In this document: positions 1 to 13,542 of the stretch, one piece after another | Numbering within the stretch: the stretch's first letter is position 1 | How the letters are laid out: each line of letters opens with the position of its first letter | Source: a virus | Lineage: Duplodnaviria; Heunggongvirae; Uroviricota; Caudoviricetes | Reading direction: 5' to 3' (one strand) | Virus record (IMG/VR): IMGVR_UViG_2529292873_000017 | DNA: 13,542 nt | Made by a program: the position numbers and the translations under genes | Notes under the pieces: generated by a model | What the model was told of the DNA's origin: nothing | Seen by the model: the letters and a program-made list of their open reading frames with translations, nothing else | Database searches by the model: none

Positions 1-1131
1 TCAAATGACCAGTTTTTTCCATTCCTTACCGCGTGCGTCGTTGTAAATATCGGTCATTTTTTGATTCGAATGGCCTAGCAAAATTTTGGTATCAACCCCC
101 TGCTCTCTGAACAATCGCTCTGATAAAGATCTCTGCTCATGGAAAGAGGGAGGGGTGCCATTAGCACGCCAGTTGTAATCCACAGAATCCCGGGCTTTTT
201 TAAATGCAACGGTTAATGTTGCTGGCTTAACCATCCCGCCGCGCTTAGCTGTCCCTTTCGCGTGATGGTGGTGCAATAGCCACGGACTAAGAACGCAATC
301 GCGGCAGGATGACACCACATCATCCAGGGTGAGATTTAATTTATCGCAACGCAGAGCCAGAGGGATGGCAATCCGGGTTCCTGTTTTTTGCTGTTCGACA
401 TGAAGATAACCATCCCGGATATCCGAAAATTGCATTTTGCAAATATCTGAAAGGCGCTGGCCTGTCATCAGTGCCAGCAGCATACCGCGCTGTAAAAAGT
501 AACCATCCTTTTCCGCTGCGTTATAAATCATCATCCACTCATCAAAAGTCAGTCGCTGTCTTGATATCCGCACCTGCGGTTTTTTTGCCGATTCTGCAGG
601 GTTAAAGCCTGGCGGGACATCGCCCGTTTGCTGAGCTTCCCGGAAAACATCGATCAGTACTTTCCTGAAAATTTGTCCCATTCTGTTATGTCCTCTGGCC
701 TTGTACTCTTCCAGTACTGATACCACATCTTTTACGGTTATGGCATCTAACGGTCTGGTGCCAAAACGTTCATCAAATACCCTGAGAGGGGCCGCTTTCT
801 GTTTCAGCGTGTTGAGTTTGATCTCGCCGTTTTCATATCTTTCCTGTTGAATTTTTCTGTAATTATTCAGAAAAATGGTAACGGTTGATGAACCGCCGGT
901 ATCACTAATAATTTTCTCCTGCAGACTGAGCATTTGTTCCATTTGCTGCCGGGCAAGACGGCTGTTCGCTTCTGCTGCAATAGTTTCTGCCAGTTTCTGG
1001 TCAATACTGCCGAGACCGTGATTTTTGCCTGTTATGGGATGCCTGTAACGCCAGTAAACTTTGTTATTTCTTTTGTCAAAATACGGAGATAATCCCGGAA
1101 CATCGGTTTTATATTTTCGCGGGCGCGCCAT
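1..1131 (-). CDS. int: Tyrosine recombinase / phage integrase (lambda Int family), 376 aa
   Basis: Complete ORF with stop at 1-3. C-terminal region carries integrase-like motifs (TGQR, HEQRSL, LLGH, DIY) alignable to lambda Int from memory. An excisionase-like gene overlaps its 5' end. Confidence 0.9.
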   Translation of the reverse strand: MARPRKYKTDVPGLSPYFDKRNNKVYWRYRHPITGKNHGLGSIDQKLAETIAAEANSRLARQQMEQMLSLQEKIISDTGGSSTVTIFLNNYRKIQQERYENGEIKLNTLKQKAAPLRVFDERFGTRPLDAITVKDVVSVLEEYKARGHNRMGQIFRKVLIDVFREAQQTGDVPPGFNPAESAKKPQVRISRQRLTFDEWMMIYNAAEKDGYFLQRGMLLALMTGQRLSDICKMQFSDIRDGYLHVEQQKTGTRIAIPLALRCDKLNLTLDDVVSSCRDCVLSPWLLHHHHAKGTAKRGGMVKPATLTVAFKKARDSVDYNWRANGTPPSFHEQRSLSERLFREQGVDTKILLGHSNQKMTDIYNDARGKEWKKLVI

Positions 1132-1357
1132 CTTCCAGTATCCTCTTCAAAGCAGGGTGATCTGTGGCGATCACCTCCGGCTTGTTTACCATTCCGACAA
1201 AGCGAGCTTGCGGATCCACTCGCCAGCGTCTTCCAACTTTTTTGGGGAGAGGAAATATCATTCCGGCTTTAGCGTATTTACTTAACGTACTCGGAGTTGG
1301 GACCGGTTCACTGAATTCCTCTTTTGCCCACTCAGTGAGCAGAATAAGTCTTGCCAT
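1109..1357 (-). CDS. xis: Excisionase (Xis-like), 82 aa
   Basis: Small basic ORF immediately upstream of int on the same strand, overlapping int by 23 nt as in the lambda xis-int arrangement. N-terminus MARLILLTEWAKEEF is typical of lambdoid excisionases. Confidence 0.8.
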   Translation of the reverse strand: MARLILLTEWAKEEFSEPVPTPSTLSKYAKAGMIFPLPKKVGRRWRVDPQARFVGMVNKPEVIATDHPALKRILEDGAPAKI

Positions 1358-1421
1358 GAGCGTCGTTCGCTAATCATGGTCGCCGCCACTATAGCTGGTG
1401 GGCAACGACCGGGGTTGAACA

Positions 1422-2270
1422 TTAAAAATCAGCCTGACTCGGGATCAGTTTTTGCCAGATAACTGAAACGTATTTTGCCTGGTAACGGGCGTCATCAAGT
1501 GCATTATGGCGCTCACCTTCGAATGGAATAGCCGTTCTGGCATCGAAGTCTATGGCTTTCCCCAGCTCAACGATTGTGCGTACATCGCGATCGTTGTAGT
1601 AACGCCACGGGCAGGGGATCCCCTGCCGTTCGTATGAACGGCGCAAAATCGTGTTGTCGAAGTTGGCTCCATTTCCCCAGACCTGAACAAAAAATTCACC
1701 GGAGTTTTCGTCGATAAATTCCCGCAATTGTAACAGTGCATCATCTAACGGGATTTCATCGGTCATAATGGCAGATTGCGCTTCGCGTGATTGCTTAAGC
1801 CACCATTTAATGGTGTCCCGATCAATGACTCCGCCAGCAGTTTCCAGATCGATAGTCTTACTAAATTCCGGTCCCATATCTCCGGTTTGCGGATCGAAAA
1901 ATATTGCACCTATTGAGATGATCGGGGCATCAGGATTTTTTCCCATGGTTTCAAGGTCGATCATTAGATGGTCACACGTCCTGCTGGTGGATGTGATTTC
2001 GTGATGACCGTTCACCTTAATTGGGTGATCTGCCGTCTCGCCAGTTTCATTATCGCTATTGTGATGCTGATTGCCGCCAGTGTTCTCCTTGTGTGGATGT
2101 TCAGCGCCTTCCATTTCCTCCGGATCATCTTCCTGAACTTCAACCTGATACTCTTCATCGAATGTTTCTTGGTATGTTGCGTCGCCCATCACCGCGCCAC
2201 AATCAGGGCAGTTGCCGCCGCCGGTCTGACCGCAGGCGGTGCAGGCTTTTTCCACTTCCTGTTGCGCCAC
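1422..2270 (-). CDS. DEDDh (DnaQ-like) 3'-5' exonuclease domain protein with N-terminal CxxC...CxxC zinc-ribbon and acidic linker; probably the 3' part of a larger disrupted gene
   Basis: Translation shows Exo I (MIDLETMG), Exo II (WGNGANFD) and Exo III (HNALDDARY) motifs. Starts at GTG, and the frame stays open ~60 nt further upstream, overlapping the next ORF in another frame. Confidence 0.7.
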
Positions 2271-3863
2271 TGGTTCAGGCTGTTTCGTTTCTGGCTCGTT
2301 TTGTAACGCATTTGGACGTTCTGTTCCGTTTCTTGCTGGTTCTGGTTCACAGAATCGCGGGTTTCAATCCCCTTCACCCATTTCGGATCATTCGGGTCGC
2401 TAATCCCTTCAACAAATTCACCACGTGATGCAGCAAGCAACTTATCGGCGTCAGGCTGGCTGATATTGGCTGCCTGCATAATTTTGTTTACTTCGTCAGC
2501 GGTAACTTTTACCGGCTCTGGTTGTTCGAATCTTCAGCGGTATCTACATTTTGCGGTAAGCCCGTGTATGTGCCATTTTTTCGGGCAAAATATTCTTCTT
2601 TTGTGATTTCAGTGGCCCGGCAGCCAGCGCCTTATCCAGACCAGAAAGTTTGTTTGCGCGACCGTATTTTTCGCCATCCTTGTCGGTGAAGAGGAAGTAG
2701 AACGGCCCCTCACGCTCTACAGATGGTTCGACTTCCACTTTGCATTCGGTTTTTTCGTTGTCCGGAATTGCCGTTTCCACTGCATCAGTTTCTGGTACTG
2801 GCGACGAGAGAGTGTCAGTTGCGCTCTGATTTGTTCCTTCATCTTCAAACACGCCCTTTGTCGTCAGGTATTCAGTATATTTGTTCAGTGCACAGGGATC
2901 TTTGTGAATATCGATCGGACGTTCGCGAACAAGGCCAAAAATAGTCTGACGGTCATAGCCAAGTGCTTCGGGCTGTTTGCGCATTGATGCTGAGATACGC
3001 TTCCAGTCTTCGCGATCCTTGTCGATAACCTCATTTGTCGCCCAGCGATGGATGGTACCGTCAATGTTTCCTGCATCCACATCACCGGGCCAGAGGGCGC
3101 AGGCCAGTTCGTCATCCAGTGTTTTCCATGTCTGCTTATATTCGCGGCGAATGGCAACAGTGACAGCCCCGGTTTTTTCAGCAGCGTTTTCAGTGTCTGT
3201 TGGTTGACTCTGGCGCGGGCGAGATCAACAACAGACGTGTATTTTCCGGTTTCCTTGCGTTCACCTTCGCGACGTTTTTTCCAGATGCGCATCTCTGCCT
3301 GAATTTCAGGCCATTTAGCGCCAGGCTCACATTTATGCTTAACCCACCCGATGGCATGCAGTTTAAGTTCAGGATACATGGCGTTAACTTCTGGCATTTT
3401 CATCAACGCTTCAACGATATGTCCGCCGAATGTTGCCATGTCTTCCTGTAGTAATTCCTGTGCGCTAATCACCATATCAACGGTGATGTTTTCGCATGTG
3501 TCGAACTTAACCATGACAGCGTTCTGTACTTCAGGGGACAGCTTGTCAAAAGTGACGTTCATCGGATCGGATTCAGTCTCGACCGGTACAAAGGAAGCTG
3601 ACTCCTCATCCCAGCGGTTTTCCTGCATATATTCGCATCCCAGGAATCGAGGGCAGGGCGGGGTATGCCGGGTTTATCCTCGCAGACAATAAATTTATAA
3701 GCGCAGTCCTGAGCTGCCGGGAATTGCTCCAGAAATTGCCAGTGAAATTTTGCGCGTGCGCGACGCTCATCACCGGCTTCAATGGCAGTGGCTACAGCAC
3801 AGCGCCTTCTTCCTTTATTGCCTGTTCGTCAGGAATAGCGGCGCAAATAAAGACTTTACTCAT
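2189..3863 (-). pseudogene. Frame-disrupted early-left region upstream of the exonuclease domain: protein-like segments in at least four frames that overlap each other
   Basis: Minus-strand ORFs 3863-3792, ~3840-3560, 3628-2885, 3235/3080-2544 and 2479-2189 overlap by 80-350 nt in different frames. Each translates to non-repetitive protein-like sequence. A 7-T run sits at 2571-2577. Confidence 0.55.
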
Positions 3864-3956
3864 TTTGTTTTAACCTCATTACAGATTTAAGGGTGAACAA
3901 ATCCCTGCCATTGCTGGCATATAAGAATGAAATCGGATGTTTATTACGGAACTGTT

Positions 3957-4148
3957 TTAAAGACCTGCCGGGATTTCGTTATTATCCTGGTGAATAACTT
4001 TATCGACAGGGTAACAGTTACCGGGAATTTTCTGTTCGGTTGCTGCAGTCACACACTCCTGCATTGTCCTGTGAACACTGACTGCAATATCAACTGGCTC
4101 TCCGGAAACAAGAAAAACTGTCAGAACAAGTGCAAATGCTGTATTCAT
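3957..4148 (-). CDS. ydfD: YdfD-like small membrane lysis protein, 63 aa
   Basis: Start ATG overlaps the dicB stop (ATGA). Hydrophobic N-terminus MNTAFALVLTVFLVSG. Size and position after dicB match YdfD of the Qin prophage. Confidence 0.75.
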   Translation of the reverse strand: MNTAFALVLTVFLVSGEPVDIAVSVHRTMQECVTAATEQKIPGNCYPVDKVIHQDNNEIPAGL

Positions 4149-4333
4149 TGCCAGCATCCTTTTTGTATCGGACGTAAACGGGCCAGCATTGAAAGAATGC
4201 ATATTTTATTTAATAACTCCCGTTCGTGTTTTCTCTTGTTAATGGCATCTTCAGTAAATACAGGGTTACTGATAGTGACACCAATTTCAAAACAACCTTC
4301 AGACGTATTAACGTTTGGTAATAACGTTTCCAT
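4145..4333 (-). CDS. dicB: Cell-division inhibitor DicB (MinC-activating), 62 aa
   Basis: Protein METLLPNVNTSEGCFEIGVTISNPVFTEDAINKRKHERELLNKICILSMLARLRPIQKGCWQ is near-identical to E. coli DicB as I recall it. AGGA lies 9 nt upstream of the ATG; dicF is upstream and ydfD downstream. Confidence 0.85.
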   Translation of the reverse strand: METLLPNVNTSEGCFEIGVTISNPVFTEDAINKRKHERELLNKICILSMLARLRPIQKGCWQ

Positions 4334-4506
4334 TATCGCGTCCTCAACAATGAATTTTGTGATGCAGTGCCTGGTGCCTCCAGGTGACGTTAACCAGTTA
4401 ACAATTAACGCCGGATACAGAGAATCCACCCATAACACTGTTTTTGGTTTAACTGTTCCGCGTGCGCTTAGCCGCATTCACCGCATCACAAAATTCACTT
4501 TAAAAA

Positions 4507-4560
4507 GGGCGGCAGAGCAGTTCACGGAGTAAAACTGATACCGCCAAACGTCACCAGAAA
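4507..4560 (-). ncRNA. dicF: DicF small regulatory RNA (Hfq-dependent, targets ftsZ mRNA)
   Basis: Minus-strand sequence TTTCTGGTGACGTTTGGCGGTATCAGTTTTACTCCGTGAACTGCTCTGCCGCCC followed by TTTTT matches my recollection of the 53-nt DicF, with a possible 1-nt difference. Lies directly upstream of dicB. Confidence 0.85.
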
Positions 4561-4892
4561 ATTGATAACAGAGGGCGTTGCAGCGGGGTTGTCACTTAAG
4601 CGTATGGTCAACCTGACAACCCGGTGTCCTCAACGGGGAAGGAATAACCCCGCCATACTTACCGCCGCGCCATTTCGCGGATTGCCACAACCGGAAGCGC
4701 ACGGTCGAATTAAATTTAACGACAGGCTATCTATGAACCAGCAACTTCGCCGTGCGCTTTCGCGTTATGCCTGACTTTTCAGGGAAATATCCTTTCAGTA
4801 AACTGTCAGTGCCGGATGTTCACCCGTGTCCGGCGCACGCACTCCACTTCACCCGTGGAGAACTCCTTAATTACCAACCCTCAGGAGGGTGA

Positions 4893-5126
4893 ATGTTAAA
4901 ATCAACTCTTATTGCTAAATGCCTTTATCAAAATCGCATGGTAAGCAGCATTTCAATAGGCGAGTCTGCAGTTAAAAGTATTTTCGAAGAGTACTTTCCC
5001 GGGCATGATTTTAATAAATGGAATACCAAATTACCGCCAGCAGTTTCAACGCGTATTCTGAAAGCAACCGAAAGAGCAAGTACAATTCGCGTTAACTATT
5101 TCATTAAAGATTTGTGGGATCTTTGA
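4893..5126 (+). CDS. Hypothetical 77-aa protein, convergent with and overlapping the 3' end of the 135-aa minus-strand ORF
   Basis: ATG preceded by AGGAGGG with a 3-4 nt spacer. AT-rich. No motif recognised. It sits on the opposite strand to the surrounding operon. Confidence 0.4.
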   Translation: MLKSTLIAKCLYQNRMVSSISIGESAVKSIFEEYFPGHDFNKWNTKLPPAVSTRILKATERASTIRVNYFIKDLWDL

Positions 5127-5511
5127 TATCCACAGAGCCTAAAGTATGTGCATATGGATGTGCTATTATGCGCCCTCGCAGATTTGCATCATTTTCTAAA
5201 TTCACTGAACGAAACAGGGCATCAACAAGGCTCTGTACAATGCAAAGGCAATCGAAGACTGTCGCCGTTTCTGTTTTGATTGATGAAAGAACATGGCCAT
5301 TCACGCAAACAGAAATTACCCGTTTATTAACATCGCTTTCCTGCTTTTGATTATCAGAACCATATAGCCCAGAAAAAGCATTGCGCACATTACGAACCAT
5401 ATTATCGATGGTTTCTTTTTCTGCGGTACTAAGGTCAAGAGTAGCCAGTTGTGAACGAACTATATTCGATGCCATTTCCTGTAATGGCGTTGGTAAATCT
5501 TTAAATTCCAT
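5104..5511 (-). CDS. Hypothetical 135-aa protein (AT-rich insertion within the dicB-type operon)
   Basis: ATG with GAGG 7 nt upstream, 22 nt after the stop of the upstream gene. Lower GC than flanking phage genes. No recognisable catalytic motif, signal peptide or TM segment. Confidence 0.6.
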   Translation of the reverse strand: MEFKDLPTPLQEMASNIVRSQLATLDLSTAEKETIDNMVRNVRNAFSGLYGSDNQKQESDVNKRVISVCVNGHVLSSIKTETATVFDCLCIVQSLVDALFRSVNLENDANLRGRIIAHPYAHTLGSVDIKDPTNL

Positions 5512-5533
5512 TATTAGCCTCGTTGGTTAGCTA

Positions 5534-5752
5534 TTAACGTGGGTATGTAATCATTCTGGCAATGCTTAATGCCGCTGCTTTTTCCAGATTGGTGATATCC
5601 TGCTCCAGAGCGGACAGATTTTCAGCCTGCTTAGCCCTGGCTTCATTGGCCCATTTCAGGTCCTGCACCGCCTTAATTTTCTGGTGCATCCACTCATAAA
5701 GTTCATCATCGGTATAGTCTGGCGCGATGATGACGGGGTCTCGTTTCTGCAT
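5534..5752 (-). CDS. Hypothetical 72-aa protein at the ydfC position of the dicB-type operon
   Basis: AGGAG 5 nt upstream of the ATG. Predicted coiled-coil-like C-terminal half. Size and position match ydfC, but I cannot confirm the sequence from memory. Confidence 0.6.
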   Translation of the reverse strand: MQKRDPVIIAPDYTDDELYEWMHQKIKAVQDLKWANEARAKQAENLSALEQDITNLEKAAALSIARMITYPR

Positions 5753-5821
5753 GTCGGCTCCTTGTGGTTGTGTGCCTGCTTTTAACCACGTCAGGCGAGG
5801 TGGTATCCTCTGAGGGGTCTG

Positions 5822-6178
5822 TTACTCGAGAGGAAATTGGTTATGAATACAATCAAGTTTTCTTGCCCAGAATGTGGTGGCTAAGTCTTTGACACATCCT
5901 TTAAGCCGCAGGGCTCTGACAGTTTCGCGGGAGCCATCTGCAAAAATTGTGGTCACCTTGTAACTGAAGATGAGTCCTCGCAGTTCGATGACGAAATCGT
6001 TGACAATATCTTCGGTGCACTCACCAGAGACTTTCTGAAGTAAAGGCGCATACCGCTTAGTTACCGCTCTGATAACTCTTACCTGTCCGGCAATGGCGCT
6101 GATATCAATATAAAGCGCCATCGCTGTTTCTTTGCTGATCCCTGGACGCCTTCCATTCTGATGTTTGACTTCGCCCAC
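5822..6178 (-). CDS. Hypothetical protein, first gene downstream of the leftward early promoter (ydfA/ydfB position); start uncertain
   Basis: ORF of 118 aa from GTG at 6178, or 99 aa from ATG at 6121. No motif recognised. Confidence 0.45.
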   Translation of the reverse strand: MGEVKHQNGRRPGISKETAMALYIDISAIAGQVRVIRAVTKRYAPLLQKVSGECTEDIVNDFVIELRGLIFSYKVTTIFADGSRETVRALRLKGCVKDLATTFWARKLDCIHNQFPLE

Positions 6179-6384
6179 TGAGAAATCCTCTGCTTCCCCT
6201 TAACGCCGGGTAGCGGAACTGTTTGCTGAGAACACCGTGCGGTGTCTTGATGAGTAGAATTTAGAATAGCCTAAGAGTTATGGTCAAGCTTTTGTGTAGA
6301 AAAACCTAAGCTTCTTGATGTAAAAAACACAAGTATTTGAAAGTTTGTGCTTTTTATTACAGAGAGTTGCGAAAAAAAGGGGGG
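6179..6384 (-). promoter_or_regulatory. Leftward early (pL-like / dicB-operon) promoter region with inverted repeats
   Basis: About 205-bp non-coding gap between the repressor gene and the first early-left gene. Contains ACACCG..CGGTGT and TTGTGT...ACACAA inverted repeats and AT-rich stretches. Exact -35/-10 elements not assigned. Confidence 0.35.
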
Positions 6385-6792
6385 TTATTTATTTGCGCTT
6401 CTTTTGCGAGCTTTGAGTAGTTCTTCAAAAAGTTTGTTGAAATTCTCAACTCGAGCACGCATCTCTGACAACAGAGCCTTTTGCTCTGACTCAGGCAGTG
6501 CGTCGAACAGTTGAAGCAACTCTTTTTGATCTTCTGTCAGATTGACTGGCTGATTATCTGGGATCGGTTCGCCTGGTTGCTTATCTTCATCTCCAAAAAG
6601 AAGCCAAGTCGGCGAGCACTGAAGCGCCTGGCTCAGTGCGAATAATCTCTTCCCCGCTGGCTGTGTTTCATCTCTTTCCCATTGAGAAATTGTTACGTGA
6701 GCCACTTTGACCAGCTTACCTAATGCGGCCTGAGACAGTTTTAATTTTTTTCGCCTGTATAAGAGGCGAGCACCGAAGGTTTCGTTTTTCAT
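6385..6792 (-). CDS. dicA: DicA/CI-type prophage repressor (XRE-family HTH), 135 aa
   Basis: N-terminal HTH (LKLSQAALGKLVKVAHVTISQWE). Divergent from a Cro-like gene and upstream of the dicF-dicB operon. Same length as DicA. Confidence 0.75.
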   Translation of the reverse strand: MKNETFGARLLYRRKKLKLSQAALGKLVKVAHVTISQWERDETQPAGKRLFALSQALQCSPTWLLFGDEDKQPGEPIPDNQPVNLTEDQKELLQLFDALPESEQKALLSEMRARVENFNKLFEELLKARKRSANK

Positions 6793-6868
6793 ATTAGGTA
6801 ATTCTAATTTTTCTTGACTTAGGTTTCTCTACGATCTAGTTTCCTTAGGAAAATCTAAGGGGTTCGAT
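6793..6868. promoter_or_regulatory. Divergent promoter/operator region between repressor and Cro-like genes
   Basis: 76-bp gap containing TTGACT, the 18-bp inverted repeat CCTTAG-gaaaat-CTAAGG (6843-6860), TTAGgtaattCTAA (6794-6807) and further TTAGG half-sites. Confidence 0.6.
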
Positions 6869-7096
6869 ATGTTGAAAATTGATGCTATAGCGTTTTTTGG
6901 CAGCAAAACAAAGCTTGCCAATGTCGCAGGAGTTAGGCTGGCAAGCGTTGCTGCATGGGGGGAACTGGTTCCTGAAGGTCGCGCGATGCGCCTGCAAGAG
7001 GCATCCGGCGGGGAACTTCAGTACGACCCCAAAGTTTATGACGAATATCGTAAGGCAAAGCGGGCGGGGCGGTTGAACAATGAAAATCACCACTGA
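6869..7096 (+). CDS. Cro-like / DicC-YdaS family small DNA-binding protein, 75 aa
   Basis: Small ORF divergent from the repressor; its 3' end overlaps the start of the ydaT-like gene. The family assignment rests on position and size. Confidence 0.7.
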   Translation: MLKIDAIAFFGSKTKLANVAGVRLASVAAWGELVPEGRAMRLQEASGGELQYDPKVYDEYRKAKRAGRLNNENHH

Positions 7097-7631
7097 ACAG
7101 GTTTGTGAGGCTCTGGATACCTGGGTATGCCGACCAGGAATGACACAGGAGCAGGCGACGATATTAATCACGGAAGCATTCTGGGCTCTGAAAGAACGCC
7201 CGAACATCGATGTTCAACGCGTCACGTTTAATGATGGCGAGGTTGATCAACGGGCGCTGGGCGTTAACCGGGTGAAGATATTCGAACGCTGGAAAGCTAT
7301 CGACACCAGAGATAAGCGTGACAAATTCACGGCGCTGATTCCGGCAATTATGGAGGCTATCCGGATCAGCGATTTCAGATTGTATTGTGAAATTACTGAC
7401 GGAAAAAGCATTACGTACATGATCGCCGGGTTAAACAAAGAATATGGCGATGTGGTGGAGTCCGGGCTGCTTTTTGCGGATCCAGTTGTTGTGGAACGTG
7501 AGACTGACGAGCTTATAGAAAAAGCTATTGCTTTCAAGCACGCGTATCGTCAGCAATACCAATATTACTTTGCAGATAAACAAATGTCTGCCAGGGGGTC
7601 GTATGAGTATCGATGCACTACGATGGGCTAA
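7080..7631 (+). CDS. ydaT: YdaT-family protein (proposed CII functional analogue), 183 aa
   Basis: Immediately follows and overlaps the Cro-like gene, as ydaS-ydaT in Rac-type prophages. The assignment is from gene order, not a confirmed sequence match. Confidence 0.6.
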   Translation: MKITTEQVCEALDTWVCRPGMTQEQATILITEAFWALKERPNIDVQRVTFNDGEVDQRALGVNRVKIFERWKAIDTRDKRDKFTALIPAIMEAIRISDFRLYCEITDGKSITYMIAGLNKEYGDVVESGLLFADPVVVERETDELIEKAIAFKHAYRQQYQYYFADKQMSARGSYEYRCTTMG

Positions 7632-8184
7632 AAAGGTGAAAACCGGCAGTTCATCCAGTAAGTCAGTATTGACCTGGCTTGCTGATATGTGCGGTGCCGA
7701 TTTGTGTGCATACCCGTCTGTATCTGCACTGGCAGAAGTAACGGAACTGAACAAAAAGACTGTGCAGGACAGCTTACGACACCTGATGGAGATTGGGTTA
7801 ATTGTTGATACCGGTGAGAGAAAAGGCAGAACAAAGCAAATTGTGGTGTACCGACTTATCGGTGTAGAAGAAAGTGTTGCCGAGCCTGAATACACCCAAA
7901 AACGGGAGTCTTTAAAGGTGGGTACAATTGGTGCTGTTAATAAAAACAGTACCGAAAATGGTTATGTTTCAGCACAAAACAGACCCAAAAACAGAACTCT
8001 TAGCTGCATGGAAAATAACCAAAGACACCCAAATTTTCCATCAAAGACACCCAAAAACGGATCACGGAACCCAAAGGAACCCAAAGAATTAAACCCCACA
8101 CATAACGCGCGCGAGAGTGCTCCGACCAGTGAGCAGGAAGTTTTGTCGTTACAGGCAGCCCCCCTGTATTCCTGTATGGCCTGA
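7603..8184 (+). CDS. Replication initiator (O-like, N-terminal winged-helix) with low-complexity linker encoded by iteron-like repeats, 193 aa
   Basis: ATG at 7603 preceded by AGGGGG. N-terminus MSIDALRWAKKVKTG... looks HTH-like. Phased ACCCAAA repeats lie inside the coding sequence. Confidence 0.65.
   Translation: MSIDALRWAKKVKTGSSSSKSVLTWLADMCGADLCAYPSVSALAEVTELNKKTVQDSLRHLMEIGLIVDTGERKGRTKQIVVYRLIGVEESVAEPEYTQKRESLKVGTIGAVNKNSTENGYVSAQNRPKNRTLSCMENNQRHPNFPSKTPKNGSRNPKEPKELNPTHNARESAPTSEQEVLSLQAAPLYSCMA
7980..8090. repeat. Iteron-like direct repeats (candidate replication origin) inside the initiator gene
   Basis: ACCCAAA cores at 7983, 8027, 8049, 8069 and 8079, spaced 44, 22, 20 and 10 bp apart. 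AAAGACACCCAAA occurs twice and GGAACCCAAAG/GAACCCAAAG is tandem. The flank at ~7931-7980 is AT-rich. Confidence 0.5.
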
Positions 8185-8207
8185 GCGAACCCATCGGAAA
8201 ATTCCCG

Positions 8208-9092
8208 ATGAGCGATAGCTGGTATCCGTCACGGGATTTTCGACGACGGGCTGCGTTGTGGGGGATGGCTTTGCCGGAGACAGAATTTACACCTGCTGAA
8301 CTTGCCGCCTTCCGGGACTACTGGGCAGCGGAGGGGAAAGTGTTTACGCAGGTTCAGTGGGAGCAGAAATTTGCCCGTCACGTGCAGCACGTCAGGGCAC
8401 AGGTAAAACCAGTCAGCAAGGGGGTAAGCCATGCAGCACCAGGTGGCACCGCATCACGGGCAGTTCAGGAAATCCGGGCTGCACGTGAACAGTGGGAACG
8501 TGAAAACGGATTTATCAGCAACGGAAACGGCCTGGAAGCTGTGGGAACTTATGGGGGAGGTGTATTCGAACCGCTGGATCAGAAGAACGGGGCTGCGCCG
8601 TCGAAGCTCTGGATTGCTCAGATTGGCGCGATGACTGAACAGCAAATCCGGCAGGTCTGCCGTCAGTGCATGGACCGCTGCCGGGCGGGTGAAACGTGGC
8701 CTCCGGACCTGGCTGAGTTTGTGGCGTTGATTTCGGAGAGCGGGGCAAATCCATTTGGCCTGACGGTGGATGCCGTGATGGAGGAGTACCGTCGCTGGAG
8801 GAATGAATCCTGGCGGTACGACGGGAGTGATAAATACCCGTGGCCACAGCCGGTGCTGTACCACATTTGCCTCGAGATGCGTTCAAAGGGGATTGAGCGC
8901 CAGATGACCGAAGGGGAGTTAAAACGGCTTGCAGAACGGCAACTGACGAAATGGGCAAAGCATGTTGGTAACGGCCTGAGTGTTCCGCCAGTCCGGCGAC
9001 AACTGGCAGCACCCAAACGCCCGCCAGGGCCAACGCCAATTGAGTTGCTGAAACAGGAATATGAGCGCCGGAAGGCGGCCGGTTTTGTCTGA
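8208..9092 (+). CDS. DnaT-like (primosomal protein I domain) replication protein, 294 aa
   Basis: Segment DFRRRAALWGMALPETEFTPAELAAFRDYWAAEGKVFTQVQWEQKFARHV resembles the C-terminal region of E. coli DnaT as I recall it. Confidence 0.65.
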   Translation: MSDSWYPSRDFRRRAALWGMALPETEFTPAELAAFRDYWAAEGKVFTQVQWEQKFARHVQHVRAQVKPVSKGVSHAAPGGTASRAVQEIRAAREQWERENGFISNGNGLEAVGTYGGGVFEPLDQKNGAAPSKLWIAQIGAMTEQQIRQVCRQCMDRCRAGETWPPDLAEFVALISESGANPFGLTVDAVMEEYRRWRNESWRYDGSDKYPWPQPVLYHICLEMRSKGIERQMTEGELKRLAERQLTKWAKHVGNGLSVPPVRRQLAAPKRPPGPTPIELLKQEYERRKAAGFV

Positions 9093-9126
9093 GTTGAGAA
9101 GTAATTTTTACCGGGAGGAAAATTTA

Positions 9127-9861
9127 ATGGAAACCGTTTTTGACGCACTGAAAGCGATGGGAAAAGCCACGTCGGTATAGCTGGCTGCGCGACTTGATAT
9201 CAGTCGTGAAGAAGTACTGAACGAGCTGTGGGAACTGAAAAAGGCTGGCTTCGTTGATAAAAGCGTATACACCTGGCGTGTGGCTGATAACAACGTTCAG
9301 CAGGAACAGCCAGCGCCAGAAGAAACCACCACGGCAACAGAAGCGAAAATCTCAGAGTGCGATTTAACCGCGACGATTGAACAACGCGGACCACAAACGG
9401 CGGATGAACTGGCTACGCTGTTCGGTACAACATCCCGCAAAGTTGCTTCAACGCTGGCAATGGCAATCAGCAAAGGTCGTCTGATTCGCGTAAATCAGGA
9501 CGGTAAAATTCGTTACTGCATACCAGGTGATAATTTACCGGCAGAGCCGAAAGTTGAATCGGTAACGGAAACCGATGGTAAAGCCTTTCCTCAGCCAGCA
9601 GGTGTTGCGTTACCGGTACAGAAAGATGCAACACAGGAAGATATTAAAACAGAAACTGTGGCGGACATTGTGCAGTCGCTGCCATCGTTTACTGCAACGC
9701 GAGAAGATGATTTGATTTTGCCATCGCTGCATATGGCAAATCGCGAACTGCGTAGGGCGAAGAATCATGTCCAGAAGTGGGAGCGAGTCTGCGCCGCGCT
9801 GCGGGAGCTGAACAAGCACCGGGATATGGTTGCCGGGATTTGTCGGAAGTCCGGGCAATGA
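9127..9861 (+). pseudogene. Phage protein gene (DUF1627-like) interrupted by an in-frame amber codon at 9178-9180
   Basis: ATG at 9127 gives METVFDALKAMGKATSV, then TAG. The same frame continues open to 9861 with protein-like sequence ([25 protein letters not shown]...). A single CAG to TAG change would explain it. Confidence 0.6.
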
Positions 9862-9990
9862 GCGGATGGTGCAGGCCTGAAATCATGATACTAACAATGA
9901 AGGTAAAATGCATCGGCAGTCTGATTGGTCGTAGTGAGGCGGCGGTCAGGATGAAAGCCCAGGTTAAGGGAATAAGCCTGATTCTGCGGG

Positions 9991-10302
9991 GTGATTTTCA
10001 CCAGTCAACAAAATATCCGTAGCGCGATAACGGTCAAAAATTATGGCGCTGACACTTTTGTGCCACTGGAGATGACTGTACCTAAGTTCAGGGGAGAAGA
10101 ACACGTCCGGTGGGATGGTCGGGCCAGATTTAAAGGGCAGGTCATGGCTCCAGCCTGTACGCTGGCAATGGAGGCTGCCTGGCGGGAAATTGATATGGGA
10201 ACCACGCCACTCAGGGATTTACTGCCGGTCCAGAGAATAAATTCCTGTTACGGTTACACCACTGTGATCTTGCAAGTGCAGGAAAGTAGGTCTACACGGT
10301 AA
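9991..10302 (+). CDS. Hypothetical protein; start uncertain, may be fused by frameshift to a small upstream ORF (9858-10022)
   Basis: Open frame with GTG at 9991 and ATG at 10072. It overlaps a 54-aa ORF whose ATG overlaps the stop of the preceding gene (ATGA at 9858). Confidence 0.35.
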   Translation: MIFTSQQNIRSAITVKNYGADTFVPLEMTVPKFRGEEHVRWDGRARFKGQVMAPACTLAMEAAWREIDMGTTPLRDLLPVQRINSCYGYTTVILQVQESRSTR

Positions 10303-10529
10303 CGCGAGTGCGTGTAACTTTTGATGTCATTCCCGTAGAAACACCGGACAAATTTTCGCTGACAGGTCATGCAGAAGGTATAAATCTGCAGATTATGGAC
10401 AATTACGGATATCCGGCAAGAGCCGGAAAAAGCATGCCGCCTCTAATTCTCAGTGGAAGATGGACTTGATTATACTCATTGCATTGTCAGAAATAGTTAT
10501 CCATTAAAGGCTGGCTATTCCAAACAGGA

Positions 10530-10555
10530 TGTTGATTACAAAAATGTAATCAACA
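10530..10555. repeat. Perfect 11-bp-arm inverted repeat TGTTGATTACA-aaaa-TGTAATCAACA upstream of the binding-protein gene
   Basis: Read directly from the sequence. It lies in the AT-rich region ~165 bp upstream of the ATG at 10721. Confidence 0.6.
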
Positions 10556-10720
10556 TGTAAGGTTTATACTCTTCAATATGCGTATAATTTTCCTTATTTT
10601 GTTGACTTTAAATAACAAGCTATGCACGAGGTAAAGTCGGATAAGTTTATCTGGATGTAATATATATTATTTGTAGTGTTTATAACTTTATTTCATGATA
10701 ACCAATAAAAGGAGTTTTTT

Positions 10721-11479
10721 ATGAGGAACATAATGGCAGGTTTTTTAATATTCCTGTCTTCTGCTGCTTATGCTGATATCAATCTGTATGGTCCTGGTGG
10801 CCCGCATACAGCCTTGCTTGATGCAGCCAAACTTTATGCCGAAAAAACAGGTATTATAGTGAACGTTCATTACGGCCCACAGAACAAATGGAATGAAGAT
10901 GCCAAAAAAAATGCAGATATCTTGTTTGGCGCATCAGAACAATCTGCTCTGGCTATCATTCGGGACCATAAAGACAGCTTCAGTGAAAAAGATATTCAGC
11001 CTCTTTATCTGCGAAAAAGTATTTTACTGGTAAAGAAAGGTAATCCTAAAAATATCCGGAGTATTGACGACCTGACCAGACCTGGGATTGGCGTAATTGT
11101 TAATGATGGTGGTGGTACCAGTAATACATCAGGCACTGGCGTCTGGGAAGATATTGCCGGACGTAAAGGGAATATAGAAACTGTCGCCGCAATCCGAAAA
11201 AATATTATTTTATATGCGCCCAATAGCGGAACTGCACGTAAGGCTCTTGAGAATCAGCCTGGAGCAGATGTCTGGATAACCTGGGCTGACTGGGCAGCCA
11301 GTAATCCAGAAATTGGTGATGTCGTGGAAATAGCGCCAGACTACGTGATATGGCGTGATATGAACATTACAGTACGTCAGGATGCAAATGATGAAACCCG
11401 TCGATTTGCAGAATGGCTACAAACCGATGAAGCGGCGCCTGCATTCAAAAAATATGGCTGGACCAGGAAAGGCACTTGA
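10721..11479 (+). CDS. Orphan periplasmic substrate-binding protein, ModA/oxyanion-binding-like, 252 aa with signal peptide
   Basis: SD AAAAGGAG 6 nt upstream of the ATG. N-terminal signal peptide MRNIMAGFLIFLSSAAYA. Loose resemblance to ModA, including the C-terminal AAPAFKKYGW versus ModA AAEIFKRYGF. AT-rich; no permease or ATPase gene adjacent. Confidence 0.65.
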   Translation: MRNIMAGFLIFLSSAAYADINLYGPGGPHTALLDAAKLYAEKTGIIVNVHYGPQNKWNEDAKKNADILFGASEQSALAIIRDHKDSFSEKDIQPLYLRKSILLVKKGNPKNIRSIDDLTRPGIGVIVNDGGGTSNTSGTGVWEDIAGRKGNIETVAAIRKNIILYAPNSGTARKALENQPGADVWITWADWAASNPEIGDVVEIAPDYVIWRDMNITVRQDANDETRRFAEWLQTDEAAPAFKKYGWTRKGT

Positions 11480-11485
11480 CATCCT

Positions 11486-11510
11486 CGTCCTTCAGGACGT
11501 GGATTCTTTT
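11486..11510 (+). terminator. Putative rho-independent terminator after the binding-protein gene
   Basis: Hairpin CGTCC-ttca-GGACG followed by TGGATTCTTTTT, a few nt after the stop codon. The stem is short. Confidence 0.4.
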
Positions 11511-11598
11511 TCCGGATGCCGCGCCAGCGGCATGTAGGGGCAGCTCACAAAACGGAAAAAATTGTACGCTAAGCCTCGCCAGGTGAACTGAATTCATT

Positions 11599-11622
11599 CC
11601 GATATGGGAATTCCCATATCGG
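11599..11622. repeat. Perfect 24-bp palindrome CCGATATGGGAATTCCCATATCGG
   Basis: Read directly from the sequence. Centred on GAATTC, ~190 bp upstream of the hok-like start. Confidence 0.6.
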
Positions 11623-11814
11623 GCGAAAACGGTTTGCTGTAACGGCAGAGTTAAGTAGGATTGCTGCGGGTGCTTGAGGCTATCTGCCTCGGGCATGAAC
11701 ACCAACGGCAGATAGATAAAAGCCCCACCCGACTATAAATCGAAGTGAGGCCCCTATATGCTCGTCACATATAGATTGCCTCTTACGGACCGAAAGGTCA
11801 AGGAGAAGCAGGCT

Positions 11815-11970
11815 ATGAAGCAGCAAAAGGCGATGTTAATCGCCCTGATCGTCATCTGTTTAACCGTCATAGTGACGGCACTGGTAACGAGGAAAGACCT
11901 CTGCGAGGTACGAATCCGAACCGGCCAGACGGAGGTCGCTGTCTTCACAGCTTACGAACCTGAGGAGTAA
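11815..11970 (+). CDS. hokD: Hok/Gef-family type I toxin (HokD/RelF-like), 51 aa
   Basis: Protein MKQQKAMLIALIVICLTVIVTALVTRKDLCEVRIRTGQTEVAVFTAYEPEE matches Hok-family toxins and my recollection of HokD/RelF. AAGGAG 9 nt upstream. An in-frame upstream ATG at 11758 would add 19 residues. Confidence 0.8.
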   Translation: MKQQKAMLIALIVICLTVIVTALVTRKDLCEVRIRTGQTEVAVFTAYEPEE

Positions 11971-12038
11971 GAGACCAGGCGGGGGAGAAATCCCTCGCCA
12001 CCTCTGATGTGTCAGGCATCCTCAACGCACCCGCACTT

Positions 12039-12066
12039 AACCCGCTTCGGCGGGTTTTTGTTTTTA
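12039..12066 (+). terminator. Rho-independent terminator at the 3' end of the hok transcript
   Basis: AACCCGC-ttcg-GCGGGTT hairpin followed by TTTTTGTTTTTATTTT. Confidence 0.75.
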
Positions 12067-12190
12067 TTTTCAACGCGTTTGAAGTTCCGGACGGCGCCGG
12101 AATAGAATCAAAAATACTTAAGTAGCGCGCAGGGAGAAGAGGGATGGACCCCGAACAGGGGAGTGCTATTTATCTGGAAGGATTCTGTTG

Positions 12191-12448
12191 ATGAGAATCG
12201 AAGAATTACGTGAAATTTTTAGTGAAGATGGCCTCTATACTGTGCGCGTTGAGAAGGGCGCTATTGTCAGCCACTGCCGTATTAAATGTTTACAGTCTCA
12301 ACAAAGGAAGAGTGGAGCTGCGTTAATTCATTTTGTGGATGGGCTTGTGACGGATGGTTTTATTTTGCGTGCAAATGAATTTGTCACATCGTTGCCGTCT
12401 CTGAAAGAAGCTGGGATTAAGGCTGGTTTTTCTGCTTTTGAAGATTAG
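12191..12448 (+). CDS. Hypothetical small protein, 85 aa (position of rem in Qin-type prophages)
   Basis: ATG with GGAAGGA upstream; a TTG one codon earlier is an alternative start. No motif recognised. Confidence 0.5.
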   Translation: MRIEELREIFSEDGLYTVRVEKGAIVSHCRIKCLQSQQRKSGAALIHFVDGLVTDGFILRANEFVTSLPSLKEAGIKAGFSAFED

Positions 12449-12517
12449 TGAATTCATCTACAATTCAGCGCAGGGCTGAACCCCTGTTGAGTAACACTGT
12501 GCCACCGGAGAAAGCCG

Positions 12518-12796
12518 ATGGCGCAAAATTCCAGACTACACAATTCTGATAATTCAGCCGTCTTTGCCAGCAGGCACGGGCGGCGTTCTCATGCATTCAA
12601 ATCTGACTGGTTCCGGCACGCCCCATGCACTGAAGAACAGGCCGAATGGCTGATTCAGAACTACCGCAGACGTGGGTATGAGTTTAGGAAAGCCCTCAGC
12701 CTCGATTATCGTCACTGGATAATCTACGTCAGGCTGCCGTACTCCGAGCGCCCACCGCGTCCGTCCCGCACATTCCAGCAACGCATCTGGAGGTAA
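12518..12796 (+). CDS. Hypothetical basic Arg/His-rich protein, 92 aa
   Basis: ATG with GGAG 9 nt upstream. Its stop TAA lies 1 nt before the GTG start of the next ORF. Confidence 0.5.
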   Translation: MAQNSRLHNSDNSAVFASRHGRRSHAFKSDWFRHAPCTEEQAEWLIQNYRRRGYEFRKALSLDYRHWIIYVRLPYSERPPRPSRTFQQRIWR

Positions 12797-12797
12797 C

Positions 12798-13196
12798 GTG
12801 CGGGTATTACTTCGACCTGTTCCGGTACCGGAACTTGGGTTGGTGGTCCTTAAACCAGGCCGTGAATCCATGCAGGTATTCCATAACCCTCGAGTGCTTG
12901 TGGAGCCGGAGCCGAAAAGCATGCGCGGTCTGCCGTCCGGCATCGTACCTGCCGTTCACCAGCCGCTGGCGGAAGATAAATCACTACTGCCATTTTTCAG
13001 CGATGAGCGGGTGATCCGTGCTGCGGGTGGCGCTGGTGCACTGTCTGACTGGTTATTACGTCACGTGAAATCCTGCCAGTGGCCTCATGGTGATTATCAT
13101 CACAGCGAAACCGTCATTCACCGTTACGGTACCGGCGCGATGGTGTTGTGCTGGCACTGCGACAACCAGCTGCGGACCAGACATCCGAATCACTGA
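12798..13196 (+). CDS. Hypothetical protein with Cys/His-rich C-terminus (CQWPHGDYHH...CWHCDN), 132 aa; possibly the N-terminal part of a longer gene
   Basis: GTG start with GGAGGT 5 nt upstream. A downstream frame overlaps its end and is open from ~13087, suggesting a frameshift or overlapping genes. Confidence 0.45.
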   Translation: MRVLLRPVPVPELGLVVLKPGRESMQVFHNPRVLVEPEPKSMRGLPSGIVPAVHQPLAEDKSLLPFFSDERVIRAAGGAGALSDWLLRHVKSCQWPHGDYHHSETVIHRYGTGAMVLCWHCDNQLRTRHPNH

Positions 13197-13227
13197 GCAA
13201 CTTGCTCAACAGAATCTGGCAGCATGG

Positions 13228-13542
13228 ATGATTGACATCATCCGTCACGCAATGAATGGCGCACAGGAGCGTGAATTATCTCTGGCTGAATTATCCTGGT
13301 GGGCGGTCCGCAATCAGGTGGCGGACGCGCTACCGGAAGCGGTATTACGTCGTTCGCTGGGGTTGCGTGCGGAAAAAATCCGCTCCGTATACCGTGAAAG
13401 CGACATCGTACCGGGAGAACAGACCGCCACCAGCATACTGAAGCAGCGCACAAAAAATCTTGCGCCGCTGCCTCACGCCCACCAGCAAAACCCACCACAG
13501 GAAAAGACGGTGGTCAGCATTGCCGTTGATCCGGAGTCTCCG
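13228..13542 (+). CDS. Hypothetical protein, 5' part only (runs off the window end); may continue the preceding ORF after a frameshift
   Basis: Frame open from an ATG at 13228 to the last base of the window; the same frame is already open from ~13087. No obvious SD. Confidence 0.35.
   Translation, partial: MIDIIRHAMNGAQERELSLAELSWWAVRNQVADALPEAVLRRSLGLRAEKIRSVYRESDIVPGEQTATSILKQRTKNLAPLPHAHQQNPPQEKTVVSIAVDPESP

Follow-up and report, generated by a model that had tools for sequence, protein, structure and literature searches.

A frameshifted prophage exonuclease gene in a draft genome of Escherichia coli O157:H- very probably reflects collapsed paralogs rather than gene decay

Introduction

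The Pfam domains YdfE_N and YdfE_C are named after ydfE, a gene of the Qin cryptic prophage in Escherichia coli K-12. The K-12 gene is a truly truncated copy whose truncation is reproducible across assemblies, and it stands as an example of how a prophage gene may genuinely decay. The relatives of the gene that is the subject of this article are annotated as “exonuclease” or “3'-5' exonuclease,” and in some phage records as “exodeoxyribonuclease VIII,” a label that looks like a carry-over of annotation. A single E. coli genome may hold copies of the gene at as many as 10 places. Two publications describe what may happen to repeated DNA of this kind in unfinished genomes: a passage of PMC2847712 describes how collapsed repeats in newbler assemblies are flagged by their density of polymorphisms, and a passage of PMC7175801 reports that drafts of O157 genomes are fragmented or confused at homogeneous lambdoid prophages.

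Here, we describe a copy of the exonuclease gene that is broken by several frameshifts. It lies in a 13,542-nt stretch of prophage DNA, the whole of which was analysed and is referred to as the window. By our estimate, which is based on sequence comparison, there is a probability of roughly 0.9 that the frameshifted gene is the consensus of paralogs that were collapsed in a draft assembly, and not a real feature of the genome. At this place, the real DNA of the strain, H 2687, in all likelihood has an intact exonuclease gene of ~820 aa, as does its sister strain.

Materials and methods

Megablast was used to find relatives of the window among phage records and in 5,426 complete E. coli genomes. 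The closed genome of a sister strain, 493/89, was taken as a proxy for H 2687. The lesions were placed by reference to the intact genes of E. coli MS6198 and O157 493/89, and the positions of missing bases are counted after the plus-strand coordinates. The comparison drew on 16 natural alleles, among them ten on independent contigs with an ompW prophage and two in records of annotated phages or closed genomes. The coordinates of the DEDDh exonuclease domain in the window were converted arithmetically from the residues of the ortholog.

Results

The broken gene lies in an unfinished draft contig

The window is 100% identical to a part of the WGS contig AETZ01000169.1 (38,771 bp), which belongs to assembly GCA_000187325.3 of E. 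coli O157:H- strain H 2687; its source is thus an unfinished draft assembly. The contig ends 1 nt beyond the right end of the window, inside a DUF968 gene. In PMC3271280, AETZ00000000 is given as the accession of the H2687 genome, with a citation of Rump et al. (2011), whose title, as listed there, refers to draft genome sequences. No sequencing platform is named in the passages of PMC3309690 and PMC3271280 that cite these drafts.

Alignment to intact relatives showed that the exonuclease gene extends exactly from an ATG at 3863 to a stop codon at 1422 on the minus strand, upstream of xis and int and in the same transcriptional direction (Table 1). As deposited, the gene contains six frameshifting 1-nt deletions and one 3-nt in-frame gap, which divide it into seven segments. 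It is covered by five mechanically called ORFs on the minus strand (1422-2270, 2189-2479, 2544-3080, 2885-3628 and 3606-3782; 58-282 aa), one of which has been deposited as a hypothetical protein. A single uninterrupted ORF of ~820 codons is absent from the deposited sequence and is present once six bases and the 3-nt gap are restored: with one base added at each of the six frameshift sites and the 3-nt gap filled, the ORF comprises 2451 nt and 816 aa and has 0 internal stops.

Table 1. Coordinates of genes, domains and lesions in the left part of the window.
Feature	Position	Strand	Evidence or remarks
Integrase, 376 aa, intact	1..1131	minus	ORF list, alignment to 493/89; prophage integrated beside ompW
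Excisionase (xis), intact	1109..1357	minus	ORF list; exact protein at ten other ompW prophage loci
Prophage exonuclease gene (YdfE_N + YdfE_C + Rv2179c-like 3'-5' exonuclease)	1422..3863	minus	816-824 aa in intact relatives
Rv2179c-like DEDDh 3'-5' exonuclease domain, undisturbed	1455..1970	minus	PF16473, E 2.5e-67, residues 642-813 of intact ortholog
22-nt gap relative to 823-aa alleles	2316..2318	minus	Natural 21-nt in-frame variant plus 1 nt
1-nt deletion, reference codon 448	2527..2528	minus	A, T or G in copies
1-nt deletion, reference codon 418	2616..2617	minus	C, G or T in copies; at donor switch
3-nt in-frame gap, reference codons 330-331	2877..2878	minus	ATG or ATA in copies
Fragment ORF, 247 aa, EFX16751.1 (hypothetical protein)	2885..3628	minus	Deposited record; PF27432 match
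1-nt deletion, reference codon 224	3196..3197	minus	G, T or A in copies
1-nt deletion, reference codon 77	3634..3635	minus	A or G in copies
1-nt deletion, reference codon 22	3798..3799	minus	G, A or C in copies

The first-pass annotation of the window had already recognized a disrupted minus-strand coding region in this interval, flanked by an intact int and xis and with a clean DEDDh exonuclease domain at the C-terminal end, and the alignments bear this out. There is no mismatch to 493/89 before position 1250, and the segment 1422-2000, which holds the DEDDh domain, has 3 mismatches to the ortholog. It had also argued that the junction at 2530-2546 cannot be explained by one indel; deletions are indeed located at both 2616 and 2527, 89 nt apart, with a TAG codon at 2544-2546 between them. 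The alignment to intact exonuclease genes that it had recommended placed all six frameshifts. Its statement that the gene is split across at least four frames was right about the splitting and wrong about the number, since a strand has three frames and the lesions are six. The supposed run of seven T at 2571-2577, to which it had drawn attention as a place to inspect read pile-ups, is a run of six T at 2576-2581. The run is equally long in seven of the eight displayed alleles, all of which are intact, and the eighth (L013) differs by base changes only; the run is therefore not a lesion.

Miscalled homopolymers were ruled out as a cause of the frameshifts, as no deletion amounts to a mere change in homopolymer length and the T run is unchanged. 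The 22-nt gap at 2316 had been considered as a single frameshifting deletion. This view was revised, since O55:H7 alleles have a natural 21-nt deletion at this place, so that only 1 nt is anomalous; the in-frame length variant is found in the intact 816-aa allele of O55:H7 CB9615, and the sixth frameshift sits at its edge.

As judged from its Pfam matches, the gene is one for a large prophage protein that combines YdfE_N and YdfE_C with a C-terminal Rv2179c-like 3'-5' exonuclease domain; PF27430, PF27432 and PF16473 were all matched on ten orthologs. A RecE-type nuclease domain was not found in the intact ortholog, for which a Pfam scan with E-values up to 0.01 returned PF16473 and PF00929 only.

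The gene is intact in its relatives

One long gene occupies the interval in the relatives, with a length of 2472 nt (823 aa) in E. coli MS6198, phage HannyBb and O157 493/89. All 16 natural alleles, when extracted and translated, consist of one uninterrupted ORF of 816-824 aa with no internal stop. Among them are the ten that came from a search with the exact xis protein for further broken copies beside ompW; an intact gene of 823 or 824 aa was found in 10 of 10 distinct places. The five mechanical ORFs tile the region, as would be expected if the interval contained several short genes, or a gene decoded by programmed frameshifting. However, the boundaries of these ORFs are made by the deletions and their overlaps are out-of-frame read-through, and related phages with separate short genes at this place, a scenario raised by the first-pass annotation, were not seen among the 16 alleles. 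We consider the likelihood of such an arrangement to be close to negligible.

The broken allele itself is unique in our comparisons. The exonuclease block at 2300-3900 has no match of at least 99% identity in the 5,426 complete E. coli genomes, the best being 93.8%; for the replication block, too, no match reaches this level, and the best is 94.9%. By comparison, the single-copy paa block has matches of 100.0% (8 records shown), and 559 records match it at 99% or more. The exact 247-aa fragment protein EFX16751.1 (ECO2687_15503) is found on one contig only among ~15 billion proteins, and it was through this protein that the source of the window was identified. We found no independent assembly or related strain in which the lesions are reproduced, given the one contig, the 5,426 genomes and the intact gene of the sister strain 493/89. 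At two positions (2893-2894), none of the 16 alleles has the base of the window, as compared with six private frameshifts; positions 2531-2532 only seem to be private, due to a shift of the alignment beside the gap at 2527.

The anomalies follow a second prophage

The best full-length match to the window is the closed chromosome of 493/89, in which the prophage adjoins ompW and the exonuclease is intact with 823 aa. There are zero mismatches over most of the window (~9 kb). The differences, along with 18 indels, are grouped at 2000-3900, 4250-4800, 8000-9500 and 12750-13500, with an additional small cluster at 5770-5779. We also note that 493/89 is a classic sorbitol-fermenting O157:H- strain.

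A second lambdoid prophage in 493/89, located at tRNA-Ser, encodes an intact exonuclease of its own, together with replication genes and a hokD/DUF968 module. By blastn, the blocks common to this prophage and the window are 1406-3920, 4239-4788, 8083-9209, 9447-9825, 11577-12065 and 12497-13541. Nearly all differences between the window and 493/89 fall within the common blocks; the few that lie outside are at 8000-8082, 9210-9446 and 5770-5779, and the common block 11577-12065 is unaffected.

The differences also have the bases of the paralog. Besides the tRNA-Ser copy, which is the one paralog recovered from 493/89, two copies from O157:H7 served as proxies. As compared with the tRNA-Ser copy, the window has the paralog's base at 97 of the 113 positions at which it differs from the ortholog in the exonuclease block (1406-3920), and at all 55 such positions in the replication block (8083-9209), where a 3-nt gap at 8432 is likewise the paralog's state. 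Furthermore, the segment 2950-3350 is 98% identical to another copy of the gene in O157 genomes, versus an estimated ~91% to the ortholog.

Even the deletions are placed where the copies disagree. Mismatches between ortholog and paralog make up 13% of the columns in the exonuclease block, and of the isolated 1-nt deletions that the gene contains, five of five are at such columns (P ~4e-5), with the ortholog/paralog bases A/G, C/G, G/T, A/G and G/A. For the whole window, the corresponding figure is eight of ten single-base deletions (P ~3e-6). At the two others, 4447 and 13174, the ortholog and the recovered paralog agree, and these deletions would have to have other paralogs as their source. 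In the alignment of the 16 alleles, tri-allelic columns amount to 2.7% of the total and to three of the five deleted columns (P ~2e-4). The indel sites 2316, 2616 and 2877 are points at which the donor type switches, and the 3-nt gap at 2877 marks the switch from ortholog-type to paralog-type bases.

We also tried the number of mosaic segments as a test of blending. It did not discriminate, as the window has 10 donor segments and the natural alleles have 1-12 from the same set of donors.

Discussion

Prophage accessory genes often decay, and the prophage copy in the closed genome of 493/89 has genes annotated as pseudogenes, namely a DnaT-like gene and a fimbrial gene. It could therefore be thought that six frameshifts accumulated in place in a cryptic prophage gene of H 2687, with int and xis kept, and this was the explanation favored in the first-pass annotation, which ranked indel errors of the assembly second. 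However, neutral decay should yield many more substitutions than indels and should mark the flanks too. What we observe is about two private bases against six private deletions, deletions that are situated on columns of paralog mismatch, and zero nonsense mutations in the repaired gene. The flanks (~9 kb) are mostly free of substitutions relative to 493/89, and this leaves no time for six indels and ~110 substitutions to have accumulated in 2.4 kb. Furthermore, the allele is missing from the 5,426 complete genomes and its fragment protein is confined to one contig. We consider decay in place to be highly improbable, and of the two causes named in the first-pass annotation it is the assembly error that agrees with lesions on paralog-variable columns. 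Its argument that intact neighbors speak for real decay does not hold either, because single-copy DNA, such as int and xis, assembles correctly in drafts, whereas the broken gene is multi-copy.

Recombination among the lambdoid prophages of O157 strains is established, and the natural alleles of the exonuclease gene are themselves mosaics. We therefore also considered a real gene conversion between prophages, by which the ompW copy was converted in patches and the frameshifts were caused by the recombination or by separate sequencing errors. Such a process would also yield variant bases of the paralog type, but it would not remove exactly the mismatched base, as is seen at eight of the ten sites. 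Nor would we expect it to produce the same syndrome in four blocks (1406-3920, 4239-4788, 8083-9209 and 12497-13541), with the contig end inside the last of them, and no comparable allele is found in the other genomes (5,426 complete E. coli). Gene conversion is thus an improbable explanation. A version in which H 2687 truly carries the allele, as the product of fine-scale conversion between prophages in which mismatched bases were lost from the heteroduplex, is in our opinion quite improbable. If true, it would document in a natural strain how error-prone recombination of lambdoid prophages residing in one genome can inactivate a gene in one step.

We favor the hypothesis that paralogs were collapsed during the assembly. 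To account for the observed source contig, paralog bases, deletion sites, confinement to multi-copy blocks and intact genes elsewhere, we infer that the assembler stacked copies of the gene (~90% identical) into one contig, drawing on reads of the ompW prophage and of at least one further lambdoid prophage. The consensus at columns where the copies disagree would then have alternated between the bases of ortholog and paralog. At some columns without a majority base it would have emitted none, which would appear as a one-base deletion. Rump and co-workers are said to have used 454 pyrosequencing and Newbler assembly, and the flow-space averaging of this combination would drop the base at a mixed column. 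EFX16751.1 and other proteins deposited from the contig are probably artefactual fragments.

The observation is chiefly of value as a methodological warning. Where a multi-copy prophage module of a draft EHEC genome seems to hold a pseudogene, the assembler may have created it, and intact single-copy neighbors are no guarantee against this. The analysis also offers a cheap and reusable diagnostic, in which the region is set against a closed sister genome and its paralog is located there, after which it is asked whether the variant bases are those of the paralog and whether the indels fall on columns where the copies disagree.

Comparison with known systems

Among the described systems, the gene is most similar to the exonucleases of lambdoid prophages, such as WP_000048414.1 of O157 493/89 and WP_022645593.1 of MS6198, which have the same trio of YdfE_N, YdfE_C and Rv2179c-like domains. 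It has the same place between xis and the DUF1482/dicB genes of the ompW prophage, its 3' 900 nt are nearly identical, and the repaired protein has the full length of 816 aa. Unlike these exonucleases, the copy in the window contains six frameshifts and a blend of ortholog and paralog alleles.

The gene shares its early-left-operon position in a lambdoid prophage and the “exonuclease” annotation with RecE, or exodeoxyribonuclease VIII, but the only nuclease fold detected by Pfam in its ortholog is the C-terminal DEDDh fold of the Rv2179c-like/RNase_T type. It belongs to the same gene family as ydfE of the Qin prophage. However, the K-12 gene is truncated, whereas the lesions in the window are one-base deletions at paralog-variable sites on a single draft contig.

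In contrast, the window has much in common with the consensus errors of collapsed repeats. It originates from a draft WGS contig that ends in a repeat, its anomalies are almost wholly situated in multi-copy prophage modules, its variant bases are those of the paralog and its indels lie on columns of disagreement between copies. It differs from the usual collapsed repeat, which forms a separate contig of high depth, in that the merged paralogs continue into unique sequence.

Apparently Blended and Genuine Disruptions Outside the Exonuclease Gene

The replication block at 8083-9209, which contains the DnaT-like/O and P genes, shows a blend like that of the exonuclease gene. All 55 differences between the window and the orthologous ompW prophage in the closed genome of the sister strain 493/89 correspond to the base of the paralogous prophage at tRNA-Ser. 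The 3-nt gap at 8432 has an identical state in this paralog, and the 1-nt deletion at 8579 falls on a column where ortholog and paralog mismatch. The closed genome of 493/89 also has its DnaT-like gene annotated as frameshifted, so the artefact here may stand alongside a true pseudogene.

The block at 4239-4788 is likewise common to the window and the paralogous prophage, and the sequence of the DicF small RNA located inside it may therefore also be blended. Compared with the ortholog in 493/89, DicF in the window carries insertions at 4513 and 4529-4530, with deletions at 4447 and 4770 close by.

At the other end of the window, the block from hokD to the DUF968 gene (12497-13542) begins to diverge from the ortholog at approximately 12750, with the base of the paralog at 18 of 37 differences and single bases missing at 13174 and 13194. 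This repeat is where the source contig terminates, 1 nt past the window end. The short stretch immediately upstream of the ydfC start (5770-5779) differs from 493/89 by one 2-nt deletion, one 1-nt deletion and three mismatches, for which no counterpart was found in the single paralog examined, the tRNA-Ser prophage.

Features discussed in the text and their coordinates
Feature	Window	Strand	Remarks
DicF sRNA	4507-4559	-	Rfam RF00039, 73.7 bits, full length; inside block 4239-4788
Fimbrial-protein gene	~10060-10600		493/89 locus (L003) 11062-11595; upstream of paa; annotated in 493/89 as frameshifted, with internal stop
sok antitoxin RNA	11668-11817	+	RF01794, 103.9 bits; adjoins hokD toxin gene

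The sok/hokD region has zero mismatches to 493/89, even though a paralog with about 89% identity exists for the block at 11577-12065, which overlaps sok. The fimbrial gene stretch is also mismatch-free against the closed genome, and most of it (from 10300 on) has 100.0% matches in other genomes. From these sequence comparisons, the fimbrial gene looks like a genuine and reproducible pseudogene, unlike the exonuclease gene.

Natural Variation and Naming of the Exonuclease

The exonuclease gene also has a natural in-frame 21-nt length polymorphism (window 2296-2340; 1793-4243 in L007, an intact relative) in the Q/E/N/P-rich linker that joins the YdfE and exonuclease domains. The allele encodes 816 aa in O55:H7 CB9615 and RM12579 and 823 aa in most others, with 824 aa at one locus (L016). 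Several phage records (e.g., OV696610.1, PV340562.1, ON470612.1) name this gene “exodeoxyribonuclease VIII.” Pfam identified no RecE-type domain, only the DEDDh Rv2179c-like/RNase_T domain, and the label is thus probably an annotation carry-over.

Follow-up and report, generated by a model that had tools for sequence, protein, structure and literature searches.

The window, by which we mean the whole stretch of 13,542 nucleotides analysed here, carries a dicF-dicB-ydfD cassette on its minus strand. A sequence-only reading had placed the complete trio at 3957-4560, and matches to Rfam, Pfam and NCBIfam families bear this out. In the leftward direction, the cassette and the segments that border it are laid out as follows.

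4561-4880, minus strand: untranslated leader, presumed source of DicF, 95.3% identical to the K-12 ydfC-dicF spacer
4507-4560, minus strand: dicF, small RNA gene (Rfam RF00039), 54 nt vs 53 in K-12
4334-4506, minus strand: dicF-dicB spacer, 98.3% identical to K-12
4145-4333, minus strand: dicB, cell-division inhibitor of 62 aa (Pfam PF05358, NCBIfam NF049927)
3957-4148, minus strand: ydfD, DUF1482 lysis protein of 63 aa (Pfam PF07358)
3906-3919, minus strand: terminator-like hairpin directly past ydfD (consensus scan), its sequence kept in K-12

Identity and integrity of the cassette

The Rfam model RF00039 matches 4507-4559 with 73.7 bits (gathering score 48; E 5e-15), and the dicF boundary given above extends this match to the K-12 5' end. 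The model is covered over positions 1-52 of 52 with one base inserted relative to it; aligned with K-12, dicF matches at 53/53 shared positions, plus the one inserted base. DicB fits PF05358 over residues 1-62 of 62 (1.7e-37, 127.4 bits against 27) and NF049927 with 132.7 bits (cut-off 100), while YdfD fits PF07358 (3.7e-25, 88 bits against 25). The DicB protein is identical to that of K-12 at 55/62 residues, five of the seven differences falling within the last eight residues, and to the RefSeq protein WP_000449192.1 at 62/62. YdfD shares 59/63 residues with K-12, keeping the hydrophobic N-terminus MNTAFALVLTVFLVSG, and 63/63 with WP_001090200.1; the two RefSeq proteins come from the annotation of related genomes. 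Both are the commonest alleles among 95 IMG/VR loci carrying DicF, found in 20 of them for DicB and in 22 for YdfD. An alignment with K-12, suggested along with the initial reading, gives 93-98% DNA identity over leader, dicF, spacer, dicB and ydfD (93.1% for dicB and 96.9% for ydfD in the segment alignment with Qin). The family matches, this alignment and the identity with RefSeq proteins jointly confirm the identification of the cassette, far beyond chance.

The three genes had further been called intact. This stands for dicB and ydfD, which are full length, and for DicF in so far as it matches its model from end to end, but DicF has a 1-nt insertion with respect to K-12. The seed region of the RNA had been singled out as a place where divergence would be critical: comparison with K-12 finds the 5' seed unchanged, 34-38 nt at the 5' end of DicF being identical, and the predicted fold leaves nt 1 to 14-15 unpaired. 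The 320-nt leader 5' of dicF is strongly structured. As had been noticed, the stop codon of dicB and the ATG of ydfD overlap; they do so in the motif ATGA, also present in K-12 and common to 85/95 related IMG/VR loci, and it can reasonably be inferred from this overlap that translation of ydfD is coupled to that of dicB. An AGGA proper to ydfD lies 8 nt 5' of its start codon.

The control region

The elements likely to govern the cassette lie to its right and comprise the following.

6385-6792, minus strand: DicA-family repressor of 135 aa (NCBIfam NF007257, Pfam HTH_3)
6869-7096, plus strand: DicC/Cro-like regulator of 75 aa (Pfam P22_Cro, 3.2e-13; 62/76 identical to DicC)
6793-6808, 6818-6833 and 6844-6859: three operator-like sites separating the repressor gene from its cro-like neighbour (pattern search)
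6260-6275 and 6295-6310: two CTTAG-N6-CTAAG operator-like sites that flank or overlap the PL-like promoter (pattern search)
6258-6287, minus strand: PL-like promoter of sigma-70 type (promoter scan; -35 TTGACC, -10 TAAATT)
12188-12448, plus strand: candidate Rem-like antirepressor, 61/84 (73%) identical to K-12 Rem (E 2e-40)

The cassette had been described as lying on the integrase side of a DicA-like repressor and as being under its control. Its position is as described, between the integrase (1-1131) and the repressor. The repressor matches NF007257, 'transcriptional repressor DicA', over residues 1-135 of 135 with 241.6 bits (cut-off 101), and it is identical to DicA at 84/135 positions (62%). 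The Pfam search returned only HTH families for this protein, and no peptidase S24 self-cleavage domain, as is typical of a non-cleavable, Gifsy-like repressor of the DicA type. The promoter at 6258-6287 corresponds to dicBp of K-12, with which it has the -35 hexamer and the leader that follows in common. Allowing up to two mismatches, CTTAG-N6-CTAAG occurs six times in the 13.5-kb window, and five of these six matches fall in the two control regions. As a control, the K-12 locus was searched with GTTAG-N6-CTAAC: two sites turned up between dicC and dicA, and another pair upstream of ydfA; the leftward operators of the window are spaced by 35 bp, exactly as is the K-12 pair upstream of ydfA. 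A third operator at the leftward promoter was not found within three mismatches.

Thus, judged from sequence, a control region built like that of K-12, together with the match to the DicA model, makes the assignment of the cassette to a DicA-type repressor well supported. At 62% identity with DicA, binding of the repressor to the proposed operators is something that we only infer, and this level of identity, combined with CTTAG flanks in place of GTTAG, indicates that the repressor is probably of a different immunity type from DicA. The candidate antirepressor gene adjoins hok/sok, and in K-12 Rem lifts DicA repression (PMC10448788). No LexA box of the kind preceding the Gifsy antirepressors was found near 12188, and a scan for terminator-like sites on the minus strand between the promoter and dicF returned none.

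Neighbouring genes and state of the prophage

Leftward from the repressor, one meets in succession the promoter, orf99, ydfC, orf135, the leader, dicF-dicB-ydfD, an exonuclease pseudogene, xis and int. The genes that surround the cassette are these.

5822-6121, minus strand: orf99, upstream gene of the leftward operon
5534-5752, minus strand: ydfC, 68/72 identical to K-12 YdfC
5104-5511, minus strand: orf135, upstream gene of the leftward operon
4893-5126, plus strand: orf77, antisense inside the operon and converging on orf135 (phrog_10348, 1.1e-47)
1422-3873, minus strand: exonuclease pseudogene, homologue of K-12 ydfE, multiply frameshifted
1109-1357, minus strand: excisionase (annotation of a near-identical ompW-adjacent locus)
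1-1131, minus strand: integrase (Pfam integrase domains)

Genes orf99, ydfC and orf135 belong to PHROG families 21318, 1744 and 1363, respectively, all of unknown function. Assignment of these three genes or of orf77 to a defence system or to any other family was considered and dropped: PADLOC, Pfam and NCBIfam gave no match to any of the four, and the PHROG families that they do match are of unknown function. In PPompW and in related E. coli genomes, orf77 is annotated as a hypothetical gene; K-12 Qin lacks it. Among 5,426 complete genomes, about 650 have the arrangement with orf135 and orf77 inserted.

Decay is conspicuous around the cassette. When the intact 823-aa exonuclease is used as a tblastn query, it is recovered in pieces in three frames; the gene has suffered many 1-nt deletions and a 22-bp deletion, and over its region no complete E. 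coli genome exceeds 94.9% DNA identity. An exact-pattern scan of GTDB representative genomes did not find the exonuclease deletion junction specific to the window. The O-like replication gene is frameshifted as well, and the DUF968 gene further right displays 1-nt deletions with respect to the reference. The broken exonuclease and replication genes make the prophage look defective and probably unable to replicate normally. An exact-protein look-up found no protein identical to the product of the 294-aa ORF at 8208-9092.

Relation to known prophages and phages

The K-12 Qin prophage has the same order, ydfC - leader - dicF - dicB - ydfD - exonuclease (ydfE) - int, and shares with the window a DicA-family repressor, a DicC-like Cro, leftward operators with a 35-bp spacing and, close to hokD, a Rem homologue. 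It differs in several respects. Beyond the divergence of repressor and operators, ydfA/ydfB are replaced in the window by the unrelated 99-aa gene, and a 650-bp insertion with orf135 and the antisense orf77 separates ydfC from the dicF leader; DicB has seven residues changed and DicF one extra base, and the integrase is intact whereas intQ is a pseudogene. An intact cassette amid decay is a pattern already described for Qin.

The relationship with the PPompW prophages of Shiga-toxin-producing E. coli (PPompW_132418, LC567822) is much closer: the whole window is collinear with them at 97.5-98% identity, as it is with the prophage located beside ompW in O157:H7 and in other E. coli derived from cattle and humans. 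The best overall identity of the window among complete E. coli genomes is 98.0%. The int/xis end, orf99, ydfC, orf135, orf77, dicB, ydfD, the immunity genes, paa and hokD are shared, and in PPompW_132418 dicA, dicC, ydfC and a 'cell division inhibition protein' are annotated, with the exonuclease marked as frameshifted. The window differs by additional frameshifts in the exonuclease, by the frameshift in its replication gene and by the DicF insertion, which is unique to it.

The functional temperate phage mEp460_ev081 (LR597641) also has, in the same order, dicF, dicB, a ydfD-like gene, a DicA-type repressor and a DicC-like gene, with an intact exonuclease, then xis and int, downstream of the cassette. 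Other genes lie there between the repressor and dicF, and that phage is viable, whereas the exonuclease and replication genes of the window prophage are broken. The presence of the cassette at the same position in mEp460_ev081 makes it a normal early-left operon of live phages. In lambda and in the Rac prophage, Kil and KilR are small toxic products of a repressor-controlled leftward operon that block the FtsZ ring on induction. They are alike by analogy, as early-left inhibitors of host division; they are not known to be related in sequence to DicB or DicF, or to have a small RNA component.

How the operon may work

The functions that had been attributed to DicF, DicB and YdfD are published for the K-12 Qin orthologues, of which the window genes are homologues with 89-98% identity. 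DicF uses its 3' half to repress ftsZ and its 5' end to repress xylR, pykA and manX (PMC5069750); DicB acts through MinC, blocking both division and phages that depend on ManYZ (PMC6832061); YdfD lyses cells by inhibiting IspG (PMC8835842). [quoted passage not shown]

In all likelihood, we are dealing with the early-left (PL-type) operon of a PPompW/Qin-like lambdoid prophage, with dicF-dicB-ydfD under repressor control. Support comes from the same gene order in the records of PPompW_132418 and mEp460_ev081. The following scenario takes each of its biochemical steps from K-12 and applies them to genes, gene integrity and arrangement, promoter and operator motifs and an RNA fold that are observed in the window. 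In the lysogen, the short, non-cleavable DicA-family repressor would sit on the operators overlapping the promoter at about 6258-6287, keeping the operon almost silent. Derepression could come about in two ways, either because the Rem-like antirepressor, encoded 6 kb away, inactivates the repressor, or through a spontaneous flip of the repressor/Cro-like switch. A single long transcript would then run through orf99, ydfC, orf135 and the 320-nt structured leader, out of which DicF would be excised, its own hairpin and U-run forming the 3' end. The 3' half of DicF would pair with the ribosome-binding region of ftsZ and its 5' end with metabolic mRNAs. Transcription must pass the DicF terminator to reach dicB, so that DicB would be encoded by read-through transcripts; it would send MinC to the septum and block ManYZ, while YdfD, translated from the overlapping ATG, would inhibit IspG and lead to lysis. 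Several observations sit less comfortably with this account: the antisense gene orf77 could hamper read-through, 7/62 residues of DicB are not those of the K-12 protein on which the experiments were made, the repressor is only 62% identical to DicA, and the DicF insertion falls close to a G proven to pair with ftsZ.

Much of this is not new. The cassette, its control by DicA, DicC and Rem, its spread and its multiple copies in pathogenic E. coli are already known (PMC7873438, PMC10448788), O157:H7 having four copies of DicF (same references), and its presence in PPompW prophages has already been published or annotated in public records. The import of the locus hardly goes beyond correct annotation; it adds one more clean case in which a toxic cassette and its control switch stay intact in a defective prophage while the neighbours decay. 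The sole oddity of an otherwise ordinary cassette, housed in a lambda-like prophage from the E. coli group that has partly decayed, is the one extra base of DicF.

Predicted effect of the extra base in DicF

The DicF of the window reads CUCCGUGAACUG, and the K-12 form CUCCGUGACUG. The extra A, at window position 4521/4522, turns a single A into AA in the terminator hairpin, inside the 3' part that pairs with ftsZ. In the predicted fold, the inserted A pairs with a U, adding one pair to the upper stem and reducing the loop from 9 to 8 nt; the hairpin, followed by the U-run CCCUUUUU, is computed at -17.7 kcal/mol, vs -15.9 in K-12.

For the pairing with ftsZ, the predictions depend on the register. 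The full-length duplex is predicted at -39.0 kcal/mol (-38.5 for the K-12 form) and the unconstrained core duplex at -24.1 (-23.6), while the net binding energy comes to -10.4 kcal/mol as against -11.9 for the K-12 form. Compensatory mutations, DicF23 and ftsZcomp23, established pairing between the G of CUCC[G]UG and the C of GGCA[C]AAAU in ftsZ (PMC5069750, supplementary file 5), and the insertion falls 3 nt 3' of this proven G. When this validated register is imposed, a 1x1 mismatch in GUG-A-CUG / CAG-G-CAC opens into a larger internal loop, with a best predicted duplex of -13.8 kcal/mol vs -17.8 without the insertion. The anti-Shine-Dalgarno core UUUUACUCC is unchanged. The predicted effect of the extra A on ftsZ pairing thus ranges from none to a weakening of about 4 kcal/mol, and according to these models the insertion is most likely neutral or mildly weakening. 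A change of that kind does not refute the interpretation that the sequence-only reading had given of the cassette.

Genuine allele, sequence error or remnant

Is the extra base real? The 54-nt form was seen at 0/5,811 dicF places in 5,426 complete E. coli genomes (67-nt query, scored by identity), and exact-pattern scans did not find it in GTDB representative genomes, IMG/VR or JGI metagenomes, although the K-12 form, scanned as a control, matched more than 120 IMG/VR contigs. Each of the 122 DicF copies that precede dicB in IMG/VR loci measures exactly 53 nt, as does DicF in 22/22 phage records. This isolation, and the fact that the change merely doubles one A, lend some weight to the view that the cassette is canonical and that the extra A is a sequencing or assembly error and not a real allele, a view that we regard as possible but somewhat improbable. 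It has to be reconciled with the distribution of the other indels. Compared with the closest genome, the conserved stretch 3874-7650 displays seven 1-nt indels, and all seven fall outside protein-coding ORFs, which make up about 72% of that stretch; this speaks for real mutations, because selection on such mutations would create this pattern and random read errors would not. Moreover, most indels of the neighbouring pseudogenes are not located in homopolymer runs. The same avoidance of ORFs bears on the idea that the prophage is decaying and the cassette an inert remnant of it, kept by chance and not by use. The frameshifted exonuclease and O-like genes and the 1-nt deletions of the DUF968 gene would suit such a fate, but dicF, dicB, ydfD, the repressor, cro-like and Rem-like genes and the operators are all full length beside these broken neighbours, the cassette block is matched in 4,762/5,426 complete E. 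coli genomes, and the K-12 Qin prophage, also defective, still expresses its cassette (PMC10448788). We therefore give the remnant idea very little credence.

If the base is real, it might alter function, either by weakening repression of ftsZ or by strengthening termination, with less division inhibition or less DicB and YdfD than from Qin as the outcome. The insertion does lie inside the validated ftsZ-pairing segment GUG-A-CUG, where the duplex is weaker by about 4 kcal/mol, and a hairpin more stable by 1.8 kcal/mol, with its one extra pair, could raise termination before dicB. Still, these energy differences are within model error, neither the anti-Shine-Dalgarno core nor the 5' seed is altered, the optimal duplex is predicted to stay as it is, and the A at the position of the insertion, one of few sites in DicF with natural variation, is a G in 5/122 copies, which suggests that this position tolerates change; a functionally altered DicF is accordingly judged unlikely. 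A bolder proposal is that the 54-nt DicF is a real, lineage-specific allele that partly uncouples repression of ftsZ from that of the metabolic targets, or that tightens termination so that less DicB and YdfD is made. To this we would assign only a slim chance; were it true, the window would carry a naturally attenuated form of a toxic prophage cassette. If real, the variant offers in any case a cheap natural test of how much slack there is in the DicF:ftsZ pairing and in the DicF terminator. The reading that we retain is that of an ordinary, repressor-controlled early-left operon.

Minor observations

The K-12 transcript ends after ydfD (PMC10448788), and the hairpin at 3906-3919 fits an end at the same place. 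At 4301-4509, overlapping the spacer, the Rfam family STnc100 gives a match that stays below threshold (34.9 bits vs 47). Finally, an ORF of 201 aa on the plus strand (3927-4532), which runs antisense to ydfD and dicB, was not accepted as a gene: it is open in this allele group only, the K-12 allele leaving 129 aa of it and divergent alleles 69-106 aa.

The leftward operon

The transcript that starts from the leftward promoter and carries the cell-division cassette dicF-dicB-ydfD opens with a conserved block:

6209-6244, minus strand: 36-nt block CACCGCACGGTGTTCTCAGCAAACAGTTCCGCTACC

This block, which contains a small hairpin (CACCG-CA-CGGTG), shows no differences among the window, the K-12 prophage Qin, the temperate phage mEp460_ev081 and PPompW, the lambdoid prophage type found beside ompW. 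It is present in 28 of the 126 loci fetched, despite differing operators and a differing first gene.

Further along the operon, the window differs from K-12 by an extra 650 bp between ydfC and the dicF leader (region 4893-5533), an insertion that holds two convergent genes overlapping by 23 bp:

4893-5126, plus strand: orf77 (phrog_10348), antisense to the operon
5104-5511, minus strand: orf135 (phrog_1363)

Both belong to PHROG families without assigned function, and searches of the two products against Pfam, NCBIfam and PADLOC returned zero matches. Their arrangement is common to the window and to PPompW prophages.

The spacer between dicF and dicB, together with the start of dicB, is spanned by a full-length but sub-threshold match to Rfam STnc100 at 4301-4509 on the minus strand (34.9 bits, where the gathering score is 47; E 2.6e-5, from a 2.6-kb search). 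On the opposite strand lies a long reading frame:

3927-4532, plus strand: 201-aa ORF, antisense to ydfD, to dicB and to a portion of the spacer

We do not retain it as a gene: it is open in this allele group only, and other dicB/ydfD alleles break the frame.

A Rem-like gene and neighbouring cargo

Rem in K-12 is an antirepressor that relieves DicA repression of the dicBF operon (PMC10448788), and the window has a homologue of it:

12188-12448, plus strand: Rem homologue, 61/84 identical to K-12 Rem

A LexA box sought upstream of this gene was not found. The gene adjoins hok/sok, a toxin/antisense RNA pair, and has the same placement in Qin. This pair and an adhesin gene are cargo on the same prophage as dicF-dicB-ydfD:

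11668-11970, plus strand: sok antisense RNA (RF01794, 103.9 bits) with the toxin gene hokD
10721-11479, plus strand: adhesin gene paa

Decayed genes

The prophage in the window is probably defective. Several of its genes are decayed:

1422-3873, minus strand: exonuclease gene (ydfE homologue), frameshifted
7603-8640, plus strand: O-like replication gene, frameshifted
12798-13542, plus strand: DUF968 gene, with 1-nt deletions relative to the reference

Most mismatches to the closest genomes fall in these exonuclease, O-like and DUF968 stretches, and across complete E. coli genomes the top identity to the exonuclease region is 94.9%.

Follow-up and report, generated by a model that had tools for sequence, protein, structure and literature searches.

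The early-left (dicBF-type) operon of lambdoid prophages has a polymorphic cassette slot, and the 634 bp at positions 4880-5513 of the window (the whole stretch of DNA analysed, 13,542 nucleotides) are one of its alleles. The segment holds two convergent genes, here called A and B, which form an accessory cassette of the lambdoid immunity/early region and are kept as a pair in temperate phages of many gut bacteria. On the evidence of sequence comparison, both genes are real, conserved as proteins across genera and under purifying selection. Their products are already known, in that both are in the databases as 'hypothetical' proteins and that of gene A, ECs1762, has a single published biochemical observation attached to it. 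In the literature, which was also searched by accession number, we found no account of A and B as a pair or of how that pair is conserved, nor of the modular make-up of B or the polymorphism of the cassette.

Boundaries and content of the cassette

The window corresponds to the left arm of a lambdoid prophage that belongs to the ompW-integrated type, with the order integrase, excisionase, exonuclease, DUF1482, dicB, DicF, ydfC, cI-like repressor and cro. It matches the PPompW prophages found in STEC as well as Sp9 of O157:H7 Sakai. The features of the slot and its flanks are:

4507-4559, minus strand: DicF sRNA (Rfam RF00039, 73.7 bits against a gathering score of 48), flanking the slot and outside the insert
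4561-4879, minus strand: ydfC-dicF spacer, the DicF precursor, conserved and with a counterpart in K-12
4776-4804, plus strand: weak sigma-70 candidate promoter for gene A, TTTTCA-17-TAAACT, 8 of 12 matches
4811-4834: hairpin in the spacer, GCCGGA..TCCGGC
4842-4860: hairpin in the spacer, CTCCAC..GTGGAG
4880-5513: the 634-bp cassette, missing from K-12 Qin and from phage Tritos
4883-4889, plus strand: Shine-Dalgarno sequence of gene A, AGGAGGG
4893-5126, plus strand: gene A, 77 aa (ECs1762 of Sakai Sp9; WP_000920491.1; phrog_10348)
5104-5126: 3' overlap of genes A and B, 23 nt
5104-5334, minus strand: B-domain of gene B, aa 60-135 (~75 aa), stop codon at 5104-5106; phrog_23433 matches aa 55-128
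5104-5511, minus strand: gene B, 135 aa (ECs1763; WP_000394552.1; phrog_1363)
5362-5511, minus strand: N-domain of gene B, aa 1-50 (MEFKDLP...GLY), a predicted helical hairpin
5519-5522, minus strand: Shine-Dalgarno sequence of gene B, GAGG, 8-11 nt upstream of the ATG
5534-5752, minus strand: ydfC, 72 aa (RefSeq annotation YdfC), the immediate upstream neighbour of gene B
5557-5574, plus strand: weak terminator-like hairpin inside ydfC, one found against 1.7 expected by chance

An earlier note on this DNA had described a 135-aa minus-strand ORF with a good Shine-Dalgarno sequence and a 77-aa plus-strand ORF behind AGGAGGG, with 3' ends overlapping by 23 nt, and all of these were found as described. 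It had also given the interval as ~970 bp without a K-12 counterpart. This was correct for 4880-5513 but not for 4561-4879, the one third of the interval that is K-12 spacer. By blastn, window 4043-4879 (~96% identical to K-12) and 5514-5752 directly adjoin in K-12 Qin, so the true extra DNA is 4880-5513. The insert is AT-rich, as had been claimed, with a GC content of 0.391 compared with 0.530 for the spacer (4561-4879) and 0.482 for the whole window. Its edge on the dicF side lies 13 nt before the ATG of gene A, and its edge on the ydfC side lies at the ATG of gene B. The GAGG that precedes gene B sits in the conserved flank, where K-12 has AAAG and Tritos has GAAG. A transposon-like insertion was ruled out, as the K-12 junction has no flanking direct repeats, which points to module exchange or deletion rather than transposition.

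The window has the same operon and the same flanks as the dicBF operon of Qin (ydfABC-dicF-dicB-ydfD), with DicF and ydfC ~95-96% identical to those of K-12, but K-12 lacks the cassette between ydfC and the DicF precursor. Among 5426 complete E. coli genomes, 646 (~12%) contained the insert at a coverage of at least 80%, usually as one copy per genome, and the copies were mostly at least 99% identical.

Conservation of genes A and B across phages

The gene A product and ECs1762 of prophage Sp9 (O157:H7 Sakai) are identical. A word-indexed search returned 33 homologues with 55-72% identity, nearly all of exactly 77 aa, in Klebsiella, Salmonella, Serratia, Yersinia, Dickeya, Morganella and Xenorhabdus. 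An exhaustive profile search extended the family to ~163 cluster representatives at 50% identity, almost all of them stand-alone proteins of 74-80 aa, and none of the 163 carried a Pfam family. Single distant relatives of A used as queries retrieved no viral contigs. The invariant residues are distributed over the whole protein and the 77-aa length is kept. AlphaFold2 (AF2) modelled A as five helices with high confidence (pLDDT 96.7), and the predicted model had no match among PDB folds. Outside the overlap, pN/pS was ~0.36 for gene A and ~0.49 for the B-domain, values to be read with synonymous sites near saturation. Gene A of the window is basic (pI 9.5) compared with a family median pI of 5.8, and therefore RNA binding, discussed below, may be lineage-specific rather than a property of the whole family.

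The gene B product, identical to ECs1763 of Sakai Sp9, is built from two parts, as PHROG matches divide it at residue ~55-63. The C-terminal part, the B-domain, has the conserved motif VNG..L...T..A.AADY......AL....LE.EAN.SGKTI.H. The AF2 model of gene B was of low confidence (pLDDT 45), too poor for a fold search; in it the B-domain appears as a beta-hairpin followed by a long helix. With the B-domain alone as query, only close E. coli proteins were returned. Two loci show this domain joined to other N-terminal segments. A 156-aa B-domain protein (locus L092, 3212-3682, minus strand) has an N-terminal ClpX-type C4 zinc ribbon (zf-C4_ClpX, PF06689, 34.1 bits against a gathering score of 27), which Pfam did not find in gene B of the window. 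On a viral contig (L099, 3212-3793, minus strand), a YdfC-like coiled-coil segment, 35% identical to the window YdfC (E=1e-9), is fused N-terminally to the B-domain. As YdfC is the immediate upstream neighbour of gene B in the window, this fusion provides a functional link between YdfC and gene B.

The convergent pair itself, proposed in the earlier note, proved to be real, with A and B conserved together and with the same overlap. In Klebsiella and Serratia prophages a 77-79-aa protein that consists of the B-domain alone is convergent to A, again with a 23-nt overlap. The convergent A and B-domain were also found in Proteus, in diverse viral contigs and in metagenome contigs, where A is only ~40% identical, and the 23-nt length of the overlap is retained in nearly every locus that bears the pair. 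Searching from the B side, an A-family gene was present at 73 of 80 viral B-domain loci. The remaining seven comprised five copies of a 201-aa E. coli variant and two contig ends. The flanks of the pair vary by locus (RdgC, YfdP or DicB, with several repressor types), and such differences in mosaic genomes argue that A and B move as a unit. Their coupling is not obligate, as the 201-aa variant keeps the B-domain without A and some distant relatives of A lack B.

Cassette types and transcription of the slot

The earlier note had suggested comparing related prophages to see whether the ydfC-dicF interval is a variable cargo slot. It is, with at least six cassette types in E. coli, each consisting of the shared ~50-aa N-domain, a variable C-terminus and a different convergent small antisense gene. 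Besides the 135-aa product of gene B, the N-domain recurs on proteins of 122, 124, 129, 133/137, 201 and 208/212 aa, whose C-termini are mutually unrelated. The sense/antisense lengths of the six types (in aa) are 135/77, 201/63, 133/64-76, 208/69, 124/73 and 122/100. The antisense gene abuts or overlaps its sense gene in all six, and in five of the six types the antisense gene, as called, begins 5-8 nt after a strong GGAGG that sits at the junction with the conserved spacer. In the 201-aa type, where the B-domain is kept with a C-terminal extension, an unrelated 63-aa antisense gene replaces A, and is preceded by the same Shine-Dalgarno sequence and junction (CTCAGGAGGGTGAA) as gene A. In the 133-aa type (L015, 3862-4190, minus strand), the shared Shine-Dalgarno sequence and junction (CTCAGGAGGGTGAA) are followed by a 27-aa ORF (MDKKQIEALQSIIEKQDEAIRILFISH), and the called 64-76-aa antisense gene begins downstream of this ORF in a different frame; these could be two small ORFs or one frameshifted gene. 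The five antisense genes other than A each have their own PHROG of unknown function, distinct from phrog_10348. A constant flank with a variable sense C-terminus and a co-varying antisense gene suggests cognate pairs.

In related dicBF-type prophages, PaaA2/ParE or HigB-type toxin-antitoxin (TA) pairs lie between the repressor and ydfA (L012, 2194-2672; L123, 692-1173; L122, 507-1171). The early-left region collects TA modules.

Gene B is read in the sense of the early-left (dicBF) operon and gene A against it. The plus strand of the spacer (4561-4879) is the sole upstream/5'-UTR region available to gene A, and contains the weak candidate promoter at 4776-4804; a stricter promoter scan of the plus strand over 4426-4892 found none. 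Upstream of A in the non-E. coli loci we found a conserved extended -10-like element, TTTTCA(CC)-N17/18-TGgTATCTT, which lies partly within a hairpin whose stem differs in sequence between genera while its pairing is kept. The E. coli spacer can be aligned in part to this promoter region of the other genera, and its -10 is degenerate. Three Klebsiella/Serratia loci have a TTGAC-type promoter upstream of B, just past the terminator of the repressor gene; B is the first gene after it (the pL position) and A points toward it. Between pL and B, loci L005, L007 and L008 (~4450-4540, minus strand) share a conserved leader (TCATCAACAGCG.A.AGGCAG.ACG), which is common to Serratia and Klebsiella phages with different repressors and may be a regulatory RNA element, nut-like or of another kind. 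As there is no terminator before the weak candidate at 5557-5574, a transcript of A would be antisense to all of B.

Klebsiella and Serratia prophages have, downstream of the pair, DicF-like hairpins (GGCGG..CCGCCCUUUUU) that could be divergent relatives of DicF. They scored below the gathering score (29.9 bits in Klebsiella, L008, 3874-3922, minus strand; 21.7 bits in L007, 3709-3791, minus strand), and Rfam found no DicF-like RNA beside the pair in 11 other loci. On these sub-threshold hits and the 11 loci, the idea that gene A always travels with a DicF-like sRNA was rejected.

RNA association, known systems and the possible role of the pair

ECs1763 is in use as an EHEC-associated PCR marker, and was formerly listed as EHEC-specific. 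For ECs1762, one report describes native protein in uninduced Sakai in MEM-HEPES that was significantly enriched by TRAPP, the UV-crosslinked RNA-bound proteome (Zammit et al., NAR 2025, PMC7618764). In the same report, tagged ECs1762 carried crosslinked RNA in a PNK assay with a signal above the sfGFP background, the authors state that it has no detectable RNA-binding domain, and RhsFI, another RNA-associated TRAPP hit alongside it, is an immunity protein. The available part of the report makes no mention of toxicity on overexpression of ECs1762 from pBAD24. On these data, ECs1762 is among the very few experimentally supported RNA-binding proteins without a recognisable RNA-binding domain. 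The presence of the native protein in uninduced EHEC Sakai shows that the plus-strand gene A is expressed in the lysogen, in line with the convergent pair of the earlier note, which had been made to depend on plus-strand transcription. As ECs1762 has already been published as an RNA-binding protein (PMC7618764), the likeliest mechanism shifts toward RNA.

Searches of Pfam, NCBIfam, PADLOC and PHROGs assigned A, B, YdfC, the other sense proteins and the antisense partners only to PHROGs of unknown function. No PADLOC-DB defence model matched A, B, YdfC or the 118-aa neighbour, and single and profile searches of A and B against PDB sequences returned nothing. The statement that neither protein shows a recognised motif is therefore upheld, in that neither belongs to a characterised family in Pfam, NCBIfam, PADLOC or PDB sequences, nor A to one among PDB folds. 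Like the genes of type II toxin-antitoxin systems, A and B are small, closely linked and carried by a mobile element. They differ in being convergent with overlapping 3' ends rather than in one co-transcribed operon, and neither has a match above threshold to a type II family in Pfam, NCBIfam or PADLOC. The description of the pair as an inhibitor or as toxin/antitoxin-like in the earlier note is a guess.

A similarity of architecture was seen with polymorphic toxin/immunity systems (Rhs, CDI and colicin-type, including RhsFint-RhsFI), which also combine a constant N-terminus with a variable C-terminal part and an adjacent small gene that co-varies. ECs1762 and RhsFI of EHEC are in addition both RNA-associated (PMC7618764). 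The cassettes differ from these systems in the very small size of their proteins, in having the partner gene on the opposite strand and in their location, a phage early operon. Pfam found no toxin domain and no trafficking or secretion domain on the sense cassette proteins. Although six E. coli types have this toxin/immunity-like architecture, their shared N-domain could equally be a recombination flank.

Among RNA-binding proteins, A shares with Hfq, ProQ/FinO, CsrA and Rop its small size and its crosslinking to RNA in vivo. It has no sequence or fold similarity to Hfq/Sm, FinO/ProQ, CsrA, Rop, KH, S1 or cold-shock domains. Inspection of the alignments showed that the arginine-rich motif of N/Nun is absent from A (MLKSTLIAKCL...) and from the short forms of B (MKKQGRIVTV...). 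Lambda rexAB, P22/lambda sieB, HK022 nun and BTP1 bstA are lysogen-expressed genes of the lambdoid immunity/early-left region. Like these, A is a small accessory gene near the repressor and pL that is expressed while the prophage is uninduced, its locus varies between related phages, and like HK022 Nun it contacts RNA. Unlike them, it is read against the early operon and has a convergent partner gene, and it resembles none of them in sequence or fold. A gene with a placement analogous to that of gene A was seen in Sakai Sp10 (L125, 13157-13768, plus strand), where the 'superinfection exclusion protein' ECs_1937 sits between kil and the repressor and opposes the early-left operon.

What could such a pair do? 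The reading we prefer, and hold tentatively, is that A and B are a cognate pair active in opposite phases, with an RNA-contacting A in the lysogen, a partner or antagonist B from the early operon and a switch by convergent transcription between them. While the early promoter is off under repressor, A would be made from its own promoter and act on RNA, most plausibly on early-operon transcripts, either leaky ones from the prophage that carries it or those of a related phage that superinfects. Its role would then be regulatory or one of exclusion, on the side of the lysogen. Once the early promoter fires, B would be produced, and early transcription running antisense through A would lower A by RNA polymerase collision and by sense/antisense pairing. 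B would bind or otherwise counteract A, allowing the phage's own lytic programme to proceed. The N-domain, which is specific to E. coli, and, in other phages, the ClpX-type zinc ribbon or the YdfC-like coiled coil would probably be interchangeable oligomerisation or recruitment modules for the B-domain.

Several results favour this cognate pair. The 23-nt convergent overlap persists despite differing flanks and repressor types, 73 of the 80 viral B-domain loci carry an A-family gene, and six E. coli types pair a variable sense C-terminus with an antisense gene of their own. Both genes have pN/pS below 0.5 and the A model is confident (pLDDT 96.7), while the zf-C4_ClpX and YdfC-like fusions to the B-domain are consistent with the modular part of the proposal. 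The conserved promoter-like element of A in non-E. coli loci and the TTGAC-type promoter of B in the Klebsiella/Serratia loci also speak for it, as do the expression of ECs1762 in uninduced Sakai and its crosslinking to RNA (PMC7618764). Against the proposal, the B model is of low confidence (pLDDT 45), the A promoter is degenerate in E. coli, with only a weak candidate there, and the family median pI of 5.8 suggests that RNA binding is perhaps not general. The 201-aa variant has replaced A, distant relatives of A occur without B, and linkage by descent alone would also preserve the pair.

A more doubtful explanation is a polymorphic effector/immunity (toxin-antitoxin-like) cassette, in which the variable C-terminus would be an effector directed against the host or a competing phage, the antisense gene would encode a neutraliser made constitutively in the lysogen, and both would have been diversified by conflict. 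This would account for the conserved N-domain, variable C-terminus and co-varying small gene of the six E. coli types, for the assignment of each antisense gene to a separate PHROG of unknown function, and for the invariant polar residues of the B-domain (D, E, E, N, K/R, T and H). The occurrence of PaaA2/ParE and HigB TA pairs in the same region of related prophages is consistent with it, as is the RNA association of RhsFI, an immunity protein, in the same TRAPP study as ECs1762 (PMC7618764). However, searches of Pfam, NCBIfam and PADLOC gave no match to a model of a toxin, an antitoxin or a defence protein, A and B are convergent rather than in an operon, the 201-aa variant keeps its B-domain without A, and the common N-domain may be a mere recombination flank.

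It is unlikely that the ydfC-dicF slot houses an undescribed phage-borne polymorphic two-component conflict system, with a common N-terminal adaptor, swappable C-terminal effectors and matched antisense 'immunity' expressed in the lysogen, A and B acting via a new RNA-binding fold. If so, lysogens would neutralise, in a type-specific way, the early programme of related phages that superinfect them. Should the cassettes serve in conflict between phages or between phage and host, the slot would become a new source of defence and counter-defence functions as well as of a new RNA-binding fold.

We consider it improbable that A and B are two unrelated accessory genes (morons), adjacent by descent and overlapping through genome compaction with no functional coupling. 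Relatives of A do occur without B, and B without A, and, within the overlap, B has a variable tail that resembles a passive reverse reading of the conserved C-terminus of A (FIKDLW). Yet the pair and its 23-nt overlap persist down to ~40% identity in A and ~35% in B in mosaic phages, and across different flanking genes and immunity types.

Least probable of all is a role at the RNA level with the proteins secondary, in which plus-strand transcription would insulate the toxic dicF and dicB against leaky read-through from the early operon, or down-tune it, through colliding polymerases or through duplex cleavage by RNase III. The cassette does lie upstream of both dicF and dicB inside the long DicF precursor, with no terminator after A before the weak candidate at 5557-5574 and a DicF-like hairpin downstream of the Klebsiella pair (29.9 bits, below the gathering score), but both proteins are under purifying selection, A folds confidently in AF2, DicF-like RNAs are not detectable beside the pair in most other genera, and K-12-type prophages manage without the cassette.

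Three further regions of the window drew attention. An Rfam match to the sok antitoxin at 11668-11817 (plus strand, 103.9 bits against a gathering score of 59) overlaps a 70-aa ORF at 11758-11970 (plus strand), and has the appearance of a type I TA locus of the hok/sok type in the right arm of the prophage. At 7528-9092 (plus strand), ORFs of 218 aa and then 294 aa, with an unusually high GC of 0.57-0.60 around 8100-9000, have a layout unlike the DnaT-like and P replication genes of strain 2014C-3061 and Sakai Sp9, and may be a different replication module. Finally, a strong AT-rich trough (GC 0.31-0.37) spans 10350-10950, just before a 252-aa ORF at 10721-11479 (plus strand).

Follow-up and report, generated by a model that had tools for sequence, protein, structure and literature searches.

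The 13,542-nucleotide stretch of DNA analysed here (hereafter the window) represents the early region of a 'PPompW'-type lambdoid prophage in E. coli. Its genes run in the order integrase, excisionase, exonuclease, dicB/DicF, cI-like repressor, cro, ydaT/cII-position gene, replication initiator, P, DUF1627, paa, and hokD/sok. Positions 7500–8300 are 99.3–99.6% identical to prophages of O157:H7 and other STEC genomes. Of 5426 complete E. coli genomes, 1139 match the replication module, and in 907 the match covers 80% of the query or more; EHEC prophages of the PPompW type are among them. In these relatives, the initiator is annotated only as a 'DnaT-like ssDNA-binding domain-containing protein' and the origin is unmarked. 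Open reading frames on the minus strand also overlap the region (7431–7895 and 8000–8194); the plus-strand initiator ORF is the one conserved and annotated across all relatives.

The initiator gene of the window is broken. Translation of its 5' part yields a truncated plus-strand ORF of 193 amino acids (7603–8184), which comprises a winged helix and a disordered linker and ends at a frameshift. Its homolog in strain LSU61 (WP_000020556) is a single 346-aa ORF consisting of winged helix, linker, and DnaT domain, directly followed by a 153-aa gene for 'replication protein P'. Pairwise comparison with the LSU61 gene showed that the window lacks two single bases. One is missing from a run of cytosines on the plus strand (8153–8158; C6 here, C7 in intact relatives), and this deletion frameshifts the initiator. 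The other, near 8580, joins the severed DnaT fragment in frame to P, yielding a 294-aa ORF (8208–9092) with hits to PF17948 (DnaT, E 2e-16) as well as to PF06992 (Phage_lambda_P, E 1e-15). Intact initiators of 346 aa were found in 69 of 82 close relatives and the 193-aa form in only three (the window counted), while the DnaT::P fusion occurs in the window alone; RefSeq labels the same state of the initiator in strain 493/89 'frameshifted'.

The two halves of the fused ORF can be assigned separately. The DnaT-like domain is encoded on the plus strand at 8208–8402, where the PF17948 match covers residues 1–65 of the ORF at 59.7 bits (above the gathering threshold of 25 bits) and PDB chains of DnaT match at E 1e-18 to 1e-19. 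Since the score for the full-length DnaT equivalog NF002770 (93 bits) lies below its cut-off of 201, we describe this C-terminal domain as DnaT-like rather than as DnaT. The lambda P-like helicase loader gene follows on the same strand (8631–9092); its LSU61 homolog matches PHROG 109, 'P-like helicase loader', at E 2e-54. These assignments revise two statements of the original prediction, which had described the next gene as DnaT-like and had seen no DnaC/P-type helicase loader. Because relatives carry an intact 346-aa gene and the window carries the deletion at 8153–8158, the supposed next gene is the initiator's own C-terminal domain, split off by the change from C7 to C6, and the loader is present as the Phage_lambda_P domain of ORF 8208–9092. 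A lambda-type origin is expected to have a gene for a helicase loader or helicase immediately downstream of its initiator, and this Phage_lambda_P gene holds that place.

The N-terminal winged-helix DNA-binding domain (aa 1–90; 7603–7872, plus strand) was delimited with AlphaFold2, Foldseek, and the HTH_36 matches of homologs. The AlphaFold2 model, built from a 60-sequence alignment, has pLDDT above 90 and an H-H-H-H-E-E topology over aa 1–90, and pLDDT of about 50–59 over aa 91–193, which are predicted to form a disordered tail or linker; the earlier description of a low-complexity linker is thus borne out. Foldseek searches of the PDB returned generic winged-helix proteins (best matches MarR/ArsR/TFE) and nothing that points specifically to plasmid Rep, DnaD, or ORC domains. 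For Pfam family PF13730 (HTH_36), the window protein scores 22.0 bits, just under the 25-bit gathering threshold, whereas homologs 35–73% identical to it in the N-terminal domain score 30–49 bits (E 1e-7 to 1e-13), and precomputed PF13730 matches exist for most database relatives. PHROGs 1032, 6643, and 391, named 'replication initiation protein' or 'O-like', cover the N-terminus, and a weak Pfam match to the RepC N-terminal domain (E 0.0035) falls below threshold. By sequence, the protein is not a member of the lambda O family: neither the window protein nor its intact homolog matches PF04492 (Phage_rep_O), and when the family alignment was compared with lambda O in hhalign, the probability was 4.7% (E 0.0085), with the equivalent helix-wing region as the aligned segment. 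Homology to lambda O is thus not demonstrable by these comparisons.

Within the linker, the word ACCCAAA occurs on the plus strand at 7894, 7983, 8027, 8049, 8069, and 8079. Five of these copies, with spacings of 44, 22, 20, and 10 bp, had been listed exactly in the original prediction; the copy at 7894, which lies outside the span given there (7930–8100), was missed. ACCCAAA is the most clustered 7-mer of the window (six copies within 200 bp, against three for the next best word), and no 7-mer of any kind exceeded four copies in 1000 dinucleotide-preserving shuffles. When synonymous codons were resampled with the protein held fixed, the mean was 0.55 copies and the maximum four, and six were reached in 0 of 5000 trials. 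The six copies fall in codon phases 1, 3, 2, 3, 2, and 3 and encode different peptides (TQK, RPK, HPN, TPK, NPK, and EPK). Since all three phases are represented, this is a repeat of DNA and not of peptide; the repeats are DNA-level and non-random. A stray seventh ACCCAAA at 9011 was rejected as a member of the array, being isolated, inside the P gene, and without matrix support.

The units to which these words belong were defined with a weight matrix built from 35 distinct repeat copies, taken from relatives only, and scanned over both strands of the whole 13.5 kb. Exactly four sites were found, all in the linker and scoring 20.7–30.1 bits (next best site 7.1, shuffle maximum 13.3). Iteron 1 (ATACACCCAAAAACGGGAGTCTT; 7890–7912, plus strand, 30.1 bits) is a full 23-bp dyad unit whose distance from the ATG (+292) is shared by Edwardsiella phage EPP-1 and by the Edwardsiella locus L097. 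Iteron 2 (ACAGTACCGAAAATGGTTATGTT; 7946–7968, plus strand, 20.7 bits) is a full-length unit that lacks the ACCCAAA word and was absent from the earlier list. Iteron 3 (ACAGACCCAAAAACAGAACTCTT; 7979–8001, plus strand, 23.7 bits) has lost its ACCCAAA word in about 18 of 79 close relatives. Iteron 4 (AGACACCCAAAAACGGATCACGG; 8045–8067, plus strand, 21.2 bits) corresponds in the alignment of copies to the last conserved iteron of the relatives, which ends in ...CGGAA.

The ACCCAAA copies at 8027, 8069, and 8079 belong to partial units on the plus strand that fall below the matrix threshold. The first (8023–8044, repeat family D2) has the left arm CAAAGACACCCAAA, after which TTTTCC stands where other units have their centre and right arm. 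The other two are half-site-like and form a tandem 10-bp duplication of GGAACCCAAA (8066–8085, repeat family D3). Matrix sites and partial copies together place the array at 7890–8085 rather than 7930–8100, with four full iterons 56, 33, and 66 bp apart and three partial copies, instead of the five equal ACCCAAA units originally proposed. The first unit begins at codon 96–97 and the winged helix ends at about aa 90, so the array sits directly after the domain, in the inter-domain linker. The locus thus shows the repeats looked for in a lambda-type origin, namely at least three direct repeats of roughly 18–24 bp within the initiator gene.

In the consensus of 49 aligned copies from the enteric clade, the 23-bp unit reads ACACACCC-AAAAAC-GGGAGTGTT, with dyad-symmetric arms around an A-tract; when it is written as ACACACCC-AAAAAC-GGGAGTGT, seven of eight arm positions are symmetric. 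The window units retain this symmetry to differing degrees: unit 1 is symmetric at five of six positions, unit 2 also scores on the opposite strand, and units 3 and 4 are weaker. The full CCCAAAAACGG centre is kept in only two of them, and the window array is more degenerate than those of Edwardsiella and Klebsiella relatives.

Similar arrays are widespread among homologous initiator genes. Our diverse comparison set came from a scan of genome contigs with one genome per species, giving 61 loci with 33–78% identity in the winged helix and spanning Desulfovibrionaceae to Enterobacteriaceae; a search of viral contigs with a four-sequence alignment returned only near-identical E. coli loci, which were used for polymorphism and frameshift frequency and not for diversity. 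In the diverse set, an exact 8-mer occurs at least three times in the 360 bp after the domain at 46 of 61 loci, compared to 0 of 176 control regions of equal size, and at 34 of those 46 loci the copies occupy at least two codon phases. CCCAAA reaches a density of 4.33 per kb in the linker versus 0.35 per kb elsewhere across the 61 loci. The repeat word varies by clade: enterics and Vibrio have CAAAAACG, Acinetobacter and Burkholderia AGTCCCAA, Desulfovibrionaceae CCCCCGAA, and Moraxella a word unrelated to these.

Every phage homolog that shares the winged helix has a repeat array at the same place. EPP-1 carries four copies of ACACCCAAAAACGG, phiV10 six to seven of AAAACGGGA, Vibrio phage Her five of CCGAAAACGGTACT with a period of 24, and Bcep176 four of AACAGTCCCAA exactly 22 bp apart in phases 3, 1, 2, and 3. 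Acinetobacter LZ35 and Edwardsiella GF-2 have CCCAAA-type words, Moraxella Mcat8 has eight copies of a different 18-mer, and a further locus of the survey (L146) has seven copies that cycle through all phases. The initiators of phiV10/epsilon15-like phages, EPP-1, GF-2, Her, Bcep176, and LZ35 thus resemble that of the window in winged-helix family and array position, and most share a CCC/CCG-AAAA(C)GG core with it; they differ in their C-terminal modules (DnaT, Phg_2220_C, or none) and in their partner genes (P-like, DnaB helicase, or DUF6475). Their GenBank records annotate no origin or iterons in the gene. Proteins that join a DUF1376 N-terminus to the same DnaT C-terminus (Rac-SA53 YdaU and SPN1S) were found to be without such repeats.

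The limits of homology indicate that domain and repeats travel together. DNA homology with ydaU of Rac-SA53 (90% identity) starts at 8083, with none upstream, and homology with EPP-1 (67%) covers 7604–8093 and then ends. Both mosaic junctions therefore fall at 8083–8093, right after the last copy, which marks the winged-helix domain plus its repeats as one exchangeable module.

The array was originally described as helically phased, and the window itself agrees with this description. The periodicity of AA/AAA in 7885–8095 peaks at 11.0 bp, above all 259 other 211-bp windows of the sequence; taken by themselves, the six exact copies give an only suggestive result in a Rayleigh-type test (p ~0.07). 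As a rule for the family, helical phasing failed: spacings in relatives cluster at 24, 22, 17, and 33, and multiples of 11 are not enriched among them (36 observed versus 32 expected). An AT-rich flank had also been described. A modest AT-rich stretch does exist (7911–7970, 65–70% AT), the richest of the gene and a candidate unwinding region, but it lies inside the array and not beside it. Its maximum of 70% AT over 40 bp (7926–7965) ranks at the 96.5th percentile for the window as a whole and at the 99.5th for the early-right operon, and the sequence 3' of the array (8086–8150) is 38–47% AT. Averaged over 59 diverse relatives, AT excess peaks at +6 to +10% just 3' of the arrays (+450 to +509).

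The closest parallel for this arrangement is lambda. The annotated iterons of lambda (TCCCTCAAAACGAGGGA and variants, 20–24 bp apart) begin at residue 116 of O, after the Phage_rep_O domain (aa 22–115), and are followed by an AT-rich region and then by gene P. As in lambda, the iterons of the window are internal to the initiator gene and start just past its N-terminal DNA-binding domain (from residue 96–97 here), comprise four full units (ITN1–4 in lambda), are spaced at about 20–24 bp or multiples thereof, and have dyads around an A-tract (TCCCTC-AAAAC-GAGGGA in lambda, ACACCC-AAAAAC-GGGAGT in the window). A gene for a P-family helicase loader follows immediately in both, and the module lies downstream of cro and a cII-position gene. 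Stx-phage variants of the lambda origin have six iterons. The two systems differ in that the N-terminal domain of the window initiator is HTH_36-like and not Phage_rep_O (the profile comparison being non-significant), its C-terminal domain is DnaT-like, unlike that of O, and its P-like protein is short (153 aa as annotated), with a match confined to the C-terminal two-thirds of the Pfam model, unlike lambda P. The AT-rich stretch of the window is also weaker than that of lambda and lies inside the array, whereas the AT-rich region of lambda is 3' of the iterons; the family average, with its peak just 3' of the arrays, is lambda-like. The lambda origin is experimentally proven, and that of the window is a candidate based on sequence comparison.

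Other replicons share parts of this design. In iteron plasmids, the winged-helix initiators RepA, RepE, and Pi bind directly repeated sites, usually outside the rep gene, and the repABC origin lies inside repC. These plasmids and repABC RepC resemble the window in combining a winged-helix initiator with direct repeats, but plasmid Rep proteins have no significant sequence or fold match to the window initiator. In phages P22 and L, a DnaB-type helicase (gp12) takes the place of the P-type loader. Gene 18 of P22 and gene 18 of L are lambdoid initiators that, like the window gene, carry a repeat word of their own within the coding region, although initiator sequence and repeat word both differ from those of the window. 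[quoted passage not shown] More generally, lambdoid origins within the initiator gene are established, and origins inside the initiator genes of relatives are routinely proposed on sequence grounds (PMC8022706, PMC7466680). A search of the literature found no paper on this HTH_36/DnaT initiator family or on its repeat word, the word matching only papillomavirus E2-site papers and primers.

Given the design of lambda O and its origin, a replication origin is the best reading of the locus, and we consider it probable that 7890–8085 is an initiator-binding iteron array and the core of the module's replication origin, working in the manner of lambda O/ori/P. The central idea of the original prediction, that candidate lambda-like origin iterons lie in the initiator gene, appears well supported by comparison: repeats at the level of DNA follow the winged helix, recur in 46 of 61 homologous genes, have a dyad and an A-tract, and belong to a mosaic module. 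The proposed mechanism is drawn by analogy from lambda O/ori-lambda and from gene 18 of both P22 and phage L. Dimers of the N-terminal winged helix of the initiator would bind the 23-bp dyad units, set approximately whole numbers of 11-bp turns apart, and the A-tract centres at 11-bp phase could help to wrap the DNA into a nucleoprotein complex. A nearby AT-rich stretch would then melt, and the C-terminal DnaT-like domain may recruit the P-like loader carrying host DnaB. We infer protein binding, unwinding, and origin firing in this module from that analogy.

Three other explanations of the array deserve consideration, each much less likely than an origin. The repeats may be sites at which the winged-helix protein acts in autoregulation, copy-number control (handcuffing), or exclusion of related phages, with the true origin elsewhere in the prophage. 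Secondary roles of this kind are known for the iterons of plasmids and of lambda (lambda iterons carried on a plasmid silence rep-lambda phages entering the cell; PMC3349717), the broken initiator of the window still encodes a binding domain, and no strong AT-rich unwinding element was found in the window, where AT content reaches at most 70%. We nonetheless regard a purely regulatory array as unlikely, since all lambdoid cases that have been characterised have their origin in the repeats at this position (PMC8022706, PMC7466680), the family-averaged AT excess has a lambda-like position just 3' of the arrays, and roles of this kind would supplement an origin role and not replace it.

Circumstantial functional evidence for an origin, which also argues against a solely regulatory role, comes from a small circular plasmid record. 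The 8,461-bp E. coli plasmid record NZ_CP148379.1 contains a cI-like gene, cro, ydaT, an intact initiator, P, defence-type cargo, hokD, and rem, and its initiator carries all six ACCCAAA copies. No other recognisable replication gene, and hence no other candidate origin gene, was found in this 8.46-kb circle, whose gene content resembles that of a lambda-dv plasmid, though the record may be an assembly artefact.

Patterns of polymorphism bear on a second explanation, that slippage during replication or local duplication generated the array neutrally, in a linker under little constraint, and that it has no selected function. In its favour, variable sites are about twice as frequent in the linker (0.19) as in the part coding for the winged helix (0.09), and the tandem pair of GGAACCCAAA at 8066–8085 looks like a recent product of slippage. 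The stretch with four copies (8023–8082), however, is nearly invariant in 40 distinct close relatives while its flanks vary, the offset of iteron 1 is conserved across genera, the dyad symmetry of the units is conserved, and 46 of 61 relatives at species level have an array in the corresponding place, which together make neutral slippage very improbable. Variable sites within the iteron cores (4 of 42) compared to the rest of the linker (31 of 172) differ in the expected direction, too weakly to count alone. Equally improbable is a by-product of in-frame tandem duplication in a low-complexity PKNG/PENG-type peptide linker with no DNA function: the linker is predicted to be disordered, and the copies of phiV10, Her, LZ35, and GF-2 are in-frame 24-bp tandem units encoding repeated peptides, but this explanation is largely refuted by the phase data, with window copies in all three phases encoding different peptides, mixed phases at 34 of 46 loci and in Bcep176 and L146, and a copy number that no synonymous resample reproduced.

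An origin inside the initiator gene is itself an already known design, and the understanding of lambdoid replication is unchanged by our analysis. What the comparison offers is a concrete candidate origin for the replication module found in those 1139 E. coli genomes. The family survey further indicates that an HTH_36 winged helix followed by in-gene repeats is a general, recognisable origin signature across Proteobacteria, which could be used for automatic annotation of phage and prophage origins and for prediction of replication-specificity (incompatibility) groups.

For this window, the practical message is that the replication genes of the prophage are damaged. With its initiator frameshifted and its loader joined to the DnaT fragment, the origin of the window is probably unable to fire from its own genes and probably silent unless served in trans, which an intact homolog elsewhere in the genome could do. 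A pair of linked ideas goes further, and that both should hold together strikes us as quite unlikely: that the winged-helix-plus-iteron unit is an ancient, portable origin-specificity module sharing ancestry with lambda O/ori-lambda, and that the 193-aa fragment with its orphan iterons acts as a replication-exclusion or incompatibility determinant. The idea of common ancestry draws on the CCC-A-tract-GGG dyad found right after the domain in both systems; phages would swap the cassette among themselves at the linker boundary. For exclusion, incoming phages of the same origin type would have their initiator titrated or handcuffed by the fragment and its iterons, in the way described for lambda iterons carried on a plasmid (PMC3349717).

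Relative to its intact relatives, the window carries two independent 1-bp deletions, at 8153-8158 and at ~8580, which together split the initiator and join the fragment bearing its DnaT domain in frame to the P-like helicase loader, giving a fusion ORF of 294 aa (8208-9092). Among 82 close relatives, this combination of a split initiator and a DnaT::P fusion was found in the window only. The site of the first deletion is a C homopolymer, and the two deletions could reflect either genuine gene decay or sequencing error. The P-like gene (8137-8598 in L001, the intact locus of E. coli strain LSU61, and its relatives; the stretch considered in the window is 8431-9092) has in the relatives a reading frame that is open well 5' of the annotated start, encoding 221 aa from the first ATG versus the 153 aa annotated, and this extended frame shares sequence, in a different register, with the 3' end of the initiator gene. 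The extent of PHROG 15931 (482 positions), which covers the initiator C-terminus and P together, suggests that fused or mis-called versions are common in databases.

The intact module was also found on a small circular E. coli record annotated as a plasmid (NZ_CP148379.1, 8461 bp), whose backbone is confined to the immunity and replication region known from prophages of the window's type, with a cI-like gene, cro, ydaT, an intact initiator gene and P, and whose cargo comprises an AAA_21 ATPase, an HNH endonuclease, DUF5677, hokD and rem. This record looks like either a natural mini-replicon of the lambda-dv type or an assembly artefact. Similar records are NZ_CP148543.1 (15.6 kb) and NZ_CP130688.1 (8.6 kb, linear, from Klebsiella).

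Among phage relatives, the Moraxella phage Mcat8 homolog has the same winged helix as the initiator family, yet its repeat is wholly different (AAAGGGGGTACAATTTTG, eight copies at 1801-2010 of its locus, spaced ~21-22 or 41 bp), in what looks like a clear switch of origin specificity inside the winged-helix family. The repeat of Vibrio phage Her (ACCGAAAACGGT, 2359-2470 of its locus) has the same form, ACC-N6-GGT, as the E2 binding site that occurs in the papillomavirus origin, and a literature text search with this word returned mostly HPV papers, E2-site studies among them. The likeness is almost certainly convergence or coincidence.

The gene at the cII position (7080-7631, + strand) is named "toxin YdaT family protein" in RefSeq and matches Pfam YdaT_toxin (E 3e-5); PHROG 163 ("CII-like transcriptional activator", E 4.5e-40) is the family that it matches best, and the toxin name may be misleading. 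Rfam matches in the window comprise DicF antisense RNA (4507-4559, - strand, 73.7 bits), which adjoins dicB, and the sok antitoxin RNA of the hokD locus (11668-11817, + strand, 103.9 bits). A 252-aa ORF (10721-11479, + strand), preceded on its 5' side by the AT-richest DNA of the window (85% AT, ~10654-10700), occupies the position of paa in relatives, where that virulence-associated cargo gene encodes the AcfC-family adhesin Paa.

Follow-up and report, generated by a model that had tools for sequence, protein, structure and literature searches.

A probable complete hok/mok/sok cassette in a lambdoid prophage at ompW, and a neighbouring palindrome of the kind found in KilA-N genes

The locus raises the question of how a hokD-like toxin gene is controlled when relBE does not lie in front of it. 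A preliminary description of the window, by which we mean the whole analysed stretch of 13,542 nucleotides of phage DNA, had taken the architecture upstream of the toxin gene to be unusual, with an in-frame ATG replacing mok, no Sok-like gene evident, a 9-bp-stem hairpin and a 24-bp palindrome in the leader, and the control of the gene left unclear. Comparison with related loci leads to a plainer answer. The region is very probably a hok/mok/sok type I toxin-antitoxin cassette with all its parts, belonging to the hokC(gef)/hokD/hokW subfamily and carried by a lambdoid prophage at ompW, and the locus is of an ordinary, already-known kind.

Prophage setting and parts of the cassette

The toxin is a small membrane toxin of the Hok/Gef family, since the Pfam model HOK_GEF (PF01848) matches it with 82.9 bits against a cut-off of 22 and all 51 of its 51 residues are identical to K-12 HokD (relF, in the Qin prophage). 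Matching RefSeq records label the gene hokD. The preliminary description was right in calling the locus hokD-like, its toxin ORF intact and its terminator present, and also in stating that relBE is absent from the window; the gene upstream of the cassette is paa (10721-11479 in the matching RefSeq record), which ends in a terminator hairpin of its own (Table 1).

The host element is a Qin-like lambdoid prophage integrated at ompW, with the cassette in its early-right/nin region. In strain E2865, the gene order runs from ompW through integrase, excisionase, exonuclease and dicB to cI/cro-like genes, ydaT, replication genes, DUF1627 and a fimbrial pseudogene, followed by paa, hokD, two small ORFs, DUF968, rusA and Q. 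GenBank records of 'PPompW' prophages contain a 100% identical copy of the 641-nt stretch that served as our query (11480-12120), where the toxin gene is named gef and described as a 'phage maintenance protein'. The order around the toxin gene in these records is paa-hokD-rem-like-DUF968-rusA-Q, and DicF and dicB are also found in the prophage. An Rfam search places DicF inside the window at 4507-4559.

At an identity of 99% or above, the 641-nt query is found in 567 RefSeq records of E. coli, mostly chromosomes of O26, O103, O111, O121 and O145 STEC, and among the matches listed the identity is 100% in 30 of 30. This spread indicates stable carriage of the intact toxin gene. The RefSeq annotation of the locus consists of the hokD CDS alone and leaves out mok and sok, a gap that matters for annotation.

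Table 1. Positions of the cassette elements and of neighbouring features in the window
Feature	Position	Strand	Description
paa terminator hairpin	11486-11499	+	5-bp stem and T-rich tail; ends the paa moron, outside the hok cassette
KilA-N gene vestige, 33 nt	11589-11621	-	reads S-D-M-G-I-P-I-S-E-stop-I-Q
Perfect 24-bp palindrome CCGATATGGGAATTCCCATATCGG	11599-11622	both	centre ~57.5 nt upstream of the putative hok start
hok promoter (putative)	11634-11661	+	-35 TTGCTG (11634-11639), 16-nt spacer, -10 TAGGAT (11656-11661); from alignment
Full-length hok mRNA, ~400 nt	11668-12066	+	putative 5' end; 3' end at the terminator
tac element	11668-11679	+	predicted partner is fbi in the full-length RNA, ucb in the RNA shortened at its 3' end; from folds and inverted repeats I7/I8
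9-bp-stem hairpin	11680-11715	+	11680-11688 with 11707-11715; core of the conserved tac/ucb 5' stem-loop of hok mRNAs
Sok antisense RNA gene	~11766 to 11712	-	ends transferred from annotated K-12 sokC
ucb (anti-SD), AAGCCCC	11720-11726	+	predicted to pair with the mok SD (closed form) and with tac (open form)
mok Shine-Dalgarno GAGG	11747-11750	+	7 nt 5' of the mok ATG; read from the sequence
Sok-target hairpin	11754-11774	+	7-bp stem, loop CUCGUCA, mok AUG in the stem; from the truncated-RNA fold
mok frame, 70 codons	11758-11970	+	same frame as hok; from the ORF list
sok promoter (putative)	11773-11801	-	-35 TTGACC (11801-11796), 17-nt spacer, -10 CAATCT (11778-11773); from family comparison
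hok toxin ORF, 51 aa	11815-11970	+	SD AGGAGA at 11801-11806; intact
fbi element CCUCAACGCACCC	12020-12032	+	predicted partner of GGGUGCUUGAGG in the 5' tac; one base is bulged
Intrinsic terminator	12039-12066	+	7-bp stem (12039-12056) with 5 G-C pairs, loop TTCG, then T-run

The ATG seen upstream of hok is in frame with it, as the preliminary description had noted, but rather than replacing mok it is the ATG from which mok itself starts, in the same way as mokC of K-12. The frame has its own Shine-Dalgarno sequence, starts upstream of hok and overlaps it, and its product would be Hok with an N-terminal extension. The TGAGGC motif around the mok Shine-Dalgarno sequence is kept across the family alignment. 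When the mok-to-hok offsets were counted in 56 unique related units, 49 had an offset of 57 nt and one an offset of 54 nt, both in frame, and the remaining six had offsets of 56 or 58 nt, which are out of frame. The mok frame tracks the spacer of the sok promoter (17 nt in 48 in-frame units, 18 nt in 6 out-of-frame units), because the sok promoter sits within the mok-hok interval. Phage Rac (MN652886) provides an annotated example of an out-of-frame mok. With 50 of the 56 units in frame, and with the K-12 annotation giving mokC a stop codon in common with hokC and a start 57 nt upstream, the in-frame mok is evidently what the hokC(gef)/hokD/hokW subfamily normally has.

The Rfam family RF01794 (sok) matches positions 11668-11817 with 103.9 bits against a cut-off of 59, covering model positions 1-157 of 157. 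The model describes the hok leader on the hok strand, starting at 11668 with GGGUGCUUGA, and its first helix is the 9-bp hairpin. On the opposite strand, a cis-encoded Sok gene with a promoter and a terminator, overlapping the mok initiation region, is present at the sequence level. The RNA would consist of a single-stranded 5' tail and one hairpin followed by UUUU, with a predicted fold of -24.8 kcal/mol (z = -4.9) that has the same shape as SokC, and it is complementary to the mok Shine-Dalgarno sequence and start codon. The promoter types of sok are conserved over 32 unique sequences, most prophage relatives, the hokW type included, carrying TTGCCT-17-TAACCT. The Sok body is 21 nt shorter here than in the hokW type, a short form common to at least 11 viral contigs.

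With these matches, the absence of an evident Sok-like gene can no longer be claimed, and a recognisable sok promoter together with an antisense RNA in the leader is what the preliminary description itself had named as counting against its view. That view, a novel architecture that lacks Sok and has an in-frame leader ORF in place of mok, drew on the upstream ATG being in frame and on the minus strand showing no textbook promoter. Given the Rfam sok match, the Sok homologue with promoter and terminator, and an in-frame mok that is both the annotated state of mokC and the subfamily majority, we regard it as extremely improbable.

A scan for consensus promoters detected neither the hok nor the sok promoter, and its sole site (12079-12108) lies downstream of the cassette, so both promoters were assigned through homology. 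Both deviate from the consensus, the sok -10 element CAATCT lacking the first T and the hok -10 element reading TAGGAT, where most relatives have TAGAAT and K-12 hokC has TATAAT. These deviations, and the failure of the scan, would fit a cassette that is complete but silent or non-killing, a relic carried as a passenger and kept as harmless, as with the inactivated hok loci of K-12; some chromosomal hok loci tested earlier were also reported to lack post-segregational killing (bioRxiv 10.1101/2025.08.07.668861). We nevertheless consider a silent relic unlikely. All elements are intact in a stretch that is carried so widely at near or full identity, and K-12 sokC, an annotated sRNA gene, has the same promoter type (TTGACC-17-CACTCT, against the general form TTGACC-17-CAxTCT that also fits the locus here). 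Furthermore, the close relative hokW-sokW is active (PMC8621323), and decay is visible in other units of the same data set, with truncated Hok or units losing homology, which argues that the copy in the window has not decayed.

The predicted RNA switch

The long-range pairing of tac with fbi, and the alternative pairings of ucb and dcb, are both predicted for the hok mRNA. The full-length RNA (11668-12064) folds with a minimum free energy of -166.3 kcal/mol (z = -7.7 against shuffles), with tac paired to CCUCAA-CGCACCC of fbi and GCCCC of ucb paired to the mok Shine-Dalgarno sequence. When the RNA is folded with its fbi end removed (11668-12012), the prediction has tac joined to ucb, enclosing the 9-bp hairpin, and the mok Shine-Dalgarno sequence paired with GCCUC (dcb, 11778-11782) around the 7-bp Sok-target hairpin. 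The flanking SD/dcb stem joins 11747-11751 with 11778-11782, and the loop CUCGUCA of the enclosed hairpin faces the 5' tail of Sok. The Sok-target helix matches a helix of the Rfam consensus, while its stem letters differ. The closed and open forms, together with the element names tac, fbi, ucb and dcb, have been described for the hok mRNA of plasmid R1 (PMC9841398).

The 9-bp-stem hairpin singled out in the preliminary description is real and corresponds to the conserved tac/ucb stem-loop; it is paired in the Rfam consensus, present in both folds and kept in 59 aligned units. The fbi element is kept in nearly all aligned units, and since the related loci were gathered through an exact leader motif, tac and fbi are almost invariant among them.

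These folds suggest a course of events like that of other hok systems. The weak promoter-like site would give rise to an hok mRNA of about 400 nt, in which the 5' tac is held by the 3' fbi and ucb hides the mok Shine-Dalgarno sequence. Once the fbi end is gone, tac would pair with ucb and the mok Shine-Dalgarno sequence with dcb, so that the Sok target is displayed. By analogy with the R1 paradigm and with hokW-sokW, slow 3' trimming would be the activating step, and a short-lived Sok would bind the mok initiation region and block translation of mok, and hence of hok, with the paired RNAs probably being decayed by RNase III. If Sok synthesis ends, because the element is lost or the prophage is induced, Hok would be made and would damage the inner membrane. 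The role of the cassette may lie in prophage maintenance, in helping lysis as for hokW, or in defence.

For the gef/hokD/hokW subfamily it is normal to have mok in frame, a short Sok and a fold that joins tac to fbi, and what had been described as an unusual architecture consists of standard parts. Nor does the absence of relBE leave the control obscure, as the locus has its own hok/sok machinery in the form of a homologous leader, mok and Sok.

The upstream palindrome and its relatives in KilA-N genes

The 24-bp palindrome is perfect, as first described, but it appears to be a remnant of a neighbouring gene and not a leader element. It lies outside the cassette, for homology with the hokW-type, Rac-type and hokC loci begins only immediately past its 3' side, at about 11625. 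Even with 3 mismatches allowed, the window has no other match to the palindrome, 200 shuffles gave 0 matches, and a search of 26 kb of the prophage at the same threshold gave no second copy.

On the minus strand, the palindrome lies within a 33-nt stretch that matches the KilA-N gene of one related locus (L067) at 32 of 33 nucleotides, 10 of the 11 nucleotides beyond the palindrome being identical and all of them on one side. The Leu codon of the gene, which reads S-D-M-G-I-P-I-S-E-L-I-Q, has become a stop codon here, so that 33 nt with an internal stop are found in place of a KilA-N ORF. The match comes from a short-word local search, which was used because a global alignment of the window with the KilA-N-hok intergenic region of another locus (L388) was spurious. 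E. coli AR_0067 and two IMG/VR loci (L050 and L128) have an intact KilA-N gene directly upstream of hok, in divergent orientation. The one-sided match, together with the divergent intact genes of the relatives, points to a gene vestige, and the palindrome is best read as a surviving piece of a divergent KilA-N gene, with no part in the control of the cassette as far as the comparison goes. A subset of prophages, O104:H4 providing an example, have the palindrome in the same place without paa, their copies having lost the outer pair or a single nucleotide.

Two other roles were rejected. A terminator is excluded by the lack of a T-run on either strand, and one of a pair of recombination sites by the lack of a partner in the 26 kb of prophage. 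Rfam gave no family over the palindrome in the window or in five other loci, and a preprint on Pas-sRNA offered no link to the palindrome position.

A different possibility is that the palindrome is a working operator, where a dimeric phage protein, for example KilA-N, bound at about -57.5 would couple hok to the state of the phage, a layer of control absent from R1. The palindrome is indeed perfect and non-random, it lies 11 nt upstream of the hok -35 element, and no fewer than 78 viral contigs and some 760 E. coli genomes have the same arrangement; moreover, its family is kept at the nucleotide level in KilA-N genes, and clusters of such palindromes exist outside them. However, the fixed spacing reflects shared ancestry and is no independent evidence, the hokW-type, Rac-type and hokC loci have the same promoter without the palindrome, and close variants carry the 1-nt deletion or the lost outer pair. 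The one-sided extension of the homology marks a gene fragment, the prophage has a single copy, and just 139 of 5426 E. coli genomes have a KilA-N gene of this type. An operator is for these reasons quite unlikely, and we retain the reading of a KilA-N gene remnant.

The KilA-N genes themselves show a pattern that is robust and unexplained, and it is the sole lead from this locus that may be new. The 20-mer core of the palindrome has at least 120 exact matches in viral contigs, 78 of them upstream of hok, about 27 within KilA-N genes and the rest in other contexts, and the copies in KilA-N genes have very different flanks and G+C content. A codon-neutral scan for the peptide DMGIPIS retrieved almost solely the palindrome or a version of it with one central mismatch. 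In eight Pfam-confirmed KilA-N genes with 29-86% protein identity, invariant residues outside the motif use 2-5 codons, whereas inside the motif Asp is GAT, Pro is CCC and Ile is ATA in 8 of 8.

To leave the palindrome site itself unselected, 60 unique genes were gathered by the anchor QGTWVHP. At least 8 of 9 complementary pairs are found in 45 of these 60 genes, compared with 7.5% under synonymous resampling. The arms vary among genes while their complementarity stays, as in GATATGGG/CCCATATC, GATATCGG/CCGATATC and GAAACGGG/CCCGTTTC, and likewise in GAAACCGG/CCGGTTTC and GTTGCGGG/CCCGCAAC. The third base of codon 2 and the third base of the Pro codon form a G-C pair in 31 sequences and a C-G pair in 16 and are unpaired in 0, with a covariation of 0.301 against 0.127 in shuffled data (reached by 0 of 500) and at most 0.094 for slid partners. 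Such strictly complementary changes in the arms, including paired synonymous changes at third positions, point toward a constraint on the nucleic acid beyond that on the peptide alone. G-U pairs are almost absent from the arms, which may hint at a constraint at the DNA level over one at the RNA level, although the coding limits weaken this sign. Two trivial sources were discarded: the codon-neutral scans and the synonymous resampling rule out a chance product of the DMGIPIS peptide, and other GIP sites in the same loci lack such symmetry, so that it is no general property of G-I-P tripeptides.

The distribution of the motif is wide. A search of one genome per species (596 Gb) gave 108 exact matches, where by our own estimate about 2 are expected by chance, in Cyanobacteria, Chloroflexi, Proteobacteria, Spirochaetes, Bacteroidota, Verrucomicrobia, Patescibacteria and others. 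KilA-N genes hold about half of the 108. Outside these genes, GGAATTCC-centred palindromes with different arms occur in clusters, for example in the loci L218 (~2560-2720), L287 and L010, and a Pfam search of the ORFs flanking the L218 array gave no informative match. The orphan copies and arrays suggest that the palindrome can act, or at least persist, alone. A possible lead is offered by the homologous regions of baculoviruses, which are arrays of palindromes with a central EcoRI site near bro genes, and the Bro-N domain of these genes is related to KilA-N.

A literature search on the palindrome sequence, its variants, and KilA-N in combination with palindromes found no description. Our reading, put forward tentatively and with less than even confidence, is that a GGAATTCC-centred palindrome of 20-28 bp, which encodes [D/E]-x-G-I-P-x-[S/T] in KilA-N genes of phages and bacteria from many phyla, is an element under nucleic-acid constraint that is to our knowledge undescribed, the copy in the window being a stray. 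Its role may be that of a site for binding, recombination or cleavage, or that of a hairpin. The neutral alternative is that template switching self-corrects quasi-palindromes and that the pattern has no function. If the element is functional, it would offer a first handle on what the common but poorly understood KilA-N DNA-binding domain of phages recognises, or else it may reveal the way in which modules of phage genes are cut and rejoined.

Comparison with named hok systems

The hok/mok/sok system of plasmid R1 has the same set of elements as the locus here and the same predicted closed and open forms (tac/fbi, ucb/SD, tac/ucb, SD/dcb). Its sequence is distant, its mok is out of frame with hok, and R1 is a plasmid on which a role in post-segregational killing has been demonstrated.

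The hokW-sokW pair of the Stx2 prophage Sp5 is much closer, being about 86% identical at the DNA level along 80% of the cassette, and has been established as a toxin-antitoxin pair by experiment, where sokW counteracts HokW; the HokW toxin, a close relative of the toxin in the window, is 44% identical to R1 Hok (PMC8621323). We infer that hokW corresponds to the locus in Stx2 converting phage I (L006). As here, hokW lies in a lambdoid prophage, has an in-frame 70-codon mok and shares the hok promoter region from about 11625. The hokW type differs in its sok promoter, in its longer Sok body, where an extra GCGTC...GACGC hairpin is flanked by a direct repeat of TTAACATTA, in the C-terminus of Hok and in the lack of the upstream palindrome.

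The K-12 hokC/mokC/sokC locus has the same leader, GGGUGCUUGAGGCU..., and an in-frame mokC with the same offset as here, and in both loci Sok is a short RNA of 55-59 nt with one hairpin. Its Hok differs at several residues, and it lies at the dnaJ-nhaA site instead of in a prophage. In hokC, IS186 sits about 20 nt downstream of the ORF, and the 3' region, where the window has fbi, does not align, whereas fbi and the terminator are intact in the window.

The alignment to hok/sok and hokD loci that the preliminary description had proposed shows the leader to be homologous to hokC/mokC/sokC, whereas homology to K-12 hokD starts only at 11801, 14 nt 5' of the hok ATG. Beyond this point the two loci differ by 2 mismatches in 256 nt and have the Shine-Dalgarno sequence, the 3' UTR, fbi and the terminator in common, and the downstream synteny of rem, DUF968/ydfU and then Q is also the same. 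Upstream of the break, K-12 carries the 3' end of relE and lacks the hok promoter, tac, ucb, the mok start, Sok and most of the sok promoter, whereas the window keeps the whole leader and does not have the relBE-hokD layout, in which hokD lies directly behind relE and has neither a leader nor mok nor sok. The break at 11801 with relE upstream of it argues that K-12 lost the upstream part. In this event, a sequence ending in relBE would have taken the place of the promoter, leader, mok start and sok. By this alignment, the intact form is the one in the window. The K-12 hokD gene is truncated and derived, an exception to bear in mind wherever it serves as the reference.

Neighbouring genes, prophage type and annotation

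The paa gene, which encodes an AcfC-family adhesin, is a self-contained moron lying immediately upstream of the hok cassette, whereas related prophages without paa carry a 34-aa hydrophobic open reading frame (ORF) in its place. On the other side of the cassette, the sigma-70-like site is located just past the hok terminator and upstream of a rem-like ORF (12188-12448). Compared with strain E2865, the frameshift in the DUF968 gene leads to a stop at 13194-13196, and by its sequence the gene is probably a pseudogene in the window strain. The DicF small RNA encoded in the window and the dicB gene that RefSeq lists in the corresponding E2865 record (L001) together identify the prophage as Qin-like. 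In the RefSeq records matching window positions 11480-12120 (e.g., NZ_AP018808.1), the hokD coding sequence is the sole annotation; mok and the sok RNA are unannotated, despite a score for the region well over the Rfam threshold.

Positions of features in the window and in comparison loci
Feature	Record	Position	Strand	Details
DicF sRNA	Window	4507-4559	-	Rfam RF00039, 73.7 bits
paa	Window	10721-11479	+	Pfam SBP_bac_11; terminator 11486-11499
GGAATTCC-centred palindrome	Window	11599-11622		
Sigma-70-like site	Window	12079-12108	+	TTGAAG-18-TAGAAT; sole consensus match in region
DUF968 gene	Window	12798-13196, on to 13542		Frameshift near 13180
Palindrome-terminator module	L186	6001-6064		about 65 nt
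Palindrome cluster	L218	about 2560-2720		
Palindrome cluster	L287	1492-1730		
Palindrome cluster	L010	5717-6073		
Palindrome cluster	L190	2614-2960		

Palindromes inside and outside KilA-N genes

The GGAATTCC-centred palindrome is preserved inside KilA-N genes from many phyla (comparison loci L039, L050, L067, L103, L189-L294, and others), where it encodes the peptide [D/E]xGIPx[S/T]. It is upheld via complementary changes, including synonymous ones: in 45 of 60 KilA-N genes obtained by codon-neutral sampling, 8 or more of the 9 pairs are complementary, against 7.5% expected. We found no published description of this KilA-N gene palindrome.

Outside recognisable KilA-N genes, four loci carry groups of two to five palindromes, with a spacing of 37-335 nt, which share the GGAATTCC centre and differ in their arms; the arm types match those in KilA-N genes.

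Phage-like contigs, both lambdoid and from other enterobacterial groups, repeatedly carry a conserved palindrome module of about 65 nt at the 3' end of one gene or another (L134, L141, L171, L179, L186, and similar loci). The module is ordered as CTACCATACAAGC, the palindrome, and a strong intrinsic terminator (GGCCTCTTCGGAGGCCTTTTT). The L186 copy, which has the same map position as the window palindrome, is flanked by accessory genes, downstream of replication genes, and by the ybcN/ninE genes.

The sok promoter and the Sok body

The sok promoter (window 11773-11801 and related loci) sits between the start codons of mok and hok, and therefore 1-nt indels in its spacer also change the mok frame. 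In alignment A4, a 17-nt spacer accompanies an in-frame mok (48 of the aligned hok loci), and an 18-nt spacer accompanies an out-of-frame mok (6 loci).

The Sok body of the hokW-type loci (L006 and L004) is 21 nt longer than that of the window at 11727-11740 (alignment A2, columns 172-200). The extra 21 nt form a small GCGTC...GACGC hairpin flanked by the direct repeat TTAACATTA, and, from the aligned sequences, the difference from the hokW type has the look of a polymorphism in the antitoxin stem that arose by insertion or by duplication.
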